Shown: in pieces, positions 1 through 64,000 of the stretch
Layout of the letters: each line of letters opens with the position of its first letter
How positions within the stretch are numbered: position 1 is the stretch's first letter
NCBI GenBank assembly: GCA_013334825.1
Contig: JAAXWR010000001.1
Location: 340,731 to 404,730 of the forward strand
DNA length: 64,000 nucleotides
Direction: 5' to 3'
Origin: Candidatus Yonathbacteria bacterium
GTDB lineage: Bacteria > Patescibacteriota > Minisyncoccia > Phycocordibacterales > JACNGX01
Notes under the pieces: generated by a model
Databases searched by the model: none
Seen by the model: only the letters and a program-made list of their open reading frames with translations
What the model was told of the DNA's origin: nothing
Made by a program: the position numbers and the translations under genes

Positions 1-901
1 GTAATATCATCACGTACTATTGTTTTTTCAGGGCCGTCCCACCATTTCATGGTGTATATGTGTATATCATCAGTCTTTGTAAGCCGTTTTGTTAATTCAT
101 AGAGTCGACGTTCTTTTCCACCATTATGAAATGGCATGACAGCATCAGAGACAAATGCAATTTTTTTTCGTTGGGACGATTGTTTTTGTGGTTGTGGTTT
201 CCAAAATATATTTTTCATCCACATGCCAAGGATACGAAAGCCGTCTTTTATCGGATGGAGACTCGACTCCCCTGCTCTTTTGTGATAACTGATGGGCACG
301 GAATAGATTTCTTCGCCGAGACGTGCCATTTTTGTTGCCATTTCCATTTCAATGGCAAATCCTTTTGATTGAAGATGTGGTGCAAGACGTTCAATTGCAT
401 CTCTATTCCATGCAAAATATCCAGTCAATGTATCGGTAATCTTCACACCAAATCCATATCGGACAAGACGCGAAAAAATATGATTTCCGAGCATATTGAA
501 ATGGGTTATTGATTCTGGGTTGAGACGTCCCATGACACGAGAGCCGACAATCACTGTTCCAAAGCCATCTATCAGCGGATCAATGAGGCGAAACATTTCT
601 CTCAAATCGTAGCTACCGTCTCCGTCAAGCATAACAATATGGTCATAAGGAGTTTCTGCTTCAAGGACATGGGTAAATGCAGTACGTATTGCGTATCCTT
701 TGCCTTGTCTACCCTCGTGTATGACAAAAGCGCCATGTTGTTTGGCAACTTGTTGTGTTCCGTCTGTTGAATTGTTGTCAATGACAATAATATTGACTTC
801 GCAATTACGGCGAATAACTTCTTCTGTAGGAAGTGCGGTAATAACGGTTCCGATACCATGTTCTTCATTGAATGAAGGTATAATGACCGCTATACGACGC
901 A
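1..901 (-). CDS. Family 2 glycosyltransferase (DPM1-like); the C-terminal end runs off the window
   Basis: I translated the minus strand from the ATG at 899-901. It gives MRRIAVIIPSFNEEHGIG...IVIDNNSTDGT...MLDGDGS, which are typical GT2 motifs. The frame stays open through position 1. Confidence 0.8.
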
Positions 902-940
902 TAGGAGAGAGATGGTCCATATGGGTTAAGTAAACATGAC

Positions 941-1486
941 TTATTGTTCGGAAAGATAAAAATGAATATGACGTTCTTCAGGTGTTCCTTCATGTGTTGT
1001 TATATTGATGCGCTCCGCTGAGTCTCTGTCAATGAGTGTATATTCTTGGACGAGAGTTTTTTTCTGACCTTGTTCTATAGTGAGTTCTCCTTGCGTCAAT
1101 ATACCGTAGAGTGTATCGCCTGATGTCGCAGTGATACTATAGGGATATGTTGTTGTCGTGTTCTCATGATTTTCAACAGTGAAAGAAAATGAAATGTTTT
1201 TTTGTGAAGGAGAGACTCTCTGTATTTGTGGCATTTCTTCAAAATAGAGCGCGGTAAACGTTTCTTCTTGAGGGATAAGAAGTAATGAATCCGCAAGAGT
1301 ATAGAGATTATGCCTAAAGAAAAATGATAGACACAAGATTACCATACCACATATAAATAAAAGGTATCGTCGAGGGTATGTTTGTATATGTTCAAAAACA
1401 GTTGTGCGATTGAATTTATATCTATTGAGATGAGGCATATGCATAGCACAGAGTATGGTTTCTGAGAAGGTGTCTCCAAGAACCAT
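941..1486 (-). CDS. Hypothetical membrane-anchored protein
   Basis: ORF track. A hydrophobic segment LLFICGMVILCLSFFF is present. It sits immediately upstream of the GT2 gene on the same strand. Confidence 0.45.
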   Translation of the reverse strand: MVLGDTFSETILCAMHMPHLNRYKFNRTTVFEHIQTYPRRYLLFICGMVILCLSFFFRHNLYTLADSLLLIPQEETFTALYFEEMPQIQRVSPSQKNISFSFTVENHENTTTTYPYSITATSGDTLYGILTQGELTIEQGQKKTLVQEYTLIDRDSAERINITTHEGTPEERHIHFYLSEQ

Positions 1487-1902
1487 GTGCGGAGGTGTTC
1501 CGCAGTAATCTTACAAGATATACTAATTCTTATGTATCTTTTTGTCAAGATGGCACATTGACAGACTATATGTTCTTGTGGGAAATAAAAAAACGCGAAA
1601 ACGAAGAGATAACGACCTTCCATCACAGATGATAACGGGTTTCGCCTATCAAAGGGATGAAATGGTATACAGCAAATCGTCAGTTTCGGTACGTGTGTAT
1701 CGATACGTCAGACCGTGCAGAATGGTTTCCGCAGCTGGTGTTGTCTCTTTCGTTTCGCGTTATTACTATTTGTATATTCGCACATGTTGTAGAGGATTTC
1801 AAGTAATGCGTACGATTTTCTTAAAGATATTGACAATCGGTTTTATAAAAGGTATGCTATTTCTTAGTAAAGTAACGTATCACACATATAAAAAAGAATA
1901 CG

Positions 1903-2424
1903 ATGAAAGAAAAAACATTAGTGTTTGTGCTCGGCAAACAGGCTTACCCCGATAGATCTCTCAGTGAAGAGTATGTCTCTTCAATCAACATGGGAGTTGG
2001 TATACTGGCTGCGGATCAAGGGGCAGTGATGCTTATCTCAGGCGGACATACACGCGCCAATATGCCGAGCGAAGCAGAACTTGCTCTGCACTATGTACCC
2101 AAAGAGTTCCATGGAAGAGTGTTTCTTGAAAAGGAATCACGTTCGACCATGGAAAACATGGTCTTTTCAAAAAAACTTATGGGCACGAGAGAATTTGAAA
2201 GGGTCATACTCGTGACTTCGATGGCGCATACGCCGCGTTCACGAATGTTGATGAAAAAGTTTTGGTCTGAAGCATACACTGTATGTGAATGGTCACTTGC
2301 AAGACGTTCATCTTGGAAAGGATGGGCACTTGAAATCTTTGTCCTCATCCCACTTCTGGGCATTCTTGACCCTCGTGAGCGCTGGGTCGTGAAGTGGATG
2401 AAAAAACTGGTGCGAAATGGTTGA
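1903..2424 (+). CDS. DUF218 (ElyC/SanA/YdcF-like) protein
   Basis: Fold pattern ISGG...EA..., length about 170 aa. A terminator follows at 2427-2454. Confidence 0.55.
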   Translation: MKEKTLVFVLGKQAYPDRSLSEEYVSSINMGVGILAADQGAVMLISGGHTRANMPSEAELALHYVPKEFHGRVFLEKESRSTMENMVFSKKLMGTREFERVILVTSMAHTPRSRMLMKKFWSEAYTVCEWSLARRSSWKGWALEIFVLIPLLGILDPRERWVVKWMKKLVRNG

Positions 2425-2426
2425 TA

Positions 2427-2454
2427 TCTGGGGCATTTTGCCCCAGATTTTTTT
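2427..2454 (+). terminator. Rho-independent terminator
   Basis: The sequence tctggggc-attt-tgccccaga is followed by T7. Confidence 0.75.
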
Positions 2455-2475
2455 ATGAAAACTTAATCCTTTTAT

Positions 2476-2503
2476 ACAAAAAATCCCGTCAAAAAACAGG
2501 ATT
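2476..2503 (-). terminator. Rho-independent terminator for the 2507..3025 gene
   Basis: On the minus strand aatcctg-ttttttga-cgggatt is followed by tttt. Confidence 0.55.
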
Positions 2504-2506
2504 GTA

Positions 2507-3025
2507 TTAGTTGAGTGGTATGATGCCAATTCTTTCTATGCCGTAAAACACTGCTGTCCATATATACGGATATAGCTGACCGCAATGTCCTATGGTATTG
2601 GGTACATACCAGTGTGATACACCCAAGAAAAGGGACGTATCTTTTTCGCAAGGAATGACACTGTGCCCGAATGTTTTTTCGTCGTATACAAACTTTTCGG
2701 TAGGTCGCATGTAGGGACAATCATGGTCTTCTTCGCGCATGAGAGAAAAATCAAAACCTGTCAGACGATCAATCAGTGAGTACAGATGGTCTGGCGCGGT
2801 ATGCGCGAAAGAAAATTGTACGGCTTGAAAATGCTCAATTGTACAATATTCATGAAATACCCCAAGCGTGAACTCAAAGGTGAGGTGCAGTCCGTCCCGC
2901 AATTCACCACATGAGAAACGTTCCATATCCTCACGGATACGTTCAAAGATCCGCGTCATTTCCGGAGTAACTATCATAATAGTGTATGTATTTAGTTGAA
3001 GAACATTGTCCCCTATCATACGCAT
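2507..3025 (-). CDS. Hypothetical protein
   Basis: ORF track. The listed start is a TTG. The first ATG codons are at 3025, 3019 and 2977, so the true start is uncertain. Confidence 0.45.
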   Translation of the reverse strand: MRMIGDNVLQLNTYTIMIVTPEMTRIFERIREDMERFSCGELRDGLHLTFEFTLGVFHEYCTIEHFQAVQFSFAHTAPDHLYSLIDRLTGFDFSLMREEDHDCPYMRPTEKFVYDEKTFGHSVIPCEKDTSLFLGVSHWYVPNTIGHCGQLYPYIWTAVFYGIERIGIIPLN

Positions 3026-3141
3026 ATCGTTTTTGGTGTCAAATGTATTTGAATTTATGCAATGTGTTTTTCTTTTTTCTATTTGCAAATACAGTGCATC
3101 GTATAAAAACAAAAAGACGGGAATAATTCCCGCCTTGACGA

Positions 3142-4044
3142 TTACTTTGCTTTTTTCGTCTTTTGCTCCTCAATGTCAGGAGCGCTTACCTTCTGCAGAG
3201 ATGTTTCCTGCGCAAGTTTCTCCCGCACAGCCTGGTTGAGATCGTTCTTGAGATTGATCTCACTGTCCAAGGGGTCAAGAGCGACAATCAGGTAAAAATC
3301 GCTCATTGATGCTGTCGTGATTGATCCACCTTTTGTCTGTGAGAGATTGGGGGCGAGACCGGCTGCCATTCCGATAGGGGGATTGATTCCCGTCAAAATG
3401 GTGTTCATTACTGTAGAAGCGGTAATGCCTTCAGCAATGCCCTTGTTTCCCATCGCGAATCCCGTCGCATCCTTTACGGAGCATGCGGAGAGTTTCAAAC
3501 CACGTAACTCAGTGCGGTCGCAAGCGATGTAGTTCAAGAGATCAACACGTATCGTTCCTGCGTCCACACGGCTACCCTTTGAGGGTTTGCCGTTAAAAAG
3601 AATGGAACTGACGATTTTTCCATGAACCGGATTTCCGGATTTATTCATGGATAAGGTCGTCTGTTTGCCACGCTTTTCTTTGGGGAACATGGCTTCAATC
3701 TGTTCCGCCGAATACGTGTTATACGTAATCTGCGTCAGCCCGCTTTTTCCTGTGGCGTTGTCGTGCTCTGACGGCATGAATTCGTCATGCGCCTCGACGA
3801 GCCGTGAACCGATTTTTGTGGCGAATGTACTTTTTTCACCGGTTGAAAAGAGACCAGGGACATCGGGAGATGATACGACAGGCATCATCGGGGTTATCTG
3901 CCCATTGGGGAAGACAAGACCGACAACAGCATTTGCCGAGGAAGCGGCCTCGGTACTTGCTGTCATGTCACCTGCGTGTACTGCGGAGGATCCAAAACAG
4001 AGGATAACTCCAGCGACAAAGGACGTAAAGATATTTTTTTTCAT
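3142..4044 (-). CDS. Secreted hypothetical protein
   Basis: Signal peptide MKKNIFTSFVAGVILCFGSSAVHA. GC content is elevated relative to the surroundings. Confidence 0.6.
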   Translation of the reverse strand: MKKNIFTSFVAGVILCFGSSAVHAGDMTASTEAASSANAVVGLVFPNGQITPMMPVVSSPDVPGLFSTGEKSTFATKIGSRLVEAHDEFMPSEHDNATGKSGLTQITYNTYSAEQIEAMFPKEKRGKQTTLSMNKSGNPVHGKIVSSILFNGKPSKGSRVDAGTIRVDLLNYIACDRTELRGLKLSACSVKDATGFAMGNKGIAEGITASTVMNTILTGINPPIGMAAGLAPNLSQTKGGSITTASMSDFYLIVALDPLDSEINLKNDLNQAVREKLAQETSLQKVSAPDIEEQKTKKAK

Positions 4045-4124
4045 CGTTTTTGATTTGATTTTTGTTCTATAAAAAACGAAGACCGGAGAAATCCGGTCTT
4101 CTTAAAACAACAATGGACCAGATG

Positions 4125-4538
4125 TCAGTTGCCGAGTTCGCCGATATCGTCGAGGATGTCGTCCAGGTTGGACGATAGTGCGGCAACAATGATACCACCG
4201 CCGAACGATGCTCCCGCAGCTTTGTAGTCGCTTACGAAGGCATTTCCGAGTGCCGAAGTGCAGATATCGACGGAAACAGGTGTTACATCCACCCGTCCGT
4301 GAACGCAATTGTTTGCCCCTGCGGAGACCATGTTGATGTTGGTCCCCATGGTACCGATGGCACCTTCAATACCCACACTTGACAGACCCATGATGCCGGT
4401 ATCAATCGAGACATGGGGTGTCGGCTGCGGGCATGACGGGCCGCTGTTACCACCTGCATATGCCGGTGCGTTAAAACTGACACCGAAGACGATTGCAAGG
4501 CCAACGATGGCCGATCTGAGAAAGGTTTTTTTCTGCAT
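4125..4538 (-). CDS. Small secreted Gly-rich hypothetical protein
   Basis: Signal peptide MQKKTFLRSAIVGLAIVFGVSFNAPAYA, then Gly/Ser-rich mature region with an acidic C-terminal tail. GC-rich. Confidence 0.55.
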   Translation of the reverse strand: MQKKTFLRSAIVGLAIVFGVSFNAPAYAGGNSGPSCPQPTPHVSIDTGIMGLSSVGIEGAIGTMGTNINMVSAGANNCVHGRVDVTPVSVDICTSALGNAFVSDYKAAGASFGGGIIVAALSSNLDDILDDIGELGN

Positions 4539-4698
4539 TGGTTTGGTTTTTTATATTTTAGTCAAAAAACAAGAGTATTTCACCATGAAACACCCTACTT
4601 GACTAGGAAACACTTTAGCAGATATAAATATGTTGTCAAGCATTTGAAAAGACTAAAAACATTCATCATATATATATCTTGTTTTGTCAAATTTTATA

Positions 4699-4727
4699 TA
4701 AAAAAGAAACCCCGCCGAAGCGGGGTT
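4699..4727 (-). terminator. Rho-independent terminator
   Basis: On the minus strand aaccccgc-ttcg-gcggggtt is followed by a T-tract. Confidence 0.7.
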
Positions 4728-4737
4728 GAGGACGGTG

Positions 4738-4901
4738 CTATGAATGATACCGTCCATGTTTCTTTTCCGCGCTTTCTTTTGCGCGGATGATCAAAAATGA
4801 TATAACCCCGACCATAATGGCCGAGATTATCATCGTGAGAGTGCCCTGCGATGATGCTGCCCATGCAGAGAGTGCCCCTGCAAGGCAGGAAACAAAAAAC
4901 T
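4738..4901 (-). CDS. Possible small membrane protein (54 aa)
   Basis: I translated it by hand as MKKQFFVSCLAGALSAWAASSQGTLTMIISAIMVGVISFLII..., which is hydrophobic. The terminator lies immediately downstream. It is shorter than the ORF-track cutoff. Confidence 0.3.
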
Positions 4902-5016
4902 GTTTTTTCATTTTCCCCTTTTTTCTTTTTGATGACTACACCGTATACACAGTAGCATATATTTATATTCATGTCAATCTCTTCTTTTACTATATTTACT
5001 ATACTAGTATAGAAAC

Positions 5017-5041
5017 AAATAAAAAACGCCTCTGAAAGGCG
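5017..5041 (-). terminator. Rho-independent terminator
   Basis: cgcct-ctgaa-aggcg with a T-tract on the minus strand. Confidence 0.6.
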
Positions 5042-5233
5042 TTAAATGATTTGACCAAGATGTTTATCCTCAGGAAGTGTTATTTCTGGAGAAGTCTGTA
5101 ACACGTATCCTTCGGAAAATTGATACCCACAATAAAATCCTAATAAAAAGATGCATATGAGTATAATGAATATAATCAGAAGCATCTTCCAGCCAGACCA
5201 TCTCAACGAATGGTTAAATTCGTATAACGACAT
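5042..5233 (-). CDS. Small membrane protein
   Basis: Hydrophobic core LLIIFIILICIFLLGFYCGY. The terminator abuts the stop codon. Confidence 0.4.
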   Translation of the reverse strand: MSLYEFNHSLRWSGWKMLLIIFIILICIFLLGFYCGYQFSEGYVLQTSPEITLPEDKHLGQII

Positions 5234-5395
5234 ATGGTACTCCCTTTTTTTTGATACAGAAAACTCTCTTTATGTATCGTATCTGTTCTCGGACGAATGT
5301 CAATCGCACAGTATATACAGTGAGTGTCCTTGCGAATAGTGCTCTATGCGCATAGTATTATATAAGATTCGTACACTCTAACAAACGGAGACGTT

Positions 5396-5950
5396 ATGAC
5401 ACAAAAAGAACAAAAAAATGTCGTCCTTTATACATATAGAAACGCGGTGGGAACGATGGGAGCGGTGTTTGCGTATATATGGAAATTAGAAACATCTTCT
5501 TTTCAAGAGGGTGACACATCACAAAAAGATGCTACAAAAAGTATAGATGATATGTTCCTCTCTCCTATTGCGCAAACAACAATCCGCGCGATATGGAATA
5601 CGGGAGCGTTTGTGTCACTTTATCCGCTGGGTGGGCGTGAGGCTTTTTGTGTTGATATACGCGCAGTGGAAGGATTGCTCTGTGCGGTACGCGAAGCAAC
5701 GGGCGCGGATGTTCGTAAGGCGGGACTTGAAGCACTTGCTTTTAATCCTGAACGAAAAACGATACAAGAAACGAATTCCCAAAAGACATCTCTGAACAAC
5801 ATGTTTCGGGAGTCTGTCGCTGTAGAGGGAACGCCATTTGTTATCACTGTGGAAGTGCGTCTTGCAAGTACTCATAGGAAGGGGTACATTGCGCGTGTGT
5901 TTGTAGAAAGAAAAAGACGATTACTCGCGGATGGTTTTCATTATGGGTGA
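5396..5950 (+). CDS. Hypothetical protein
   Basis: ORF of 184 aa with aacggaga upstream of the ATG. A terminator follows at 5962-5985. Confidence 0.5.
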   Translation: MTQKEQKNVVLYTYRNAVGTMGAVFAYIWKLETSSFQEGDTSQKDATKSIDDMFLSPIAQTTIRAIWNTGAFVSLYPLGGREAFCVDIRAVEGLLCAVREATGADVRKAGLEALAFNPERKTIQETNSQKTSLNNMFRESVAVEGTPFVITVEVRLASTHRKGYIARVFVERKRRLLADGFHYG

Positions 5951-5961
5951 TGAAGTATAAC

Positions 5962-5985
5962 AAGCGACCGCGTGGTCGCTTTTTT
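5962..5985 (+). terminator. Rho-independent terminator
   Basis: agcgacc-gcgt-ggtcgct followed by tttttg. Confidence 0.75.
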
Positions 5986-6057
5986 GACTGTATATAATGT
6001 ATATGGTATAAACCATTCTAGTGATCTTTCAACTATTACATAAAAAGTTATACGCTC

Positions 6058-6570
6058 ATGATAAAAAAGCTGATTTCTGGATGGACAGATTTCTGGATGG
6101 CAGTTTCGGATATTTCGGAGCTTGCGTCTGGAAAAGACTGTCAAGGAACACGGGGCGGACGCTGTCAGTGCGGATTTGCTCATGGGAGATATTTCCCCGC
6201 ATTTCCCACTTGTTTAAGTGTCCAACCTCTCTTTGAGGATTTGTCTCATGATGAAAGACGCATGCATATGTTTTTTGTTTTAGAGAAAACATTTAAAGGG
6301 CTTCACCCAGACTATATTCGCGCACGTCCATCGCCAACTATTGAACAGTTTGTCTATTATGGTGTGCGTAATCATGGTGATATCATTGCCGCGTCGTGGA
6401 TACCTGTTGTAAAAAATAGATATGAACACGTGGCACTGTACACCGATATACGAGAATCGCTTTCTCTCCCCTGCGCGTACAGTATCTCCATCGGTGTTGT
6501 CTGTCGGCCGTTTATCGAGCGATGTTTGCATCAGTCGCGGACGACCTTCGCGAAGAACGAGAGGTGCTGA
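6058..6570 (+). CDS. Hypothetical protein
   Basis: ORF track only. The start is uncertain. Confidence 0.35.
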   Translation: MIKKLISGWTDFWMAVSDISELASGKDCQGTRGGRCQCGFAHGRYFPAFPTCLSVQPLFEDLSHDERRMHMFFVLEKTFKGLHPDYIRARPSPTIEQFVYYGVRNHGDIIAASWIPVVKNRYEHVALYTDIRESLSLPCAYSISIGVVCRPFIERCLHQSRTTFAKNERC

Positions 6571-6575
6571 TTTGA

Positions 6576-7049
6576 ATGCCTATATCCTCAGATAGTGTGT
6601 CTGAGGATTTTTTTATGTGCACATATATTCCCCATAAAAAACTCTTGACTCATATGCGTCTATGCCGTATGCTTTGCATTCGGTGTACATTTTTCATAAT
6701 TACAAAAAATCGTAGTATGATCCAATTATTTCCCGTGAATCTTGGCGTCTTTTTTAAAGGCACAAAAACAAATATTAAGATTGGCACTGTCTCTGGGTGT
6801 AACCCAGGTGCCGTTGTAAACGATTTTGGAGAAAAAAAACATCTCGGGTTAGTGCCCGGGAAAGGAAAAATCATTGAGCATGGGCACGGGATTATATCTT
6901 TCCCACTAGCCCATAAAAAACACGGGCTCTTCCTTGTTATGCAAAGACAAGGAAGTGGAATGGGTCTGTTCTTATACAAAGAATCCGACCCGCTTTTTAC
7001 AGAGGCAAGGAAGAAGCTTCCCAAAATGTCTCTTGCGGGAGTAGGGTAA
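6576..7049 (+). CDS. Hypothetical protein
   Basis: ORF track. The first ATG is probably the MIQLFPVNLG Met near 6717. A terminator follows. Confidence 0.4.
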   Translation: MPISSDSVSEDFFMCTYIPHKKLLTHMRLCRMLCIRCTFFIITKNRSMIQLFPVNLGVFFKGTKTNIKIGTVSGCNPGAVVNDFGEKKHLGLVPGKGKIIEHGHGIISFPLAHKKHGLFLVMQRQGSGMGLFLYKESDPLFTEARKKLPKMSLAGVG

Positions 7050-7076
7050 CCCCTCTCCTCAAGTTATATAATATTT

Positions 7077-7100
7077 GCGCCCCCTACAGGGCGCTTTTTG
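7077..7100 (+). terminator. Rho-independent terminator
   Basis: gcgccc-cctaca-gggcgc followed by tttttg. Confidence 0.75.
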
Positions 7101-7146
7101 TTGGATAAAATTTTTTGAAATGTCGGTATGAAAATGTAGTGAGATA

Positions 7147-7174
7147 TTGACAAAAGATAATAAATGTGTAAAAT
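7147..7174 (+). promoter_or_regulatory. Sigma70-like promoter
   Basis: TTGACA, a 16-nt spacer, then TAAAAT. Confidence 0.5.
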
Positions 7175-7211
7175 TATATATGGATTTTTGAAAAAATTAA
7201 AAAAACACACC

Positions 7212-7463
7212 ATGCTGAAAAAACTTTTTCATTTGGTTCTCATTCTCGTTGCCCTGTGTGCAGGGCTTTACGGGATTGCTTTTTTCCTCCTCCCCTTTTT
7301 GGGGCAACCGGGGGGAATGATTGAAATCGGGGTATTTAACCCCGACGGCACCATTGACCTCACTCCTCAGGGATACTGGGGTCTGGGAAAGACCCTCGGT
7401 ATCCTCCTTGGGGGATATGTGGGGTTCAGATATTTTCTCAGGGAGGTAGCCACTTCTCTTTGA
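7212..7463 (+). CDS. Small membrane protein
   Basis: MLKKLFHLVLILVALCAGLYGIAFFLL..., hydrophobic. The ORF-track start at 7164 would overlap the promoter, so the start at 7212 is preferred. Confidence 0.45.
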   Translation: MLKKLFHLVLILVALCAGLYGIAFFLLPFLGQPGGMIEIGVFNPDGTIDLTPQGYWGLGKTLGILLGGYVGFRYFLREVATSL

Positions 7464-7496
7464 AATGTATCGGAGATGTTAGGAGATTGTGAAAAG

Positions 7497-7524
7497 GCGG
7501 GACGCAAGTCCCGCCTTCTTTTTA
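7497..7524 (+). terminator. Rho-independent terminator
   Basis: ggcgggac-gcaa-gtcccgcc followed by ttcttttt. Confidence 0.8.
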
Positions 7525-7563
7525 TAATGAGAAAAATATTATACCCTATTCTTTTAAGGAGAA

Positions 7564-7680
7564 GGCCTTTGACCTCCGCATTGTCCCGATGAATTGTGGT
7601 GGACCCTACCGGATTTGAATCCCGAGCTTCGTGGAAGCCCGAGGACAGGCCTTTGACCTCCGCATTGTCCCGATGAATTG
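7564..7680 (-). repeat. Tandem duplicated 3'-half fragments of tRNA-Ala(TGC)
   Basis: Reading the minus strand after the tRNA CCA end: CAATTCATCGGGAC + AATGCGGAGGTCA + a 34-nt insert + TTCAAATCCGGTAGGGTCCACCA. Then CAATTCATCGGGAC+AATGCGGAGGTCAAAGGCC occurs again. This is a direct read of the sequence. Confidence 0.85.
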
Positions 7681-7756
7681 TGGTGGACCCTACCGGATTT
7701 GAACCGGTGACCTCCGCATTGCAAATGCGGCGCTCTACCAACTAAGCTAAGGGCCC
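7681..7756 (-). tRNA. tRNA-Ala(TGC)
   Basis: GGGCCCTTAGCTTAGTTGGTAGAGCGCCGCATTTGCAATGCGGAGGTCACCGGTTCAAATCCGGTAGGGTCCACCA. G3:U70 pair, anticodon loop TTTGCAA, CCA encoded. Confidence 0.95.
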
Positions 7757-8026
7757 ACCACAATTCACCGAGGATTCTCGATTTCTTTTTGCTAAATACT
7801 CCTCAATCTTACTTCTACTCTTCCAAGATTTCAAGAGGCGCTCTTTTTTTATCGCCTCAGATCTCGTAGGTGATATTTCGTATGTTTCCAATATCCAGGG
7901 TTTGTATGCTTTGGTCGATGTTACCAAACCATCATTGTGTCGTTTCAATCGAATATCCATATTGAGACAACTTCCGATATAGTATCTATTATTTTTTAAC
8001 GAACGAAGAATGTATGTATAATACAT
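7742..8026 (-). CDS. GIY-YIG nuclease family protein (YhbQ/UPF0213-like)
   Basis: MYYTYILRSLKNNRYYIGSCLNMDIRLKRHN...KPWILETYE...EAIKKERLLKSW matches the YxYxL...YIG...R..H...E GIY-YIG pattern. The last about 5 codons overlap the 5' end of tRNA-Ala on the same strand. The ORF-track start at 8047 is a TTG extension. Confidence 0.75.
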   Translation of the reverse strand: MYYTYILRSLKNNRYYIGSCLNMDIRLKRHNDGLVTSTKAYKPWILETYEISPTRSEAIKKERLLKSWKSRSKIEEYLAKRNRESSVNCGGPLA

Positions 8027-8044
8027 AGCAAAAAGAAATCGGAA

Positions 8045-8110
8045 CAAATGCGGCGCTCTTTGCCTTGCCGAAGCTTAAGCGAAGGCAGGTACCAACTAAG
8101 CTAAGGACCC
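8045..8110 (-). pseudogene. Degenerate 5' fragment of a tRNA-Ala gene with a 31-nt hairpin insertion
   Basis: GGGTCCTTAGCTTAGTTGGTA-[CCTGCCTTCGCTTAAGCTTCGGCAAGGCAAA]-GAGCGCCGCATTTG matches tRNA-Ala positions 1-35 except for the insertion. It breaks in the anticodon loop. Confidence 0.7.
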
Positions 8111-8250
8111 TTGAGAACATCAAGATACTATCTCGATGCCTTCAAGCATAGCATTCTCTGGCGATAGAGACAATACTTATGACTTATCTCCCGTATGAAA
8201 ATTAAATGTATTCCCCACTTGCTTCAGCCAAACAGAGAATGAGTATATAT

Positions 8251-8279
8251 AAAAAAATCCGCCCCTTGGGGGGCGGGAT
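8251..8279 (-). terminator. Rho-independent terminator
   Basis: atccgcccc-ttgg-ggggcggat with a T-tract on the minus strand. Confidence 0.75.
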
Positions 8280-8284
8280 AGATA

Positions 8285-8809
8285 TCAACCAGCAATAACA
8301 GGATTTTTTCTTCCTTTTTTCTTTTCAGGAAGAAACACCTGATACCGCACATTAGCGGTACCCGCTTTTACAATCCCGAGGCGTTTTGCTGCCTCAAGTG
8401 AAAGATCGAACTTCCTGTCGCCCACATAGGGACCACGGTCGTTGATCCTTACCCAAACGGATTTTCCGTTTATGGGGTTATACACGTAGACCCGTGTATT
8501 GAAGGGTAATTTTTTGTTCGCCGCGGTGAGCGCGTTCATGTTGAAACGCTCGCCGTTGGCAGTTTTTCTGCCATGGAATTTATCTGCATAATAAGAGACC
8601 TTTGCTGTACCAGCAGCATCAGGTTTCTTTTCTTTTGCAATGAGTACCGACGTATCCGCCGGCGTTGGTTTTTCATCCGCCATGGCAGTTTCTGTGAGTG
8701 CCGATGGGGAGATTTGTTTATTCTTCACTACCGAAGCGCCCGAATTGTCGGGTGCAAACTTTAGGATAAGGGCAATGAAGACCAAACAAACAAGAACTGT
8801 ATGTTTCAT
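8285..8809 (-). CDS. rlpA: RlpA-like septal ring lytic transglycosylase (double-psi beta-barrel)
   Basis: VSYYADKFHGRKTANGERF...NTRVYVYNPINGKSVWVRINDRGPYVGDRKFDLSLEAAKRLG is the classic RlpA DPBB signature. It has an N-terminal signal/anchor. Confidence 0.85.
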   Translation of the reverse strand: MKHTVLVCLVFIALILKFAPDNSGASVVKNKQISPSALTETAMADEKPTPADTSVLIAKEKKPDAAGTAKVSYYADKFHGRKTANGERFNMNALTAANKKLPFNTRVYVYNPINGKSVWVRINDRGPYVGDRKFDLSLEAAKRLGIVKAGTANVRYQVFLPEKKKGRKNPVIAG

Positions 8810-8866
8810 GATACGAGTGTTTTATTCAAAAAATTAAATTGTTGTAGGAACTATTTTTCTTTTCCT

Positions 8867-8894
8867 ATTATATACTACGCACAACATATGTCAA
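8867..8894 (-). promoter_or_regulatory. Consensus sigma70 promoter for rlpA
   Basis: On the minus strand TTGACA, a 16-nt spacer, then TATAAT. Confidence 0.65.
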
Positions 8895-9005
8895 ATATTT
8901 CATCGATACCCATAGAGGGTATGCTCAGATGTTGTCATATAAGGGTTTTTTCGGATAATGAGGTGTTTTTTGAGATGTCTTTATGCTTTTATTATCCCCT
9001 TTTCA

Positions 9006-9032
9006 ACAAAAAAGCCCGTTAGGAACGGGCTT
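9006..9032 (-). terminator. Rho-independent terminator
   Basis: aagcccgtt-ccta-acgggctt followed by tttttt on the minus strand. The stop codon of the 9019 gene lies in the hairpin. Confidence 0.75.
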
Positions 9033-9561
9033 TGGCGTATTGTTCAATGATGTTGGCACATTCCTTGTCTGAACGGCCAACAATCTTTTTGAGAATTGTT
9101 TCTACGAGGAGAATGATCTTCTCTTTTTGCACATCTTTCTCTCGTAAAAGATAGTCTGTCCGCGGATATGAGAAATCTTTTGCGGACACTTGAGTGTCTA
9201 AACCAGAAAGAGTGTGGAGTTGTATATTCAATCCTCCGCGTGGCTGTACGAAGCGCAAGTGCTCTTTCGTATCAGCGAACGTGCACATGCATTCTGTAAT
9301 AATAGAAGAAAATGCGCGTGTTCTTGGATGGCACAAGCATCGCGATGCTTCTGCAAGAGCAGAAAGCATTACGTCAAAGGCCTCGGCATTTTTCTCCTTT
9401 GACGCGGAGCATGCGATGTCAATCCATGCGCGATACCGTTTTTCTTTCAGATGGAGTGAGGCAAAATACAGTACTTCTCCGAATATACCTAATATAAACA
9501 TGGCAGATTCTCCATTTTTCGTTGAGTTGATACATGCTGTAAAGAATAATAAGATTATCAA
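9019..9561 (-). CDS. Hypothetical protein
   Basis: ORF track, 180 aa. Confidence 0.45.
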   Translation of the reverse strand: MIILLFFTACINSTKNGESAMFILGIFGEVLYFASLHLKEKRYRAWIDIACSASKEKNAEAFDVMLSALAEASRCLCHPRTRAFSSIITECMCTFADTKEHLRFVQPRGGLNIQLHTLSGLDTQVSAKDFSYPRTDYLLREKDVQKEKIILLVETILKKIVGRSDKECANIIEQYAKARS

Positions 9562-9614
9562 TATATACTGTCAATATACGCGCATATTATAAAAGAGCGT
9601 ATTATACTGTACAT

Positions 9615-10100
9615 ATGAGCATTGAAACACAAGGTGCGCGTGATGATAAACATGAGAAATTTCATGCTTCTGATGAAGTATATCGTAAAGCAGTGTTAAA
9701 AATTGCGCAGATATTTGGTGAAAGAGATGTGCATGCTTTGGACGCACGTATTGATACTGCTCTTCTCCGTATGCCAGATGCGAAAGAACTAGATCGTTAT
9801 TCATTGGAACTTGATGCGTTTCGTCTTTTTGCTAAAGGAAATGGGAATGTACTTGATGAGATGTATCGCAAACGGTACATCAGTTTATTGTCCGAATACG
9901 TGTATGAAAAAGTAAAAGTAATACACCCGACAGATGATATGATTGGATATTATGGTGCTGTACGAGAAATGTTTCTTGATGATTCATTATTTACGTCATT
10001 TCCTGATGCGCCAACACTTTTAGGAGCATTGGAAGATAAAATATATTTTCGAGCAGATGCATATAGAAATGATAATGCTTCTGAGACTAATAAAGAATAA
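9615..10100 (+). CDS. Hypothetical protein
   Basis: ORF track, 161 aa. It is divergent from the 9019 gene. Confidence 0.45.
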   Translation: MSIETQGARDDKHEKFHASDEVYRKAVLKIAQIFGERDVHALDARIDTALLRMPDAKELDRYSLELDAFRLFAKGNGNVLDEMYRKRYISLLSEYVYEKVKVIHPTDDMIGYYGAVREMFLDDSLFTSFPDAPTLLGALEDKIYFRADAYRNDNASETNKE

Positions 10101-10211
10101 TAAAAAATAAAATACTATGTTTCTTGTTAATGTTTAAGATGAAGTATCAAAAATATACTTTCTGTTCAGCATAAAAATATCGTCTAGATAGCAGAGAAAC
10201 AAAAAGAAGGG

Positions 10212-10240
10212 ATTGACAAATGTTGTATTCTAGTGTAAGA
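10212..10240 (+). promoter_or_regulatory. Sigma70-like promoter with a long (about 230 nt) leader
   Basis: TTGACA, a 17-nt spacer, then TAAGAT. The next gene starts at 10471. Confidence 0.5.
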
Positions 10241-10470
10241 TACCCCCTAGTTTTCTGTGTCCTTTACAAATAGGATAGTCAGAAGCGAAGCGAGAGCGTG
10301 CATAAACGAATGTCCACAACGTTAGGATATTCCTTGCATCAAGTAGCTTCACGATGGCCGAGTATATATACATGTTGTGTATATTGCCGTAGCTGTCACA
10401 ACCCCAACCTAAACTAAAGAAAACATATATTATCTTATTTTTGAAAAAAATTTTTAAATTTTGATTTGAA

Positions 10471-11964
10471 ATGATGATGAAAAAAATTCTCTTCTTTTTG
10501 GCAATGCTCGCAGTCCTCTTTGCGGGGCCTGCCGAAGCCTTCAACAAAAAGGTATTCGTCAACGGGGAACCTGCTGTTGAGAACAGCATGCTCGGTACGA
10601 GTCAGGCTGTTTTCGAAAACCTGAAAAAGGGGGTTGCCGAGAATCCCGAAGGGGTCGTGAACGCCGTCGCCGATTTCCTCATCGCTGAGGAAGGATGCGC
10701 GGAAGGTGTCCGCGACATCATTCGCACCGAGCTCCCCAACATCCAGTGGGGTGAGCTTTCCGAAGCCAGTGGAGATCACATCAACATGGGCTTCAGAAAA
10801 AATGGCGGGTTTGCAAAAACCGGCGTCCTTGCAGTCAAAGGTGTGATTCCGGTCGGTATTCTTGAATTGAAAAACGTCCCCATGAAGGACGGTACGATGA
10901 TGAATGTCAAAGCGACCATGCCGGTCGCGTGCAGCAACCCTGATGCATCGAAGTCGCCCATACCGGTAGAGCTCCCCGTAGTTCCCCCGGTCATCGCGGT
11001 TGAAAAGACCCCTGCCATCGGTTTCGGTGTCGGACAGGCTTCAGCCGGTGTCTTCGAACACCAGGAGGCGTTCGTGCACGTGCCGATTGGCAACGACAGG
11101 AACTCCCTCCAGGGGTTCGATGCCGGCGTCCAGCGCTACACATCGCACGAACTGCTGCGTAGCTTCTCTACGCTGACCCATCAGGAACTCCGTCAGCGCG
11201 AAGCGACTCGCACCGTTTCCGTCCCCGTCGAAAAGACCGGATACAAGACCGTGACCAAGCATGTGGAAAAGAAGGTGGTCAAGCAGGTCCCGTACGAGGT
11301 CTGTGAGAAGGTCTGGGTGGCTTCCAAGGACAAGTGTGGCAAAGACACCGGTCACTGGGAGTACAAGAAGGTCACCAAGTATCGTGAGGAAATCGTGATC
11401 TGCACCTTTCCGGTACAGGTACAGGTTCCCTACACCTATACGGTGAACGAGCTCCAGACCGAAACATACATGGAGAACTATGTATACTCATGGGACGAAG
11501 AGGTCGAGAGTCGCTCGATTAAGTCGAGCGAGGTGTACGCACCATTTGTGCGCTACACCCACGCCTTCAACCTCGACAGGAAGAAGAACGTGCGCCTCGT
11601 GCCGTCTGCCTACGCCGCCTTCCCGGGACTCGTCGGTGACGATCTGTATGTCATCAACGGCCTCGAAAACCAGAAGGTGAACGTCGCCCTCGGACAGGAG
11701 TTGTCTTTCTACGTTAGCCTGACGGACAAGATGGCACTGGTACCAACCTGCGCGGTGCGTGAGTTCATGACCGCACAGGAAGGAACGCCCATGGCGCTCG
11801 AGCCCGGCCTGGCGGTCAGCGTTTTCCCCGCAAAAGGGTTGAACATCACCGGAAATGTCTCACACCAGACCATTTACGGTTTGTCGAAGACGAATGCTGT
11901 CGACGGCAGTAAGGACAACCGGGGCGGATGGCTCATCGGCGCAGGTCTCATGTACAACTTCTGA
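10471..11964 (+). CDS. Large secreted protein, possibly outer-membrane beta-barrel-like. It is compositionally foreign (GC-rich).
   Basis: Signal peptide MMMKKILFFLAMLAVLFAGPAEA. C-terminus ...GGWLIGAGLMYNF has alternating hydrophobic residues ending in Phe. GC is about 55-60% versus roughly 43% in the flanks. Confidence 0.7.
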   Translation: MMMKKILFFLAMLAVLFAGPAEAFNKKVFVNGEPAVENSMLGTSQAVFENLKKGVAENPEGVVNAVADFLIAEEGCAEGVRDIIRTELPNIQWGELSEASGDHINMGFRKNGGFAKTGVLAVKGVIPVGILELKNVPMKDGTMMNVKATMPVACSNPDASKSPIPVELPVVPPVIAVEKTPAIGFGVGQASAGVFEHQEAFVHVPIGNDRNSLQGFDAGVQRYTSHELLRSFSTLTHQELRQREATRTVSVPVEKTGYKTVTKHVEKKVVKQVPYEVCEKVWVASKDKCGKDTGHWEYKKVTKYREEIVICTFPVQVQVPYTYTVNELQTETYMENYVYSWDEEVESRSIKSSEVYAPFVRYTHAFNLDRKKNVRLVPSAYAAFPGLVGDDLYVINGLENQKVNVALGQELSFYVSLTDKMALVPTCAVREFMTAQEGTPMALEPGLAVSVFPAKGLNITGNVSHQTIYGLSKTNAVDGSKDNRGGWLIGAGLMYNF

Positions 11965-11996
11965 TCTTCCTTGTTTTTTTTTCAAACACTAACCGA

Positions 11997-12026
11997 CCCC
12001 GGCATTCGCCGGGGTTTTTATTTTTA
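11997..12026 (+). terminator. Rho-independent terminator
   Basis: ccccggc-attc-gccgggg followed by tttttattttt. Confidence 0.8.
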
Positions 12027-12034
12027 TAGTATAT

Positions 12035-12059
12035 AAAAAAAACCAGCGCTAGGCGCTGG
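12035..12059 (-). terminator. Rho-independent terminator
   Basis: ccagcgc-cta-gcgctgg with T7 on the minus strand. Confidence 0.65.
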
Positions 12060-12576
12060 CTGTTTGTTCCCCATAATTCTTGTGGGCAAAGAAGAATGTT
12101 GAATCTGTAGGAGACGTCTCATGCAGATTCAGTTGGGCGATGATTTCTGCAAGTCCATCACAGAAATCATTGATTTTCTTTTCCCCAAGCATCTCTTTGG
12201 GAAGAGATGCTTGAATTGTTTTTGGGAGATTGTGTATAAAAACAGGTTTGTTCCCCGCAAAAAGAGAACGTTCCCCTGTAAAGACCGCATGAATCATGCA
12301 GTCAATCAGCCCAAATTGATCGATTTCTGTTCCAGTAAAAGTAAAAGAAATTTTTTCATTAAGACAGTGAAAAAATTTCTTTCCAATAACAGAAATACCC
12401 CTCCGAATATAATTGTTCGGAAACTGCGCGTGATGGGTCGCGCAGTTTTCAAAAAAGCGTATCAACACCCTTCGTGAGAGGACAATCCTCTCAAAAGATG
12501 GATACGCAACTTCGTCGGATTTGATTTCCGTGAGTCGTGCCAAAAGGACATCAAGGCGAGTTTTTTTCTTTTTCAT
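12049..12576 (-). CDS. Hypothetical protein
   Basis: ORF track, 175 aa. Confidence 0.45.
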   Translation of the reverse strand: MKKKKTRLDVLLARLTEIKSDEVAYPSFERIVLSRRVLIRFFENCATHHAQFPNNYIRRGISVIGKKFFHCLNEKISFTFTGTEIDQFGLIDCMIHAVFTGERSLFAGNKPVFIHNLPKTIQASLPKEMLGEKKINDFCDGLAEIIAQLNLHETSPTDSTFFFAHKNYGEQTASA

Positions 12577-12688
12577 TTCTTAATTTATTTTGTATGAACA
12601 AAATAAAAAGGCCCGAGGGTCTTTTTTCTGTTTTGTATAATACCATAGTTATGCACATAACACAATACCCCGCCATTGGCGGGGTCTA

Positions 12689-13018
12689 TTAGTAGGCGTA
12701 TATTCCTATAGATGACTTCTCAATGGTGCCATTTTCAACGGCGTATGCATTTGAAATCACTATCTCATTGTTTTGCGATCCGATAGTGGATGCAATTTCA
12801 ATCAGATTTTTGAAATCCTCAACTCTTCCAAAGACATGCACCTCCTGAACATCAGGATGTGCCGAAAGAATCAATGACGATGTCTTTTCTGAAAAATCTC
12901 CTTGACGTTGACTGATGACGTGGGGAGATACTCCAGAAAAAATTTTTTCAAATAAAGAAATGAGCGCGGAATCTTGTTCAATCCCACACAAAACGATAAG
13001 AATATATTTTTCTTTCAT
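12689..13018 (-). CDS. Hypothetical protein, last gene of the eno-gpmI operon
   Basis: ORF track. Two hairpin terminators lie downstream at 12609-12627 and 12667-12683. Confidence 0.45.
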   Translation of the reverse strand: MKEKYILIVLCGIEQDSALISLFEKIFSGVSPHVISQRQGDFSEKTSSLILSAHPDVQEVHVFGRVEDFKNLIEIASTIGSQNNEIVISNAYAVENGTIEKSSIGIYAY

Positions 13019-13085
13019 CGAATCGATATGTTTATTTAGTGGTGGAAACGAAACTATTTTTAGAATACATCTTTTAATATATTTG

Positions 13086-14615
13086 TCAAGAAATCAACAC
13101 ATCCCCTGTCATTGTTTCAGGAATAGGAATGTTAAGAAGTGAAAGTACTGTTGGGGCAATATCTGCAAGTGTGCCACGCTCTTTGGTAATAGTGCCGTCT
13201 TTCGTACACATACATTGCACAGGATTGAGTGTATGAGATGTGTGCGGTTGTCCCGTTGTATCGTCGAAATTTGCTTCCGCATTACCATGGTCGGCTGTCA
13301 CAACCGCAATACCTCCCCTTTCGGCGAGTGCGTCAAGCACACGTCCAAGCGCGGCATCTACTGTTTCAAGAGCCGTGATAATTGCGGGAAGAACCGAGGT
13401 ATGCCCCACCATATCGGCATTTGCGAAGTTGATAAAAATAAAGTCTTTTCCTTCAAGGATTTTTTCTATTGCTTTATCCGCAATGGCGTTTGCACCCATT
13501 TCTGGTGCCATGTCGTATGTGGGCACATCTTTGCGCGAAGGGATAAGGATATCTTCTTCATTTGTATATGCTTCTTCACGTCCTCCATTCAAGAAGTATG
13601 TTGCATGTGCATACTTTTCTGTTTCGGCAACATGTACTTGTGAGAGTCCTGTGTGAGCAATTTCTGCACCTAGTGTTGTGGCAGGAGAAACTGGAGGGAA
13701 AATAACATGCGCATTTGTAAACGAGTCTTCGTACGCCGTCATCGTTGTCACATAGATATTGTTTGTGGAAACACGTTCAAGAAGTTTGGATGTCAGCATG
13801 CGCGCGCGGTCGGCGCGATAATTAAAGAAAAAGAAACCATCTCCTGCTTTGAGTGGAGAAAAGGCATGATGAGGACTTGAAATCTTTGTAGGAACGATAA
13901 ATTCATCAGTCTCCCCTTTTGCATATCGCTCAGTGAGAAGTGTCTCAGCGTCTCCTTCATACGAGAGTCCATTTCCCTCAAAAAGAATGTCTGTGTATAC
14001 GGCAAGGCGGTCCCAGTTTTTATCTCGGTCCATAGCGTAGTATCGTCCTGATAGAGACGCAATATGTCCAACGCCAATTTCAAGAAGGACATCTTGAAGG
14101 CGACGAACATACATGATACCTGAGTCGGGTGGTGTGTCACGTCCATCAGTAAACACATGAACGGCGATATCAGAAATACCTACACGTGCTGCCCCGCGGA
14201 GAAAAGCGAAGAGATGTTCATCCACTGTATGGACACCTGCATCAGAAAGAAGCCCCGCAACATGGAGTGTTCCACCTGTTTTTTTGACATGAGCACAAAG
14301 CTCTTGAAATACGTCTCTCGTTGTATACGTATCGTCGGTGATTGATTTATTGATACGCACCAAGTCGGTGTCAATCTGTGTTCCTGCTCCGATGGTCAAG
14401 TGTCCTACTTCACTATTACCCATGGTACCAGGAGGAAGTCCAACAGCAAGTCCTGATGTATCAAGAAGAAGATGCGGACAAGTGCTCCACAAACGGTCTA
14501 TTGTAGGAGTACGTACTACCTGCATGGACTTATTGCCCGTGTGTTCATTGTAGCCCCAACCATCGAGGATGATGAGCGCGACTTGTGTTTTTTTGTCCGT
14601 GAGAGACGCATCCAT
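13086..14615 (-). CDS. gpmI: 2,3-bisphosphoglycerate-independent phosphoglycerate mutase
   Basis: ...VALIILDGWGY... plus metal-binding core motifs. The start is placed at the MDASL Met (14615), which gives a 4-bp overlap with the eno stop. The ORF-track start at 14861 is an upstream extension. Confidence 0.9.
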   Translation of the reverse strand: MDASLTDKKTQVALIILDGWGYNEHTGNKSMQVVRTPTIDRLWSTCPHLLLDTSGLAVGLPPGTMGNSEVGHLTIGAGTQIDTDLVRINKSITDDTYTTRDVFQELCAHVKKTGGTLHVAGLLSDAGVHTVDEHLFAFLRGAARVGISDIAVHVFTDGRDTPPDSGIMYVRRLQDVLLEIGVGHIASLSGRYYAMDRDKNWDRLAVYTDILFEGNGLSYEGDAETLLTERYAKGETDEFIVPTKISSPHHAFSPLKAGDGFFFFNYRADRARMLTSKLLERVSTNNIYVTTMTAYEDSFTNAHVIFPPVSPATTLGAEIAHTGLSQVHVAETEKYAHATYFLNGGREEAYTNEEDILIPSRKDVPTYDMAPEMGANAIADKAIEKILEGKDFIFINFANADMVGHTSVLPAIITALETVDAALGRVLDALAERGGIAVVTADHGNAEANFDDTTGQPHTSHTLNPVQCMCTKDGTITKERGTLADIAPTVLSLLNIPIPETMTGDVLIS

Positions 14616-14619
14616 AGGA

Positions 14620-15975
<1,356 letters not shown>

Positions 15976-16006
15976 TCAGTATTGTATCATGCTTTACAGA
16001 GACAAA

Positions 16007-16031
16007 CAAAAAAAGGCCATAAGGCCTTTTT
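16007..16031. terminator. Bidirectional hairpin terminator
   Basis: A7 + aggcc-ataa-ggcct + T5. Confidence 0.65.
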
Positions 16032-16377
16032 ACAGTGGTGGTAATGTGCTACTTTCCGCAGTATCCCAACCATTTCTTGTATCATTGAGTATGCATAAAT
16101 GTACACGCTCAATTCTTTCAAAAAACACTATTTTCAATGCAGGAGAATCATGCAGATAATCTGCATGATTTCCATACAGGACCCGTACCTCTGAAAAATT
16201 TCCCCCTTTTATTTTTCTTGCGAGAGGAAATAGTGTCTCGTTAGAGACATCACAAATCGTCATCTGTGTAATATTGGATGGCGGTGATGTTTTTGCCGAG
16301 TGTATGAAATCCTCAACCCGAGAATCTTTTTTTCTCGGGAGATTGTACAAAATAACAAGGACACATCTCTTTTTCAT
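16030..16377 (-). CDS. Hypothetical protein
   Basis: ORF track, 115 aa. Confidence 0.4.
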   Translation of the reverse strand: MKKRCVLVILYNLPRKKDSRVEDFIHSAKTSPPSNITQMTICDVSNETLFPLARKIKGGNFSEVRVLYGNHADYLHDSPALKIVFFERIERVHLCILNDTRNGWDTAESSTLPPL

Positions 16378-16465
16378 CTCTGTGGTATCTTTTTGTTAAT
16401 TAAACATTATATCTAAACTGACGCGCAGTATGCTCTACATGTATGTGATTGTCAAGATGCTACTG

Positions 16466-18106
16466 TTATGCAATGTCAAAACCCAAGTGGCGGAGTGCAT
16501 CGGCGCTTTTTTCAAATACATGGCCGTGTTGTTTAAGTTCCCGATACATCTCACTTTCTTTAAGAAGAGCGCAAATATTTTTGTTGACACTCGTCATATA
16601 AACATGCTTACCTCGTGCTTTAAGTGTGCGGATAATTTCATCAATCGTTTCCACGCCATCAATATCGATATAATACACACCACGAAGACGCAAGATGACA
16701 TTTTCATAACCATTCAATGCCGTGTGAAAACGCTCAACATGCGCTTCCCCATTCACATAACACAAGAGTCCCGCGATACTATAAACAATTGTGTCGGACC
16801 CTTTGACAATGGTATCAAGTTTGTCGCCACTCATATGCCCCACCACTTGTTTGTGGCGGTCATTCACCACCAGATCAAATTGACCGCGTGAAAGTTTTTC
16901 AATGAGAAGGATTGATGCAATACCCACACCAAACAAAATCCCGACGATAGGGTCTTCATAAACCGTAATAAACGCGACTATCAGTGAGACGTAAAAATTT
17001 TTACGGTCATGGAGGAACATGCGTTTGAAATGCTCGGCTTCCACCATTTGTATTGCGACAAATACAAGAATAGCGCCAATCACAGCAAGTGGTATGAATT
17101 TGAAATAACCAAGAAAGAGAAGTGAAATAAGCGCAATGAAGATACTGCTTATTGTTGCAGACACCTTATCATTTGCACCAGTTTTTACATTGAGTGATGT
17201 ACGCGCAAGTGCTGCCGTGGCAGGCATACCCCCAAAGAGCCCTGATACGATATTGGCAACAGCAAGACCGCGCATTTCAGGACGTCTCCGATACTTTGTT
17301 CCTGTCATACCATCTGCTATCTTTGCCGAAAGCATTGTTTCAATAATGGCGACGAGCGCTATGGTGAGCGCGGGAACAATCATCGCGGGAAATATGGAAA
17401 GACTATAAGGCATGAAGAGCCCTATGTGCATATTGGGATAGAGTGTGTCGAGCGTCTGAAGAGAAAACGGTACTATTCCCATTGTTGTCATATATCCAAG
17501 TAGAATACCAATAGGCGCAAGGATGATTGCGCCAGGGACCTTTGTAGTGAATTTGCGCATGGCATAGAGAAAGCCAAGCGAGAGCGCGAACACAAGAACC
17601 GTCAATGGTGAAAACTGATACATATGGGTGAACGATTCCCATAGATTATCAATAAAGGTCTCATGTTTAGTAAGTCCTGAAAGTCCAAACACAAAATTCC
17701 ACTGATTGAGTGCGATAATAAATGCGACACCAAGTGTAAAGCCGTGAATAGCACTTCCGGGAATAAAGACAAGATACCGTTCCAATTTGAGAAGATATGC
17801 GACAAATATAAACATTCCCGAAAGCATAGCAAGTACGGGAAGTGTATTTGCGCCATGCATAATGACATACATGGCAATAATACCGGACAGGGCTCCTGTG
17901 GGACCGACAATATTGTAATGACTTCCTCCAATGAGGGACGCCATGAGACCTGCCCATATCGCGGTGATGATACCTACGATGGGAGATGCTTGAGACGCGA
18001 CTGCAAGAGAAACAGAAAGCGGGATAGAGACAAGAGAAACAGTAAGCCCAGAACGCCAGTTTGTTTTCATGCGTGTAAGGAGAGGAAGTGGATCGATGTG
18101 AGACAT
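16466..18106 (-). CDS. SulP-family anion/sulfate permease with C-terminal STAS domain
   Basis: Multiple transmembrane segments, SulP motifs (GPTGALSGI...) and a C-terminal STAS-like region. Confidence 0.9.
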   Translation of the reverse strand: MSHIDPLPLLTRMKTNWRSGLTVSLVSIPLSVSLAVASQASPIVGIITAIWAGLMASLIGGSHYNIVGPTGALSGIIAMYVIMHGANTLPVLAMLSGMFIFVAYLLKLERYLVFIPGSAIHGFTLGVAFIIALNQWNFVFGLSGLTKHETFIDNLWESFTHMYQFSPLTVLVFALSLGFLYAMRKFTTKVPGAIILAPIGILLGYMTTMGIVPFSLQTLDTLYPNMHIGLFMPYSLSIFPAMIVPALTIALVAIIETMLSAKIADGMTGTKYRRRPEMRGLAVANIVSGLFGGMPATAALARTSLNVKTGANDKVSATISSIFIALISLLFLGYFKFIPLAVIGAILVFVAIQMVEAEHFKRMFLHDRKNFYVSLIVAFITVYEDPIVGILFGVGIASILLIEKLSRGQFDLVVNDRHKQVVGHMSGDKLDTIVKGSDTIVYSIAGLLCYVNGEAHVERFHTALNGYENVILRLRGVYYIDIDGVETIDEIIRTLKARGKHVYMTSVNKNICALLKESEMYRELKQHGHVFEKSADALRHLGFDIA

Positions 18107-18127
18107 GTGATAGATGTGTTGTTACCA

Positions 18128-18186
18128 ATGAGAAACAAATAACGCCCCAAAGGGCATGAGAATACTATCATACTGCCTTTGGGGCG
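18128..18186 (-). terminator. Long stem-loop terminator after the ATP synthase operon
   Basis: cgccccaaaggg...(20-nt loop)...ccctttggggcg, a 12-bp stem, followed by a T-rich run on the minus strand. Confidence 0.6.
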
Positions 18187-18208
18187 GAAAAGCAAAAAAT
18201 TTTAGGTT

Positions 18209-18646
18209 TTATACTTTTCCTCGTCCGATGTCGCGCCATTTGTGAAGGGCTTTGGTACGCGCGAGTTCGCGAGCAAGACGTGCCGCGATATCAGCGAATT
18301 GTTCTCGGTCTTCTGATGTAACGCGCTTTTTTGCTTCTTCAGCATCCGCACGGGCTTGGGCGAGACGAGCCTCGTCAATTTCTTCGGCGCGTTCGGCGGT
18401 GTCAGCAAGAATAACAACATTTCCGGTACGTACATGAATAAATCCGCCCGAAACAGCCATGACGTCTTTCGTGCCATTCTTTTTGACAAGGGTAATGACG
18501 CCAGGGGCAATCGGAGAGACAAGGGGAATATGTCCTGGGAGTATCGTAATCTCCCCTTCTGTTGTGGGAACGGTAAGCGAAATCAGTGTGTCAGAAAACA
18601 CACGTCGTTCGGGAGTGGTAATGTCAAAATGAAATGAATCAGACAT
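18209..18646 (-). CDS. atpC: F0F1 ATP synthase epsilon subunit
   Basis: Similarity to epsilon subunits and its position after atpD. Confidence 0.9.
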   Translation of the reverse strand: MSDSFHFDITTPERRVFSDTLISLTVPTTEGEITILPGHIPLVSPIAPGVITLVKKNGTKDVMAVSGGFIHVRTGNVVILADTAERAEEIDEARLAQARADAEEAKKRVTSEDREQFADIAARLARELARTKALHKWRDIGRGKV

Positions 18647-18649
18647 GGA

Positions 18650-20976
<2,327 letters not shown>

Positions 20977-20989
20977 GATGTTGTCGAGT

Positions 20990-21340
20990 TGATGAGTTTC
21001 AAGTTGTCAGTTGCAAGAACGGTTACGAAGATTACGAATAACGAATGTATACAAATATACGAATATGACTTCTTTATTTTTATCATTTATAGTTTTCTCT
21101 TCCCATATTTCTCTTTTCTTATTTCATCGTCTATCGTTTATAGCTTTCGTCTTCATATTTCTTATTTCATCGTCTATAGTTTTCTTCTTCATTCGTATAT
21201 TCGTACGTATTCGTTATTCGTATGTTCATATTTCATCATTCGTCTTTCGTATTCTTGCTTCATACTTCGTGATTCGTGCTTCGAGCGTCTGTCCCTATCA
21301 CCTATAACCTCTCTCCTACATTCATCCCTCCCATCTTCTC
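20990..21340. repeat. Mosaic intergenic repeat cluster between atpA and atpG
   Basis: Modules GGTTACGAAG, TACGAATAACGAATGTATAC and CGTATATTCGTACGTATTCGTTATTCGTA (in inverted orientation), and GTCCCTATCACCTATAACC. Confidence 0.85.
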
Positions 21341-22881
21341 TAACCTCTTTCCTCTAACCTCTCTCCTGCATGCATCTTCAGAAGTTCACGAAGTCTTGTC
21401 TCAATATGTTCACTGAATGCACCTTCTTTCTTCATGGTCACAAGGATATCCGCATCTACCGTATGAATATATGAAAGAAGTGCATGTTCTGCTTTTCTTA
21501 CATCGTCTACGGCAATATCAGAAAAATATCCTTCAAGAAGAGCAAAAAAGATAAGTGCTTGTTCTTCATCGGCAAGTGGCGCGTATTGGTCTTGTTTCAA
21601 AATTTCCATGAGACGTTTGCCATGCTCAATACGTGTTCGTGTATCGTCATCGATATCCGAACCAAACTGTGCGAACGCAGCGAGTTCACGATATTGTGCC
21701 GCTTCAAGACGCATTTTACCCGCAACTTTTTTCATAAGTTTTGTTTGCGCGGAAGAACCGACACGTGACACTGAAAGTCCTGCATTGATGGCGGGACGCA
21801 TTCCTTGATGAAAGAGATCAGTCTCTAAATAAATCTGTCCATCAGTAATGGAAATAACGTTTGTCGGAATATATGCCGAAACATCACCTGCTTGTGTTTC
21901 AATAATAGGCAGTGCAGTGATAGAGCCACCGCCATGTGATGGGTCAAGACGACAGGCACGCTCAAGAAGTCGCGAGTGAAGATAAAACACATCACCTGGA
22001 TATGCCTCACGACCTGGTGGACGACGCAAAAGAAGTGACAATTCGCGATACGCCACAGCGTGCTTGGACAAATCATCGTATACCACAAGTACATCTCCCC
22101 CATTGTCGAGCATGTATTCAGCCATAGCGGTACCTGCATATGGCGCGATATAAGAAAGTGACGCAGGGTCAGATGCTCCCGCAAGAACAACTATTGTATA
22201 TGCCATGGCACCGTGTTCTTCGAGTTTGGCAACAATGCCCGCGATTTTTGATTCTTTTTGCCCGATTGCGACGTATACACAAGTAACGCCTTTTCCTTTT
22301 TGATTGATGATGGCATCAATCGCAACAGCAGTTTTTCCTGTTTGACGATCACCAATGATAAGTTCACGTTGTCCACGTCCAATCGGGACCATAGCGTCAA
22401 TCGCTTTGATACCCGTATGGAGTGGCACGGATACTGATTTGCGCGCAATGACACCTGGAGCGATATGTTCTACGGGATAAGAAACTTCATGACGTATAGG
22501 ACATTTCCCGTCAAGCGGTCGTCCCATAGGGTCAATCACGCGCCCCACCAGTGCATCTCCTACAGGAACACGCAAGACTTCTCCAGTCCCCTCTACTAGG
22601 TCCCCTTCTTTTACATGTATAGATTCACCTAATATAATTGCACCTATAGCATCTCTTTCCAGATTCAAAATCATTGCAGGTGTTTCGTGTGTACCATTGA
22701 CTGATGAAATAATAATCATTTCAGACATGCGCGCATCAGGAAGACCTGAAACAGAAACAATGCCGTCTTTAACCGACTCCACAATACCAATGGAACGGTC
22801 CGTCGCCTCAAGAGAAACGCCAGCGATACGACGTTTCAAATCTTCAATAATGGCATCAGTTGTATGGAGAGAGTGTGACAT
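21340..22881 (-). CDS. atpA: F0F1 ATP synthase alpha subunit
   Basis: GDRQTGKT Walker A and alpha-subunit core. Confidence 0.97.
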
Positions 22882-22896
22882 GATAATAAATGAATA

Positions 22897-23301
22897 TTAA
22901 GCGTACAACGCATGACTCAGTGCGTTGAGACGAGTGCGTATCGTGGCATCAAGTATTCGGTGTTCGTAGGTAAGACGCATACCCCCAAGTGTATCGTGGT
23001 CAATTGTCTCAATGAGACGCACCGCGGATGATGCGGTACGTTCTTTCACATACGCAATAATATCGGTGCGCATTTCAGATGAAAGGGGTGTGCGAGAAAC
23101 GACACGCGCGGAGACAGTATGTGTACGTGTATCACAAAAGGATTGGAAGACAGAAAGTATCTCTTCGATACGATTTGTCATACCATCTATCACTAACACA
23201 TTCACAAATGCTGTAAGAATAGATGTATGCTCATCCACGTCACGTTCTGCAAGGAGTGCGTCAAGAGCAATTGCATAGTGTTGTGGTGTCATACGGGTCA
23301 T
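22897..23301 (-). CDS. atpH: F0F1 ATP synthase delta (OSCP) subunit
   Basis: Size, position and OSCP-like sequence. Confidence 0.85.
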   Translation of the reverse strand: MTRMTPQHYAIALDALLAERDVDEHTSILTAFVNVLVIDGMTNRIEEILSVFQSFCDTRTHTVSARVVSRTPLSSEMRTDIIAYVKERTASSAVRLIETIDHDTLGGMRLTYEHRILDATIRTRLNALSHALYA

Positions 23302-23807
23302 AGAGTGGAGTTGCGAGTATCCTCAAGAGCTTTTTGTATGAGCGTATTGTCTATAACAGAAGGTTCGCGCGTCGCAAGAATGCGTTCGAGTGCTTCTGTT
23401 ACAATCCCCGCTGCTTCGATACGCATGTGTTGACGAAAAAGTTCACGTTCTGATGCTTCGCGTTTACGTGCCTCCGCTCGTTCACGAACAAGTTCTTCAG
23501 TAAGCTCTTCCAGTGCTACAAGACGTTTTTTTTCACTATCTTCCTCTACACGCTCAAGAAGTTTCCGTGCCTCACTCTGCGCTTTAGCAAGTTGAGTAGT
23601 ATATTCCTCTTCAGCAGCATGAAGTTTTTTTGTCGCTTCTTCTGCTTCTTTGATACCCTTTTCTACCGAAGCGGTGCGTGCGTCAAGTACACGCATCAAA
23701 GGCTTGATCACAAAGAAGTAGAGTACAGCAAACACAACGGCAAAGTTAATTGCCTGTGCGATGAGCATGACAGTATCAATGTGAAATGACGCAACAAGAG
23801 GATTCAT
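23298..23807 (-). CDS. atpF: F0F1 ATP synthase b subunit
   Basis: N-terminal transmembrane helix plus a long charged coiled coil. Confidence 0.85.
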   Translation of the reverse strand: MNPLVASFHIDTVMLIAQAINFAVVFAVLYFFVIKPLMRVLDARTASVEKGIKEAEEATKKLHAAEEEYTTQLAKAQSEARKLLERVEEDSEKKRLVALEELTEELVRERAEARKREASERELFRQHMRIEAAGIVTEALERILATREPSVIDNTLIQKALEDTRNSTL

Positions 23808-23809
23808 GA

Positions 23810-24256
23810 GTAATGTATGATAGTAAATGACGAGTTCGTAGTTCGTAGAAATTGCTGGAGAGATAGTGTTGTCTGTTAATATGATGTTTACGAATAACGA
23901 ATACGTACGAATCTACGAATGATACATAACATGTGTAGAAGAAACTTTTTATTCGTATATTTGCACACATTCGTTATTCGTATGTTCATATTTCTTAATT
24001 CACTTTTTATATTCGTGATTCCCCGCACTGTGCACCATGTGGGATGCACAGTGCGCCATGTAGGGTGCGGGGCAGGCGTACAAGTTCGTACTTCGTAATC
24101 TTTCATCTCGTCCGTCTCTATAACCTATCACCTCTAACCTATTTCCTACTTTCATCATTCATCTTTTGTATTCTTGATTCGTGCTTCATGATTCTTGATT
24201 CGAGTGTCCGTCCCTATAACCTCTTTCCTACATTCGTCCGTCCCTATCTCCTATAA
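23810..24256. repeat. Mosaic intergenic repeat cluster between atpF and atpE, with two GC-rich hairpins
   Basis: GTTCGTAGTTCGTAG, TACGAATAACGAATACGTACGAA, hairpins CGCACTGTGCACC..TGCACAGTGCG and GGGTGCGGGGCAGG, and an inverted GTCCGTCCCTATAACC twice. Confidence 0.85.
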
Positions 24257-24475
<219 letters not shown>

Positions 24476-24517
24476 TCAATATGATGAATAAAGTGAATAA
24501 ATACTACAACCTCTTTT

Positions 24518-25417
24518 CTAGTGTTCTTCCATGGATGTATGCATAGAAAGATACGACAGCACCAATATAGCAAAGATAGTAGCTTGTATCAAACCAACAA
24601 ATACTTCAAGGAATAAAAATGGAATCGGCAACCCCCATGCGAGTATTGCTGACATTGATGCAAGAAGCACTTCACCAGCAAATACATTTCCAAAAAGACG
24701 GAATGAAAGGCTTGCGATTTTTGCCAATTCGCCAACAATTTCAACAAGACCAACAAATACATTGATTGGGTTTACGATAAGTACTGTCGGGTCGTTTCGC
24801 ACACGTTGAGGGATTTCAATAAGTGCTCGAATATTAATAAACTTATTGATATGGCGCCATGCACCAACAGCAAGGATGCCAAAGATATGGCTTGCGACAA
24901 CTGCAATCGTTGCCAGTGCAAGTGTGGTATTAAGGTCGGCACTTCCACCCCGAAGAAATGAAATAAATGTTTCATGTCCGCCCTCTGATACAGTCATACC
25001 AACAGAACCAACACCAGGAATAATACCTATCCAGTTGTTCAATAATATAAAAAGAAAGAGTGCAAAAATAAGCGGAAAAAACATGCGCGATTTTTGACGA
25101 CTCCCCGTTACTCCATCAGCAAGCTCAAGCGCTTGTTCAAATACAAGTTCAAAAAATGCCTGGAGACGTCCAGGGATATGTTTGAGAGATATGCGAATGA
25201 TAAGCGAGAGAACAATAATGCCAAGTACAACAATCCATGAAGAAAGAAGTGTATTGGTAATGACAACATCTCCCCAAGAGAAAATTGGTTCAGCATATAA
25301 GGTATGCGTATGCCCATGAGATAAAGTTTCTTCTGTGTGTGCTGACACGGAAACGGCCGTCTCAGAAACGGTCGTTGATAGTTCTTGCTGAATAGTTCCG
25401 GTTCCCAAAGGTTCCAT
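24518..25417 (-). CDS. atpB: F0F1 ATP synthase a subunit
   Basis: Conserved a-subunit region ...RLFGN..AG... The N-terminal extension is probably upstream of the true start. Confidence 0.92.
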   Translation of the reverse strand: MEPLGTGTIQQELSTTVSETAVSVSAHTEETLSHGHTHTLYAEPIFSWGDVVITNTLLSSWIVVLGIIVLSLIIRISLKHIPGRLQAFFELVFEQALELADGVTGSRQKSRMFFPLIFALFLFILLNNWIGIIPGVGSVGMTVSEGGHETFISFLRGGSADLNTTLALATIAVVASHIFGILAVGAWRHINKFINIRALIEIPQRVRNDPTVLIVNPINVFVGLVEIVGELAKIASLSFRLFGNVFAGEVLLASMSAILAWGLPIPFLFLEVFVGLIQATIFAILVLSYLSMHTSMEEH

Positions 25418-25427
25418 GACCTTTAAA

Positions 25428-25661
25428 TTATATCATATCTGAGAGTTTTTTCATATCGTCTCTTGCTTTGTTTGCTTCGCGTATAATACCCGCGATTGAA
25501 ATGAAAAAACAGACAATAAGAGATATGAGAACTCCGTATGGTGTGGTAACAAAAAGCGTATCAATATAATGACCGAGAAAAAGCCCTCCTAAAACAGGCG
25601 CAACAATCCAACCGCTCATGCGTGCAAATGTGAGAAGTGCGACACGTGTTTCTGCTATCAT
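25428..25661 (-). CDS. atpZ: AtpZ/AtpI-like small membrane protein of the ATP synthase operon
   Basis: 77 aa with two transmembrane helices, immediately upstream of atpB. Confidence 0.65.
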   Translation of the reverse strand: MIAETRVALLTFARMSGWIVAPVLGGLFLGHYIDTLFVTTPYGVLISLIVCFFISIAGIIREANKARDDMKKLSDMI

Positions 25662-26206
25662 GCTGCAAGTTTCTTTTCAAATTCCTCAAGCTTCGAAACA
25701 ATTTCTGCGTATTCGATAAATGATCTACCGTATGAGGTAAATATACTACGGTATCGCTCTTCCATTTCTTCGGCAGATACAATTTCTCCGAGAGATTCAT
25801 ACATTGTAAGAGTGTCCTCTGCGTCATTTCGCGCCCCATCAATATTTGCGCCGATTGATGCAATGATTTTTGTCATTTCTTCAAAATTATCAAATATTTC
25901 TAATTGGCGGTCTTGCTCAGATTGGTTTATCCCTGTTTGTCCAAGAATATCTCCCTTCATCTGTGCAAGTACATACATACCCCTTTCAGAGAGTTCAGTT
26001 GCATGTTGTTTTGTTGATTCAAAACCATTTTCAAGTGTTTCCCTGACACGATTAAAGGTTTCTGGTTGTTTCAAGTCTTCATCGGGAAAACCACCTTCGG
26101 AAAAAGGGTCCATGGCGGTGAGTGTTTCTTCTTCACGAACGAACATGCCATGCGGGAAAAGTTTGTCGTCGTGTTCATTGTGTGGAAATGTATCGTGTGT
26201 GGACAT
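25658..26206 (-). CDS. Acidic hypothetical protein at the head of the ATP synthase operon
   Basis: 182 aa, Asp/Glu-rich. Its stop overlaps the atpZ start by 4 bp. Confidence 0.5.
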   Translation of the reverse strand: MSTHDTFPHNEHDDKLFPHGMFVREEETLTAMDPFSEGGFPDEDLKQPETFNRVRETLENGFESTKQHATELSERGMYVLAQMKGDILGQTGINQSEQDRQLEIFDNFEEMTKIIASIGANIDGARNDAEDTLTMYESLGEIVSAEEMEERYRSIFTSYGRSFIEYAEIVSKLEEFEKKLAA

Positions 26207-26212
26207 AAAATA

Positions 26213-26410
26213 TTAGATATGTGCGTCTGTTATTGTTTTCTCTAATCTATTGGCAAGCGTAGCGTCAACCATTTTCCCAGTCTCCAAAAGTAATACTTCT
26301 TTGTTTGCAAGAAGTGACTCAAGGACAATTGCACCCAATTCAAGACGAGCAAATATGGCATTTGTCGTCATGAGGAGATCGTCTGAATTTTTTGAATTAG
26401 TGTCAGGCAT
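26213..26410 (-). CDS. Small hypothetical protein
   Basis: ORF track, 65 aa. It is first in the operon. Confidence 0.35.
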   Translation of the reverse strand: MPDTNSKNSDDLLMTTNAIFARLELGAIVLESLLANKEVLLLETGKMVDATLANRLEKTITDAHI

Positions 26411-26490
26411 AGGTGATAGGGACGGATATTCGAATCAAGAATCATGAAGCACGAATCAAGAATACGAAAGGTGAATAGTGCAAGGCGAAG

Positions 26491-26566
26491 TGGTGGACCA
26501 TACCGGACTCGAACCGGTCACCTCATCCATGCCATGGATGCGCTCTACCAGATGAGCTAATGGCCC
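26491..26566 (-). tRNA. tRNA-Ala(GGC)
   Basis: GGGCCATTAGCTCATCTGGTAGAGCGCATCCATGGCATGGATGAGGTGACCGGTTCGAGTCCGGTATGGTCCACCA. G3:U70, anticodon GGC. Confidence 0.93.
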
Positions 26567-26629
26567 GTAGATGTGAGTATAACACATATATACTGCTGAT
26601 GCCAAATGGCATTTTCAAAATTTATTTTC

Positions 26630-26658
26630 TTGCTTCTCATAATATATCGGTGTATGAT
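26630..26658 (+). promoter_or_regulatory. Promoter of tRNA-Val, in a region of divergent tRNA promoters
   Basis: TTGCTT, a 17-nt spacer, then TATGAT, placed 8 nt before the tRNA 5' end. Confidence 0.5.
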
Positions 26659-26666
26659 TTCACCAC

Positions 26667-26742
26667 GGGCGGCTAGCTCAGATGGTTAGAGCGCACGCTT
26701 CACACGCGTGAGGTCACAGGTTCGATTCCTGTGCCGCCCACC
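26667..26742 (+). tRNA. tRNA-Val(CAC)
   Basis: GGGCGGCTAGCTCAGATGGTTAGAGCGCACGCTTCACACGCGTGAGGTCACAGGTTCGATTCCTGTGCCGCCCACC. Anticodon loop TTCACAC. Confidence 0.93.
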
Positions 26743-26975
26743 TGCCTTCGCTAGAGTCTCAATATTGCATGACAAAAATATTTAGAAGCTTCGGCAAGGT
26801 AAGACAGGCGGCAAGCAAAGCAACTGCTTGCTTTGCGACAGGAATCGAACCGAGCACCACTTTTGATATTGCAAAAGTGGTGCTCGACATCCAGCGATAC
26901 TTATAAAAATGCGAGTGCTCGGAGTATTTTTGTTAGTAATCGCGGGACGATTCCTGTGCCGCCCACCTGCCTTCG
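26743..26975 (+). mobile_element. Mini-element at the tRNA-Val 3' end, bounded by a 27-bp direct repeat of the tRNA 3' end
   Basis: DR gattcctgtgccgcccacctgccttcg occurs at 26724-26750 and 26949-26975. The interior holds an 11-bp-stem hairpin (gcaagcaaagc/gcttgctttgc), an inverted tRNA T-arm fragment (ggaatcgaacc), a 14-bp inverted repeat cgagcaccactttt/aaaagtggtgctcg, and CGGGAC immediately before DR2. Confidence 0.6.
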
Positions 26976-27106
26976 GTTCGCTGAAGCGAACCTACGGCGT
27001 GGCAAGCCCGCTTTTGTTTGTACATACAATTGCGAGTATAATGAAAATAATTATTGTACGCGAAAGCGACCTTCGGTTCGCTGAAGCGAACCTACAGTGT
27101 GACAAA

Positions 27107-27180
27107 CGGGATGTAGTACAGTGGTAGTATACACGCTTCGGGTGCGTGAGACCCGAGTTCGATTCTCGGCATCCCGACCA
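27107..27180 (+). tRNA. tRNA-Pro(CGG)
   Basis: CGGGATGTAGTACAGTGGTAGTATACACGCTTCGGGTGCGTGAGACCCGAGTTCGATTCTCGGCATCCCGACCA. Anticodon loop TTCGGGT with G37. Confidence 0.9.
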
Positions 27181-27182
27181 CA

Positions 27183-27226
27183 AAAAAGAAAACAGCACAC
27201 TAAAAAGTGTGCTGTTTTCTTTTTCT
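27183..27226. terminator. Bidirectional hairpin terminator
   Basis: aaaacagcacac-taaaaa-gtgtgctgtttt flanked by A and T runs. Confidence 0.8.
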
Positions 27227-27260
27227 CTACTGATATCAACTTATTTGAAACACTGAAAGA

Positions 27261-27635
27261 TCATATCCTTCCGTAATCATCTTCAAATCGTTCAATATCG
27301 TTCTCGTCAACATTACCTACGGATATTTCTCCAATAGTCGCATCAGTTATCGCGTAAATGCGATGTCGGGTTTCTCGCGGGACAAATATATGCTCACCTT
27401 TTTTCAGATGATATGCTTCCTCATCAAGCATAACGTCAACTTCTCCTTCGAGAACAACCCAGTGTTCGTCTCGTAAAAAATGTCGTTGCAAGGAAATACG
27501 CTCCCCACTCTTGATACAAAGTATTTTGACATGCCACACTCCATCAGCATCTGCCAAATCAGTGAACGAACCCCACGGGCGTTCATCGACAGAAGAAAGT
27601 GTTTTGAATATATGTGTAGACATAGGGTGTATCAT
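27261..27635 (-). CDS. Cupin-type mannose-6-phosphate isomerase (type II PMI cupin domain)
   Basis: ERPWGSFTDL...VKILCIKSGERISLQRHFLRDEHWVVLEGE...GEHIFVPRETRHRI matches the PMI/ManC C-terminal cupin signature. Confidence 0.75.
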   Translation of the reverse strand: MIHPMSTHIFKTLSSVDERPWGSFTDLADADGVWHVKILCIKSGERISLQRHFLRDEHWVVLEGEVDVMLDEEAYHLKKGEHIFVPRETRHRIYAITDATIGEISVGNVDENDIERFEDDYGRI

Positions 27636-27639
27636 ACTC

Positions 27640-28458
27640 TTACTTTTCTCTCTTGTCAGTATTGTTGAGAATACTGCGCAAGAGATCTTTTGTATCAGAC
27701 AAATCTTTTACAGGAAATGTTCGTACGCCCGACTTGATAACAGCCTCATCATTTCCCCCAGGATACAGAGCGTCTCCAATATACAGCATATCCTCAATTG
27801 CAATACCAGAAAAACGCGACAGATTTTTTATGGCGAATGCTTTATCAATGCCTTTGCGGGTAATATCAATAGACGTCATCCCTCCAGTACGTACTTCATA
27901 CAATGGAAGTTTTTTTCTTAAAGAATTAGTAATGGCAGGACGAATGTCAGACACTTTATTCCATTTCATCTTTTCAGAAATCGGTGCCTGTTGTCCAAGT
28001 GCGGAAAACGTTATTTGTGCATCTCTGTCTTCAAAGATATCACCATAGTGTTGCGCGGGCTGCACATACCCAATATCAATAAAAACCTCTTCAAATGCAT
28101 CCATAATTTCTTTTTTTTCTTCATCTGAAAAATTGTGACTATCAAGACATGACCATGTTCCTTCTATAAAACGATACAAGAGTGACCCTGAAACAGGAAC
28201 GAGCCACAGTCGACTGAATTGTTCTCTACAAGAAAGACGCGATACGATTTGTGTACTCATTTGCCCATAAGACGCGCCGGAAACGAGAGCAACATCGTAT
28301 TTGTGTAATGCTCCGCAGAGCAAAGAGTCCATTTCATCATCAAGGAGCATCTTACTTTTTGCTATTGTTCCATCGATATCAAACGCAAAGAGTTTGTACG
28401 CAGAAAAATCTATCGCGTCTTCTTTCTTTTTATTTTTTCGCATAAACATATTCATCAT
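27640..28458 (-). CDS. Eukaryote-type phosphomannomutase (HAD-IIB, PMM/Sec53 family)
   Basis: LFAFDIDGTIA ... GGMTSIDITRKGIDK ... YIGDALYPGGNDEAV match the PMM motifs DVDGT, SFDVFPEGWDK and GDKTxxGGNDxE. Confidence 0.7.
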   Translation of the reverse strand: MMNMFMRKNKKKEDAIDFSAYKLFAFDIDGTIAKSKMLLDDEMDSLLCGALHKYDVALVSGASYGQMSTQIVSRLSCREQFSRLWLVPVSGSLLYRFIEGTWSCLDSHNFSDEEKKEIMDAFEEVFIDIGYVQPAQHYGDIFEDRDAQITFSALGQQAPISEKMKWNKVSDIRPAITNSLRKKLPLYEVRTGGMTSIDITRKGIDKAFAIKNLSRFSGIAIEDMLYIGDALYPGGNDEAVIKSGVRTFPVKDLSDTKDLLRSILNNTDKREK

Positions 28459-28461
28459 ATC

Positions 28462-30396
28462 TTATATTTCACGACAAAGCGGTGATGAAAGTGCCGTAAG
28501 CAAATCATCAATGGCAATTGATGCGACATTGACCACTTTATCCGCTCCGCCATAATAAATAAACATCTTCCCATCATGAACAGTAGACCCACAAGGAAAG
28601 ACGACATTAGAAACAATACCTTCTAATTCATAGGATTCTTCCGGCTCAAAAATGGGATACCATGTGCGTGCGCGTATAATGGTTGGATCTTTTTTATCAA
28701 GAAGCACGGCACCAAGGCGATATACACCATCATGAGAAATACCATGATAGAGAAAAATCCATCCTTTTTCGGTCTTGTGGGGAGGAGCGACACCCCCAAC
28801 CTTCCGGCAGTCCCACCATCCCTTTCGCGGCTGTATCCATCGATATTCTTCAAGCCAGTCATCGTGCCCAAAAGAAAGACTTTCCCTCCACGCCAAATCA
28901 ATATCTAACCCACTTCGATGTACAACTAAATACTTACCTCCAATTTTTTCTGGAAAAACAAAAGCGTCTTTGTCATCAATACCAGGAGGAGAAATGAGGA
29001 TGGGTTCACTCCATGCTTGCCAATTGCGTGCGAGGAAATCTTTTTTCGATATTGATGTGAGTGCGATACGTGGTACAGACACACCGTCATACGCCGTGTA
29101 GTTCATATATATGGTGTTTCCAATCATTGAAAGACGTGGGTCTTCACATCCGGAGTTCCCCCCAGGGTTCCTCTTTTGTTCAAATGAAGCGCGCGGGGTA
29201 TAGATTGGTTCTGGAAGACGTTCCATGATATGAATACCATCTGTTGTTGTTGCATATCCCATAACCGATGTATTGTCTTCAGACATCGCTCGATATACCA
29301 AATGTGTCGTATCATCGATACGCAGCGCGGCGGGATTAAATGTTGCTTTTGACTCCCATGAGTGACTTAAAACAGGCTCAATGACTGGACGCGTACTTCG
29401 TCGTTTGAATACAATACGTTTTTCTTTTTTTGTAAGAATACTTTCAATAATATCATCAATGGATGCAGATGCGACAGCACAGACAGTATCAGCAGCGCCA
29501 TAATAGATGTCTACACGTTTTCCCTGTACCAATGCACCTGAAGGAAAGACAATATTGGGTACCATGCCGTATCGTTCATACGATTCTGAAGGAGACATGA
29601 GGGGAAACTCTGTCCGACCGATAATCTTGCGTGGGTCATTTATATCAAGAAGAATTGCTTCAACAGTAAAGAATGCATCCCCAATAAAATAATTACGGAT
29701 ATGCGAATAAAACACGAGCCATCCCTTATCTGTCTTCACTGGCGGAGCACCGACTTCTACATGGTCTTCATGGATATGGTTGGGGCGTTTAAACGCAAGG
29801 GTGTGTTTTTCTTTTTCTGCATACCATGTATGCCAATATGCTTCCGACAACATTTCATCTTCATTGTTAAACGAAGCAATACCAATAAACGAAGGACGAC
29901 GGTCAGTATCAACAGTAAGAAGCGCCCACAGTTTACCATTGATGCGTTCAGGAAAAAGGGTCATGCCTTTTGCATTAAAGGGTGTGACCAGATGTTTTTC
30001 ACGCACATGTTCAAGATTGTCAGAAATAGCAACGGCGGCTTTGATACCATCTGCACGAAATGGATATTCAGAAAGCGCCGTGTAAAAAATGTAATATTTC
30101 CCGTCGATATAGGTAACGCGCGGATCCTCACATCCAAAACGCTCCCATGGTTCTTCTGGAGTGATGAAGCGTTTTCTGTCAGAAAAATGATACCCGTCTG
30201 CACTTCGTGCAATACCAATTGTAGAAACATTGATATCGCTGTTCACGGGAAGTTGATAGTGTGGAAGCGACAGGGCGCGATACAACAAGAATGTCTCCTT
30301 ACCACACTTTATGGGGCAACCGTTGAATACAGCTTGTGCTTCCCACGAATGCTTTGCATCAGGAGAAAGAATGGGATTGTGTTCGGAACGTATCAT
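28462..30396 (-). CDS. Tandem double GH130 glycoside phosphorylase (beta-mannoside phosphorylase-like)
   Basis: Two repeats of the GH130 pattern NPIL..W..FN...YRA...IG.A.S.DG..F...P...E..GCEDPR....Y..Y.A, one per protein half (644 aa). Confidence 0.85.
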   Translation of the reverse strand: MIRSEHNPILSPDAKHSWEAQAVFNGCPIKCGKETFLLYRALSLPHYQLPVNSDINVSTIGIARSADGYHFSDRKRFITPEEPWERFGCEDPRVTYIDGKYYIFYTALSEYPFRADGIKAAVAISDNLEHVREKHLVTPFNAKGMTLFPERINGKLWALLTVDTDRRPSFIGIASFNNEDEMLSEAYWHTWYAEKEKHTLAFKRPNHIHEDHVEVGAPPVKTDKGWLVFYSHIRNYFIGDAFFTVEAILLDINDPRKIIGRTEFPLMSPSESYERYGMVPNIVFPSGALVQGKRVDIYYGAADTVCAVASASIDDIIESILTKKEKRIVFKRRSTRPVIEPVLSHSWESKATFNPAALRIDDTTHLVYRAMSEDNTSVMGYATTTDGIHIMERLPEPIYTPRASFEQKRNPGGNSGCEDPRLSMIGNTIYMNYTAYDGVSVPRIALTSISKKDFLARNWQAWSEPILISPPGIDDKDAFVFPEKIGGKYLVVHRSGLDIDLAWRESLSFGHDDWLEEYRWIQPRKGWWDCRKVGGVAPPHKTEKGWIFLYHGISHDGVYRLGAVLLDKKDPTIIRARTWYPIFEPEESYELEGIVSNVVFPCGSTVHDGKMFIYYGGADKVVNVASIAIDDLLTALSSPLCREI

Positions 30397-30444
30397 GAAT
30401 GAAATATAAAAAACGATAAACTAAAAAACGAAATGTCATACATA

Positions 30445-31917
30445 TTACATGGTTTTGCGTGCACGAATTTTTTTCTTTATCACAGTTTTCTTTTCAATCT
30501 TTGGGGTGGCATCCTTTCGTAAGTCATTCATAAATGATGCAAAATCAGCAGAGGCAACGCATACATAATTATCGGATGCTCCGTAATATACAAACAACGT
30601 ATCATCTTTCACAACCACCCCTGAGACATATACAATACCACCTTTCGCGCCGTTGTATTCATATTCTTCAGTTGGCTCAAGTACTGGACCAGAAGAACGA
30701 TGCAGGACTTTCGTCGGATCAAGTAAATCAAGAAGCATCACGCCCACTTTGTATTTCCATGGTTCATCGTGCGTAACCGCGTGATAAAAAACGAGCCATC
30801 CTTCATCTGTACGAATAGGTGGAGCCGCAGGTCCACGCACCCATGTGTCCCAAACACCTAAACGTTTTTCCATACGATATTTACTGGGAATATATATTTC
30901 ATCAGGAAACACAAGTGAATCGACATATTCAATGAGAATACCCGTATTGATACTGTGGAGAATTGCATACTTCCCTTTTATTTTCTCAGGAAAAATCATC
31001 CAATTTTTATGATATTCATACGGATGCGACATAATGGATGGTGTACTCCAATTCCATCTACGTTTTCGCACATCATCGATATGTATTGATGATATTGCCA
31101 TTTTAAGTCCCCCATCACACGCAGTGTACGTAAGGTAGAGATGATTGTCTTCGGGGATATACACAACACGAGGATCTTCTGCACCCGCCCATCCTCCGCC
31201 AGAAGCAAAAGCGACTGGATTCATGCGAAACGGTTGTAATGTCGCATGTTCAAATACAGGAACGTCAGAACGTTCATCAATTGTATATCCATCAAGAGAA
31301 ACCGCATGCCCCACACGTGATTGTCCATCAGCACCCATGGCGCGATAAAACAGATGTACTTTTCCATCAATAAGAACAGAACCAGGATTGAATGTCTGCC
31401 ATGATTCCCATACGTGTTCTTCACGAGGAAGAATAATAGGATTTGACTCATGTCGTTCAAGTCGATTGAGTAGAGGGTTTTTCTCTGGTTGCGTGGGTTT
31501 TTTTCTTGTAAGAACCTTTCGAGCAAGAGGCACATTCTTTGTATCTGTCTTTTTTTGTTTTGATAATTGCAGTACTGATTTTTTCGGAGAAATTGTTTTG
31601 GTATAAGGAACGGATGTTCGTAAGGTAAGGACGTCACGCGCAGGCGTCTTTTTTTCAGAAAGCTTCTTTTTAAGAGAAACCTGTGGAGGTGTTTTCTTTT
31701 TGCGCGGAACAATCGGAACAAGAATGCGTCGTTGGCGTAAAGATTTCATCTCTTTCGATTGCACATAAGGTGTCATATTCTTTTTTACGTTATCGCGTTC
31801 ATTTTCTTTCAATCCACGTTGTGTATTTGTAGAAAGAAACTGGGTTGTCTTTTTCCTACTCCCCCGTGAAGCGGGAGAAGAAGATGAAGAACCAGTTGCG
31901 CGGGGCGCAGATGCCAT
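30445..31917 (-). CDS. GH130 glycoside phosphorylase with an approximately 170-aa K/R/S/T/P-rich N-terminal low-complexity extension
   Basis: C-terminal 320 aa match GH130 (NPIILPREEHVWESWQTFNPG...GAEDPRVVYI...). The N-terminus is basic and disordered. Confidence 0.8.
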   Translation of the reverse strand: MASAPRATGSSSSSPASRGSRKKTTQFLSTNTQRGLKENERDNVKKNMTPYVQSKEMKSLRQRRILVPIVPRKKKTPPQVSLKKKLSEKKTPARDVLTLRTSVPYTKTISPKKSVLQLSKQKKTDTKNVPLARKVLTRKKPTQPEKNPLLNRLERHESNPIILPREEHVWESWQTFNPGSVLIDGKVHLFYRAMGADGQSRVGHAVSLDGYTIDERSDVPVFEHATLQPFRMNPVAFASGGGWAGAEDPRVVYIPEDNHLYLTYTACDGGLKMAISSIHIDDVRKRRWNWSTPSIMSHPYEYHKNWMIFPEKIKGKYAILHSINTGILIEYVDSLVFPDEIYIPSKYRMEKRLGVWDTWVRGPAAPPIRTDEGWLVFYHAVTHDEPWKYKVGVMLLDLLDPTKVLHRSSGPVLEPTEEYEYNGAKGGIVYVSGVVVKDDTLFVYYGASDNYVCVASADFASFMNDLRKDATPKIEKKTVIKKKIRARKTM

Positions 31918-32046
31918 AGATGTTTACAGTATACAACAAAAACATTTTTTCTTTTTCTTATTTCATATGTGGAAAACTTTTTCTTTTAACGCAAGATGGA
32001 CAGAGAGTCATTTTCCTGATTAAATAGAGTGTATTCACAAGAATAA

Positions 32047-32120
32047 CGGGCTATCGTACAGTGGTAGTATGCATCCATGGGGTGGATGTGGCAGCGGTTC
32101 GATTCCGCTTAGCCCGACCA
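32047..32120 (+). tRNA. tRNA-Pro(GGG)
   Basis: CGGGCTATCGTACAGTGGTAGTATGCATCCATGGGGTGGATGTGGCAGCGGTTCGATTCCGCTTAGCCCGACCA. Anticodon loop ATGGGGT with G37. Confidence 0.85.
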
Positions 32121-32187
32121 TTCGACTTCGTTCGGCTTCAAGAAATGAAGCCTCACTCCGCTCATGGTCTTCGACCTTTTTTACCAG

Positions 32188-32502
32188 ATGAATAGGGTTT
32201 CTCTTGAAAAGCCGAATGGAGTCGAATGCCCTGAGCCTGTCGAAGGGCTTTACTATGTTTACTTACTTCTTTGCTGTGACGAAAGCTTATACTGTGGGTC
32301 AACAAAAAATCTCAAGAACCGCACAAAAGAACATAATTCTGGCGAAGGAGCGGCGTGGACTAAAAGACGCCGCCCGGTAAAATTAATATATTACGAAACG
32401 TATGATTCACTTATTTCAGCTCGTCGTCGTGAAAGACAAATAAAAGGATGGACAATTCAAAAAAAATTTAATCTAATAAACGGTATTTGGCAGAAATTAT
32501 AA
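32188..32502 (+). CDS. GIY-YIG nuclease family protein (YhbQ/UPF0213-like), second copy
   Basis: GLYYVYLLLCCDESLYCGSTKNLKNRTKEHNSGEGAAWTKRRRPVKLIYYETYDSLISARRRERQIKGW. The start may be 32164 or 32188. It lies 45-70 nt downstream of tRNA-Pro(GGG). Confidence 0.75.
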   Translation: MNRVSLEKPNGVECPEPVEGLYYVYLLLCCDESLYCGSTKNLKNRTKEHNSGEGAAWTKRRRPVKLIYYETYDSLISARRRERQIKGWTIQKKFNLINGIWQKL

Positions 32503-32514
32503 TCCCCCACCCCT

Positions 32515-33177
32515 ATGAACAAACACCTTCTCATCTCATATATGCTTATCGGCGTTGGAGTAATCACCAGTGCTGTACTATTTCCCTATCTTCCCGACAC
32601 CATGGTGTCTCATTGGGGTATCTCTGGCGAACCGAATGGCTACATGCCAAAAGCATTTGCGCTTTCTTTTGCACCACTCCTTATGCTCATCATAGTCGGG
32701 CTCTTTTCCCTATTCTCTCATATTGATCCACTCAAGAAAAATATTGATACATTCCGCAAAGAATTCGACACGTTCGCCACACTTCTTATACTTTTTTTCT
32801 TGTATATTCATATTCTCACACTTGTCTGGAACATGGGAATACCTTTCAATCTTGGACAATGGATGTTTCCTGCTTTGGGGGGACTCTTTTGGAGTATTGG
32901 GTCTCTCCTTGGAAAAACAAAACGAAATTATTTTGTCGGTATTCGTACGCCATGGACACTTGCGAGTGATATTGTCTGGGAAAAAACACATGTCTTGGGC
33001 GGAACATTGTTCAAAATCTCAGGTATTGTGACGGCGTTTGCCACTCTCGCGCCTGCATATGGGTTTTTCATTCTCCTCGGGACGATTATCAGTTCAGCAG
33101 TTATCTCAATTGTTTATTCATACATGATTTTTAAACAAGAAAATAAAACAGATATCAAACGTCACGATACGCAGTAA
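32515..33177 (+). CDS. DUF1648/SdpI-family membrane protein
   Basis: N-terminal ...VSHWGISGEPNGYMPK and C-terminal VGIRTPWTL motif typical of SdpI/YhfL. Multiple transmembrane helices. Confidence 0.7.
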   Translation: MNKHLLISYMLIGVGVITSAVLFPYLPDTMVSHWGISGEPNGYMPKAFALSFAPLLMLIIVGLFSLFSHIDPLKKNIDTFRKEFDTFATLLILFFLYIHILTLVWNMGIPFNLGQWMFPALGGLFWSIGSLLGKTKRNYFVGIRTPWTLASDIVWEKTHVLGGTLFKISGIVTAFATLAPAYGFFILLGTIISSAVISIVYSYMIFKQENKTDIKRHDTQ

Positions 33178-33223
33178 TACTATATTTCTTCCCCAACATC
33201 AATTAATTTCAAGTCATGCCGAC

Positions 33224-33252
33224 AAAAAAGACCGCGACAATGCGGTCTTTTT
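33224..33252. terminator. Bidirectional hairpin terminator
   Basis: A6 + agaccgc-gacaat-gcggtct + T5. Confidence 0.8.
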
Positions 33253-33253
33253 A

Positions 33254-33571
33254 CTACATCACTATATGCTCATTGGGCACGCCATTCTTTAAACTTTCTT
33301 TCGCTTCACGAAGAAGACGTAGGGCTTCTTTAGACATCCAACTACCATCTCCGGAAGCCTGCAGACAGCGTATCCGCGAAAGAAGTTGCCTCTCACTCAT
33401 AAGGAAACCTCCTCGCATGACAAACTCTTCTCTTGGGAAAGATCCTTGCTGAAGAGGAGCTAACCAAATACAAAGATCATTACCCGCAAACGAAAAAAGC
33501 GGGAAATAGAGAGCGTCTAACGCGATGTTAATTTCTTCTCCTCCCATACTAACTGCTCCAATATGTTCCAT
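33254..33571 (-). CDS. Hypothetical protein
   Basis: ORF track. The listed start is TTG. The first ATG gives a 105-aa protein. Confidence 0.35.
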   Translation of the reverse strand: MEHIGAVSMGGEEINIALDALYFPLFSFAGNDLCIWLAPLQQGSFPREEFVMRGGFLMSERQLLSRIRCLQASGDGSWMSKEALRLLREAKESLKNGVPNEHIVM

Positions 33572-33654
33572 ATGCACCTCGAGTTTAGTTAAGAAAAACA
33601 ACAAATTTTATTTAATCACAAAATATTCTGAAGCGCAACTCTCGCGGTCATCGG

Positions 33655-33682
33655 TTGCCCGAAACAAAAAACGCGGTATAAT
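33655..33682 (+). promoter_or_regulatory. Promoter of tRNA-Ala(CGC)
   Basis: TTGCCC, a 16-nt spacer, then TATAAT, about 11 nt before the tRNA 5' end. Confidence 0.6.
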
Positions 33683-33693
33683 GCTTGCACTCG

Positions 33694-33768
33694 GGCCTGT
33701 AGCTCATTTGGTAGAGCGCACGATTCGCATTCGTGAGGTGAGGGGTTCGAATCCCCTCAGGTCCACCA
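33694..33768 (+). tRNA. tRNA-Ala(CGC)
   Basis: GGGCCTGTAGCTCATTTGGTAGAGCGCACGATTCGCATTCGTGAGGTGAGGGGTTCGAATCCCCTCAGGTCCACCA. G3:U70, anticodon CGC. Confidence 0.92.
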
Positions 33769-33894
33769 CTTCGCCTTGCACTTTTTCGAAAAGCGCTTGG
33801 CTTCGCGGTACAGGTACACATATCATTGATTGTATATGAACATGGCGAAGTACTGTCCCGCAGAATTTGAGCAACGTGGGACTCGATAAAAAGT

Positions 33895-34035
33895 TTTTAT
33901 AGTTTACCGTTTATAGTTTTCGTCTCCATATTTCATATTTCTATTTTCGTATTTCATCGTCTATAGTTTTCGTCTTCATATTCCTTATTTCTATTTTCTT
34001 ATTTCATCGTTTATCATTTTTCTTTTTGTTGTTTA
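33895..34035. repeat. Mosaic repeat module (ATAGTTTTCGTCTTCATATT / TTATTTCATCGTCTATAG units)
   Basis: Inverted-orientation copy of the AAACGATAAACTATAAAAAGAAAA...ATGAAATAAGAA module seen at other loci. Confidence 0.75.
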
Positions 34036-34039
34036 TTAT

Positions 34040-34843
34040 TCATGTTCTTTTTTCAATCAATACCTTAATTTCAGACATCGCATCCTCCGTCGCTTTCTCC
34101 CCTATCGCAATCTTTTCTGCTCCATCAACAAAATTGAAAAAATCAAATACATCACTTGTATGCGTATCGATATCAATAACAATATCAGCATCTTCAACAT
34201 TTTGAAGCGCGAGGTGATACCGTAAAATATTCAACGAGTCATATGCGACGGTATACCATGCCGGCTTTTTCTTTTCATTGTAATAATGTTTGTCCAAATT
34301 CACCGCAATGACAATATCAGCGCCCATTTGACGGACGGTCTCGACAGGAACAGGTGCGGACAATCCACCATCAGCATAGACATGTCCATCAATTTCTTCT
34401 GACTTAAATGCAACAGGCACAGAAATACTCGCTCGTATAGCAGTCGCCATATCACCAGAATTGAATGCATGAAATACCCCTGTCTGCATATCAGTCGCAA
34501 TAGCAGAAAATGGGATAGGACAGTCTTCAAATGTATTTGCTTTCAACTCATGACGGATAAACTCTTTGACTTTATTACCTCCGATAAGTCCTCGTTTTAA
34601 TTTTGGATCCACCATGGCAAACATCATACGCCAGTCTGCATCCCATGAAATCTTTTCAATATCCTCTATAGAACGTCCCGACGCATACAGCCCCCCAATC
34701 ATGGCACCGATGCTTGAACCGGCAATCATATCAATCGGAATATTATGCGCGTGAAGTGCTTTGATAACACCAATATGCGCAAGGCCTTTTGACCCTCCGC
34801 TTCCTAATGCGAGTCCTACTTTCTGCCGTGTACGTGTATGCAT
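34040..34843 (-). CDS. Patatin-like phospholipase
   Basis: GLALGSGGSKGLAHIGV (GxGxxG), GSSIG (GxSxG) and DGG motifs. Confidence 0.88.
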   Translation of the reverse strand: MHTRTRQKVGLALGSGGSKGLAHIGVIKALHAHNIPIDMIAGSSIGAMIGGLYASGRSIEDIEKISWDADWRMMFAMVDPKLKRGLIGGNKVKEFIRHELKANTFEDCPIPFSAIATDMQTGVFHAFNSGDMATAIRASISVPVAFKSEEIDGHVYADGGLSAPVPVETVRQMGADIVIAVNLDKHYYNEKKKPAWYTVAYDSLNILRYHLALQNVEDADIVIDIDTHTSDVFDFFNFVDGAEKIAIGEKATEDAMSEIKVLIEKRT

Positions 34844-34859
34844 ATACGTATCATGTATA

Positions 34860-35864
34860 TCACGCGTATGTATGCATGTCGAGCGCGCGATTGACCATAT
34901 GAATCATGAGTTTCTTCCCATCTGCGCCGACATGCTCAAGTGCGCGATGAATTGGCGACGATGCTGAAATGTCGGGGACGCTATACACACCAAGAACATA
35001 TGCACCAGACGGTCCCACAACCATGTCAAAACGCGCAAAGCCGTTGATATCAAGTGCGTCGTATGCCATGCGCGCTGTTTCTTGAGCATATCTACTTTCA
35101 GCAAGAGACAATGATGCCTGTGTCTGCTCATCAACGTCAAACGTATATACAGGAGGAACAACATACGATGCTTCACCACGAAATCCATCAATTACATATA
35201 CCGTAACACGTTTTCCTCGAACATATTCTTCGGCAACGATACCTTCAAACTGTGGATTTGCTCCATAGGTATGGAGGACGCGAAAGATGCCATCAAAATC
35301 TTTAATCGGCTGATTGGGTGCTTCGTCAGGAAATTCATCAAGAGTAGGACGCATCACCACAGGAAGTGGCATACTGCGAAAAATATCTTCTGCCATACCG
35401 CTCCATCCGTCGGGACCATCCGCATGATACACCTTCATACGAGGAGTTTTCACACCACCTATTCGGAGTGTCTCATACAAATGTGGCACGCGAGCAAGAA
35501 GTGCTCCTTCAGCATGTCCTGTCCCAATAGAGGGAACCATATCAAATATACCTGAATGAAATACATCATCTCGATATGCACGTGCGACAGGAATCGCGGA
35601 AATGACCAAGTCGGCACGATTAACAATATCTCCTTGTTTTTTGGGAACACCCGCGATATGCCAAACACCATCGGTGTCCACAAAAATATCAAGAATCGTT
35701 GCGACGTCTTCAAGAGCGCGTGCGATAGCAGAACCAGCGGACAAAGAACGAGAGGAATACTCCCCCGCTCCACCGCGTATCACCGCGATAATAAGATTGT
35801 CATGCAAAAAACCGTCCATGACGTTATCTATAGTATACCGCGAAGAGCGCTCTGCTGTATACAA
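34860..35864 (-). CDS. D-alanine--D-alanine ligase family ATP-grasp protein
   Basis: N-terminal IIAVIRGGAGEYSSRSLSAGSAIARAL resembles the Ddl N-domain. The C-terminal region is ATP-grasp-like. Confidence 0.55.
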   Translation of the reverse strand: MYTAERSSRYTIDNVMDGFLHDNLIIAVIRGGAGEYSSRSLSAGSAIARALEDVATILDIFVDTDGVWHIAGVPKKQGDIVNRADLVISAIPVARAYRDDVFHSGIFDMVPSIGTGHAEGALLARVPHLYETLRIGGVKTPRMKVYHADGPDGWSGMAEDIFRSMPLPVVMRPTLDEFPDEAPNQPIKDFDGIFRVLHTYGANPQFEGIVAEEYVRGKRVTVYVIDGFRGEASYVVPPVYTFDVDEQTQASLSLAESRYAQETARMAYDALDINGFARFDMVVGPSGAYVLGVYSVPDISASSPIHRALEHVGADGKKLMIHMVNRALDMHTYA

Positions 35865-35891
35865 AAACCCCCGTGGATACGGGGGTAGCGT

Positions 35892-36344
35892 TCAAGACAA
35901 GGGAACGACTTTTTCGGTCTTTGTGTTGTATGCCGCATGCGACACAAAACCTTGGGAAGAAGATTCCGGAAATCGCGAAGATATTTTTTCCCAAACGGGA
36001 AGAATATCGAGCGATTCAAACTGTGGTGACGGATGTGTCACGAAGTGTGAATCTTTCTCCGGCCAGTCCGCCAGCACTTTCTCTAGCATCGGAAAAAGAT
36101 TCGCATCCGCTCGAACTTCAGAAACGCCCAAGGATATCTTTAGGGCGTTTCCTGATGCAATAAGACAGAGAATATCTTTCGAAAAAGCGACAAAGGCATT
36201 GTCGCCCTTGTCACAACAGGCGGCGGGAAACTCAAAAATTGCCCGCACATCGTTAGGAGAAAGTACGACATAACCGCAAAATGTCGCCTTTTGAGCGACA
36301 ACGGAATTTACTTCCGAACCGACAACTTCACTACCAACTTCCAT
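35892..36344 (-). CDS. Hypothetical protein
   Basis: ORF track, 150 aa. Confidence 0.4.
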   Translation of the reverse strand: MEVGSEVVGSEVNSVVAQKATFCGYVVLSPNDVRAIFEFPAACCDKGDNAFVAFSKDILCLIASGNALKISLGVSEVRADANLFPMLEKVLADWPEKDSHFVTHPSPQFESLDILPVWEKISSRFPESSSQGFVSHAAYNTKTEKVVPLS

Positions 36345-36404
36345 GGGGATAAGATTAAAAAATTTTTAAAACAAAACACTATGTTTAAAAAGAACAAAGA
36401 AGTA

Positions 36405-36780
36405 TCATTATAGACATAGTTGAGTGATAGTGTCAATGTTATAGGAGGAAAGAGGTAAAAGGAAATAGGTTATAGGGACGGACGAATATAGGAAAGAGGT
36501 TATAGGTGATAGGGACAGATATTCGAATCAAGAATCACGAATCAAGCGTGCCCTGCACCCTACGTGGTGCAGGGAATTAAGGGTTACGAAGTACGAACTT
36601 GTACGGTTGTCCTGCATCCTACATGGCGTGCTGTGCATCCTACGTGGTGCACAGTGCAGGGAATCACGAAGCAAGAAGAAAAACGATAAACGATGAAATA
36701 AGAAAATAGAAATATGGAGAAGAAAACTATACACGATAAACTTTTAACTACCTTGGGTTCTCAGATAAACACACCTATAT
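36405..36780. repeat. Mosaic intergenic repeat cluster downstream of uvrC
   Basis: GGTTATAGGGACGGAC, TCGAATCAAGAATCACGAATCAAG, hairpin CCCTGCACCCTACGTGGTGCAGGG (36551-36574) plus a second nested hairpin (36609-36665), GGGTTACGAAGTACGAAC, and AAACGATAAACGATGAAATAAGAAAATAGAAATA...ACGATAAACTTTTAACTA. Confidence 0.9.
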
Positions 36781-36783
36781 ATA

Positions 36784-38010
36784 CTAGCGAAGCGCACCCT
36801 TGCGCTGTTTGCGTCTAAACGCGCCAATAGCAAAACGATGGGCTTCGGCATTCACTGCAATAATATCTTTCTCATATGTTCGCACAATCTTTTCGTCTCC
36901 CAATAGTTCTCGCGCTTTGTGTCGGTCATCTTTCACCACTGATACCACGGGTATCATGACCCCCGCTTGAGCAAGCACATGCTCCGCGCGACGCAGTTGA
37001 TTGTTCCCTCCATCAATCACAATCAGCTCTGGATATGTCCATTCTGCATGTGCAAGCCGACGCGAAAGCGTTTCTTCAAGACCCGCAAGGTCATCTCCCC
37101 CTTTAGTATTACGAAGCGTGAACATCCGATATGCTTCTTTTTTTTCTTCTCCCCCACTACGGACGACCATTACCCCCGTCGCATGAGACCCTCCTAAATG
37201 CGCAACATCGTATCCTTCGATGCGAAACGCATCATGCTCAGTACCATCGTCTCGTTTCATGAGTGCGATATCTTGAATATGTTTGAGATTGTGCAAGGTA
37301 CGCTTGATACGCGACGCCTCTTCAAACAATTCTTTACGCGCATACGTTGCCATTTCTTTTTCTAAATGTGTGATCAATGTGTTTTTCTTTCCCCCGAGAA
37401 AAAGCTCAAGCCGTTTAATATGCGCGCGATACGCTCGTGCAGATAATTCACCTGAACATACTCCAGGGCATAAACCAATTTGTCTATTGAAACAAGGTTT
37501 ACTCGATGTATCTGTCGATGGATTGCACGTGTCACGAAATGGAAATATCTTGCGTATGATTTTAAGTGCGTCTCGAAGTACTCCTCCACGGGGAAAGGGA
37601 CCAAACATGGAACGCACATCATCAGAACCCCCAGGGGCAACAAGATCGCGTTCACGTCGCAAAAGCACGCGCGGATACTTCTCGTCAGTAATAACAATAT
37701 AATAAAAACTTTTGTCACTCTTTTCTTTTGTATTGTATATCGGTTGATACTTTTTAATAAGCACTGCTTCACGGATGAGCGCCTCGAGTACGGAATCCGT
37801 TTCTTCATAGGTAATAGACCTTGCTTCTTCGACCATCTTTACAATGAGTGGTCCACGTGAAGTAATCACATCCCCATTGAAATAACTTCGCACCCGATCA
37901 CGAAGCGACGTCGCTTTTCCCACATAGATAATCTTCCCTTTCTTATCACGAAAGAGATAGACACCGGGGGTTGCCGGTAATGTGATTTTGTGTACGTCGT
38001 CTTTTGTCAT
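36784..38010 (-). CDS. uvrC: Excinuclease ABC subunit C, compact form lacking the C-terminal (HhH)2 domain
   Basis: N-terminal GIY-YIG (GVYLFRDKKGKIIYVGKATSLRDR), a UVR domain, and the RNase H-like endonuclease region (IEGYDVAH...IDGG...EAHRFAI). It is 408 aa versus about 600 aa typical. Confidence 0.88.
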   Translation of the reverse strand: MTKDDVHKITLPATPGVYLFRDKKGKIIYVGKATSLRDRVRSYFNGDVITSRGPLIVKMVEEARSITYEETDSVLEALIREAVLIKKYQPIYNTKEKSDKSFYYIVITDEKYPRVLLRRERDLVAPGGSDDVRSMFGPFPRGGVLRDALKIIRKIFPFRDTCNPSTDTSSKPCFNRQIGLCPGVCSGELSARAYRAHIKRLELFLGGKKNTLITHLEKEMATYARKELFEEASRIKRTLHNLKHIQDIALMKRDDGTEHDAFRIEGYDVAHLGGSHATGVMVVRSGGEEKKEAYRMFTLRNTKGGDDLAGLEETLSRRLAHAEWTYPELIVIDGGNNQLRRAEHVLAQAGVMIPVVSVVKDDRHKARELLGDEKIVRTYEKDIIAVNAEAHRFAIGAFRRKQRKGALR

Positions 38011-38211
38011 GCTGACATGATTATTTCCAAAAATTTTTGTCTAGAAATCCTAAACAAATCCAAATATATTCAGAAGATTCAAATTTGAACATATATATGT
38101 ATTCACTATGGAATACAGGATGACACAACCGCGCATAATTTACAATACCATTATCATATGGTAAGGTACTGACAGTTTTGACAGTTCTCCAACAGATAAA
38201 CACTTTGCCAC

Positions 38212-38694
38212 ATGAACGACATCATGGAATCCATTCTCGGCGTCATCCTCGCACCCATCAATGCTGCGTGTATCATGATATCTACCGCAGCAAAACTTCC
38301 CGTCACACTCTTCATTGCACGAGATTATAATCATGAGGAGACGGTTCAGCGAAGAGGTCACGAACACACCAAAAGTTATCCTTATGATACTGTTTGGGAT
38401 TATGTCTTCTATATGATAGACCAAGCAAATGCAACAGGCAGGCGCATACGATATGTCTTTTTAGATATCACTATATATGCCAGTCCTTCAACTGACAAAA
38501 AAGAGGTCCATCGCATAGTACAGAAATTCTATGCTGACTCAAAAAGACGGGATGAAAAAATTCGGATACAAAACAGTATTGTCAATTTTTTCTTCCCTCG
38601 CCCGAAACGGCGCTCCAATGATATTTTTATTACGGTAAGAGAATTTGAACGTCTTATGTGGCCCACGCCTATTTCTGGTTGGGGGTATCCATAA
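38212..38694 (+). CDS. Hypothetical protein
   Basis: ORF track. Confidence 0.4.
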   Translation: MNDIMESILGVILAPINAACIMISTAAKLPVTLFIARDYNHEETVQRRGHEHTKSYPYDTVWDYVFYMIDQANATGRRIRYVFLDITIYASPSTDKKEVHRIVQKFYADSKRRDEKIRIQNSIVNFFFPRPKRRSNDIFITVREFERLMWPTPISGWGYP

Positions 38695-38809
38695 TGCACA
38701 CGAGCCACACACGTGGCTCTTTTGTTTGTATAAATTTACAATATGCATAAGATATGCTACCGTGACAAAAGTTTCAAGCACTTTTTCCAATTCATAAACT
38801 CATAAAAAT

Positions 38810-39283
38810 ATGAACCCGTTTAGTGAACTTTTCTTTCTGGGTATCACCACGCCGATTCGCCTTGTGTGCGATGTCGTGTCTGGTATCACAGAAGGTATTT
38901 CCTGGCATCTTGCCACAGAAATCGCACATATTCCGCATTGTGAGATTCCGAGCGACGTTATACCGACCATCTCATGTGCGTATCGCATTGGTCGTCCTGT
39001 GAAAGTTATCGCGGAAAGTGTCACTGGTCCAGTGCACCTTGTTGTCCGTCCAAACGACTGGATAGAAACCGTCTTTCGACGGTTTAAAAAGAAAGAAGTT
39101 CTTCGTATTGCTACATGGAAAAATCTGTTCCGTGGTCAAGAGACCTCGATAAAAAATCATCTTATTTGCGTGAGTCAAACTCACTTAAAGCTTTTTAGGG
39201 AAACAATTACACGACCACGTGGTATATATGACACACCTCGTGTTACCGATGAAGAACGTGTTCTTTTTCTTGAGAACACATAA
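38810..39283 (+). CDS. Hypothetical protein
   Basis: ORF track. A terminator follows at 39292-39316. Confidence 0.4.
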   Translation: MNPFSELFFLGITTPIRLVCDVVSGITEGISWHLATEIAHIPHCEIPSDVIPTISCAYRIGRPVKVIAESVTGPVHLVVRPNDWIETVFRRFKKKEVLRIATWKNLFRGQETSIKNHLICVSQTHLKLFRETITRPRGIYDTPRVTDEERVLFLENT

Positions 39284-39291
39284 GCACTTTA

Positions 39292-39316
39292 AGCGCCGTC
39301 CATCGGCGTTTTTTGT
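39292..39316 (+). terminator. Rho-independent terminator
   Basis: gcgccg-tccat-cggcgt followed by T6. Confidence 0.65.
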
Positions 39317-39329
39317 TTGGCAATATTTT

Positions 39330-39450
39330 ATTGGCTACGAAGTACGAACGAGTACGAACATACGAACATAAACTCACCAATATAATTATTTGTGTCCAGT
39401 TGTCTTCGTATGTTCGTATAAGTTCGTACTTCGTAGCCCCATATTGTTAA
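39330..39450. repeat. Approximately 120-bp inverted-repeat module of the TACGAA repeat family
   Basis: ggctacgaagtacgaacgagtacgaacatacgaac ... gttcgtatgttcgtataagttcgtacttcgtagcc. Confidence 0.8.
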
Positions 39451-39468
39451 TTTCTAAATTCTAATTTC

Positions 39469-42099
39469 TCACTTATTTTCCTTTTTTATTTTTTTCTTCA
39501 ACTCCTTCCTCAAATACCGTCCCGTATGCGATGCATCACTATCTGCTACCTCCTCCGGCGTACCTTTGGCAACCACATTACCTCCGCCGTCTCCACCTTC
39601 TGGACCCATGTCAATGAGATAATCAGCATTCTTGATGATGTCCATATTGTGCTCAATGGTAATTACTGTATTTCCACGTTTTACCAATTCATCGAGAATA
39701 CCAATCAACTTGCGCACGTCTTCATAATGAAGTCCCACTGTCGGCTCATCCAACAAATACACCGTTTTCTCCAAATGCGGACGATACAGTTCTGAAGATA
39801 TTTTTACACGCTGCGCTTCTCCTCCCGACAACGTCGTTGCTGATTGTCCCAACTCCAAATACCCAAGACCGACCTCAACAAGTGTTTTCAAACGGTCATG
39901 AATGGCAGGAATGTCTTTGAAAAATGTATCGGCTTCTTCAATCGTCATGGAAAGTACGTCATGAATACTCTTCTTTTTATATTTCACCTCCAATGTTTCT
40001 TTGTCAAAACGCTTACTCCCACACACATCACACGTCACATAGACCGTTGGTAAAAAATGCATCTCTACCGCGATAAGACCGTTCCCTTCACATGTCTCAC
40101 ATCGTCCACCACCCCGCGCCGCAGGCACATTAAATGAAAAACGTCCTGACTTCCACCCACGCACACGTGCTTCAGCAGTCGCGGCAAACAAATCCCGAAT
40201 ATGGGTAAATGCTCCCGTATATGTTGCAGGGTTAGAACGTGGTGTACGACCAATCGGCGATTGGTCAATGAGAATCGTGCGTCCTACATATTCTGTCCCC
40301 GAAAATGACGCGCAATTATACACATCATTACTACGGTATTTTTTTTCCAGACGCGCGCGCAAATTCTGATACAATATTTCGTGCATCAATGATGACTTTC
40401 CAGAACCAGATACTCCCGTAATCGCCACAAATTTCCCAAGCGGAACATCAATATTGAGATTCTTGATATTAAATACATTTCCGCCACGTATCTTGAGTGA
40501 CCCTTTATCTTGCATACGTCGTTTTTCAGGGACAGAAATAAGTTTTTCTCCGCGCAAATACCCGAGCGTCTCAGAACCCGATTCATTTGTTTTGGCAGAT
40601 AAAAGTTTTTTCAATTCACCCGACACAACAACAGTACCACCGTGCGTCCCAGCACCCGGACCAATATCTACTAAATAATCTGAAGAAAAAATTGTATCTT
40701 CATCATGTTCCACGACAATAATCGTATTACCCAAGTCACGGAGATGCGTCAGCGTTTTAATAAGACGTTCATTATCACGTTGATGAAGTCCAATCGTTGG
40801 CTCATCGAGTACATAGAGTGCGCCGACAAGACGACTCCCCAGCTGTGATGCCAAACGAATACGCTGTGATTCACCACCTGAAAGCGTATTCGCGCGACGG
40901 TCAAGTGTCAGATAATCGAGCCCGACATCCAAAAGAAATTGCAAACGATTTTCTATCTCCTTGAGGACTACTTTGGCAACTTCTTGTTCTCGTTTGGATA
41001 ATTTGAGTTCAATGAAAAAGTCTGCCACGTCCCGTATAGACATGGCAACAAGCTCGACAATGTTTGGACCACGTTTCTCTCCTTTGCTTGTTGTCGTATC
41101 ACCCAAGGTAACGTGGAGTGCCTCTTGTCGCAGACGCGCACCTTTACAATCGGGACATGGTTCTGTGCCGAACATATATTTTGTTCCCAAACCATTACAT
41201 GTCGGGCATGCGCCATAGGGTGAATTGAACGAAAAGAGACGAGGTTCAATCTCTGGGTATGAAAATCCATCATGCGGACATGCAAATGTCGCGGATAATA
41301 ATGTTACCTCTTCACCAATACGAATACGTACCGAGCCGTCCGATTCATTGAGCGCTCGTTCTACTGATTCTGCCAAACGTTCGCGCGCCATCTTTGGATC
41401 TGCTTCAAAATCAAGAAGATCAATGGCATCTACAATGACATCGATATCATGTTTGGCAGTTTTTTTGAGAACAATTTGTTCACGAAGACTTTTCTTTTCT
41501 CCATTGACACGAACAGCAGCATATCCTTTGTTGAGCAGGTCATACAAAAGTTGGTAATATTCTCCTTTGCGTCCACGCACGACAGGAGACGCAATCTCTA
41601 CATCATGCGACACATATGGCACACCAAGAACGCTTTTTGCGTTTTTCTTTGCTTCTGTTCCTGCTTCCTTTACACGCTTCATAACAAAGGCGACAATTTC
41701 TTCATTTGAAAGACGTTCAATCACTCGTCCACACACCAAACAATGTGGCTTTCCTACACGTGCGTATAACACACGAAGATAGTCATAAATCTCGGTGATA
41801 GTCGCGACAGTCGAGCGAGGATTATTGGAACGGCTTTTTTGATCAATGGAAATCGCGGGAGAAAGTCCGACAATTTCATCCACATCCGGCTTTTGCATTT
41901 GACGCAAAAACTGTCGAGCATACGCAGAAAGTGACTCCACATAGCGACGTTGTCCTTCAGCAAAAATAGTATCGAATGCGAGCGATGATTTGCCCGAACC
42001 AGAAAGTCCCGTAAAGACGACCATCTTGTTGCGTGGCATCTCTACGGTAATATTTTTGAGATTGTGGGTGCGAGCACCTTTTACAATAATTGAGTCCAT
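39469..42099 (-). CDS. uvrA: Excinuclease ABC subunit A
   Basis: Two ABC ATPase modules ([25 protein letters not shown] signatures) and zinc-finger cysteines. 876 aa. Confidence 0.97.
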
Positions 42100-42260
42100 A
42101 AGTGAGGAATTAGGTTATAGGTGTGAGGAATATAGGGTTACGAAGTACGAACTTATATGCTTGCCCTGCACCCCACGTGGTGCAGGGAACATACGAAACG
42201 TGACGGGAATTATGAATATAAAGAAAAATATACATGATAGACTTTTAACTATCAAAAGAC
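42100..42260. repeat. Mosaic intergenic repeat upstream of uvrA
   Basis: GGTTATAGG, GGGTTACGAAGTACGAAC, hairpin CCCTGCACCCCACGTGGTGCAGGG (42164-42187), ATAGACTTTTAACTA. Confidence 0.88.
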
Positions 42261-42526
42261 CTGCGGGGTAAAAATTTGAAACAAAAATCAAGAGCCGGAA
42301 GAAAGGATTAAAATAAACTGCAACATAGTCCACGTATTCTTGATTCGTGATTTGTTATTCTTGCTTCCTGTTTGCACGCCGACTGCCCGCGCGAACGTCG
42401 CACGGGTTTGTGTATCTCCAGTATAGCGGAAAGGAGAGAAAAAAGAAGTGTTGACTTTATTTATAAAACATGATATACAAAAACCTGTTCATTTTGTTCT
42501 TCTTCAAAATCAAAACGTAAAAAGCC

Positions 42527-42850
42527 ATGAATATGACGATGTTTTTCCCTCATACCATTCGTACAGTGGGTGCAGTTTTTTCCGCAATATGCGGATTGCT
42601 ACTCTGTTTTTTTACAGGGCAGATATTATTACTGCCCTCACACATTGATCCGTCACTTACGGATTCAATGGCAGATAAGATTTTTTTTGTATTCATGGTT
42701 GGAGGAGGAGGAGTTTTATATATCCTTATCTCCATAAAACTTTTTGTCAAAACGCTTTCATCGTCACTGTGGTCCTTTGGTTTTTTATTTTTCGGTTATG
42801 TATTTGCCGTAGGGCTTTATTACCACATCATTTTTGGAAGCCCGTGGTAA
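42527..42850 (+). CDS. Small membrane protein
   Basis: 107 aa with three hydrophobic segments. A terminator follows at 42863-42889. Confidence 0.45.
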   Translation: MNMTMFFPHTIRTVGAVFSAICGLLLCFFTGQILLLPSHIDPSLTDSMADKIFFVFMVGGGGVLYILISIKLFVKTLSSSLWSFGFLFFGYVFAVGLYYHIIFGSPW

Positions 42851-42862
42851 CACTACTATCCA

Positions 42863-42889
42863 GATGCTCTTCATGAGCATCTTTTTTTT
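42863..42889 (+). terminator. Rho-independent terminator
   Basis: agatgctc-ttcat-gagcatct followed by T8. Confidence 0.8.
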
Positions 42890-44924
42890 ATACTGTTTCT
42901 TTCTTCATCTTTTCTTTCAACTCCTTTATCTCATCCCTCAAAATCGCTGCTGTCTCAAAATCAAGCTCTTTCACCGCGTCAGACATTTGCATCTCTTTAA
43001 ACTTTATCAACTTTTTTGGATTTTTTGCAAACACAAGCGCATCTGTTTCAATATTTGCACGTACCGCTTTTTGACGGTCACTTTCCATATCATCGGTAAT
43101 ATCGTGAATGCGTTTCTTGATTGTTTGCGGAGTAATGCCGTGCTCTGTGTTGTATGCAATTTGAATAGCGCGACGACGATTTGTTTCTGAAAGTGCCCGC
43201 TCCATAGAACCAGTCATTGTGTCGGCATACAAGACGACCCGACCATCCACATTACGCGCAGCACGACCAATCGTCTGGATAAGTGCTGTTTCGCTTCGCA
43301 AAAAGCCTTCCTTATCTGCATCCAGAATTGCAATAAATGTTACTTCAGGAAGGTCCAAGCCCTCGCGCAAAAGATTGACTCCGACAAGACAATCAAAACC
43401 ACCGTTATCCGCGCCTTTGCGAAATTCGGTCAATATTTTGATACGCTCAATCGTCTTTACATCACTGTGCAAATACTCGGCAATAATCCCCTCTTCTTTA
43501 AGGAAACTAGACAAATCTTCTGCCATACGTTTGGTCAAGGTATTGGCAATGACACGATTCCCTTTTGCAATCTCTTTTTTTGCTTCCGCAATAAAATCAC
43601 GAATCTGACCCTTATACGCTCCTTTTGCCGTTACTGGACGAACGGTTGTGTCTGGGTCAATAAGTCCTGTCGGACGAATAATTTGCTCGACGATCTGACT
43701 ACTCACCTCACGTTCATGATTGCCGGGAGTCGCGGTCGTATAGATAGTTATTCCTGTCCGCTCTGTAAACTCCTCAAAACGAAGTGGTCTATTGTCCATT
43801 GCTGAAGGCAATCGAAATCCATATTCCACAAGCGTTTTTTTGCGAGAACGGTCGCCCGCGTACATTCCCCCAATTTGTGGCACTGTCATGTGCGACTCAT
43901 CAATGATTGTCAAAAAATCTGGGCTCCCATCCGGATTGTGTGGGAAATACGAAAGAAGTGTGTCGGGTGCTTCTCCTGGTTTTTTTCCTGATAAATGCCG
44001 TGAATAATTTTCAATACCATTGCAATACCCCACTTCACGAATAAGCGCGAGATCATGATTGGTACGTCGACGTAGACGTTCTGCATCAAGTGCTTTTCCT
44101 TCCGCTTCCAATTCCTTCAGACGTTCGGCGAGTTCTGCTTCAATACGTTTAAGCGCGTGTTTCCGTACTTCTTCATCAGCAAGAAAATGCTTTGCGGGAT
44201 ACAAGTAAAACTCTTCTGGCGTATCAAGTACCGTACCTGAAACCGGGTCAATAACAATAATCGCTTCCACAGTATTCCCCAAAAGTTCTAAACGGTACAT
44301 AACACGCTCGGACACTGGCATGATTTCAATCACATTGCCGATGGAACGAAACTCCCCCGGAGATAAATCCGCATTGGTGCGCTCATAAAAGATACTGATG
44401 AGCTCCTCCATAAGGGTACGCCGTGGCGTCTGCATACCAACAAAAAATCGCTTATGTTCTTTGGCATAATCTTTTGGACTTCCCAATCCATAAATACACG
44501 AAACCGACGCGACAATAATCACATCATTGCGTGAAAGAAGCGCCTGAGTGGAAGCGTGGCGCAATCGGTCAATTTCCTCGTTAATTTGTGCATCCTTTTC
44601 AATATAGGTGTCGGACGCAGGCATGTACGCTTCCGGTTGATAGAAGTCGTAATAAGAAACGAAATAATGCACTGCATTGTCAGGAAAGAATTCTTTGTAC
44701 TCTTGGGCAAGTTGCGCGGCGAGCGTTTTATTGTGCGCGATAACCAATGTCGGTTTTTGTACTGCAGCGATGATGTTTGCCGCGGTAAATGTCTTGCCAG
44801 AACCCGTCACACCAAGAAGTGTTTGATACCGTAATCCTTTTTTTACACCATCAACAAGCGCGGCGATCGCCTCTGGCTGATCACCCGCAGGAATGTGGCT
44901 GTTTTTGATGATGAATTCACTCAT
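42888..44924 (-). CDS. uvrB: Excinuclease ABC subunit B
   Basis: Helicase motifs (GVTGSGKT, DESH) and a C-terminal UVR domain. 678 aa. Confidence 0.97.
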   Translation of the reverse strand: MSEFIIKNSHIPAGDQPEAIAALVDGVKKGLRYQTLLGVTGSGKTFTAANIIAAVQKPTLVIAHNKTLAAQLAQEYKEFFPDNAVHYFVSYYDFYQPEAYMPASDTYIEKDAQINEEIDRLRHASTQALLSRNDVIIVASVSCIYGLGSPKDYAKEHKRFFVGMQTPRRTLMEELISIFYERTNADLSPGEFRSIGNVIEIMPVSERVMYRLELLGNTVEAIIVIDPVSGTVLDTPEEFYLYPAKHFLADEEVRKHALKRIEAELAERLKELEAEGKALDAERLRRRTNHDLALIREVGYCNGIENYSRHLSGKKPGEAPDTLLSYFPHNPDGSPDFLTIIDESHMTVPQIGGMYAGDRSRKKTLVEYGFRLPSAMDNRPLRFEEFTERTGITIYTTATPGNHEREVSSQIVEQIIRPTGLIDPDTTVRPVTAKGAYKGQIRDFIAEAKKEIAKGNRVIANTLTKRMAEDLSSFLKEEGIIAEYLHSDVKTIERIKILTEFRKGADNGGFDCLVGVNLLREGLDLPEVTFIAILDADKEGFLRSETALIQTIGRAARNVDGRVVLYADTMTGSMERALSETNRRRAIQIAYNTEHGITPQTIKKRIHDITDDMESDRQKAVRANIETDALVFAKNPKKLIKFKEMQMSDAVKELDFETAAILRDEIKELKEKMKKETV

Positions 44925-45075
44925 AGTGTGTACTGTAACACAAATGGGAACGATAAACTATGAAGTGAGGAGATTAAAAGTTAGAAGATTAAAAATTGTT
45001 TGTCATTTCGGGCTTGACCCGGAATCTAGAGGATAGACACTACTACGTGGATTCTGGGTCACCCCGCCCGTCCCA

Positions 45076-45099
45076 AAACAAAAAGGCGCTCGCGCGCCT
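45076..45099 (-). terminator. Rho-independent terminator
   Basis: aggcgc-tcgc-gcgcct with a T run on the minus strand. Confidence 0.55.
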
Positions 45100-45394
45100 A
45101 AAAAATTTTTACTGTTCTTTCGTTCAATATCCCATCCACGATCTGGCAAACTCGTTTAAATCTTTTTGGGTCAAAGATGTTATCAAATGCACCGTCTTTT
45201 CCCATCGTATTGAGTCTGTTAAAAAAGGGGGTGATACCTCCCTCCGCCCTCTTCACAAAACGTTTCATCTCCGCTGAATCTGCTCGAGAATCAAACGCTT
45301 TTGAGATTCTCAAAGAGACCATGGAAGAATCTTCTCTTTTTCTTCTTCTCGATGATTTTTCACCGGTGATACGCCGTTTTTTATCTGTAAACAT
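45098..45394 (-). CDS. Small basic hypothetical protein
   Basis: ORF track, 98 aa, K/R-rich. Confidence 0.4.
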   Translation of the reverse strand: MFTDKKRRITGEKSSRRRKREDSSMVSLRISKAFDSRADSAEMKRFVKRAEGGITPFFNRLNTMGKDGAFDNIFDPKRFKRVCQIVDGILNERTVKIF

Positions 45395-45490
45395 ATTTCT
45401 TTAATATTATATTGATAGACAAAATACCACTTCCCTCATCTTTCCATACATATACATGCATGTCAAACAAAAAAGTGGGGCTATCCCCAC

Positions 45491-45811
45491 TTAATATTTC
45501 TTTTCAGGAGAAGGTGCGACCCTGAAAACCATGCCATGAAACAGCCCCCCAGATATAATAATCTCATGAAGTGTCATTTCTTTTAAAAAATCTCCGAAAA
45601 ATGAGCGAAGATCATCAAGACTTGGCTCCTTTTCATCTCCTATAGGAGTAAGTGTAATGATACACAGGTCGAAATCATAGCTCATCACACAAGAATATCT
45701 AATGAACTGTTTCCGGAGAGTCTGTATTGAAATAGTTGTTTCTTTATTAAGAAACACTTTTGTACACCCCTCCACACATACGGGAGGGAAAATATGTTCG
45801 TCTCTTTTCAT
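45491..45811 (-). CDS. Hypothetical protein
   Basis: ORF track. Confidence 0.4.
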   Translation of the reverse strand: MKRDEHIFPPVCVEGCTKVFLNKETTISIQTLRKQFIRYSCVMSYDFDLCIITLTPIGDEKEPSLDDLRSFFGDFLKEMTLHEIIISGGLFHGMVFRVAPSPEKKY

Positions 45812-45915
45812 TTCTCGTTACTTTAATTGTTTCCCGAAGACTTCTCTACAGATACTCGCACATTCATTTCAAAAAGTCAAAACAAAAGCGGGGCATATAC
45901 CCCGCCCAACACACA

Positions 45916-46419
45916 CTACTCCCCCACACCGTCAAACGGGTCATTGTATGTTTCCATCCCTTGTAATACGTTTCTGAGACGTTTAGCAACATTCCGCGCA
46001 TGATTGTCAGGATCAATGACTTCATCACGAGGAACAGAAGCTCTTTTCAAGACAAGATTCTCTTGCGCGAGAATACCTGTCACATGCGCACTTGGTGCTG
46101 AAAGCGCCCTGAGTTCTGTTACCGCGGCGTCATCGTATGTCTCAACAACATAACTACCAGGCGCTATCGACATGTGCGCAACACACGCACGTGAAGCAAA
46201 CTGTTCCGAATACAAAAACACAACATCATGCAAATTCAAAAGATGTTTAAAAAGAAATGGGACAGCAACTGAAAAGCAATCTTCAACCTGCAACAAAAAA
46301 TGCTGATCAGGAACGACTGAGACATCCTTACCGTATTTTCCGTACTCCGTAGCAAGTTTTTTTACGATATCTGGTGTCCACCCCTCTCGCCGATATGCGA
46401 GAAAAAATGATTGATTCAT
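45916..46419 (-). CDS. Hypothetical protein, possibly the C-terminal part of a gene interrupted by an in-frame TGA
   Basis: It is in the same frame as the 46423..46683 ORF, separated only by TGA plus one codon. Confidence 0.45.
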   Translation of the reverse strand: MNQSFFLAYRREGWTPDIVKKLATEYGKYGKDVSVVPDQHFLLQVEDCFSVAVPFLFKHLLNLHDVVFLYSEQFASRACVAHMSIAPGSYVVETYDDAAVTELRALSAPSAHVTGILAQENLVLKRASVPRDEVIDPDNHARNVAKRLRNVLQGMETYNDPFDGVGE

Positions 46420-46422
46420 GGG

Positions 46423-46683
46423 TCAAAAGATTTTTGTTTTGAAGAATTTAAAATACTTGCACACCCTTTGAAAAAAATTTTTACGAAGTGCTTGCGTTAT
46501 CGCTTTCTGTGGGTTAACGCTTCGCACAGGGAATATTCCTCCTTGCGCATCAGTTACGTCTGTATTGACAAGACAAACATGCGGTTTTTGTCCAGTTGCA
46601 CGCATAACATGACGATCTATATCCTCAATCGTCCCCAAAGGAGGAAACCTTGTCATGGTCTTGTAAAAGTCTCCAGTCGCCAT
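46423..46683 (-). CDS. Hypothetical protein, possible N-terminal part of the interrupted gene
   Basis: See above. It contains a PRPP-binding-like stretch VCLVNTDVTDAQGG, which is a weak match. Confidence 0.4.
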   Translation of the reverse strand: MATGDFYKTMTRFPPLGTIEDIDRHVMRATGQKPHVCLVNTDVTDAQGGIFPVRSVNPQKAITQALRKNFFQRVCKYFKFFKTKIF

Positions 46684-46842
46684 TTGTATAATATGTTTTA
46701 TATGTTAAAAAGACTTTCTATCCTGAGTGTCGCATACATACGTAACATAGTCAAACAAAAAAGGGTAGTATGCCCCCCGTATCCGTCAGATGTTTTTTCT
46801 TATCATTGTATATTCGTTTTTTAGAGATGAACTATGTTCGAT

Positions 46843-48078
46843 CTATTTTTTATATCGAGCAAAAAAATCTTCTTTCATATGTGCAAATGTTCCCTCAAGT
46901 ATTGAGACACGAATACGCTTCATGAGATTGACCAAAAAATATACATTGTGAATCGAAGCAAGTGTTGCAGCAAGCATCTCATGACTGCGAAAAAGATGCG
47001 CAACATACGCGCGGGTATACCGCGTGCATGTATAACATCCACAACCTTCTTCTAGTGGTCCCAAGTCATTGACAAAACGAGCATTCCAAAGATTGATGCG
47101 ACCATCATGCGTATATACCATACCCGTACGTGCGATACGTGTCGGGCCCACGCAATCAAACAAATCCGCCCCCTGTTCCGCGCCAATAAATAAATCCAAC
47201 GGCTCACCAATACCGAGAAGATGACGTGGTTTTCCTTCAGGCAACAATGCGTTTACCCAACCAACTGCCGTGTCCATGTCTTCTTTCACGAATGAACCTC
47301 CGATACCATATCCATCAACATCCATCGTGCCAATAACACGAGCCGACTCTTTGCGTAAATCTTCAAATCGTCCTCCTTGCACCACGCCAAAAAGTGCTTG
47401 AGGTGGTCGTTCCCCTCTTCCCATCTGAAGCTCCTTAAATCGCGCCAGACTCCGCTCTGCCCACCTATGTGTCCGTTCCATCGCTTCTTTTTGATAGGCA
47501 TATCCCGCAGTCGGTGATGTACATTCATCAAATGCAAATGTCATATCCGCACCAATATCATGTTGTATTTCCATCGAACGCTCAGGTGTAAAACGATGTT
47601 CCGAACCGTCTTTATATGATTTAAACGTTACACCTTCTTCATCAATAGAGGCGAGTTTTCCTTGTCGTTCTCGTTCATGTTCAGGAAGCGCGCCTTCTTC
47701 GGTTGTGTCACTTGCCTTCGCCACCTTAGAAACACTTGTCCCATAGGCAAAGCCAAGAGAAAACACCTGGAAACCACCGGAGTCAGTCATGGTCGGTCCA
47801 TGCCATCCCATCATCGTCCCAAGACCTCCCATATCACGCACACGTTTTTCTCCTGGTTCAAGATACAAATGATAGGTATTTGCCAAGACAACTTGCGCAC
47901 CAGTATCTGCGACCTGTTCCGGTGTCATCGCTTTGACAGTCCCTTTCGTTCCCACTGTCACAAATGCCGGTGTTTCAATAGTGCCATGCGGTGTATGGAG
48001 AATACCCGCGCGTCCCAATGCTCCCGGCAACTTTTTCTCAATCTGAAATGAAAATCTATCGTGCATGTTGACAATCAT
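46843..48078 (-). CDS. tgt: Queuine tRNA-ribosyltransferase
   Basis: TIM-barrel TGT signature and the C-terminal zinc site CGCYTCTRYTRAYVAHLF. Confidence 0.95.
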   Translation of the reverse strand: MIVNMHDRFSFQIEKKLPGALGRAGILHTPHGTIETPAFVTVGTKGTVKAMTPEQVADTGAQVVLANTYHLYLEPGEKRVRDMGGLGTMMGWHGPTMTDSGGFQVFSLGFAYGTSVSKVAKASDTTEEGALPEHERERQGKLASIDEEGVTFKSYKDGSEHRFTPERSMEIQHDIGADMTFAFDECTSPTAGYAYQKEAMERTHRWAERSLARFKELQMGRGERPPQALFGVVQGGRFEDLRKESARVIGTMDVDGYGIGGSFVKEDMDTAVGWVNALLPEGKPRHLLGIGEPLDLFIGAEQGADLFDCVGPTRIARTGMVYTHDGRINLWNARFVNDLGPLEEGCGCYTCTRYTRAYVAHLFRSHEMLAATLASIHNVYFLVNLMKRIRVSILEGTFAHMKEDFFARYKK

Positions 48079-48583
48079 AGCACATCGTGTACATTTTGGG
48101 GAGCAGAGTCCTCATACACAACATAACATACTTCTTATGGAACATTTTATCATTGTAATAGTTCTTCAGCATGAAAATGATTCTCGTGATTTCAGAGGGG
48201 AAACACAAAGCGCATTAACAACTATTTCATCCAAAAAAGTTTTTGTTATAGCCACACCACTCTCCTCTCAAGCGATAGAATTCGCAAAAAATCCCGAGAA
48301 ACATGTCGAACTCGTTGTTTGGCATTATCAATTTCAGTCAGACTATGATGATCCAGTTTTTGAAAACGCTAAAGAATTACTCAGATATGGCACACCTGTC
48401 CTTCTCATTCGTTCAAATAGCGAGCCCTATCAATTTAAACAACGAATGAATAACTGGATAAAAAGACTGGGTGTGGATGAAAAAGAGCTATTACACATCT
48501 GTTCTATGCCTGAATATCCTGAAACTGTCTGGAAGATTACAGAGCGTCAAATTTCACGGAAAGATTTTCTCTCAAAAACATAA
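48065..48583 (+). CDS. Hypothetical protein (flavodoxin/receiver-like fold?)
   Basis: ORF track. The start is uncertain. Confidence 0.35.
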   Translation: MLTIIAHRVHFGEQSPHTQHNILLMEHFIIVIVLQHENDSRDFRGETQSALTTISSKKVFVIATPLSSQAIEFAKNPEKHVELVVWHYQFQSDYDDPVFENAKELLRYGTPVLLIRSNSEPYQFKQRMNNWIKRLGVDEKELLHICSMPEYPETVWKITERQISRKDFLSKT

Positions 48584-48692
48584 TATCCTACACGACAACC
48601 TTTGTCGTGTATTTTTTATACCATTGACATCTTTGCACTTTTCCTTATTCTGTATACAGATATGTATTCGTAATATAAAAACAATACAGTAT

Positions 48693-49082
48693 ATGAAAAC
48701 TATTATTGTCTTTGATGAAAATCCTAATCCTGTTGACCGTCTTTGTTATCTCGTGCGGAACAAAGGATTGCCATTCTGCGTCATTCGTGAATCAGCATGG
48801 GATGACATACCGCATGAGGATGCGCTCAATATGTGTGTCCTCATACTCATGGGAACTGGTTCATTCCACAAGAACCATCCCGTTATTTCACTATTCGACA
48901 TATTACGTCGAGAGAAGAACTATACGGGACAAGCTATTTTGTATACTCCTCCGTGTTCAAAATCGAAATTCACTAAGGTGTTCAAAGGAAAAAATATCCC
49001 TCCCAATATCATTCTCGCGGAAGTTATGGAGGAATATGTCCTTTCGATACTTCATGATTCCCTGTATATCGACACCACATAA
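48693..49082 (+). CDS. Hypothetical pseudo-receiver-like protein
   Basis: MKTIIVFDENP... has a CheY-like N-terminus but no phospho-acceptor Asp (VLILMGTG). Confidence 0.4.
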   Translation: MKTIIVFDENPNPVDRLCYLVRNKGLPFCVIRESAWDDIPHEDALNMCVLILMGTGSFHKNHPVISLFDILRREKNYTGQAILYTPPCSKSKFTKVFKGKNIPPNIILAEVMEEYVLSILHDSLYIDTT

Positions 49083-49107
49083 TCCCCGCACATGGCGGGG
49101 ATTTTTT
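49082..49107 (+). terminator. Rho-independent terminator
   Basis: atccccgc-acat-ggcgggga followed by T6. Confidence 0.8.
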
Positions 49108-49111
49108 GTCT

Positions 49112-49522
49112 CTATTCTTTTAACCAAGATTTTGCTTCTTCTACATCTGAGAACCATTTTATTTTTGAAGGATGTCCGGTCAATTCACCAATCGTGCCAA
49201 TAAGCGACGCAACAAAATCATTTGAACCAAGAAATGCTACTTTTTGAATTCGCTCATCAGCAATAAACTTCGCATACAATGTACGTGATTCTGGGAAAAC
49301 AACACGTACTCCTTCTGGGACAGCAACCGTATCGACAAGAGCAACACATGTTTCTCCACCACATGCTTCTAATGCTTTTTGCGCACCTTGAATCACAAGT
49401 TCTGTGGCGCGTACGTTATCATCTGATGCTTCTTCATTTGAAAAGAACGTGAGATATATGATACGTTCTTCTGGAGAGGCAAACACCTTAAACCCCTCCT
49501 GTAATGTATGATCAGTTTTCAT
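49112..49522 (-). CDS. Hypothetical protein
   Basis: ORF track, 136 aa. Confidence 0.45.
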   Translation of the reverse strand: MKTDHTLQEGFKVFASPEERIIYLTFFSNEEASDDNVRATELVIQGAQKALEACGGETCVALVDTVAVPEGVRVVFPESRTLYAKFIADERIQKVAFLGSNDFVASLIGTIGELTGHPSKIKWFSDVEEAKSWLKE

Positions 49523-49534
49523 ATATCAAAATAA

Positions 49535-50458
49535 TTATGATAATACTACCTCATCTTCCTGTGGCATCTCTTTGGCAGACGGACCACACAGGAGAGCAAT
49601 TTCATTTTTTACTTGTGCCCATTTTTTTGGCATCACACCGAGTTCACGCGCAAGTGCTTCATTTCGTACCAATTGCGTACACGTCGCAACACCTCGATTC
49701 ATTAGTGCTTGTTTTTGAGAAAGAGAGAGTCCAGGAAGAATAGTGATGGGAAACACACGTACTTCGTTCATCAAATCACGAAGTCCTGCTCCTTTTGGAT
49801 AACTCCAGGACAATAATTTCATACCCACACATTCCGCGTATACAATGGCATTTTCCGTAAATTTTGTGTTCGATGCAAGCCATGCTTCATGAAAACGGTC
49901 ATGTTCTGAATCATCTTGTAATTGTCTCTTCTCTATATCTTCAAAACGTGCCTGTACATACAGCACCGTTTTTAAATCACTTCTAATACCATGATTATTA
50001 TGGAATTTGCATTCAATCAAACGATGTGTTCCATCCTGTCGTGCTGAAACATCTACTTCATGCTCTACACACCATCCCTTCACCATAATAGCAACTCGCA
50101 CATCATATCCTTTGTAACGAAGAAGTTCTCCTACCAATTCTTCAAACGGATGACCATTTGGCCCCATTTCTGCTACTGCTCGACGAAGACTGTATTTGAG
50201 TGCTATAGGTTTATAGGTTTTGTTTTTACGAAGAAGTGAAAACGCTCTTCGATAGATATCACGCGTTTCCATATTTTCTACCACTTCAGCAGAGACCGTA
50301 TTAACAATTGATACTATCATATCCTCTGGCGTACCTGCATGACGAAGTGATGTTTCAAGTTTTGTTGGATCAAACGGCTCACGAATTCCTGATGCCTTAA
50401 TAACGAATGGATACTGCATACATGTATGACTGAAAAAATTATTTAAAGCGAACAACAA
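49535..50458 (-). CDS. ATP-cone domain fused to an Mrr-like (PD-(D/E)xK) restriction endonuclease domain
   Basis: N-terminal VIKASGIREPFDPTKLETSLRHAG is an ATP-cone. The middle FEELVGELLRYKGYDVRV...HEVDVSARQDGTHRLIECKF is an Mrr_cat-like nuclease core. Confidence 0.6.
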   Translation of the reverse strand: MLFALNNFFSHTCMQYPFVIKASGIREPFDPTKLETSLRHAGTPEDMIVSIVNTVSAEVVENMETRDIYRRAFSLLRKNKTYKPIALKYSLRRAVAEMGPNGHPFEELVGELLRYKGYDVRVAIMVKGWCVEHEVDVSARQDGTHRLIECKFHNNHGIRSDLKTVLYVQARFEDIEKRQLQDDSEHDRFHEAWLASNTKFTENAIVYAECVGMKLLSWSYPKGAGLRDLMNEVRVFPITILPGLSLSQKQALMNRGVATCTQLVRNEALARELGVMPKKWAQVKNEIALLCGPSAKEMPQEDEVVLS

Positions 50459-51866
50459 TCTCTAGTGCATCATCATTCTCTGGAAGTCCTGAGGGATTAT
50501 CTTTTTGAAGAATGAGCGACCCCGTGTCAGGAATCCCCACACCACCCATAGGTGTTTCAAATGTAAGGGTTGCAAGAAAAGGAACAAATTCTTCGGTCAT
50601 CCAGTCTCCTTGTGCCTCTGCAATCCCCTGTGCAATGATACGTCCATCCCAATCTGTCAGACTCACAGGAAATGACCCTTCAAAAAACCACATCCCTCGC
50701 GCACGTCCTGACACACGAAGAGGTGAGGAAATACGTTGTCCTTCTCCCGGAGTATCGAGTACAATCATATCGCTTGTACATGACGCAAATGAGGACAATC
50801 TTATCAAAGAGTTGATATAGATAACCTCTTCATTCATAACCATGCCGGAAACAGTAGCATATACAGAGCCTGCCTCACCTCCAAACATCATCGAAATATC
50901 TGACAAAAACGGCGAATCATCAGCAATGCGATACGTCGGCTCACCTAGGTCACATGAACGAAACGTTGGTTCTTCACCCAAAGAAATTGTTCCAAAGAAA
51001 AGTGCTGCCCCGCGTGGCAAATCGGGCACTGCAACGAACGCTCCATCACGAATCTGCGCATACAAGGTCTTTGCATACGATGGTTGTATAGAAAAATTTT
51101 CATCCGCGCCACGGTCAGCATAATTGACAAGAATCATGCCTGTGCGTACTGATATATGTTCGGGAGCAATACGATCTCCTAGAAACAGTCCTTGTGTGCC
51201 AATAAATCCATCAGATGTATGAAGCGCTACAGCAACATAATAAAATGTACCGCTCCCCGTTCCGGTTTTGCGCAAGAAAAGTGTTGCATCGTCATCACCA
51301 TCATCATCAAGGTCACCATATACAGGGACACCAAACACAGAAACAATATCACGTCCCGATGATCCAGGCGCCGATTCTTGTTCTGCAATGCCGTTTACCA
51401 ACGAAAACGCGACATCATCAATATAATATGTTGCATTGAGAGGATCGGATCCTGGAGTTGAAACGGGAGGAATTGTATCTGAAATGTTCCCATCACAAAC
51501 AGGAACCCAATCTACCACATCAAGCATCGCCTTACAGTTATCAGACATGACTTCTGACGAAGCAGTAGGACAAGAAAACGCATCTCCTTTCTCTGGGTAA
51601 TATGTTGCTCCAGCTCCTATGAGCGATGATAGTACTTTTGTTGTTCTTGCAGAAGCAGAATATGCGACACCTGCGACATCTGGTCCCTCACAATATACTT
51701 TTGCTTTTTCATAGGGGGCTTTCATCATAAAAGGAATGCGCCATGCAAGTACACTCACAACCACAATTGCAAGAGTAATAAATATAAATTTATCGTATCG
51801 TTTGAAAAGGGATTTCATCATATAAAGTGAATATGCTACATCTTTAGTATACCAAAAAGACACCAA
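50439..51866 (-). CDS. Membrane-anchored protein with a C-terminal GerMN/Gmad2-like domain
   Basis: N-terminal transmembrane segment FIFITLAIVVVSVLAW. C-terminal ISSPLRVSGRARGMWFFEGSFPVSLTDWDGRIIAQGIAEAQGDWMTEEFVPF...LILQKDNPSG resembles Gmad2. Confidence 0.6.
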   Translation of the reverse strand: MVSFWYTKDVAYSLYMMKSLFKRYDKFIFITLAIVVVSVLAWRIPFMMKAPYEKAKVYCEGPDVAGVAYSASARTTKVLSSLIGAGATYYPEKGDAFSCPTASSEVMSDNCKAMLDVVDWVPVCDGNISDTIPPVSTPGSDPLNATYYIDDVAFSLVNGIAEQESAPGSSGRDIVSVFGVPVYGDLDDDGDDDATLFLRKTGTGSGTFYYVAVALHTSDGFIGTQGLFLGDRIAPEHISVRTGMILVNYADRGADENFSIQPSYAKTLYAQIRDGAFVAVPDLPRGAALFFGTISLGEEPTFRSCDLGEPTYRIADDSPFLSDISMMFGGEAGSVYATVSGMVMNEEVIYINSLIRLSSFASCTSDMIVLDTPGEGQRISSPLRVSGRARGMWFFEGSFPVSLTDWDGRIIAQGIAEAQGDWMTEEFVPFLATLTFETPMGGVGIPDTGSLILQKDNPSGLPENDDALEIVVRFK

Positions 51867-51889
51867 ATAACGAAATATTTTTAGAAGAT

Positions 51890-52270
51890 AGCTTGTAGGG
51901 ATAGACGAATGTAGGAAAGAGGTTATAGGATAGAGGTGATAGGGACGGACACTCGAATCAAGAATTAAGGGTTACGAAGTACGAACGAGTACGAACATAC
52001 GAAACGAGGCTGGAATTAAGAAATATGAACATGCGAATAACGAATGTGTACGAATATACGAATGATGAAGAAACGATAAACTATAAAAAGAAAAAACGAT
52101 AGACGATGAAATAAGAACATACGAATAACGAATGTATACGCGTGCCCCGCACCCCACGTGGTGCTGGGGAATATACGAATAAAAAACTTCTCTTTGTATA
52201 CTCTTTAAATGTCATTCGTAGATTCGTACGTATTCGTTATTCGTAAACATTCGTTATTCGTAAACATTCA
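51890..52270. repeat. Mosaic intergenic repeat cluster (full-length copy plus inverted partial copy)
   Basis: GGTTATAGGATAGAGGTGATAGGGACGGACACTCGAATCAAGAAT, GGGTTACGAAGTACGAACGAGTACGAACATACGAAACG, ACGAATAACGAATGT, AAACGATAAACTATAAAAAGAAAAAACGATAGACGATGAAATAAGAA, hairpin CCCCGCACCCCACGTGGTGCTGGGG (52145-52169), then an inverted CGTACGTATTCGTTATTCGTAAACATTCGTTATTCGTA. Confidence 0.9.
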
Positions 52271-52348
52271 AGAAACTCGTCTTCTTATTTCTCAACACAC
52301 ATAATATAAACAATTGACTCATACCCCGCCCCCGTATATGATGGTGCT

Positions 52349-52606
52349 ATGGAACATGCAAAAGAACTTATCCATCGTCTCAATAAAATACAAGGTCAAA
52401 TTGAGGCACTCAAACGTGTCATTACCCAAGACGACAAAACCTGCGCGGATGTGGTGTATCAAATAAAAGCAGTCAAAGGCGCACTCAAGAAAGTCGGTGA
52501 TATTTATGCTGATGCATATATATCTTCATGTATTACAGATGGACGTGATCCAAAAAAGAGCGCTTCTGAAGCATCTGAGGCACTGAAAGCAATTCTCAAT
52601 GCATAA
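52349..52606 (+). CDS. CsoR/RcnR/FrmR-family metal-sensing transcriptional repressor
   Basis: 85 aa. HRLNKIQGQIEALKRVI...CADVVYQIKAVKGAL matches the DUF156 helical pattern with conserved Cys. Confidence 0.7.
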   Translation: MEHAKELIHRLNKIQGQIEALKRVITQDDKTCADVVYQIKAVKGALKKVGDIYADAYISSCITDGRDPKKSASEASEALKAILNA

Positions 52607-52639
52607 TAAAAAGAGCGGAATAACCGCCCTTTGTTTTTG

Positions 52640-53344
52640 TTATGTCAACATTCTCCATGGCACATTTTCAGGATCTTCCCCGGGAAGACACTGAAGCACC
52701 GCATCTAAAATAGCCCCTGCAGACGCATTCCACAGTTCTTTGGCAGATATTCTGATATTTGCCATATCGGCATATTTCTCAGCACGAAATGCCAAAAGAT
52801 CCGGATAACATCGCCGAAGAGCCTCGTTTCTGCTTTCACCTTTCTGGATAAAAAAGAATTCCCCCCAGATAAGTGGCTTCATGACACGGAAAAATAAATC
52901 TATGATTTTTTCCATATCAGACCCTTCAAGTGTCAGGTATACCACCAGACAATTTTCAGAGAGCCAATCCCGCGTTTCCTGCGGAAGGTGAGCGACACTT
53001 CCCGTTGTGTCAAAGACGAGATTTTTCCCCTCAGGGATAATCGCCTCAAGTGAGGCAAGACATGTGTACTTGTTTTCAAGACGCAGGTATTCCTTCTCTC
53101 GCTCTGCATACCCCTCAGAATCCGGATGCCCGAGCCATTCACCGACTTCTCCTACGTTCTTCAGTCCAAGCTCATTTGCAATGAGCTCATCAACTGAATA
53201 CATAAAAAAGCCGAGAGTACGCATGAGCTCTTTTGCTCGTCTGCTTTTGCCCGTATTGGACATACCAACAAGAACAAAACGTAAGTTGCCAGCGAGCAAA
53301 TGCTCGACGAACTCAATTTTAGTAAGCGGTTCAAGAGTTGTCAT
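52640..53344 (-). CDS. P-loop NTPase (kinase-like)
   Basis: Walker A VGMSNTGKS near the N-terminus. 234 aa. Confidence 0.55.
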   Translation of the reverse strand: MTTLEPLTKIEFVEHLLAGNLRFVLVGMSNTGKSRRAKELMRTLGFFMYSVDELIANELGLKNVGEVGEWLGHPDSEGYAEREKEYLRLENKYTCLASLEAIIPEGKNLVFDTTGSVAHLPQETRDWLSENCLVVYLTLEGSDMEKIIDLFFRVMKPLIWGEFFFIQKGESRNEALRRCYPDLLAFRAEKYADMANIRISAKELWNASAGAILDAVLQCLPGEDPENVPWRMLT

Positions 53345-53413
53345 AACAGTACTATTGTATGGTTAAAAAACTATCTGTGCGGATGATACCACAAAAATAA
53401 AAAAGCACAAGAT

Positions 53414-53439
53414 ATATAAAAACGGGGCAACATGCCCCG
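53414..53439 (-). terminator. Rho-independent terminator
   Basis: acggggc-atgtt-gccccgt with a T run on the minus strand. Confidence 0.6.
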
Positions 53440-53445
53440 TAACAA

Positions 53446-53691
53446 TCACTTTAAAGATCCCTTGAACATCTTTTTTAAGGCATATACAATGATACCTATC
53501 ACAAGAAGTTGTCCAAAGAGAGGTGTCAATCCTTGGAGAATGCCATTGATCTCTCCAACAAGGTTATTGACCAATGTCGTGAGTATGCCTGGATTACAGG
53601 CGATATATATCACTCCTACAATGATCAACCACCCTGACACCTTCTGTGGAGTACCAATAAAGTACGCCACCCATCTCTGCCAATTATTCAT
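53446..53691 (-). CDS. Small membrane protein
   Basis: 81 aa with two hydrophobic helices. Confidence 0.4.
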   Translation of the reverse strand: MNNWQRWVAYFIGTPQKVSGWLIIVGVIYIACNPGILTTLVNNLVGEINGILQGLTPLFGQLLVIGIIVYALKKMFKGSLK

Positions 53692-53813
53692 ACTTTCATG
53701 TTGTTTTATGAAAAAAATTCTGTTTGTATTATAACAATATATATAACTTTGTCAATTATTCAGTTTTTATGAAAAATTCCGCATGTGCGGAGTTTTTCAT
53801 ATATCGTTTATTT

Positions 53814-54566
53814 TTATTGACGATTTATCGGCGCATCTTGAATCATTTGTACCACACGATCAATATCATCGGTGATCGTATACAAATTTTGGTCACCCTC
53901 AGTAATTGTTCCTTGTTCCTCAAGAAGCATTGAGCGAATAAAGCCATCGAGAGGTTTCCAGAAGTCGCTTCCCATGAGAATAATAGGCAATCGTTCTGTT
54001 TTTTTTGTTTGGACAAGCGTCAATATTTCAAAAAACTCATCCATTGTCCCAAAACCGCCAGGGAAATAAACATATGCCTCAGAGGAATAACTAAGCACTA
54101 CTTTACGCGAAAAGAAATAATAAAATGCCGCTTCATGGTCTACATATGGATTGGTGTGTTGTTCAAACGGTAAATCAATAGTGATACCGATTGATACGCC
54201 ACCACCATCTTTCGCCCCACGATTCCCTGCTTCCATAATACCTGGACCCCCACCTGTAAGAATAGCGTATCCTGTTTCTTCAACAATACGACGTGCTGTT
54301 TCGCGTGCAAGTTTGTAATATTTGTGATGTTCATCAAAACGCGCTGAACCAAACATCGTAACTGATGTTGGATATTTGCGAATTAAATCAAATCCTTGAC
54401 GAAATTCTCTATTGACTGCGCACATTCGCACATCAATACGATCATTGTATTTCTCATTACATTCCTTGCGCATCTCATCCACACTCTCTCGTCCTCCCAT
54501 GCGTTTTTCCTCACGTATTTCATCCTGTGTCATAATAGCAAAAGTATAACACAAAAAATATTTCAA
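53814..54566 (-). CDS. LOG-family protein (cytokinin riboside 5'-monophosphate phosphoribohydrolase / TIGR00730)
   Basis: VTMFGSARF...ILTGGGPGIMEAGNRGA...PGGFGTMDEFFE motifs. It has an approximately 70-aa N-terminal extension. Confidence 0.8.
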   Translation of the reverse strand: MKYFLCYTFAIMTQDEIREEKRMGGRESVDEMRKECNEKYNDRIDVRMCAVNREFRQGFDLIRKYPTSVTMFGSARFDEHHKYYKLARETARRIVEETGYAILTGGGPGIMEAGNRGAKDGGGVSIGITIDLPFEQHTNPYVDHEAAFYYFFSRKVVLSYSSEAYVYFPGGFGTMDEFFEILTLVQTKKTERLPIILMGSDFWKPLDGFIRSMLLEEQGTITEGDQNLYTITDDIDRVVQMIQDAPINRQ

Positions 54567-54651
54567 ACAAAAAACTTCTGGCGCGATAGAAAAAATATGT
54601 TATGATATGCGAACATGAACACATGGTATAGAGTCTGTTCATGTGTCGTAA

Positions 54652-54722
54652 TGCCAGATCGTCTAATGGTAGGACAGCGGGTTTTGGTCCCGTCAATCTA
54701 GGTTCGAGTCCTAGTCTGGCAA
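54652..54722 (+). tRNA. tRNA-Gln(TTG)
   Basis: TGCCAGATCGTCTAATGGTAGGACAGCGGGTTTTGGTCCCGTCAATCTAGGTTCGAGTCCTAGTCTGGCAA. U1:A72, anticodon loop TTTTGGT, CCA not encoded. Confidence 0.88.
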
Positions 54723-55010
54723 CAAATGTAAAACGGCCTTATGGGCCGTTTTACATTTGTTGCCAGAAGCAGGGCGACTGCTCGCCCTGCGACTAGGACT
54801 CGAACGGCTCGGCGATGTCGGACCGAGCACCACTTACAAAAAATTCCTAAAAAGTGTTAGAGATATTTTCCAAATAATAAAGCCTCTCTATGATGTTATC
54901 TGAAAGTGGTGCTCGAGACGACCGCGAGCCGCGTCCAGGAGTACTTTGCGTATTGCGAATACTTGGAGCAATACGCTTAGTAACTCCGGGACGAGTCCTA
55001 GTCTGGCAAC
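54723..55010 (+). mobile_element. Mini-element at the tRNA-Gln 3' end bounded by an 18-bp direct repeat of the tRNA 3' end. It is homologous to the tRNA-Val element.
   Basis: DR gagtcctagtctggcaac occurs at 54705-54722 and 54993-55010. The interior holds a perfect 16-bp-stem hairpin (caaatgtaaaacggcc/ggccgttttacatttg), the hairpin cagggcgactgctcgccctg, an inverted tRNA-Gln T-arm fragment (gactaggactcgaac), an inverted repeat ggaccgagcaccactt...aagtggtgctcgag, and CGGGAC immediately before DR2. Confidence 0.6.
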
Positions 55011-55085
55011 TCCATAAAAAAATTAAAATATCAATACAAGCCTCCTCTCGCAACTTCCACCCACACAGAGTATACTAGACGACAT

Positions 55086-55712
55086 ATGGAATATGCGGAC
55101 GACACAGAAAGCATCTATGACTTTCTCAAGTATATACGTCAATTTGAAACTACCTATCGTTTTACCACAAAGCCAGGTAGCGGATTTGAAAGTGATGCCG
55201 AACATTCTTGGTCGGTCGCATTTGCGTGTATGCTCCTTGCGGGACGACTTGAACACGAATTCGGCGTCCACCTTGACCAAGCTCGCATGCTCAACATGGC
55301 ACTCGTCCACGACCTTGCCGAAATGATAGCAGGAGACACAAAGCCATGGGACGAAAAAGCTCGCATCGGAAAAAACGAAAGAGAACAAGACGCCATCGTG
55401 TCCATTGTAAAGAATCTTCCCAAAGATATGCGAGAAAACGTCCTCGCTTTATGGGAAGAATCAGAACAATGCGAAACACTTGAAGCAAAAATAGTAAAAT
55501 CTCTTGATAAGCTTGACCCGGAAATACATAGGGTCACACACCACATTGCATGGCAAGAAATTATGGATGAAATACACGCAACCCGTGAAGCGTGTGATGC
55601 GCGCCATATCCCCCATCACAGCTTTTCAACAACACTCACATCACTCTACGAAACCACCCGCAAAGAAGCGCTGGAAAAAGGAATGCTGAAGGCGGAGAAA
55701 ACGTCCATCTAA
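55086..55712 (+). CDS. HD-domain phosphohydrolase (YfbR-like 5'-deoxynucleotidase family)
   Basis: SDAEHSWSVAFACMLLA...LVHDLAEMIAGDT carries the HD motif. Confidence 0.8.
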   Translation: MEYADDTESIYDFLKYIRQFETTYRFTTKPGSGFESDAEHSWSVAFACMLLAGRLEHEFGVHLDQARMLNMALVHDLAEMIAGDTKPWDEKARIGKNEREQDAIVSIVKNLPKDMRENVLALWEESEQCETLEAKIVKSLDKLDPEIHRVTHHIAWQEIMDEIHATREACDARHIPHHSFSTTLTSLYETTRKEALEKGMLKAEKTSI

Positions 55713-55751
55713 AAAACTGGCAAAATTTGGTCCGAGGGGTACAATGTAAGT

Positions 55752-56438
55752 ATGCAAAATCTTCCTACAGCCGAAACATATACCGCCGAAGCCACATACA
55801 TGCCCTGGGGCATTCTTCTTGCGGAAATAGAGGATATCGTTATCAGCAAAACACCGGAACACGGACGTGTACTTGACCTTCTCTGCGGCACAGGTAATCT
55901 GATAGGTGCCCTGAAAAAGAAACGCCCTGACATGGAGTGTACAGGCGTTGATTTGGAGCCAGAATATATTGCATATGCCCGCGAGCACCATCCCGATATT
56001 GATTTTATCGTCGCTGATGCGTTTACTTGGGAAGCCAGTGAGAAGTTTGATGTCATTGTCTGTACCGGCGGGCTTCATCACCTGCCTCACGAACTGCAAG
56101 AACCGTTTCTTGGCAAAGTCGCTTCCCTGCTAAAAGAAGGCGGCATGGCCATCGTTGGCGACCCATATATTCCCGATTATGCGAATGAACAAGAGCGCAA
56201 ACTCGCCGCCGCAGAGCTCGGTCATGAATATCTTGCAGTAACGATACAAAACGGCGCGACAGATGACGTTATCCAAGCCGCGATTGACCTCATTCCCAAT
56301 GATGTATTTCTTGTTGAATTCAAAACGTCTATTGAAAAAGTGACCCCTCATTTCAATAAACACTTCGCACACGTAGACATGCACAAAACATGGGGTCCCG
56401 ACAGCTTTGGGGATTATTATTTTGTGTGTGGGAATTAA
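55752..56438 (+). CDS. Class I SAM-dependent methyltransferase
   Basis: VLDLLCGTGNLIGAL (motif I) and DVIVCTGGLHHL. No DNA-methyltransferase DPPY/NPPY motif. Confidence 0.8.
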   Translation: MQNLPTAETYTAEATYMPWGILLAEIEDIVISKTPEHGRVLDLLCGTGNLIGALKKKRPDMECTGVDLEPEYIAYAREHHPDIDFIVADAFTWEASEKFDVIVCTGGLHHLPHELQEPFLGKVASLLKEGGMAIVGDPYIPDYANEQERKLAAAELGHEYLAVTIQNGATDDVIQAAIDLIPNDVFLVEFKTSIEKVTPHFNKHFAHVDMHKTWGPDSFGDYYFVCGN

Positions 56439-56442
56439 TGAT

Positions 56443-57375
56443 ATGTCTCGAGACAAAGAACAAATTACAAAAAACCAACACATTGTCCCTGAACGACATC
56501 TAAAAAACTTTTGTATACTAAACAAAAATCGTTTAGTTGCTTTTAATATTGACGAATTACGAATTGAGAAAGACCAATCTCCAAACTCGATATGTCGGGA
56601 CTATTTTCATTATGCAATGTACCCAGGTAATTATGATGAATATAGCCAAATTGTAGAGAAGAAATTTGGTAATTTGGAGAATTGGTATTCTAATAATTTT
56701 CAAAGAATCGAATCAAATTTACTCCAAAAAGTTATCCCGTCTGATGAAGATAGATACGGTATATCCTTGCTTGTTGCAAATTTTCACTTCAGAGGTCGAA
56801 TCTTCAGAGCAGAAATAAAAAATTCACTGGAACAAGTAATAGATTTTCTACAACCTTCTTTGGCAGAAGATTTCCATACAGAGATGGAAAAAAGATATCC
56901 ACACCTTTTTACTAAGAATGATAAAAATTTTACCTCAAATATTATCCGGGAGGGATTATATGAATATATACAAAATACATCTTACGCCACAAACAGATCT
57001 TTTGACGAGGGATTCCCAAATACATTGACGCACAAAAATTGGAAGATATTAATCAACAACTCTAATGAAAATCCATTTATTACAAGTGACGAGGCAGTAA
57101 TAGAGTTAATACCTGAATGGGCCTCTAAAAATACTGTATTGAAAAGTTATTTGATAAAAACGCAGATCTTCCACCTCTCCCCCCGTATCGCAATTATTTG
57201 TCTCTATCCTTTTAATGAGGATGAACATGGAAAAACACAATTTCTTGATATTACCGAGAATGAGAAAGCTGTGAATGGAAATAACTTACAATATATAAAC
57301 TATGCACATAAATACGCCTATTCCCCTAATAAATACTTTTTTGAAAAAATTATCAAAGAAAACAGTGTTTTATAA
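56443..57375 (+). CDS. DUF4238 family protein, AT-rich and apparently foreign
   Basis: N-terminal ...NQHIVPERHLKNF is the hallmark DUF4238 motif. GC is about 30% versus about 45% in neighbours. It overlaps the methyltransferase stop. Confidence 0.7.
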   Translation: MSRDKEQITKNQHIVPERHLKNFCILNKNRLVAFNIDELRIEKDQSPNSICRDYFHYAMYPGNYDEYSQIVEKKFGNLENWYSNNFQRIESNLLQKVIPSDEDRYGISLLVANFHFRGRIFRAEIKNSLEQVIDFLQPSLAEDFHTEMEKRYPHLFTKNDKNFTSNIIREGLYEYIQNTSYATNRSFDEGFPNTLTHKNWKILINNSNENPFITSDEAVIELIPEWASKNTVLKSYLIKTQIFHLSPRIAIICLYPFNEDEHGKTQFLDITENEKAVNGNNLQYINYAHKYAYSPNKYFFEKIIKENSVL

Positions 57376-57405
57376 AAAAATATATTATAGATTTAAATCA
57401 AAAAA

Positions 57406-58440
57406 TTAAAGACGATCCCCCACAGAGTCCATCAACGCCAGCTCTAGCGGCAACTCCGGAATAAATGCACGGGGGATTTCGTTGTGTGCTGTGATGAATG
57501 CGCGGAGTACATCTGAATTGATGCGTGCTTTCGCGTCTTTGGCGAGTGTTTCGGCAAATGCCATGTCATCTTCTGAAAAATCTTCTGCAAGAACGGGACG
57601 CATAGATTGGTCAAAACGCAGAAGCAGTACCGCCCGCATCATACGGAGCACGAGTGCAGCATAGACATCCATGGCGACATTCGCCTCCTTTGCCGCACCG
57701 AGCGCGGCGAGACCTTTGGGACCGTCCTTGTATGCGACGGCAGCAACCAAATCGTTCACTGCCTGCGACGATGGCGCGCCGGTAATCTTCTCTACTTCTT
57801 CACGCGAAAGTGTTTTGTCTTTTGACGCGCCAATCACCTTTTGCAACATGCCAAGTGTATCACGGAACGACCCATCACCAAGAAGCGCAATGAGGCCCGC
57901 CGATGATGCATCGAGTGTATACCCTTCTTTTGTTGCCACATCACGGACAATATCCTTGAGCGTTTCCATGCCAGGCTTTTTGAATGAAAACACCTGACAA
58001 CGCGAGACAACAGTATCAAGCAATTTGTGTGGCTCCGTTGTCGCAAGGATAAAGATGACATGTTTGGGCGGCTCTTCCAGCGTTTTCAAAAGTGCATTAA
58101 ATGAATCCTTGGTGAGCATATGCACCTCGTCGATGATATACACCTTGTACGGTGACATGAAGGGCAGTGTGCGCACCGCTTCGCGGAGTTCGCGAATATC
58201 ATCAATACCACGATTGGACGCGGCGTCTATTTCATAAATATCTTCGGGGGCGCATCCAAGCGCCCGTGCAAAAATACGTGCGACACTTGTTTTGCCTGTC
58301 CCCCGTCCGCCAGCAAAGAGATACGCATGCGCAGGATTACCTGCGTCGATAGACGCACGAAGAGCGTTCACGATGGGTTCTTGACCTTTGACTTCGTCCC
58401 AGTTTTCTGGGCGGTAGGTGCGGTAGAGTGCTTGGGACAT
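57406..58440 (-). CDS. dnaX: DNA polymerase III gamma/tau subunit (short, 344 aa)
   Basis: YRPENWDEVKGQE...GGRGTGKTSVARIFA...IIDEVHMLT. Intact Walker A and arginine finger region. Confidence 0.88.
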   Translation of the reverse strand: MSQALYRTYRPENWDEVKGQEPIVNALRASIDAGNPAHAYLFAGGRGTGKTSVARIFARALGCAPEDIYEIDAASNRGIDDIRELREAVRTLPFMSPYKVYIIDEVHMLTKDSFNALLKTLEEPPKHVIFILATTEPHKLLDTVVSRCQVFSFKKPGMETLKDIVRDVATKEGYTLDASSAGLIALLGDGSFRDTLGMLQKVIGASKDKTLSREEVEKITGAPSSQAVNDLVAAVAYKDGPKGLAALGAAKEANVAMDVYAALVLRMMRAVLLLRFDQSMRPVLAEDFSEDDMAFAETLAKDAKARINSDVLRAFITAHNEIPRAFIPELPLELALMDSVGDRL

Positions 58441-58560
58441 AGGGTTGTGTGTTATGTAGATATATTATAGCGTATTGAGACAGGTTATCAAAATCAAAGA
58501 AATAAAGAAGATAAGTTCTTAGTTCGTAGTTCGTAGAACGACCGTGCATTCGGACAACAA

Positions 58561-58591
58561 ACAAAAAACGGCGTGCTAGAGCGCCGTTTTG
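58561..58591 (-). terminator. Hairpin terminator
   Basis: acggcg-tgctagag-cgccgt flanked by A and T runs. Confidence 0.65.
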
Positions 58592-59104
58592 ATATCGGGA
58601 AGGAATTTTTTTACAAGAGCAAAATCCTCGTTAAAGGAAGAGCTCAGTGATAGAGGGCAACTGAGTGAACAATATACCCCATCACCATCGTAGCCATTGA
58701 TACTCCACGAAAAAAAACTTCCATAAAAAGTCGCAAGGAAAATTCTTTTCTTGGAAAGACTGTCCTCAATCCCTTTTTCAAGAAAACAAACACGAAACTT
58801 CCCTTCTTCAACATAAGTCGGATCAACAATTTCCAGTGCGACAGGCAACTGTATCTCAGCAGCGAGCATACAGAGCGCAGTCATTTGATTGCCCCAGAAA
58901 TGAAGTGTTGTAGGAGCCCAAGAATCAAGCTCTTCACCGATAGGATTCCCCGAAGCGACAGATGTGGGATCAACCCCAGACGAGCGAAGAAACGTTTCCC
59001 ATGCGGCACGCGGTTCGATCTTCGCATAATTGATGTAAAACGCACTGAGAAGCTCAGAATAATCCGTACGGATACCGAGCGAAATAATCGATGTTCTTTT
59101 TTTC
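58576..59104 (-). CDS. Hypothetical protein
   Basis: The ORF-track start is a TTG. The first ATG is at 59104 (MKKRTSII...). Confidence 0.4.
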
Positions 59105-59191
59105 ATACTGTATTTATGTAATTGCAGAGTCAACACCTCCCTTTTATTATCACACTTATTCAACTTTGTAAACCAAACAAAAAGAGGCCGT

Positions 59192-59689
59192 TTAGGCCCC
59201 TATACCCTTCTGCACAAGATAGTTCATCCACGTACGGAGATTTACCTTGAACTGGTCAGGGGTATCGCGAATGTTATAACACATACCCGGGGTACCCCAA
59301 TATCTATCCCCCAGCCTGAAATCCAGACCGTTTTGTGTGAATATGACAGTAAGGATTCTCCCTGCACTGTCATCTTCCCGTTCGGAAATATCGAAATCTT
59401 TCTCCAGGAAATACACATGTACTTCGGAACAAAGAGTCTCATCTTCAGGGATGACAACATACAGTCCAAGAGGAATGTCCATAAACATGCCAATTTCACA
59501 CATTTTGACGATGAACTCCCCGTGTTTTTCATACACAGAAGAAATTGGGCCGAACTCGAGGCCGAAGCTTGCAATAAACTTTGCTTTTTTCATTCTTGCA
59601 GCTTCCTCATCAGTTCGCTGGCAGTACCCGACAAAATCACTCGCTTTCTTGCGGTGAAATTCGGGAGTTCCACTTAATATTCTCTTCAT
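59192..59689 (-). CDS. Hypothetical protein
   Basis: ORF of 165 aa. GAGGA lies 5 nt before the ATG. Confidence 0.5.
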   Translation of the reverse strand: MKRILSGTPEFHRKKASDFVGYCQRTDEEAARMKKAKFIASFGLEFGPISSVYEKHGEFIVKMCEIGMFMDIPLGLYVVIPEDETLCSEVHVYFLEKDFDISEREDDSAGRILTVIFTQNGLDFRLGDRYWGTPGMCYNIRDTPDQFKVNLRTWMNYLVQKGIGA

Positions 59690-59779
59690 TTTTCCTCTTT
59701 TTTAATTGTATACCCAACTCAACACCTCAATCTTATTACCACATTCTAATAGTTTTGTAAACCAAACAAAAAAGGTCAC

Positions 59780-60220
59780 TTATGCGACCTTTTGGGAACT
59801 GTGTTTGCGAATAACATCAATCATTTCTTCTGCCGAACATGCACGGCAATGTTCATCTTCTTTCCCGGACAGTTCAATATATACACTTGTGCCGGATAAT
59901 GAAACTTTGATGTACGCATTTTTTCCGATACGTGCACGCAAGTACACTGGGGCACTTGATCCGATTTCGATACGAAGACCTTCAATATAAAAGTGAATCT
60001 CCGACACCTCTTTCACCATGCCGAATGCAGAAATGCCCACAACGACACGTTCAAGAGCATCTTCACTCCTCAGCGTATCAAAGACACATGTCCGCAATAC
60101 TCCATCGGGACCATTTCCTCGGATAGGGATCTTTCCAAGAATTTTTCTTGCCTCATGCAAGGCCGTCATATTCTCGATAGAAATATCGCCAATTCTGGGA
60201 AGAGTGTCTGTCAGTCTCAT
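59780..60220 (-). CDS. Hypothetical protein
   Basis: ORF track, 146 aa. Confidence 0.45.
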   Translation of the reverse strand: MRLTDTLPRIGDISIENMTALHEARKILGKIPIRGNGPDGVLRTCVFDTLRSEDALERVVVGISAFGMVKEVSEIHFYIEGLRIEIGSSAPVYLRARIGKNAYIKVSLSGTSVYIELSGKEDEHCRACSAEEMIDVIRKHSSQKVA

Positions 60221-60307
60221 AATTCATATGATTTAACTTGTTTGAAAAACAAAAACTTCTGTTACTTTTATACCACAACTTATAAATTAAGTAAATCCAA
60301 TGCCAAT

Positions 60308-60334
60308 CAAAAACTCCGCTTACGCGGAGTTTTT
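60308..60334 (-). terminator. Rho-independent terminator of rnpB
   Basis: aactccgc-gtaa-gcggagtt flanked by A5 and T5. It lies about 10 nt beyond the RNase P RNA 3' end. Confidence 0.8.
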
Positions 60335-60343
60335 GATATATGA

Positions 60344-60860
60344 AGGACCGTATCTATAAGCCGGATTCTGTCTCGACATGACGTCGCAAAGGATATCAGG
60401 TCAAGGACAACGATTTATCTGGGACGTACGTCACCGCACGCCTCAAGCGGCACTCAAAGCATCATAGTGATGCCCAGCACGGCCTTGCACACAGGTAAGG
60501 ATTTAGCCGTTTCACCTCTTGCGTTACCGCAAGAACTAGTCCAGCCCCACTTTTGGTCATATGTACATATACACACGTCTCTCAATGAACATCATGACTT
60601 GTGCATACTATTCGACCAAAAGTGGAGCTGGAATCCGATTTCTTTCGAAATACGGCGTCTCTGCTCGCACCTCTTCGAACCCTTCGATCCGATGACAGGC
60701 GTTACCTGCTACCTATGACATACACCACGAAGATTACATGCCAAGCCATTTGTACACCACAAAGCGTGTACAGACCTGCCATGCACCCTACGTGGTGCAT
60801 GGTGTGTCCGGACTTTCCTCTGTCACAAAAAGCAACAGCCGTTGTCCAATACGGTATGTC
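60344..60860 (-). ncRNA. rnpB: RNase P RNA (bacterial type A) carrying an approximately 88-nt insertion between P4 and P5/P7 and an extended P12
   Basis: Minus-strand motifs: GAGGAAAGTCCGGAC (P4 5' strand), CATAGGTAGCAGGTAACGCCTG, GCGAGCAGAGA, GAGGTGAAACGG, TGCAAGGCC, GCTTGAGG and ACAGAATCCGGCTTAT (P4 3' strand). P1 is ACCGTAT/ATACGGT and P2 is GGACAACG/CGTTGTCC. Confidence 0.9.
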
Positions 60861-60863
60861 ATT

Positions 60864-60892
60864 ATTATATCAAAAATCAGCTAAAAAGTCAA
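60864..60892 (-). promoter_or_regulatory. Consensus sigma70 promoter of rnpB
   Basis: On the minus strand TTGACT, a 17-nt spacer, then TATAAT, about 7 nt upstream of the predicted RNA 5' end. Confidence 0.7.
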
Positions 60893-60974
60893 AAAACATA
60901 ATGTGGGTCCCGAATCACCTCCCTTCGCCAAGACTTTGGTAAGGTAAAACTTTGAATGACAACCTAGATTAGTG

Positions 60975-61110
60975 ACCTGAAAAACTCGTACAGTTTCCGC
61001 GTCTATTCGGCACATCTTCCGCGTAGGTTCCGCATCGTGTTCGCGTCTGTTCCGCATTACTTCCGCGTAGGTTCCGGATCGTGTCCGCGTACGATCCGCA
61101 TAACATCCGC
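60975..61110 (-). repeat. Three tandem units of about 44 bp duplicating the 3' end of dus
   Basis: tacgcggatgttatgcggatcgtacgcggacacgatccggaacc / tacgcggaagtaatgcggaacagacgcgaacacgatgcggaacc / tacgcggaagatgtgccgaatagacgcggaaactgtacgag. The first unit encodes the last 15 codons of Dus. Confidence 0.85.
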
Positions 61111-62103
61111 GTAATTCTCTGCTTCCATGAGTTTGACGCGCAATTCTTTTGCACCACTCCATCCACGCACATATGCGGAATAATGTTTTTTCATAATAGC
61201 GAAATTTTTTCTCTCACCAAACATTTCTTCATAGAGACAAGTATGTTCAAGAAGAGCATCAATTTTTTCTTTTGGAGAGATGTCCGCTATTTCGCGGCCG
61301 CCAAAGAGCCACGGATTGCCGAACACCGCGCGACCAATCATGACTCCATCCGCGCCCGTTTCTTTTGCTTTTTGCTTTCCGTCCACAAGACTTATCACGT
61401 CGCCATTACCAATGATAAGCGTTTTTGGCGCGTACATATCACGAAGCGCCACCGCGCGCGAAATACGATTCCACTCCGCGGGAACAAGAGACATTTCTTT
61501 GCGCGTACGCGCGTGTACCGTGAGCGCGGGTAATTGTAATGAAAGGAGTTCAGGAATCCACTCATCAAGCGTATCAGTATGAAACCCAATACGTGTTTTC
61601 ACTGATACCGGTGTTGTCTTGCCCGAAGCAAGGACACCTTCACGTACCGCACGCACGACATCCTTTGCGCGTGCGGGGTCACATATCAAATCAGCGCCCG
61701 CACCCTGCTTCACAATCTTGTCTTCGGGACATCCCATATTGATATCAATACCATCAAATCCAAGCTCTGCGACTATGCGCCCCGCTTCAAAACATGTATC
61801 TGGTTTACCCCCAAATATCTGCGCCACTATCGGCCGTTGTCTCTCTGTATAGGCAAGATCATGAAGAAGTATCTCACGTCCAGCACTTGCAAGTCCGTCA
61901 CACGAGACAAACTCAGTCCACATCACATCAGGTCCACCGCCACGCTCACCCATACGACTTTTTCGAGCAATCATTTCACGAAATGCATTGTCGGTTGCAT
62001 CTGCCATCGGCGCAAGAGCAAAAAACGGACGTCTATGACGAAGTGATTCCCAAAGATTTCCCTCTTTCTGAGTGTATATCTTGTTACGAAATAATGAAAA
62101 CAT
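61057..62103 (-). CDS. dus: tRNA-dihydrouridine synthase
   Basis: FMN-binding TIM-barrel pattern. ALAPMADATDNAFR...INMGCP...K..IGF... is typical of DusB/DusA. Confidence 0.92.
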   Translation of the reverse strand: MFSLFRNKIYTQKEGNLWESLRHRRPFFALAPMADATDNAFREMIARKSRMGERGGGPDVMWTEFVSCDGLASAGREILLHDLAYTERQRPIVAQIFGGKPDTCFEAGRIVAELGFDGIDINMGCPEDKIVKQGAGADLICDPARAKDVVRAVREGVLASGKTTPVSVKTRIGFHTDTLDEWIPELLSLQLPALTVHARTRKEMSLVPAEWNRISRAVALRDMYAPKTLIIGNGDVISLVDGKQKAKETGADGVMIGRAVFGNPWLFGGREIADISPKEKIDALLEHTCLYEEMFGERKNFAIMKKHYSAYVRGWSGAKELRVKLMEAENYADVMRIVRGHDPEPTRK

Positions 62104-62156
62104 ACATAATAAAAAAAGTATATGATGGCTGTGTTACTATCCACGGTATGAGAGCA

Positions 62157-63140
62157 TTATTCTGAAACAGACATCACACGATCTTCTTCTTTTTCTTTAT
62201 AAAATACTTTTGTACCAAAGCGCATATCCATATATTCAAATGAAGCATCCTCAGGAAGAGCATCTTTCGCCGCGAGAAAGTTGGCAACTGTTTCTTCGGC
62301 TTCTGCGTCACGCGCATACATAAGACGCTCACCACCCGCAAGTGTCAGTTCAATGGTATCTGTTCCAACCACTCCATATCGCGGTTTCATATGTGCGCGT
62401 TTTATTCCTTCGATAATCTTTACCGAACGATCAAATTCTTCGACGGAAAGAAAACGATTTCCATCAATAGGCAGTGTCGTGTCAACAAGTGCTCCATACC
62501 ATGTGAAAAATACTGGACCAGAAAATGAAGGCGCGGACGCGTATATCATGCCATCTCGATCGGCAAAATGGCATCCCTGTTGTGTCGCCACTCCAGAAGA
62601 TGAAGTTGGCGTAGGAAGTTCTGCCTCAACACCTTTTTCGCTCTTTGCTTTTGTCTCCAAAGCCAGTGCATCTTCATTCTCGAGTTCTTCTTGTATATCT
62701 GGAACAACAGGGACTGGCGCAACATCTCGCGCGGGACACCATACAAATGAAGGACGACGTTCATGAATAGTAACAACAAGCACATTATCTCCATGATAAT
62801 GGAGTTCGGCGTATTCAATGCGCGGAAAAACCGTAGGAAGTTCCACAGCAATAGCCGTACGTGGATACAACAATACATTTTTTTTACTAAACAAATATCC
62901 ATATCTTCCCTCCATGCGCGAGAGTACATATGTAGCAACTTCATCTGTATCAATAAGATCAGCACCTTCAATTTGAACCGAGGTTACTGTAAACGGCTGA
63001 TATCCAGACGCCCATGCCACACCCCCGATACAACAGAGAATACTCACGCATACCCATACAATACGACGCACGAGTGTCCGCTTTTGCTCCTTGCGCTTTT
63101 CCGCGCGTGTATTCTTGATGATTTTTTTGCGAGAATGCAT
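62157..63140 (-). CDS. ftsQ: Cell division protein FtsQ/DivIB-like (POTRA domain)
   Basis: Basic N-terminus, a single transmembrane segment (IVWVCVSILCCIGGVAW), then a POTRA-like FTVTSVQIEGADLIDTDEV... region. Confidence 0.65.
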   Translation of the reverse strand: MHSRKKIIKNTRAEKRKEQKRTLVRRIVWVCVSILCCIGGVAWASGYQPFTVTSVQIEGADLIDTDEVATYVLSRMEGRYGYLFSKKNVLLYPRTAIAVELPTVFPRIEYAELHYHGDNVLVVTIHERRPSFVWCPARDVAPVPVVPDIQEELENEDALALETKAKSEKGVEAELPTPTSSSGVATQQGCHFADRDGMIYASAPSFSGPVFFTWYGALVDTTLPIDGNRFLSVEEFDRSVKIIEGIKRAHMKPRYGVVGTDTIELTLAGGERLMYARDAEAEETVANFLAAKDALPEDASFEYMDMRFGTKVFYKEKEEDRVMSVSE

Positions 63141-63144
63141 GGTA

Positions 63145-63440
63145 GGAAAGAGATTAGAGGAGATAGGTTATAGGGACGGATACTCGAAGCACGAATCACG
63201 AAGTATGAATCAAGAATACGAACAGACTCGAAATTAGAAATATGAAATTAGGAATATGAACATACGAATAACAAATGTGTACGCCTGCCCCGCACCCTAC
63301 GTGGTGCTGGGGAATGTACGAATAACGAAGAAACGATAAACTATAAAAAGAAAAAACTATAGACAATGAAATAAGAAAATAGAAATAAGGAATATGGGAA
63401 GAGAAAACTAGAGACGATAAACTTTTAACTATAAAAATAT
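63145..63440. repeat. Mosaic intergenic repeat cluster between ftsQ and serS
   Basis: GGTTATAGGGACGGATACTCGAAGCACGAATCACGAAG, ACGAATAACAAATGTGTAC, hairpin CCCCGCACCCTACGTGGTGCTGGGG, AAACGATAAACTATAAAAAGAAAAAACTATAGACAATGAAATAAGAAAATAGAAATA, and GACGATAAACTTTTAACTA. Confidence 0.9.
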
Positions 63441-63465
63441 ACGAGTAAAAAACTTCTCCGAGAAC

Positions 63466-64000
63466 TTATCCGATCCTTTCCTTTCCCATATACGGTCGCA
63501 ATGCTTCGGGAACCATAATAGAACCGTCTTCTTGTTGATAATTCTCAATAATCGAAACAAGAAGACGCGGTGTGGCGACTGCGGTATTGTTGAGTGAATG
63601 CGCGAAACGAAGTGTACCGTCCGCATCACGATATCTTATATTGAGACGTCGCGTTTGGAAATCATGAAAATAAGAAGAAGAATGTGTTTCGCGGTACACT
63701 CCTTCGGTCGGTACCCATACCTCAATATCATATTTTTTTACTTGCCCCAGACCCAAATCCCCACCACAGTTGGCGACGACATGATACGGAAGACCGAGTT
63801 TCTGAACAAATTCTTCGGCATTTGTCGTCAATTCTTCGTGGAAACGTACAGATGTTTCGTGACTCGCTTCACAGAGAATGACTTGCTCCCATTTAAAAAA
63901 TTCATGGACACGAATAAGCCCTCGCGTATCTTTGCCATGACTCCCCGCCTCGCGACGAAAACTCGGCGAAAAAGACAAAAACTTTTTTGGTAATTCATCT
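63466..64000 (-). CDS. serS: Seryl-tRNA synthetase, C-terminal catalytic part; the N-terminus lies beyond the window
   Basis: Class II aaRS motifs 2/3 (FRREAGSHGKDTRGLIRVHEF, ...GLGQVKKYD..., ...RFAHSLNNTAVATPRLL...). The frame is open to position 64000. Confidence 0.9.
   Translation of the reverse strand, partial: DELPKKFLSFSPSFRREAGSHGKDTRGLIRVHEFFKWEQVILCEASHETSVRFHEELTTNAEEFVQKLGLPYHVVANCGGDLGLGQVKKYDIEVWVPTEGVYRETHSSSYFHDFQTRRLNIRYRDADGTLRFAHSLNNTAVATPRLLVSIIENYQQEDGSIMVPEALRPYMGKERIG

What the first reader, a model, noticed from the sequence alone, without database searches (positions are those of the whole stretch)
7554..8110. Rearranged tRNA-Ala(TGC) locus with tandem 3'-half copies, an upstream 5'-half pseudo-fragment carrying a hairpin insertion, and a GIY-YIG gene reading into the tRNA
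Downstream of the intact tRNA (minus strand) there are two tandem copies of CAATTCATCGGGAC + AATGCGGAGGTCA.... The first continues into a tRNA 3' half (anticodon loop to CCA) in which the T-stem strand CCGG is replaced by a 34-nt hairpin-containing insert. The junction hexamer CGGGAC is the same one found at the Val and Gln mini-elements. Upstream, at 8045-8110, there is a near-exact copy of tRNA-Ala positions 1-35 with a 31-nt palindromic insertion in the D-arm, breaking at anticodon position 35. Between this 5' fragment and the intact tRNA sits a YhbQ-type GIY-YIG nuclease gene. Its last codons are encoded by the first 15 nt of the tRNA. This looks like the scar of nuclease- or recombinase-mediated events at a tRNA gene. 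A freestanding GIY-YIG homing-type endonuclease adjacent to its own target is one reading.
Basis: partly seen in the sequence, partly recalled or inferred. Interest (0 to 1): 0.7.

Follow-up and report, generated by a model that had tools for sequence, protein, structure and literature searches.

The report
Nuclease-plus-tRNA cassette splitting a tRNA gene
A 377-base cassette carrying a small DNA-cutting enzyme gene and its own working alanine tRNA sits inside the anticodon of the cell's original alanine tRNA gene, whose two dead halves flank it, and I found no published description of this kind of element although it is common in the tiny 'candidate phyla radiation' bacteria.

Summary

The parts form one structure. 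A resident tRNA-Ala(UGC) gene of a Candidatus Yonathbacteria genome is split exactly between anticodon nt 35 and 36 by a 377-nt cassette (8044-7668, minus strand). The cassette holds a 94-aa stand-alone GIY-YIG nuclease gene enclosed by one helix (P1). It also holds a complete tRNA-Ala(UGC) enclosed by a second helix (P2). A conserved motif, ATCGAGRATCC, lies between the helices, and the ends are palindromic (TYCCGAT...ATCGGGA).

The same architecture, at the same 35/36 site, occurs in Moranbacteria and other Patescibacteria. A pattern scan of metagenomes reached its 120-locus limit. The inner tRNA always matches the split outer tRNA in isoacceptor. Outer halves range from intact to heavily decayed. 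ORF-less and 49-108-nt miniature derivatives exist.

A sister strain (95% identical) has the cassette. It lacks the 31-nt D-loop hairpin and the 84-nt tandem unit, so those two features differ between close strains.

Best reading: a mobile, nuclease-driven cassette that breaks a tRNA gene and supplies a replacement. The cutting and copying mechanism is inferred, not shown. I found no published description.

The parts
8045..8110 (-). Outer 5' half (nt 1-35, ending at G35) of the resident, now split, tRNA-Ala(UGC) gene.
   Evidence: 34/35 identical to the intact tRNA once the insert is removed. It is uninterrupted in sister-strain loci L070/L107.
8059..8089 (-). 31-nt palindromic insert CCTGCCTTCGCTTAAGCTTCGGCAAGGCAAA in the D loop of the dead 5' half.
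   Evidence: Absent from L070/L107, which are otherwise 95% identical. The same CCTGCCTTCG...CGGCAAGG motif follows tRNA-Val. CCTGCC...GGCAGG hairpins sit in dead halves of other loci.
7668..8044 (-). The 377-nt cassette. Left end TTCCGAT, right end ATCGGGA, inserted between G35 and C36.
   Evidence: Sequence. Same ends, order and site in L001, L002, L009, L011, L023, L024, L174, L175 and the metagenome loci.
7742..8026 (-). GIY-YIG nuclease ORF (94 aa plus stop). The last 12 sense nt and the stop codon lie in tRNA nt 1-15.
   Evidence: Pfam PF01541 E=4e-15. 100% identical to a Ca. Yonathbacteria MAG protein. Model pLDDT 88.7; nearest folds are UPF0213 BH0048 and Slx1. Family dN/dS median 0.23.
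8026..8041 (-). P1 5' arm CGATTTCTTTTTGCTA. It ends at the A of the start codon.
   Evidence: Perfect 16-bp complement of 7779-7794. L001 has a compensatory T:A to C:G change. 44 distinct arm pairs in relatives.
7779..7794 (-). P1 3' arm TAGCAAAAAGAAATCG.
   Evidence: As for the 5' arm. The whole-locus fold predicts this helix.
7772..7782 (-). Junction motif J, ATCGAGAATCC (family consensus ATCGAGRATCC, near-palindromic).
   Evidence: Conserved in all cassettes and miniature copies.
7757..7770 (-). P2 5' arm (tRNA leader) CGGTGAATTGTGGT.
   Evidence: Pairs with ACCACAATTCATCG at 7671-7684 and extends the acceptor stem. 63 distinct P2 arm pairs average 13.2 bp, against 7.2 for swapped partners.
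7681..7756 (-). Inner, intact tRNA-Ala(UGC) with G3:U70 and an encoded CCA. It is the cassette's cargo and presumably the working gene.
   Evidence: ARAGORN; Rfam 74.3 bits.
7671..7684 (-). P2 3' arm: the tRNA ACCA plus trailer CAATTCATCG. It is followed by GGA (7668-7670), the cassette end.
7597..7667 (-). First 3' fragment, in order. nt 36-49 CAATGCGGAGGTCA (7667-7654). AAGGCCT (7653-7647). A 27-nt hairpin GTCCTCGGGCTTCCACGAAGCTCGGGA (7646-7620). T loop to CCA (7619-7597).
   Evidence: The hairpin sequence is unique in the window.
7584..7596 (-). Second copy of the cassette right end CAATTCATCGGGA.
   Evidence: Part of the 57-nt exact repeat.
7563..7583 (-). Second, truncated 3' fragment (nt 36-49 plus AAGGCCT). 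It is the only 3' fragment present in the sister strain.
7620..7703 (-). The 84-nt unit present here but absent from L070/L107 (57-nt duplicate plus 27-nt hairpin). It can equally be placed at 7563-7646.
   Evidence: Alignment.
7494..7517 (.). GC-rich hairpin with T runs on both sides. Likely the terminator that closes the tRNA-locus transcript.

Best explanation
**What is shown**
- A resident tRNA-Ala(UGC) gene was split between anticodon nt 35 and 36 by a 377-nt cassette.
- The cassette is TYCCGAT, then helix P1 enclosing a GIY-YIG nuclease ORF, then ATCGAGRATCC, then helix P2 enclosing a complete tRNA-Ala(UGC), then ATCGGGA.
- The cassette's ends, P1 and P2 fold as a three-way junction that brings nt 35 and nt 36 together.
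- The cassette belongs to a large family in Patescibacteria. Its members sit in tRNA genes of the same isoacceptor as the tRNA they carry.

**What is inferred**
- The inner tRNA is the working copy. It compensates for the destroyed gene, so the insertion is tolerated in a small genome. Once the outer halves decay, the cassette cannot be lost.
- The small nuclease has a YhbQ/Slx1-like fold and may act as a dimer. I infer that it makes the DNA break that starts spread. It would cut at short, often palindromic sites (YG^CA, AG^CT, TC^GA, TG^GT) that lie in the D, anticodon and T arms of tRNA genes.
- Repair from a cassette-bearing copy, using the flanking tRNA halves as homology arms, would then copy the cassette in. 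This is homing-like.
- The dead halves later collect miniature relatives and other small hairpins.
- In this strain the secondary differences are the 31-nt D-loop hairpin and the 84-nt unit. The 84-nt unit is a 27-nt hairpin ending in TCGGGA plus a 57-nt duplication made in place. The duplication keeps the working tRNA intact.
For: **Anatomy**
- Both breaks fall at G35|C36.
- The fragments are specific for this tRNA.
- The sense strand folds with the outer anticodon stem, P1 and P2 as predicted, z = -7.0.

**Recurrence**
- Two Moranbacteria loci have 68% identical proteins and the same layout and site.
- Six Patescibacteria genomes were found through the left junction.
- A metagenome scan hit its 120-locus limit. 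75 of 122 matches hold a tRNA in P2, 55 of them Ala; the rest are Cys, Thr, Ser, Glu, Lys and Arg. 29 carry a GIY-YIG ORF in P1.
- The flanks are halves of a tRNA with the same anticodon and orientation.

**Insertion rather than duplication**
- Joining the flanks rebuilds a tRNA that ARAGORN accepts in 12 of 42 loci. These are mostly only 70-78% identical to the inner tRNA.
- The other 30 are decayed.

**Selection**
- dN/dS has a median of 0.23 over 61 pairs. Y5, Y16, G18, R26, H30, N31 and E62 are conserved.
- P1 and P2 keep their pairing through about 50 different sequences.
- The non-ORF 134 nt are 94% identical between Yonath- and Moranbacteria, against 68% for the ORF core.

**Life-cycle stages**
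- ORF-less cassettes occur in L025, L026 and L127.
- Miniature 49-108-nt copies keep the ends, P1, J and P2.
- One copy has the ORF but an empty P2 and lies outside any tRNA, at ATTG|CAAA (L173).
- L174 is nested in a way that fits re-invasion.
- L009 is a three-layer nest.

**Strain polymorphism**
- The sister strain lacks the 31-nt and 84-nt units.
- L023 and L025 differ by the ORF and by a T-arm hairpin.

**Fold and precedent**
- The nearest folds are UPF0213 and Slx1, which processes branched DNA.
- The GIY-YIG endonuclease SegB lies in the T4/T6 tRNA cluster, and tandem amplification of a tRNA-segB unit depends on it (PMC2330249 abstract; PMC13096335).
Against: - No cleavage was observed, and the protein has no DNA-binding domain.
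- The inner tRNA keeps an anticodon arm identical to the outer one in 5 of 26 cassettes, including this one. Insertion therefore does not destroy the target, unlike a classical homing enzyme.
- I found no empty syntenic allele. The only more distant relative's contig ended too early.
- The direction of the 84-nt difference is not settled. It could be an insertion here or a deletion in the sister strain.
- The nuclease could be cargo, and another enzyme could move the element.
- I could not check that the inner tRNA is the only tRNA-Ala(UGC) gene of the genome.
Confidence: 0.7

Rival explanations
1. It is an intron-like intervening sequence. The outer halves are transcribed, the cassette is cut out of the RNA, the halves are ligated, and the outer tRNA works.
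For: - The cassette's ends and helices bring nt 35 and 36 together.
- 35/36 is a known site of self-splicing group I introns in Patescibacteria tRNA-Asn/Asp (PMC13011429).
- 12 of 42 outer tRNAs are intact when the cassette is removed in silico.
- There is a weak sense-strand wobble bias in P2 (G:T 18 against A:C 7).
Against: - No group I or other Rfam family matches, even at E<=1.
- 49-nt miniature copies are far too small for a ribozyme of that kind.
- 30 of 42 outer tRNAs are broken. In this window the T-stem strand is gone and the sister strain's 3' half is truncated.
- An intron would not need to carry a second copy of the same tRNA.
- The junction is an internal loop, not a bulge-helix-bulge.
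Confidence: 0.05
2. The fragments are att-site scars of integrase-mediated genomic islands that entered and left the tRNA gene. The GIY-YIG gene is left-over island cargo.
For: - Direct repeats of the tRNA 3' part downstream of an intact tRNA are the classic mark of integrase-type integration (own knowledge).
- The Val and Gln loci and the 84-nt unit look like this.
Against: - Integrase-type integration leaves no 5' fragment and does not bring a whole tRNA.
- No integrase gene lies in or beside the cassette.
- The conserved ends, J, P1 and P2 travel with the ORF and tRNA across phylum-level lineages.
Confidence: 0.05
3. It is a local rearrangement only. Replication slippage or faulty repair at the palindromic tRNA gene duplicated parts of it. 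The GIY-YIG protein is a housekeeping YhbQ-type repair nuclease that merely lies next to tRNA genes.
For: - The fold is YhbQ/Slx1-like.
- A second small GIY-YIG gene follows tRNA-Pro at 32149-32499 with no element framework.
- The 57-nt duplicate includes locus-specific sequence, so it was made in place.
Against: - Inner and outer tRNAs are usually different sequences (70-78% identity).
- The same framework and ORF occur at the same nucleotide of the same gene in distant lineages, and once outside any tRNA.
- ORF-less and miniature derivatives keep the ends.
Confidence: 0.1
4. The tandem 3' copies are an assembly artefact of a metagenome-assembled genome.
For: Exact short tandem repeats can be created or collapsed by assemblers. 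The sister-strain contigs lack the unit.
Against: - The unit contains a unique 27-nt hairpin.
- Independent assemblies of other lineages show tandem 3' halves, each preceded by the cassette end (L023, L025).
Confidence: 0.03

Closest known systems
Free-standing GIY-YIG homing endonucleases of phage tRNA clusters (T4/T6 SegB)
   Same: - A GIY-YIG nuclease gene lies among tRNA genes.
- It promotes inheritance of itself and of neighbouring tRNA genes after cutting a rival allele (PMC2330249 abstract).
- SegB function is required for tandem amplification of a tRNA-segB unit (PMC13096335). This parallels the tandem unit here.
   Different: - By my recollection SegB is larger and has a DNA-binding part. 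The paper read here shows only that it has a C-terminal stretch of at least 28 aa.
- It sits between genes, not inside a tRNA gene.
- It has no palindromic framework and no miniature derivatives.
- It is a phage enzyme, not part of a cellular genome.
- The protein here is a bare 80-94-aa domain closer in fold to Slx1/YhbQ than to I-TevI.
Group I introns at position 35/36 of Patescibacteria tRNA genes (Nakagawa et al. 2026, PMC13011429)
   Same: Same phylum, same unusual insertion point in the anticodon loop, and sometimes an endonuclease gene inside.
   Different: - Those are self-splicing ribozymes in tRNA-Asn/Asp, and their endonucleases are HNH.
- Here there is no ribozyme match, the outer gene decays, and function is restored by a second tRNA gene rather than by splicing.
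GIY-YIG-encoding insertion sequences in rRNA genes of CPR bacteria (Tsurumaki et al. 2024, PMC11270868)
   Same: Same bacteria. Small GIY-YIG genes lie inside insertions in structural-RNA genes, and those insertions are neither group I nor group II introns.
   Different: - Those insertions are in rRNA and carry no replacement gene.
- Their ends and structure were not described there.
- I did not test whether they share the TCCCGAT...ATCGGGA framework.
Integrative elements that target tRNA genes and restore the 3' part (tyrosine integrases; own knowledge)
   Same: They target a conserved tRNA gene, carry the sequence needed to keep the gene working, and leave repeated tRNA fragments, sometimes in tandem.
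   Different: - Those use a recombinase and duplicate only the 3' part.
- Here a whole tRNA gene is carried, both halves of the old gene remain, and the only protein is a nuclease.
Split and multi-intron tRNA genes of Archaea (own knowledge)
   Same: tRNA genes lie in pieces, insertions sit at several loops, and complementary flanks are present.
   Different: - Archaeal pieces are joined at the RNA level by a splicing endonuclease that acts at bulge-helix-bulge motifs.
- There is no such motif here and no need for joining.
MITEs and hairpin-ended IS elements such as IS200/IS605 and REP/RAYT (own knowledge)
   Same: They have short terminal inverted repeats, non-autonomous miniature copies and hairpin-forming ends.
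   Different: - No known transposase type is present (no DDE, HUH, or serine/tyrosine recombinase).
- The cassette makes no target duplication.
- Cargo sits in the hairpin loops.

Membership tests
GIY-YIG nuclease superfamily (Pfam PF01541) | Sequence match to the catalytic domain above the curated cut-off. | tested here: met
   56.2 bits against a cut-off of 22.6, E=4e-15, residues 1-73.
GIY-YIG nuclease superfamily (Pfam PF01541) | Conserved catalytic residues (two Tyr, Arg, His, Asn, Glu) and the fold. | tested here: met
   Y5, Y16, G18, R26, H30, N31 and E62 are at least 95% conserved in 23 cassette ORFs. The model has pLDDT 88.7 and matches BH0048, Slx1 and the I-TevI core.
YhbQ/UPF0213-Slx1 branch (stand-alone or structure-specific GIY-YIG) | Closest in sequence and fold to UPF0213/Slx1, with no extra DNA-binding domain. 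| tested here: met
   PDB sequence hits are 1zg2 (E=0.004), 1ywl and Slx1. Foldseek ranks 1zg2 first, then Slx1 at 1.4-2.2 A over about 70 residues, ahead of I-TevI. The protein is 80-94 aa in total.
YhbQ/UPF0213-Slx1 branch (stand-alone or structure-specific GIY-YIG) | Cuts branched or hairpin DNA. | not testable with these tools
   Needs enzyme assays.
Homing endonuclease gene (free-standing) | Site-specific cleavage of the allele that lacks the gene. | not testable with these tools
   Needs purified protein and an uninterrupted tRNA-Ala gene as substrate.
Homing endonuclease gene (free-standing) | Precise insertion, with presence/absence polymorphism at the target. | tested here: inconclusive
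   Insertion is precise: joined flanks rebuild a tRNA in 12 of 42 loci. ORF presence differs between syntenic L023 and L025. The tRNA-Ala(CGC) gene is empty in this window but filled in 29 other loci. No empty syntenic allele was found.
Homing endonuclease gene (free-standing) | The insertion destroys the recognition site, so the carrier is immune. | tested here: not met
   The inner tRNA has the same 17-nt anticodon arm as the split gene in 5 of 26 cassettes, including this lineage. L174 fits re-invasion of an inner tRNA.
Group I intron in a tRNA gene | Match to the group I ribozyme core. | tested here: not met
   Rfam scan at E<=1 of 7400-8300 and at E<=0.1 of four related loci finds only tRNAs.
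Integrase-type tRNA-targeting island | Recombinase gene linked to the element, and only the 3' part of the tRNA duplicated. | tested here: not met
   The cassette has one ORF, the nuclease. A 5' half is present. Neighbours in L001/L002 are topA, dprA and a HAD hydrolase.
Archaeal-type spliced or split tRNA | Bulge-helix-bulge motif at the exon-intron borders. | tested here: not met
   The borders face each other across a 4x3 internal loop next to helix P0. There are no staggered 3-nt bulges.
MITE/IS-like transposable element | Terminal inverted repeats and non-autonomous miniature copies. | tested here: met
   The ends are TYCCGAT/ATCGGGA. There are 40 distinct miniature sequences over both strands (about 20 elements, because the framework is near-palindromic). 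They are 49-108 nt long and have the same ends and J motif.
MITE/IS-like transposable element | Known transposase type and target-site duplication. | tested here: not met
   The only protein is a GIY-YIG nuclease. The cassette and miniature copies join flanks without duplication. Only the 27-nt hairpin unit comes with a 57-nt duplicate.

The most novel reading that the evidence does not exclude
This is a new class of prokaryotic mobile DNA whose only protein is a bare, probably dimeric, Slx1/YhbQ-like GIY-YIG nuclease.
- It is built from palindromic hairpin modules (TCCCGAT...ATCGGGA) that carry cargo in their loops.
- It inserts at short palindromic sites in the arms of tRNA genes, and occasionally elsewhere.
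- It makes itself indispensable by destroying an essential single-copy tRNA gene while supplying the only working copy. This amounts to gene-replacement addiction.
- Repeated invasions would produce tRNA-in-tRNA nests.
- The GIY-YIG insertions reported in CPR rRNA genes would be the same elements without cargo.
Probability: 0.35. Interest if true: 0.9.

Novelty: new variant of a known kind. Interest (0 to 1): 0.8.

Why it matters
- **A third way to tolerate insertion in an essential RNA gene.** Self-splicing introns and integrases that rebuild the 3' end are known. Here the element brings a complete replacement gene.
- **It links several observations.** One element family would account for tRNA gene fragments, small hairpin inserts and the very many tRNA-adjacent 80-95-aa 'GIY-YIG family' genes in candidate-phyla-radiation genomes. 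At least 6973 protein clusters were found.
- **It points to a route of gene flow.** The cassette may carry tRNA genes horizontally between lineages with tiny genomes.
- **It gives a testable role** to the poorly understood YhbQ/UPF0213 type of nuclease.
- **It matters for annotation.** The outer halves and tRNA-like remains can mislead tRNA counts, and the ORF is annotated as running into a tRNA.

Tried and rejected
**Dead ends**
- The search for related loci with protein alignments failed because no stretch was conserved enough. I switched to DNA junction patterns.
- The viral-contig scan with the J motif gave 23 hits, all in one unrelated phage coding sequence.
- 12 of 18 genome hits for the junction pattern were chance matches in GC-rich bacteria. 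About 25 of 122 metagenome matches were also chance matches.
- The empty-site search through the neighbouring RlpA gene was inconclusive. Only the sister strain and a 1-kb contig that ends 148 nt past the gene were found.
- An automated map of insertion positions in the outer 3' halves was too noisy to quote. I report only the recurrent sites seen directly: 40/41 and 53-57.

**Readings considered and rejected**
- Group I or other known RNA families: none matched.
- A bridge-RNA or guide-like reading of the inverted T-arm copy in the Val/Gln mini-elements. There is no recombinase gene, and these elements lack the cassette framework.
- A bulge-helix-bulge motif: rejected by inspection.
- A resemblance of TCCCGA/TCGGGA to the sites of small GIY-YIG restriction enzymes comes from memory only and is not used.
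- The test of RNA-level against DNA-level pairing gave only a weak bias.
Full report
**1. The observation**

The window comes from a Candidatus Yonathbacteria (Patescibacteria/CPR) genome. The GIY-YIG protein and the neighbouring RlpA protein are each 100% identical to proteins of one 450-kb MAG contig.

All features lie on the minus strand.
- An intact tRNA-Ala(UGC) lies at 7681-7756.
- Read 5' to 3', the locus starts with tRNA nt 1-35 (8110-8045), carrying a 31-nt palindrome in the D loop.
- Next comes TTCCGAT and a 94-aa ORF, then the intact tRNA.
- After the tRNA comes CAATTCATCGGGA, then C36 to CCA with a 34-nt insert in place of ACCGG.
- Then CAATTCATCGGGA appears again, followed by nt 36-49.
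- A 57-nt stretch is repeated exactly, 84 nt apart.
- The fragments match this tRNA (34/35, 37/37 and 14/14 bases) and no other tRNA in the window.
- The ORF is a GIY-YIG domain (E=4e-15), and its last 15 nt are tRNA nt 1-15.

**2. The anatomy resolves into one insertion**

The 5' fragment ends at G35 and both 3' fragments start at C36. Everything between (8044-7668, 377 nt) is a single unit with a clear design.
- The ends are TTCCGAT and ATCGGGA, an imperfect 7-nt inverted repeat.
- A perfect 16-bp helix, P1, encloses the ORF and reaches its start codon.
- A motif ATCGAGAATCC (J) follows P1.
- A 14-bp helix, P2, is formed by the tRNA leader and trailer and extends the acceptor stem.
- Folded as one strand, the locus pairs the outer anticodon stem, P1 and P2 as a three-way junction. 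The energy is -101 kcal/mol against -65 for shuffles, z = -7.0.
- No Rfam family other than tRNA matches.

**3. The same cassette occurs elsewhere**
- Two Moranbacteria proteins, 68% identical, end in the same residues. Their loci show host 5' half (nt 1-35), TTCCGAT, ORF, J, P2, tRNA-Ala(UGC), CAATCCATCGGGA and host 3' half. P1 carries a compensatory T:A to C:G change.
- L009 has the design in tRNA-Ala(CGC). Both outer halves are perfectly intact, and a third, degenerate tRNA-Ala lies around them.
- A genome scan with the left junction gave six real hits. Five are labelled Patescibacteria. The sixth is labelled 'Fimivivens' but is syntenic with a Moranbacteria locus.
- A metagenome scan with J, then 86-116 nt, then TCGGGA stopped at its 120-locus limit.
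- 75 of 122 matches hold a tRNA between J and the right end. The counts are Ala-CGC 29, Ala-UGC 26, Cys 6, Thr 3 and Ser 1 on the same strand, and Glu 5, Lys 3, Arg 1 and Ser 1 on the opposite strand.
- 29 matches have a 254-284-nt P1 with a GIY-YIG ORF. Others have a bare P1 hairpin.
- About 25 of the tRNA-less matches are chance hits in GC-rich DNA.
- In every case with readable flanks, the flanks are the halves of a tRNA with the same anticodon and orientation as the inner one.
- A protein-first sample gave 8 of 9 GIY-YIG relatives next to tRNA genes or fragments.
- The ninth (L173) has the ORF in P1, J, an empty P2 hairpin and the same ends. It is inserted at ATTG|CAAA outside any tRNA.
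- One Bacteroidota relative lies between a tRNA-Ser 5' fragment and the full tRNA-Ser.
- The protein family has at least 6973 clusters. The named ones are almost all Patescibacteria.

**4. Insertion, decay and derivatives**
- Joining the flanks rebuilds an ARAGORN-valid tRNA of the right isoacceptor in 12 of 42 loci. Most of these are only 70-78% identical to the inner tRNA, so the inner gene is not a local copy of the outer one. The other 30 are damaged.
- In the Moranbacteria group, which shares the insertion by descent (same topA-dprA...HAD neighbours), the outer 3' halves carry different small inserts at 40/41 and different hairpins in the T arm. One member has lost the ORF.
- Miniature copies of 49-108 nt keep the ends, a P1 hairpin, J and a P2 hairpin.
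- They lie mainly in the dead halves at recurrent places: D loop TG|GT, D stem AG|CT, T loop TTC|GA, and 40/41.
- L175 shows the same triad as this window: the cassette at 35/36, an insert in the D loop of the 5' half, and an insert in the T arm of the 3' half.
- L174 holds a decayed cassette whose tRNA 5' half is followed by a second, complete cassette. This is what re-invasion of an inner tRNA predicts.
- L023 and L025 have two diverged 3' halves, each preceded by the cassette's right end.

**5. What is recent in this window**

Two metagenome contigs (L070, L107) are 95.3% identical over about 990 aligned bases and have the same neighbours.
- They contain the cassette and the truncated 3' fragment CAATGCGGAGGTCAAAGGCCT.
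- They lack the 31-nt D-loop palindrome and the 84-nt unit.
- The D-loop palindrome must be an insertion here, because the sister 5' half is a normal tRNA sequence.
- The 84-nt unit is a 27-nt hairpin ending in TCGGGA plus a 57-nt exact duplicate. The duplicate includes locus-specific bases, so it was made in place.
- Whether it arose here or was lost in the sister strain cannot be decided from two strains.
- It has the same layout as the elements after tRNA-Val and tRNA-Gln. That layout is tRNA, then a unique part ending in CGGGA, then a repeat of the tRNA from the T loop onward. Those two are a different element type, however.

**6. The protein**
- dN/dS has a median of 0.23 over 61 pairs, and the catalytic residues are conserved.
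- The model (pLDDT 88.7) is a bare GIY-YIG domain plus one long C-terminal helix.
- The nearest structures are UPF0213 BH0048 and the nuclease domain of Slx1, which cuts branched DNA. Both rank ahead of the I-TevI catalytic domain.
- PHROGs gives a weak 'homing endonuclease' hit, and NCBIfam gives only a sub-threshold one.
- The conserved C-terminal residues of the UGC subgroup (AKRNRESSV.CGGPLA) reflect nucleotide conservation of P1, J, P2 and the tRNA. That stretch is 94% identical between phylum-level lineages, against 68% for the ORF core. In the CGC subgroup the ORF stops before P1.

**7. Mechanism**

*Shown*
- The insertion is precise.
- Cargo and target have matching isoacceptors.
- The ORF is under purifying selection.
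- The helices are conserved through about 50 different sequences: P2 averages 13.2 bp against 7.2 for swapped partners.
- The outer halves decay.
- Non-autonomous derivatives exist.
- Close strains differ.

*Inferred*
- The nuclease starts spread by cutting tRNA-gene DNA.
- Repair copies the cassette, using the tRNA halves as homology arms.
- The replacement tRNA removes the cost and later locks the element in.
- P1 limits translation by holding the start codon.
- P2 helps to release the tRNA from the transcript, or is a DNA hairpin needed for mobility.

*Against a classical homing model*
- The protein has no DNA-binding domain.
- The inner tRNA keeps the same anticodon arm in 5 of 26 cassettes.

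The Slx1-like fold, the palindromic ends and the often palindromic target tetranucleotides fit a structure- or symmetry-guided cut better. The wobble test favours the sense strand only weakly.

**8. Comparison with what is known**

Searches of the paper library found no description of a GIY-YIG-plus-tRNA cassette. The nearest reports are these.
- Group I introns at 35/36 of Patescibacteria tRNA-Asn/Asp (PMC13011429).
- GIY-YIG genes in non-intron insertions of CPR rRNA genes (PMC11270868).
- Phage SegB, a GIY-YIG homing enzyme in the T4/T6 tRNA cluster that is required for tandem amplification of a tRNA-segB unit (PMC2330249; PMC13096335).

The present element shares the nuclease family and the taste for tRNA genes. 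It differs in four ways: it sits inside the gene, it carries a full replacement, it has a conserved hairpin framework, and it has miniature copies.

**9. Verdict**

The finding is real. It is part of a widespread family for which I found no published description. I rate it a new variant of a known kind (nuclease-driven selfish DNA). There is a fair chance that it is a new class of transposable element. Interest 0.8.

Noticed in passing
window 26743-26948 and 54724-54992: Two homologous mini-elements follow tRNA-Val and tRNA-Gln. Their right ~110 nt are about 70% identical and end in CGGGAC. Each is followed by an exact repeat of the tRNA from the T loop (56/57) to the 3' end, and each holds an inverted copy of the T arm (GTTCGAnTCCTnGT-CGC). 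They lack the P1-J-P2 framework.
   Followed up: partly
window 32149-32499 (+): A second small GIY-YIG ORF (profile E=2.5e-20) lies directly after tRNA-Pro(GGG) at 32047-32120. It has no tRNA fragments or framework motifs around it.
   Followed up: partly
window 26969-27010 and 27069-27106: A repeated hairpin, CCTTCGGTTCGCTGAAGCGAACCTAC(G/A)G(C/T)GTG(G/A)CAA, lies between the Val element and tRNA-Pro(CGG).
   Followed up: no
window 33900-34040: AT-rich tandem repeats of roughly 55 nt lie downstream of the uninterrupted tRNA-Ala(CGC).
   Followed up: no
L005 1600-1860: Three tandem tRNA-like pseudogenes have the whole anticodon arm replaced by TCCCGAAGTATATCGGGA, a bare copy of the element's ends. 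They lie upstream of tRNA-Met and a GIY-YIG gene.
   Followed up: no
L009 1850-2480: A three-layer nest. A degenerate outermost tRNA-Ala is split by an insert with CCTTGCCGAAGC...GCGTAGGCAGG ends. Inside it is an intact outer tRNA-Ala(CGC) split at 35/36, which contains the cassette with its own tRNA.
   Followed up: partly
L176 (Bacteroidota) 150-580: A tRNA-Ser(GCT) 5' fragment (leader plus nt 1-21) is followed by a GIY-YIG gene and the full tRNA-Ser. tRNA-linked small GIY-YIG genes are therefore not confined to Patescibacteria.
   Followed up: no
L173 (Nomurabacteria) 679-991: The same framework, with the ORF but an empty P2 hairpin, is inserted at ATTG|CAAA between two protein genes, outside any tRNA.
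   Followed up: partly
related loci generally (L024, L023, L118, L161, L143) and window 8059-8089: A second class of GC-rich palindromes (CCTGCC...GGCAGG or CCCGYC...GGCGGG) lands repeatedly in the D loop or at 53/54 of dead tRNA halves.
   Followed up: partly
L025 (genome record labelled Candidatus Fimivivens): This contig is syntenic and near-identical in its flanks to a Moranbacteria contig (L023). It is probably mis-binned.
   Followed up: no

What the first reader, a model, noticed from the sequence alone, without database searches (positions are those of the whole stretch)
10212..12026. GC-rich secreted-protein island with an outer-membrane-like C-terminus in an otherwise AT-moderate genome
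The 497-aa ORF has a clean signal peptide. It ends in ...GGWLIGAGLMYNF, an alternating-hydrophobic pattern with a terminal Phe characteristic of beta-barrel OMP C-termini. It has markedly higher GC than all flanking genes. It sits between a consensus promoter with a 230-nt leader and a strong terminator, which is the architecture of a self-contained acquired cassette. The two secreted-protein genes at 3142-4538 are also GC-enriched. Together these look like horizontally acquired surface or secreted factors, possibly host- or partner-interaction proteins.
Basis: partly seen in the sequence, partly recalled or inferred. Interest (0 to 1): 0.5.

Follow-up and report, generated by a model that had tools for sequence, protein, structure and literature searches.

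The report
Codon-atypical secreted protein gene in CPR bacterium
A near-orphan gene for a secreted, probably cell-surface protein in an ultra-small (CPR) bacterium is strikingly GC-rich at silent codon positions, but it lies at an ancestral genomic position in an organism with no outer membrane, so it is probably neither a freshly acquired island nor an outer-membrane barrel.

Summary
ORF 10471-11964 (497 aa) has a Sec signal peptide and ends in GGWLIGAGLMYNF. It has a TTGACA-17-TAAGAT promoter, a 223-nt leader and a strong terminator. GC3 is 0.71 against 0.37 +/- 0.06 for native genes (z about +5.8), while GC1 and GC2 are normal.

The host is a Candidatus Yonathbacteria MAG (CPR/Patescibacteria), a clade described as monoderm with an S-layer. 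No OMP or autotransporter family matched. The terminal Phe is absent from the closest homologue. Two AlphaFold runs failed (pLDDT 34).

Only three family members exist among about 15 billion proteins. The closest one sits next to the same divergent DPBB/RlpA-like gene and shares promoter and leader blocks. Its synonymous sites are saturated against the target, yet it is also GC3-enriched (0.54 vs 0.41). This argues against a recent acquired cassette.

Two other secreted ORFans (3142-4538) deviate in the same codon direction (r = 0.76). Enolase and ATP synthase genes do not (r = -0.03).

Best reading: a resident, lineage-specific, probably abundant Sec-secreted surface protein with a maintained, gene-class-specific codon bias. 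Allele replacement from a GC-richer CPR remains a serious rival.

The parts
10213..10241 (+). Sigma-70-type promoter: TTGACA, 17 nt, TAAGAT. The -35 context TTGACAAAT is shared by all three family loci.
   Evidence: 10 of 12 matches. Alignment of the three upstream regions. The 9-mer itself is not rare in the window (2 found, 1.9 expected).
10248..10470 (+). Roughly 223-nt AT-rich leader (5' UTR, inferred). It has conserved blocks shared with the P0002 locus, and no conserved peptide frame.
   Evidence: Searches show collinear blocks. MFE is -51.2 kcal/mol, z = -3.05. No Rfam match at E <= 5. Leader GC is 0.345.
10308..10332 (+). Candidate conserved leader hairpin with loop ...ACAACGTTA.... 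Three of its pairs change on both sides between the window and L001/L090.
   Evidence: Only two sequences, so this is suggestive only.
10471..10539 (+). Sec signal peptide, residues 1-23, with predicted cleavage AEA|FN.
   Evidence: Read directly from the sequence. Both homologues also have N-terminal signal peptides.
10540..10950 (+). Conserved N-terminal domain (about residues 24-160). This is the best-conserved part versus P0002 (dN 0.30 here vs 0.86 in the C-terminal part). It may be an anchoring or interaction module.
   Evidence: Alignments. dN by region. L090 tblastn gives 59% identity over residues 3-158. One weak RCC1/BLIP-II blade-like similarity at residues 87-144 (E 0.0025) is not convincing.
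10951..11502 (+). Pro-rich linker (PIPVELPVVPPVIAVEKTP) followed by a variable Lys/Glu-rich, beta-prone middle region with large indels between homologues.
11503..11961 (+). C-terminal module conserved in all three members (motifs MT.QEGTP, GLN.T, W487). It ends in an amphipathic strand, GGWLIGAGLMYNF.
   Evidence: AF2 on this module alone gave pLDDT 34.
11995..12026 (+). Intrinsic terminator: GACCCCGGC-ATTC-GCCGGGGTT followed by a T-run.
8285..8809 (-). Secreted DPBB/RlpA-like lytic-transglycosylase-type gene. It is the syntenic divergent neighbour of the family in both AT-moderate genomes.
   Evidence: Pfam PF03330, E 1e-24. The L090 counterpart is 62% identical over 95 aa by tblastn (48% over 159 aa by blastp) and single copy in the window. 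61 nt of its upstream DNA are 77% identical.
8899..10192 (.). AT-rich 1.3-kb insert relative to the L090 locus. It carries two ORFs with no family match (9019-9501 minus strand; 9615-10100 plus strand, GC3 0.21). It separates the DPBB upstream region from the target promoter.
   Evidence: collinear blastn blocks either side. (no family hits). (GC3).
3142..4538 (-). Two further signal-peptide ORFan genes (300 aa and 137 aa) that share the target's codon deviation.
   Evidence: (r = 0.76). (GC3 0.525 and 0.58). (the 300-aa protein has no homologue beyond itself).

Best explanation
The gene is a resident, lineage-restricted gene of a CPR (Patescibacteria) bacterium. It encodes a protein of about 52 kDa that is exported by Sec, cleaved after AEA, and has no membrane-spanning helix.

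The protein has three parts: a conserved N-terminal domain of about 140 aa, a Pro-rich linker with a fast-evolving beta-prone middle, and a conserved C-terminal module. I infer that it is an abundant cell-surface protein, either S-layer-like or a host-contact protein. The conserved N-terminal domain would tether it to the wall, and the variable part would be exposed.

It is made as a monocistronic unit. Transcription starts from a near-consensus promoter, passes through a conserved leader of about 220 nt that probably stabilises the mRNA, and ends at a strong terminator.

Its GC3 excess (C-ending codons, near-exclusive CAG) is a gene-class-specific synonymous bias. The bias has been maintained over long evolutionary time, is shared with its positional orthologue, and is shared with two other secreted ORFans of the same genome. 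It is not the unameliorated signature of a recent island.

Status of the steps:
- Shown: ORF, signal peptide, composition, synteny, saturation of synonymous sites, narrow distribution.
- Inferred: high expression, surface location, tethering role of the N-terminal domain, leader function, and the selective cause of the bias.
For: - Host and family. P0001 is named Candidatus Yonathbacteria. iPGM's best relatives are Paceibacteria and other CPR, at no more than 54% identity. Only three members exist in 1.84 billion representatives. The third is in a Candidatus Moranbacteria MAG from the same biofilm.
- Positional orthology. L090 overlaps L001 identically and places a divergent DPBB gene upstream of P0002, as in the window. 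The DPBB-upstream, promoter and leader blocks are collinear.
- Ancient split. pS = 0.77 (saturated). Identical codons at conserved residues number 35, against 28.4 expected by chance.
- GC3 excess in both AT-moderate genomes. Target 0.711 vs 0.37. P0002 0.536 vs 0.408 for its DPBB neighbour, with intergenic GC 0.34. CAG:CAA is 16:0, 17:1 and 16:1 in the three members.
- Sharp boundaries. The GC step coincides with the CDS. Leader GC is 0.345.
- Shared deviation with two other secreted ORFans: r = 0.76.
- Expression-type architecture at all three loci. TTGACAAAT -35 context, leaders of roughly 190-250 nt, structured in two of three (z = -3.05 and -4.77), and a strong terminator.
- Protein properties. 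Signal peptide in all three. pI 5.3-6.1. No transmembrane helix.
- Context. CPR cells imaged by cryo-TEM have an S-layer and no outer membrane. CPR genomes are rich in surface proteins and lytic transglycosylases.
- From my own recollection, not checked here: S-layer genes typically combine strong promoters, long stabilising 5' UTRs and biased codon usage (Boot and Pouwels 1996; Sara and Sleytr 2000).
Against: - The bias is not that of the native genes expected to be well expressed. Codon deviations of enolase, atpA, atpD and iPGM do not correlate with the target's (r = -0.03). Those genes prefer CAA 36:7 and A-ending Gln, Lys and Glu codons. atpE has GC3 0.29.
- No ribosomal protein genes lie in the window, so the best reference set is missing.
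- The target's RSCU resembles the homologue in the GC-rich Moranbacteria contig (r = 0.80). That fits a GC-rich source.
- The host baseline for P0002 is a single 157-codon gene plus 377 nt of spacer.
- CPR are expected to have weak translational selection (general knowledge).
- No known wall-anchoring domain (SLH, CWB2, LysM and the like) was detected.
- The target has 6 Cys, and S-layer proteins usually have few.
- There are no expression data, and the fold is unknown.
- A survey of 30 other CPR loci found no comparable GC3-outlier secreted gene, so this is not shown to be a general CPR rule.
Confidence: 0.42

Rival explanations
1. Horizontal acquisition or allelic (xenologous) replacement. 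The ancestral gene at the DPBB locus was replaced, wholly or in its 3' two-thirds, by an allele from a GC-richer CPR relative. Recombination would have used the conserved promoter, leader or N-terminal region. The other two secreted ORFans would come from a similar donor pool. On this reading GC3 0.71 is an unameliorated donor signature.
For: - GC3 z = +5.8 with normal GC1 and GC2.
- Both C- and G-ending codons are enriched, including Gln, Lys and Glu, opposite to the native housekeeping trend.
- RSCU correlates at r = 0.80 with the Moranbacteria homologue. That contig has GC3 about 0.72 in rplI and pyrG and comes from the same biofilm.
- The dinucleotide signature is in the top 4% of window segments.
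- GC3 rises 5' to 3' along the gene, from 0.6 to 0.8.
- ORFan status of all three atypical genes.
- From my own recollection: surface-protein cassettes are known to be exchanged in other bacteria.
Against: - No homologue above 38% identity exists anywhere in about 15 billion proteins.
- The position is syntenic, with conserved AT-rich leader blocks.
- The orthologue in a second AT-moderate genome shows the same direction of bias even though synonymous sites are saturated. That would require repeated replacements.
- No mobility genes, flanking repeats, or phage or plasmid matches.
- The GC step stops exactly at the CDS.
Confidence: 0.3
2. Secreted host-directed effector rather than a structural envelope protein. 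Examples would be a beta-rich adhesin or a pore-forming or lytic accessory protein. It would act at the episymbiont-host interface together with the adjacent secreted DPBB/RlpA-like lytic transglycosylase.
For: - Conserved divergent pairing with a signal-peptide DPBB gene in two genomes.
- CPR lytic transglycosylases and phospholipases have been proposed to breach host envelopes. A patatin-like phospholipase lies at 34040-34843.
- Fast-evolving middle region and very narrow distribution, as expected for host-specific factors.
- Beta-prone, amphipathic C-terminal strands.
Against: - No similarity to any toxin, adhesin or pore-former family.
- The expression architecture fits a bulk structural product at least as well.
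- The pairing may reflect shared cell-wall function rather than host attack.
- The fold is unknown.
Confidence: 0.15
3. One reading: a genuine outer-membrane-type beta-barrel or autotransporter whose C-terminal ...Y-N-F acts as a BAM beta-signal.
For: - The C-terminus fits the beta-signal pattern (G at -6, aromatic at -3, F at -1). That strict pattern was found in 0 of 345 long ORFs from other CPR loci.
- P0003 also ends in F.
- The last roughly 150 residues can be read as about 8 amphipathic strands.
- AF2 assigns mostly strands there, but at pLDDT about 34.
Against: - The host clade is described as monoderm, having lost the outer membrane, porins and tethers. Cryo-TEM shows no outer membrane.
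- No OM-biogenesis gene was found among the window or flank genes scanned.
- No OMP, autotransporter or Omp85-substrate family hit.
- The closest homologue ends LPLFSL, and both homologues have Pro in the last strand.
- The Lys/Glu-rich middle is not membrane-like.
- The loose motif occurs in 2.6% of CPR ORFs by chance.
Confidence: 0.05

Closest known systems
S-layer and major cell-surface protein genes of monoderm bacteria (for example Lactobacillus slpA, Bacillaceae sbs genes)
   Same: Sec signal peptide. Monocistronic unit with a near-consensus promoter, a long leader and a strong terminator. Weakly acidic product of 50-57 kDa. A conserved terminal module plus a rapidly diverging remainder. 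Strong lineage specificity and gene-specific codon bias. The host clade is known to carry an S-layer.
   Different: No SLH, CWB2 or other known anchor domain. 6 Cys in the target. No evidence of lattice formation or abundance. The codon bias does not follow the genome's other presumably well-expressed genes.
BAM-dependent outer-membrane beta-barrel proteins and autotransporters (C-terminal beta-signal)
   Same: Signal peptide. Beta-prone sequence. A C-terminal alternating hydrophobic strand ending Y-x-F in the window copy.
   Different: Monoderm host clade. The terminal aromatic is not conserved in the closest homologue. No family hit. A charged, non-membrane-like middle region. No barrel model obtained.
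Compositionally atypical genomic islands (horizontally acquired ORFans)
   Same: GC3 and codon usage far from the host. ORFan status. A self-contained transcription unit.
   Different: Syntenic with a distant relative. Sharp CDS-limited GC step with a host-like AT-rich leader. No mobility genes or att-like repeats at its borders. No donor homologue. The orthologue shares the bias despite saturated synonymous divergence.
mRNA-stabilising 5' leaders such as the E. coli ompA 5' UTR (own recollection)
   Same: A long leader with 5'-proximal and internal hairpins ahead of an abundant envelope-protein gene. Conserved blocks despite otherwise unalignable intergenic DNA.
   Different: No sequence or Rfam similarity. 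The L090 leader is not more stable than shuffles (z = +0.45). Function is untested.

Membership tests
BAM-substrate outer-membrane beta-barrel / autotransporter | Host has an outer membrane and Omp85/BamA machinery | not testable with these tools
   Only 64 kb plus about 9 kb of the MAG could be read, and no OM-biogenesis gene was seen in it. The literature classes CPR as monoderm and without an outer membrane.
BAM-substrate outer-membrane beta-barrel / autotransporter | Sequence membership in a known OMP or autotransporter family | tested here: not met
   No Pfam or NCBIfam hit even at E <= 1-10, for any of the three members. The PDB profile search gave only a weak RCC1-like match.
BAM-substrate outer-membrane beta-barrel / autotransporter | Conserved C-terminal beta-signal with a terminal aromatic residue | tested here: inconclusive
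   The window copy ends MYNF and P0003 ends VPIF, but the closest homologue P0002 ends LPLFSL. G at -6 occurs only in the window copy.
BAM-substrate outer-membrane beta-barrel / autotransporter | Closed transmembrane beta-barrel fold | tested here: inconclusive
   AF2 on the full length and on the C-terminal 158 aa gave pLDDT 33.7 and 34.3. The models are unusable, so no fold search was run.
S-layer / major surface protein of monoderms | Secretion signal and absence of a membrane anchor | tested here: met
   Signal peptide in all three members. No hydrophobic segment with a 19-residue KD mean above 1.5 after it.
S-layer / major surface protein of monoderms | Known cell-wall anchoring domain (SLH, CWB2, and the like) | tested here: not met
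   No Pfam or NCBIfam domain. Witwinowski et al. also report that SLH/CsaB was lost in CPR.
S-layer / major surface protein of monoderms | Very high expression and a stable mRNA | not testable with these tools
   Only sequence proxies are available: promoter 10 of 12, 223-nt structured leader, strong terminator, codon bias. No transcript or protein data.
S-layer / major surface protein of monoderms | Self-assembly into a 2-D lattice on the cell | not testable with these tools
   Requires microscopy or biochemistry.
Recently acquired genomic island | Atypical composition relative to the host | tested here: met
   GC3 z = +5.8. RSCU r = -0.11 to the host. Dinucleotide distance in the top 4%.
Recently acquired genomic island | Absent from the syntenic site in relatives, or present with mobility signatures | tested here: not met
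   The homologue occupies the same DPBB-adjacent site in L090/L001. No integrase, att repeats, or phage or plasmid similarity.
Recently acquired genomic island | Close homologue in a plausible donor lineage | tested here: not met
   The best non-self homologue is 33-38% identical. Only three family members exist in about 15 billion proteins.

The most novel reading that the evidence does not exclude
The protein is a symbiont-made beta-barrel that is secreted by the monoderm CPR cell and inserts into the outer membrane of its Gram-negative host. It would use an OMP-like C-terminal beta-signal to exploit the host's BAM machinery and create a nutrient conduit at the contact site. CPR cells without an outer membrane have been imaged attached to diderm hosts, and the C-terminal strand of the window copy fits the beta-signal pattern. 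Nothing here shows a barrel, and the motif is not conserved in the closest homologue.
Probability: 0.03. Interest if true: 0.85.

Novelty: new member of a known kind. Interest (0 to 1): 0.35.

Why it matters
CPR/Patescibacteria are seen by cryo-EM to carry S-layers and to depend on surface contact with hosts. To my knowledge, and in the papers I could search, no CPR S-layer or major envelope protein has been identified by sequence.

If this reading is right, a gene-specific and evolutionarily maintained GC3/C-ending codon bias, combined with a strong promoter, a long leader and a strong terminator, could serve as a cheap genomic handle. It could pick out the abundant surface proteins of uncultivated CPR lineages, which homology searches cannot annotate.

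There is also a methodological lesson. A sharp GC/GC3 anomaly in an ORFan is not enough to call a horizontally acquired island. Here synteny and saturated synonymous divergence point the other way.

If the rival (allele replacement from GC-richer CPR) is right instead, the locus would be an example of surface-antigen cassette exchange within the CPR.

Tried and rejected
- Family scans. Pfam, NCBIfam, PHROGs and PADLOC on the target, its homologues and its four flanking ORFs gave nothing.
- PDB profile search. Only a marginal single-blade RCC1/BLIP-II-like similarity at residues 87-144 (E 0.0025, per-stretch E about 0.9). I do not rely on it.
- AlphaFold2. With the 3-sequence alignment, on the full length and on the C-terminal module, pLDDT was 34 in both. 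I did not run fold searches on these models because matches would be meaningless.
- Searches for more relatives. Genome contigs with the family profile gave no relatives. Genome contigs with iPGM, used to find close relatives for synteny, gave a best hit of only 54% identity, so no fine-scale comparison was possible. Viral contigs, phages and plasmids gave nothing.
- Extending the window by 10 kb at each end to find ribosomal protein genes gave only glycosyltransferases and housekeeping genes. A scan of small ORFs found atpE, atpC and atpH but no ribosomal proteins.
- DGR-type or paralogous repeats of the gene in the window: none. Internal protein repeats: none.
- Rfam on the leader: no match. 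A conserved leader peptide is rejected because the conserved blocks are in different frames in the two loci.
- A survey of 30 other CPR loci for GC3-outlier secreted genes found none comparable.
- Homologue searches for the 300-aa secreted ORFan and for the downstream neighbour (12049-12576) returned only the query itself.
- Absence of a Shine-Dalgarno motif is not special to this gene. Only 7 of 44 genes have one.
Full report
**1. Observation**

The ORF is at 10471-11964 on the + strand and encodes 497 aa. Its N-terminus, MMMKKILFFLAMLAVLFAGPAEA|FNKK, is a textbook Sec signal. It has a basic n-region, a 14-residue hydrophobic core and an A-x-A cleavage site, with no lipobox cysteine. No other hydrophobic segment reaches a transmembrane-helix score. 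The protein ends ...GGWLIGAGLMYNF.

The compositional anomaly is real and large:
- 200-nt windows read 0.50-0.605 GC inside the CDS and 0.28-0.41 upstream.
- GC1 (0.580) and GC2 (0.380) are ordinary, but GC3 is 0.711.
- For 46 other ORFs GC3 is 0.37 +/- 0.058 with a maximum of 0.507, so z = +5.8.

The transcription signals are also present. A TTGACA-17-TAAGAT promoter match lies at 10213-10241. A 9-bp, 7-GC hairpin with a T-run lies at 11995-12016. Together these imply a leader of about 223 nt with GC 0.345.

The two signal-peptide ORFs at 3142-4044 and 4125-4538 have GC3 0.525 and 0.58. An independent assembly of the same run reproduces the gene order.

**2. Organism and family**

The protein is identical to a hypothetical protein of a Candidatus Yonathbacteria MAG on a 450-kb contig. 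The neighbouring iPGM has its best relatives in Paceibacteria and other CPR, at no more than 54% identity. This is therefore a poorly sampled CPR lineage. The MAG comes from a biofilm on carbon-fibre composites, where CPR made up 30-43% of abundance.

No Pfam, NCBIfam, PHROGs or PADLOC model matches the protein. An exhaustive HMM search of 1.84 billion cluster representatives found only three members:
- the target itself;
- P0002 (546 aa, 33-38% identical, JGI metagenomes);
- P0003 (541 aa, 21% identical), from a Candidatus Moranbacteria MAG in the same biofilm.

All three have signal peptides. The N-terminal domain of about 140 residues is the best-conserved part between the target and P0002 (59% identity over residues 3-158 by tblastn; dN 0.30). 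The middle is riddled with indels. A C-terminal module (MT.QEGTP, GLN.T, a Trp about 10 residues from the end) is shared by all three. Mature proteins are 52-57 kDa with pI 5.3-6.1.

**3. Is it an outer-membrane barrel?**

The window copy's C-terminus does fit the beta-signal pattern (G at -6, aromatic at -3, Phe at -1). That strict pattern was absent from 345 long ORFs taken from other CPR loci. The loose pattern occurs in 2.6% of them.

Several points count against the barrel reading:
- The closest homologue ends LPLFSL, and both homologues carry a proline in the last strand.
- No OMP or autotransporter family is hit.
- The Lys/Glu-rich middle is not membrane-like.
- The host clade is described as having lost the outer membrane, its porins and its tethers.
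- Cryo-TEM of CPR cells shows an S-layer and no outer membrane.

Two AlphaFold2 runs, on the full length and on the C-terminal 158 aa, gave pLDDT of about 34. The fold is therefore undetermined. I rate the OMP reading at about 5%.

**4. Is it an acquired cassette?**

Taken alone, codon usage looks foreign.
- The target's RSCU correlates at -0.11 with the window background. It correlates at -0.01 with enolase, atpA, atpD and iPGM, and at 0.80 with P0003. The P0003 contig has GC3 of about 0.72 in rplI and pyrG.
- C-ending codons dominate: the C fraction is 0.76 at two-fold Y codons and 0.45 at four-fold sites. G-ending Gln, Lys and Glu codons are also enriched (CAG 16 of 16). That is opposite to the native housekeeping trend.

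A metagenome scan changed the picture. L090 overlaps L001 identically over 656 nt and extends the P0002 locus upstream. A divergent DPBB/RlpA-like gene lies there, just as DPBB (8285-8809) lies upstream of the target. The two DPBB proteins are 62% identical over the 95-aa domain, and the gene is single-copy in the window. Sixty-one nucleotides of DPBB-upstream DNA are 77% identical. The target's promoter and leader blocks follow collinearly.

The only structural difference is a 1.3-kb AT-rich insert in the window (8899-10192) carrying two ORFs with no family match. So the gene sits at an ancestral position.

Synonymous sites between the two orthologues are saturated. pS is 0.77, and identical codons at conserved residues number 35 against 28.4 expected by chance. 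Any signature from a shared ancestral acquisition should therefore have ameliorated. Yet P0002 is also GC3-enriched (0.536 vs 0.408 for its DPBB neighbour, spacer GC 0.34) and uses CAG 17 of 18 times.

Further points against recent acquisition:
- no mobility genes or bordering repeats;
- no phage, plasmid or viral similarity;
- no donor-like homologue;
- a GC step confined to the CDS.

The simple "recently acquired self-contained cassette" is therefore not supported. Repeated allele replacement from GC-richer CPR relatives remains possible, and I give it about 30%.

**5. What maintains the bias?**

Codon-by-codon deviations of the target from the background correlate strongly with those of the two other secreted ORFans (r = 0.76, p = 5e-12). 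They do not correlate with those of the glycolytic and ATP-synthase genes (r = -0.03). atpE has GC3 0.29.

The bias therefore marks a class of secreted, lineage-specific genes. It is not a general feature of highly expressed genes as far as this window can show. The window holds no ribosomal protein genes.

Candidate causes are selection for translation or mRNA stability in extremely abundant secreted products, GC-biased gene conversion in frequently recombining surface genes, or a common foreign source. I cannot separate these with the data available.

**6. Expression architecture**

- All three loci have a TTGACAAAT -35 context and leaders of roughly 190-250 nt.
- The window leader (z = -3.05) and the Moranbacteria leader (z = -4.77) are more structured than shuffles. 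The L090 leader is not (z = +0.45).
- A hairpin at 10308-10332 keeps pairing through three double changes between the window and L001/L090. With only two sequences this is no more than a hint.
- There is no Rfam match. The conserved blocks are in different reading frames, so a leader peptide is unlikely.
- Most genes in the window lack a Shine-Dalgarno motif (7 of 44), so its absence here is ordinary.

**7. Best explanation**

I read this as a resident, lineage-specific, probably abundant Sec-secreted surface protein. In this model the conserved N-terminal domain tethers it to the wall, a Pro-rich linker follows, and a variable exposed region ends in a conserved C-terminal module. It is transcribed as a strong monocistronic unit with a stabilising leader.

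The conserved pairing with a secreted DPBB lytic-transglycosylase-type gene fits an envelope or host-interface role. So does the glycosyltransferase cluster just beyond the left end of the window. CPR genomes are noted for surface proteins and lytic transglycosylases.

Confidence in the whole package is about 0.42. Confidence in the parts:
- secretion, about 0.9;
- residency at an ancestral locus, about 0.7;
- not an OMP, about 0.9;
- abundant or S-layer-like, about 0.35-0.4.

**8. Novelty and interest**

The protein family is undescribed and nearly orphan, but its kind (a secreted surface protein of a monoderm) is familiar. The unusual aspect is a very strong, CDS-limited GC3 excess at a syntenic locus, shared by other secreted ORFans. 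This is worth a follow-up with the full MAG and expression data. By itself it is a moderate curiosity, so I score interest at 0.35.

Noticed in passing
window 7563-8110 (minus strand): tRNA-Ala(tgc) at 7681-7756 is surrounded by partial copies of itself. There is an exact 57-nt direct repeat (7563-7619 and 7647-7703) covering its 3' part and downstream DNA. A copy of its 5' half lies at 8045-8110, interrupted by about 30 nt. A GIY-YIG nuclease ORF (7742-8047; Pfam E 5e-15) sits between the 5'-half copy and the intact tRNA. This looks like a mobile GIY-YIG element or integration scar at a tRNA gene. Short-read Logan assemblies break at this repeat.
   Followed up: partly
window 32164-32502 (+), next to tRNA-Pro 32047-32120: A second small ORF with a GIY-YIG-like sequence (YYVYLLLC...GSTKNL..R..EHN) lies directly beside another tRNA gene. 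This suggests the same kind of element recurs at tRNA loci. It was not scanned against Pfam.
   Followed up: no
window 8899-10192: A 1.3-kb AT-rich segment is absent from the corresponding spacer of the related locus L090. It carries two ORFs with no family match (9019-9501 minus strand; 9615-10100 plus strand, GC3 only 0.21). This AT-rich segment, not the GC-rich gene, is the inserted DNA at this locus.
   Followed up: partly
window 3142-4044 and 4125-4538 (minus strand): Two adjacent signal-peptide genes with no Pfam or NCBIfam match; a homologue search was run only for the 300-aa protein and returned only itself. GC3 is 0.525 and 0.58. Their codon deviations parallel the target's (r = 0.76). 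They have their own TTGACA promoter and follow a small membrane-protein ORF with a strong terminator.
   Followed up: partly
window 10308-10332; L090 about 750-775: A leader hairpin with the conserved loop ...AAACGTTAGG... and three compensatory pair changes between two loci whose proteins are only 38% identical. It may be an undescribed cis-acting RNA element of this gene family. It has no Rfam match.
   Followed up: partly
whole window: Only 7 of 44 genes have a Shine-Dalgarno-like motif within 25 nt of the start. Many starts are preceded by AT-rich or TATAAT-like sequence, which suggests SD-independent or leaderless initiation is the norm in this genome.
   Followed up: no
L003 1255-1548 (Moranbacteria locus of P0003): The homologue in the GC-rich Moranbacteria contig has a very strongly structured leader of about 250 nt (MFE -86 kcal/mol, z = -4.8) with several GC-rich hairpins. 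It ends in ACATTACATTAC/ATAGATAGATAC short repeats just before the start codon.
   Followed up: no
window 28462-31917 and left flank (L087 6673-16652): Two tandem GH130 (mannoside phosphorylase) genes lie next to a phosphomannomutase-like gene. A cluster of GT4/GT2 glycosyltransferases with a DUF2206 membrane protein lies just beyond the window's left end. These are probably cell-surface glycan or mannoside metabolism and could supply the wall polymer to which surface proteins attach.
   Followed up: no

Follow-up and report, generated by a model that had tools for sequence, protein, structure and literature searches.

tRNA genes are the targets of well-described integrative elements, whose tyrosine integrases use an attB in the T-loop or the anticodon loop, reportedly the classical sublocations for these enzymes. 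Other mobile elements choose their sites by base-pairing: the IS200/IS605 elements and PATEs are small, strand-specific hairpin elements in which a guide at the foot of a hairpin pairs with the flanking target and with the right-end cleavage site; the bridge (or seek) RNAs of IS110/IS1111 are structured non-coding RNAs with reprogrammable target-complementary segments. In integron attC sites and the attP hairpin of CTX phage, structure is kept as the sequence varies, and intramolecular pairing recreates a duplex target. On the RNA side, the acceptor/T-stem stack, which is recognized by RNase P, RNase Z and the CCA-adding enzyme, is imitated as a coaxial stack by the tRNA-like domain of tmRNA, mascRNA, viral tRNA-like structures and the t-elements of plant mitochondria. 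Finally, the tRNA genes of Patescibacteria are known to carry group I introns, self-splicing elements that fit the group I model and sit at position 35/36 of the anticodon loop (Nakagawa et al. 2026, PMC13011429).

Against this backdrop, we analyzed a 64-kb stretch of a 450-kb contig from a Candidatus Yonathbacteria genome (hereafter, the stretch is the window), in which two of the seven tRNA genes, tRNA-Val(CAC) and tRNA-Gln(TTG), are followed by a structured unit. At the Val locus, an exact 28-nt direct repeat, CGATTCCTGTGCCGCCCACCTGCCTTCG, recovered by repeat search, brackets an insert of about 200 nt, with the following parts:

26667-26742, plus strand: intact tRNA-Val(CAC), the host gene of the element (ARAGORN; Rfam tRNA, 69.2 bits).
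26723-26750, plus strand: proximal copy of the 28-nt repeat, from T-loop C56 to the tRNA 3' end and about 8 nt of trailer (repeat search, 100% identity).
26751-26806, plus strand: AT-rich spacer from tRNA-Val to the structured unit (sequence).
26807-26812, plus strand: GGCGGC, a copy of the 5' acceptor strand of tRNA-Val (RNA fold).
26815-26836, plus strand: hairpin H1, 9 bp with loop CTGC (RNA fold).
26829-26966, plus strand: covariance-model match to the three-way-junction core (model R1, 116.6 bits, E 8e-31; minus strand 9 bits).
26838-26851, plus strand: antisense T-arm ACAGGAATCGAACC (inverted-repeat search; covariation of helix P2).
26851-26886, plus strand: hairpin H2, with a perfect 15-bp stem CGAGCACCACTTTTG / CAAAAGTGGTGCTCG (inverted-repeat search).
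26890-26947, plus strand: hairpin H3, the most conserved module (family comparison, covarying stems).
26948-26975, plus strand: distal copy (tail) of the 28-nt repeat, contiguous with the ancestral 3' flank (repeat search; alignment of filled and empty sites).

The antisense T-arm is the exact reverse complement of 14 nt of tRNA-Val (26719-26732), and its first 10 nt pair with the tail to form the covarying helix P2. In the predicted fold, the preceding GGCGGC pairs with the 3' strand of tRNA-Val itself or, as helix P1, with GCCGCC (26958-26963). The counterpart repeat at the Gln locus measures 19 nt (CGAGTCCTAGTCTGGCAAC, 54705-54723 and 54992-55010) and also starts at T-loop C56. The features of this locus, along with a third, decayed one, are:

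54652-54723, plus strand: tRNA-Gln(TTG), host of the second unit, its last 19 nt (54705-54723) being the proximal repeat copy (tRNA search).
54723-54759, plus strand: terminator-like hairpin between tRNA-Gln and the unit (sequence, RNA fold).
54760-54805, plus strand: Gln-specific arm, namely TTGCCAG (the 5' acceptor strand of tRNA-Gln), H1 and the antisense T-arm (sequence, RNA fold).
54769-54790, plus strand: H1 within this arm, loop CTGC.
54791-54805, plus strand: antisense T-arm GACTAGGACTCGAAC within this arm.
54784-55010, plus strand: covariance-model match to the Gln unit (R1, 113.6 bits), including the distal repeat copy (54992-55010).
7563-7703, minus strand: third, decayed locus behind tRNA-Ala(TGC), with a 57-nt direct repeat (7703-7647 and 7619-7563).

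The R1 scores of 116.6 and 113.6 bits identify the Val and Gln inserts as homologous, and no other R1 match is present in the window. A preliminary description of this DNA had taken the Val insert for a separate copy of the element at the Gln locus, and this holds: both belong to one family and each is bracketed by a regenerated tRNA 3' end. H1 has the CTGC loop in both units on stems of different sequence, and the H2 stem sequence is common to the two of them, not to the orthologous Val units of relatives. In the Gln unit, the antisense match to its own tRNA extends to 15 nt and H2 holds an extra hairpin of about 95 nt. The repeat of the Ala(TGC) remnant starts in the anticodon loop and extends to the tRNA 3' end, and its second 3'-end copy is preceded by ...CTCGGGA, the right-end motif of the Val and Gln units. 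The window also encodes RNase P RNA (60341-60857).

What the preliminary description had not seen is the content of the inserts: an antisense T-arm, a copy of the 5' acceptor strand and a covarying three-way junction common to a large family in Paceibacteria. The units share the order [tRNA 3' half X]-[optional hairpin/spacer]-[arm X']-[H2]-[H3, conserved]-[second copy of X], where X' comprises the 5' acceptor strand of the unit's own tRNA, the 5' strand of its T-stem and the complement of T-loop positions 56-60. Two partners are possible for X', namely the 3' half of its own tRNA or the distal copy of X. In the RNA fold, pairing with the distal copy gives a closed three-way junction, a mimic of the acceptor/T-stem stack in that very tRNA; the helices P1 and P2 have 6 and 10 bp in the Val unit and 7 and 11 bp in the Gln unit, and in both units the acceptor and T-stem helices stack without a break, over about 12 bp, to close the molecule. 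H3 follows the pattern GTCC-AG-nnn-TACTT-n8-GCGARTRCTYGGAG-n8-TTAGTAA-nnn-C-GGGA, with covarying stems.

Both units are strongly folded (z -10.9 for Val and -10.6 for Gln). In an alignment of 55 hits (45 distinct sequences), 92.9% of cells are paired as against 70.6% after shuffling and 35-46% with slid partners, and 32 of 33 pairs show changes on both sides, i.e., compensatory ones. Across the family, the core is shared and the arms are tRNA-specific: on average over 28 first units, a unit matches its own tRNA along 10.9 nt at the longest and other tRNAs along 6.2 nt. In X', the acceptor segment keeps its match with the tRNA, at 0.9 mismatches in 7, whereas its counterpart in the distal copy decays (2.8 in 7), and the acceptor half of the minihelix is gone in many relatives. 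Fold energy is about equal on the two strands of the unit, and G.U outnumbers A.C by 43 to 21 in the family alignment, which was itself fitted to the model; with both strands folding alike and so modest a G.U excess, a fold of RNA is indistinguishable from one of single-stranded DNA. The only ORF of the inserts is a non-conserved 83-codon frame starting with TTG, and the conserved H3 loop has no complementary site in the window beyond chance.

The covariance model finds 55 relatives in metagenome contigs of Paceibacteria, and every hit with enough upstream sequence lies within 430 nt downstream of a tRNA gene on the same strand. These host tRNAs represent at least 20 isoacceptors, and 42 of the 56 distinct tRNA genes in the sampled loci have a unit. 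Units may stand in tandem arrays (L050, L037/L061, L030 and L044), and terminator-like hairpins part many of them, the Gln unit included, from their tRNA. Between the Lys(CTT) unit in L038 and the Phe units in L032, L039 and L057, the 57-nt H3 is identical and H2 nearly so, but the arms are specific to the respective tRNA. Conversely, the only syntenic relative found for tRNA-Gln has a unit with a different core type, and no empty tRNA-Gln site was recovered. Core types other than that of R1 include those of L067 and of L045 unit 1. The family is undescribed: literature searches found no account of it, and in Rfam 15 only the tRNAs reach threshold, and even at E up to 10 the regions 26300-27300 and 54500-55100 give no relevant match. 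Neither the H3 motif nor a relaxed version of it occurs in the 2.9 million viral contigs of IMG/VR. A pattern based on the H2 stem (AAGTGGTGCTCGA...TCCAG) was discarded as a probe: it gave 29 chance matches in coding DNA of viral contigs, none with the partner arm, and the H2 stem turned out not to be conserved across the family.

The comparison of synteny with relatives that the preliminary description had called for could be made at the Val locus, and there the orthologous site is found empty, truncated or filled. The orthologous Ala-Val-Pro cluster is empty in four loci (L073-L076), with a 70-nt Val-Pro spacer and an identical tRNA-Val; two others (L077 and L078) retain a truncated remnant, and five (L036, L040, L050, L071 and L072) have a unit. 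The distal repeat copy of L040 and its flank align with the empty site. In L036 and L040, the AT-rich spacer (26751-26806 in the window) is missing and the unit, lying between two tRNAs, directly abuts tRNA-Val with no terminator between. Relatives whose tRNA-Val is identical do without a unit at this site, which makes the unit dispensable. This presence and absence may also come from precise deletion between the repeats, and the polarity of gain versus loss is thus not fixed. Likewise, where different tRNAs have identical cores, the cause may be gene conversion among resident units instead of transposition. The empty and filled Val sites make a clean pair for experiments.

A second repeat lies immediately downstream, ahead of tRNA-Pro(CGG):

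26970-27005, plus strand: copy 1 of a 36-nt repeat, with the palindromic hairpin GGTTCGCT-GA-AGCGAACC (repeat search).
27014-27042, plus strand: TTGTTT-17 nt-TATAAT promoter-like sequence between the copies (sequence).
27070-27105, plus strand: second copy of this repeat, with 1 nt between it and tRNA-Pro (repeat search).
27107-27180, plus strand: tRNA-Pro(CGG), with no unit behind (tRNA search).

The preliminary description had reported this duplication as 28 bp long. It is real, its hairpin core occurring at just these two places in the window as against 0.04 expected by chance, but that length is too short and its positions were off by one: the copies span 36 nt at 33/36 identity (92%) and include an exact 26-mer, CCTTCGGTTCGCTGAAGCGAACCTAC (26970-26995 and 27070-27095). 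As had been noted, copy 1 begins inside the regenerated Val repeat, sharing its last 6 nt (26970-26975), and a promoter-like sequence stands between the copies, with TTGTTT at 27014-27019, TATAAT at 27037-27042 and a 17-nt spacer. A consensus promoter scan makes no call at 27014-27042, because the first hexamer fits TTGACA at only three of six positions. A perfect terminator hairpin (27183-27224) directly follows tRNA-Pro.

The same description saw in this duplication a further sign of site-specific recombination. On such a reading, the repeat would be the att-type scar of an insertion that brought in the promoter of tRNA-Pro. We consider this improbable. It does have in its favor that an AT-rich segment of 64 nt, TATAAT included, lies between the copies of a direct repeat, that this repeat starts within the Val repeat, and that the closest relatives (with a flanking protein 96% identical) have a different spacer before tRNA-Pro, a cassette bracketed by inverted repeats. 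Yet the CCTTCGG...CCTAC duplication is unique to this window, being absent from all 65 loci searched, has no similarity to the unit family and no known enzyme. Moreover, each copy is a palindromic hairpin, such that slippage or duplication within the hairpin would suffice for an array of only 1.36 periods; Tandem Repeats Finder, at this copy number, does not call the 100-nt period. Hence, the simplest account of the 36-nt repeat is that a palindromic spacer hairpin was duplicated locally, in this lineage alone, with a promoter-like segment enclosed. The view of the tRNA cluster as a hotspot survives in another form: tRNA genes are hotspots for the element, as attested by the Ala(TGC) remnant, the tandem arrays of relatives and the varied states of the Val site.

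Taken together, we propose that the inserts behind tRNA-Val and tRNA-Gln are copies of a small element of about 140-290 nt, without protein genes and specific for tRNA 3' ends, most likely a non-autonomous mobile one, an interpretation to which we give somewhat better than even credence. Briefly, we advance the following plausible mechanism. A unit would enter at the T-loop or the 3' end of a tRNA gene, which would stay intact as the old 3' end is displaced downstream. The target would be chosen by the X and X' arms, read in single-stranded form as DNA or RNA, and the catalyst would be supplied in trans, either by a tyrosine recombinase of the tRNA-loop-using class or by an HUH-type single-strand transposase with guide-target pairing as in IS200/IS605. 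The mobilizing activity is hypothetical, since no recombinase, transposase or reverse transcriptase is found among the 20 window ORFs scanned, which are mostly housekeeping genes, or as a recurrent neighbor: an all-against-all comparison of 276 ORFs from 36 loci returned syntenic families only. For the Val and Gln units, too, the site-specific recombination of the preliminary description is an inference. The window's cupin protein has no exact match on record. The rewriting of both arms for a new tRNA is left unexplained by the mobile-element interpretation.

The strongest rival, which we regard as possible though on the unlikely side, is that the units are resident host RNAs, i.e., spacers or trailers of tRNA operons co-transcribed with the tRNA and serving a cellular role, for instance in tRNA metabolism; the minihelix mimic would let RNase P and the 3'-end machinery release the unit, and copies would arise by local duplication of a tRNA 3' half. 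The invariable position of the units, directly downstream and on the tRNA strand, agrees with this, as do the strongly conserved H3 loop and covarying stems, and the encoding of RNase P RNA in the window. The high occupancy of tRNA genes also fits a co-transcribed RNA, as does the passage from tRNA-Val to the unit without a terminator in L036 and L040, and P1 and P2 reproduce a stack of at least 12 bp down to the G.U pair of tRNA-Glu in L045. Against it, terminator-like hairpins stand between many units, the Gln one among them, and their tRNA, only two of the seven tRNAs in the window have a unit, and relatives dispense with it. Further, arrays, decayed and truncated copies, different cores at one tRNA and identical cores at different tRNAs bespeak the dynamics of selfish DNA.

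The core might instead be the remnant of a guide-RNA system, a scaffold for a nuclease or recombinase guide comparable to the TnpB/IscB omega RNA or the IS110 bridge RNA; the tRNA 3' end would then act as guide or target. A structured scaffold with a target-identical segment of about 20 nt behind it, arms that vary by target, and a conserved 5' half of the T-loop just upstream of the target, akin to a fixed adjacent motif, are what such a system might present. We nevertheless hold it to be improbable, because no locus has an adjacent ORF for TnpB, IscB or a DEDD recombinase, Rfam returns no omega-RNA or HEARO match, the presumed guide is base-paired in cis, and the two bipartite loops of bridge RNAs are not present. 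More doubtful still are scars of integrase-bearing islands or prophages, in which the unit would be what is left between attL and attR after loss of the cargo: repeats that reach the tRNA 3' end from the T-loop, or from the anticodon loop in the Ala(TGC) remnant, the arrays and the decayed distal copies would accord with them, but random deletion would not leave the same 140-nt covarying structure at 20 or more tRNA species on dozens of contigs, a tRNA-matched antisense arm is not expected of it, no gene-bearing unit of intermediate size was seen and the H3 motif is absent from the viral contigs. A group I intron was rejected, since RF00028 hits neither locus at E up to 10, the fold has only three helices and a complete tRNA lies upstream; a hammerhead or other small ribozyme was likewise set aside, as the junction sequences, by inspection, misfit the hammerhead core and Rfam gives no hit.

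Returning to the mobile-element interpretation, a more specific version, offered tentatively and with rather low confidence, is that the units form a new class of mobile element without protein genes, in which X' would read the 3' half of the chosen tRNA in single-stranded form, H2 and H3 would recruit an enzyme acting in trans, and the arms would be rewritten on each move. Were this pairing-programmed version true, it would constitute a natural, retargetable guide system against tRNA genes in ultra-small bacteria. If mobile at all, the units would be: (i) the smallest tRNA-targeting elements known; (ii) built by an unusual rule, with one structured core and arms that copy, sense and antisense, the 3' half of the host tRNA; (iii) pointers to target recognition by base-pairing rather than by a protein-DNA code, and a lead for retargetable insertion systems; (iv) a source of genome plasticity in Patescibacteria, a group with tiny genomes generally considered poor in mobile elements. 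If they are host RNAs instead, they are still a large, undescribed and covarying RNA family at 42 of 56 sampled tRNA loci. The partial tRNA copies that they contain make them a confounder in the annotation of tRNAs and islands.

Set beside the described systems, the units share with the tRNA-targeting integrative elements a block of identity running from a tRNA loop through the 3' end, a restored tRNA with its old 3' end displaced, tandem accretion, and occupied and empty versions of one site among relatives. Unlike them, the units span 140-290 bp without an integrase or any other gene (the two inserts of the window, at about 200-270 nt, hold no conserved ORF), a covarying single-strand fold takes the place of cargo, a copy of the target is built in as antisense, and one core serves dozens of tRNA specificities. 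With the group I introns of tRNA genes they have in common the phylum, the small RNA element at a tRNA gene and an internal segment that pairs with both flanks in the manner of an internal guide; the units differ in lying behind an intact tRNA, without a group I hit or a P3-P9 core. The minihelix mimics share the acceptor/T-stem stack, but the units have no T-loop or D-loop, H2 and H3 occupying the position of the T-loop; further, their helix copies the neighboring tRNA exactly and its acceptor half has decayed in many members.

Like attC and the CTX-phage attP hairpin, the units keep their structure as sequence varies, can recreate a duplex target by intramolecular pairing and form arrays. 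Their loops, unlike those of attC, are conserved, their multi-helix junction is far more elaborate and their target is a tRNA gene; no context of integron integrase or Xer was identified. The resemblance to the bridge RNAs lies in a structured RNA whose complementary segments vary with the target; those RNAs stand beside a DEDD (RuvC-like) recombinase gene and have two loops, bipartite guides and a 2-nt shared core, whereas the units have no such adjacent gene, one contiguous arm, a three-way junction and a repeat of 19-28 nt. Finally, IS200/IS605 elements target short motifs rather than tRNA genes and use two guides of 4-5 nt per element, as against one guide shared by both ends with 10-22 nt of pairing in the units, and no TnpA/Y1 was found among the 20 ORFs scanned; even so, their layout, [target][linker][guide][hairpin]...[hairpin][target-like end], resembles the [X][t][X'][H2][H3][X] of the units.

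The 64-kb window contains seven tRNA genes, among them:

26491-26566, minus strand, tRNA-Ala(GGC)
26667-26742, tRNA-Val(CAC), between tRNA-Ala(GGC) and tRNA-Pro(CGG)
27107-27180, tRNA-Pro(CGG)
54652-54723, tRNA-Gln

The tRNA-derived repeat that the preliminary description had proposed at the Val locus was recovered by a repeat search as an exact 28-nt direct repeat, CGATTCCTGTGCCGCCCACCTGCCTTCG (26723-26750 and 26948-26975), which starts at C56 of the T-loop, spans the acceptor 3' strand and extends about 8 nt into the trailer; the Gln locus is arranged likewise, with CGAGTCCTAGTCTGGCAAC at 54705-54723 and 54992-55010. At both loci the repeats bracket a gene-less structured insert, here termed the unit, within which the T-arm of its own tRNA is present as an inverted copy that the preliminary description had missed:

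26838-26851, antisense T-arm of the Val unit, ACAGGAATCGAACC, exact complement of 26719-26732
54791-54805, antisense T-arm of the Gln unit, GACTAGGACTCGAAC

This is preceded upstream by a copy of the tRNA 5' acceptor strand (GGCGGC, 26807-26812, in Val; TTGCCAG, 54760-54766, in Gln), the two together constituting the arm of the unit, and between them lies H1, a 9-bp hairpin with a CTGC loop common to both units and differing stems. In a single-strand fold, the Val and Gln units adopt the same structure (z-scores of -10.9 and -10.6), in which two closing helices and three hairpins follow in the order P1, H1, P2, H2, H3, the helices being:

P1, acceptor mimic, 6-7 bp
P2, T-stem plus half of the T-loop, 10-11 bp

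Most H3 stem positions differ between the two units without loss of pairing; conservation is seen in the H3 loop GCGARTRCTYGGAG and in the segments TACTT/TTAGTAA. An Rfam search of both unit loci at E-values up to 10 returned no matching family. Folding thermodynamics did not tell the two strands of the unit apart, and the unit alignment favors G.U over A.C by two to one only.

An H3-derived pattern was searched for in GTDB representatives and likewise in metagenome contigs. Among the former, a single genome matched, a Candidatus Paceibacterota MAG with three units in succession behind tRNA-Arg(CCT), and among the latter 35 contigs; the H3 motif was absent from viral contigs. An alignment of 11 units yielded a consensus three-way junction with compensatory changes in 20 of its 33 pairs, and R1, the covariance model built on it, detects in the window only the Val (116.6 bits) and Gln (113.6 bits) units, with a further 55 matches in loci fetched from relatives (designated by L-numbers). 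The base pairs covary across this larger, model-fitted alignment, with both-side changes in 32 of 33 pairs; paired cells amount to 92.9%, as against 70.6% when shuffled and 35-46% with partners slid, values that reflect an alignment fitted to R1. All matches with enough upstream sequence lie at most 430 nt downstream of a same-strand tRNA, and a match stands behind 42 of the 56 distinct tRNA genes of the fetched loci and the window, covering at least 20 isoacceptors from Val, Phe, Lys, Arg, Ser, Ala, Tyr, Gly, Glu, Pro, Ile, Trp, Cys and Gln. The arms are specific to their tRNAs, the longest complementary run averaging 10.9 nt to a unit's own tRNA versus 6.2 nt to other tRNAs. Further, the L045 arm retains the G of its tRNA's G.U acceptor pair; hence, the arm copies the 5' strand and is not a plain complement of the 3' strand. 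Across 24 T-arm-type units, the arm still matches the tRNA in its acceptor part, with 0.9 mismatches in 7, whereas the corresponding part of the distal copy (the second tRNA 3' half) has decayed to 2.8 in 7; the distal T-arm part, which forms P2, is retained.

The family is modular: some units carry extra hairpins (a UGUAA-loop hairpin or a second GCGAAUGCUUGGAGC loop), and others have a different H3 or a short arm reaching only the last 4-5 nt of the tRNA. Longer units with additional conserved modules are seen at L037 84-316, L061 276-505, L033 12175-12405, L055 5070-5150 and L030 ~1800-2000. In these, GCGAAUGCUUGGAGC forms the loop of a second hairpin, and a GGUGUAC segment precedes the UGUAA-loop hairpin, whose stem covaries. 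An (A)ACUGCU(U) or ACUUCU loop, carried by stems unrelated in sequence, recurs both in terminator-like hairpins behind tRNAs (L042, L052, L054, L056) and in the H1 hairpins of the Val, Gln, Lys and Phe units. This suggests that the element includes the 'terminator' between tRNA and unit as one of its own modules.

Comparison via homologs of the flanking cupin gene (protein identities are relative to the window's gene) reveals that the Val site is polymorphic. It is filled in L071/L072 (cupin 96% identical), L036 and L050, where the unit abuts tRNA-Val, in L050 as at least two tandem copies. Elsewhere in the family, tandem arrays occur at L037/L061, L030 and L044. In L073-L076 (cupin 73%) the Ala/Val/Pro cluster has no unit, with 70 nt to tRNA-Pro and an identical tRNA-Val ending in CCCACCA, and in L077/L078 (cupin 74%) the unit is reduced to its first 18 nt, AGGCGGCAAGCGATGCAA. 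The empty-site tRNA-Val of L073 (~3117-3125) encodes a full CCA (CCCACCA); at filled sites neither repeat copy does, the window having CCCACCT (26740-26744, 26965-26969) and L036 CCCACA and CCCACCC. In L040, the distal repeat copy with its flank can be aligned to the empty site, at the tRNA 3' end and its flank, implying that a unit amounts to one repeat period, inserted or deleted. Units behind different tRNAs can also have nearly identical cores: an identical 57-nt H3, non-conserved stem positions included, is found both in the L038 Lys(CTT) unit and in the L032/L039/L057 Phe units, while the arms of all these units are tRNA-specific. Conversely, L067/L068 (2276-2450; flanking protein 59% identical) have the window's tRNA-Gln in identical form, but the unit behind it, though of the usual arm logic (TTGCCAAACGAGGACTCGAAC ... 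CTCCTAGTCTGGTAAC), has a different core, which R1 misses; the family is therefore wider than a single model captures. A unit also stands behind tRNA-Pro(GGG) in L040 (1289-1533; R1 71.6 bits), and the window's tRNA-Pro(GGG) (32047-32120) has no unit, repeat or antisense copy downstream, a further occupied/unoccupied contrast.

The duplication previously noted ahead of tRNA-Pro(CGG) is real and longer than claimed: its copies, at 26970-27005 and 27070-27105 after a one-base correction, span 36 nt and agree at 33 of these positions. The first copy shares 6 nt with the end of the Val repeat, and the palindromic core GGTTCGCTGAAGCGAACC is found nowhere else in the 64 kb (0.04 expected by chance). 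Each copy is a palindromic hairpin, making the copies inverted as well as direct repeats. The TTGTTT-17-TATAAT between them is present at 27014-27042 and was not called by a consensus promoter scan owing to its weak first hexamer. The repeat does not occur in any of the 65 loci searched for it; in its place, the closest relatives have as their Val-Pro spacer a cassette of ~100 nt enclosed by the inverted repeat CCAGCCCAAGTTTCAT / ATGAAACTTGAGCTGG. The 36-nt repeat is most simply explained by duplication, private to this lineage, of a spacer hairpin that has come to enclose the promoter-like segment (period 100 nt, 1.36 copies), and nothing ties it to the site-specific recombination formerly invoked. 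After its first copy comes GGCGTGGCAAGCCCGCTTTTG, which on inspection resembles a unit 5' arm with a collapsed H1 and may be the stump of another unit. An 83-codon TTG-start ORF (26833-27084, plus strand) covers the structured unit, the first copy and the promoter-like segment; we take it as spurious, as relatives have the spacer replaced and show no conservation of a coding sequence there.

Other repeats were observed in the window. Just past the 3' end of the minus-strand tRNA-Ala(GGC) lies a short tandem repeat, GAATCAA x 4.6 (26432-26463). Downstream of tRNA-Ala(TGC) (7681-7756, minus) a 57-nt sequence is directly repeated at an interval of 84 nt (within 7563-7703); a second tRNA 3'-end copy, from T54, follows ...CTCGGGA, and AATGCGGAGGTCA, copying tRNA positions ~37-48, directly follows CGGGAC in the trailer. 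This locus has no R1 match and folds weakly (z -1.8); its appearance is that of unit remnants after heavy deletion, with one junction in the T-loop and one in the anticodon loop, each preceded by CGGGA. Separately, certain hairpin inserts form a family of their own, AT-rich inside and with arms resembling CCAGCYCCASTTTCAT / ATGAAASTGGRGCTGG; they are lodged in H2/H3 loops of some units, one inter-tRNA spacer and the RNase P RNA:

26851-26886, window
54824-54915, window
Arg(CCT) units of L032, L039 and L057
Val-Pro spacer of L036, L071 and L072
60541-60631, window, extra ~90-nt hairpin in the RNase P RNA, arms CCAGCCCCACTTTTGG / CCAAAAGTGGAGCTGG

A variant arm CGAGCACCACTT is in H2 of both window units and missing from the relatives' orthologous Val units. 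This pattern suggests either a miniature element that targets loops or conversion from one unit to another.

We somewhat favor the interpretation of the units as non-autonomous, tRNA-specific mini-elements, as their combined traits are how selfish, mobile DNA behaves, unlike a fixed host gene: repeats starting in a tRNA loop and restoring the gene, arrays, copies that are decayed or truncated, orthologous sites without a unit, a core common to different tRNAs and core turnover at one tRNA. The main rival, a host RNA that is co-transcribed with tRNAs and freed when tRNA-processing enzymes act on its minihelix mimic, draws support from the window's class A RNase P RNA (60341-60857, minus; 90.9 bits, slightly below the gathering score of 100) and from L036/L040, which have no terminator between tRNA and unit; we consider it rather unlikely. 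A guide-RNA remnant of an effector system and scars of ordinary islands both appear improbable. No protein family recurs among the neighboring genes of units, and the 20 window ORFs scanned are mostly housekeeping, with no recombinase, transposase or reverse transcriptase.

The anatomy, the covariation, the match of arms to their tRNAs and the site polymorphism are demonstrated by these results; as a mini-element, the unit would moreover insert actively, its arms would serve target recognition in single-stranded form, as RNA or DNA, and a trans-acting enzyme would carry out the chemistry. Two known chemistries might fit parts of this picture. Tyrosine integrases reportedly target tRNA genes at the T-loop or the anticodon loop, in the sublocation classes of Williams from 2002, and the putative Ala(TGC) remnant likewise has junctions in both loops. 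In IS200/IS605-type single-strand transposition, a guide at the hairpin foot pairs with the flank and right end, a layout that the unit order resembles: X - linker - X' - H2 ... H3 - X, where X is the tRNA 3' half and X' the arm. The units are neither a group I intron, a bridge RNA nor an Rfam family, and a literature search found no description of them. That they constitute a categorically new, pairing-programmed mobile system is doubtful. In their working they come closest to tRNA-targeting integrative elements, which are defined by an integrase gene that the units do not have; conversely, no described integrative element has their structured core and antisense arm. We rate them as a novel form of a known kind, tRNA-targeting mobile DNA.
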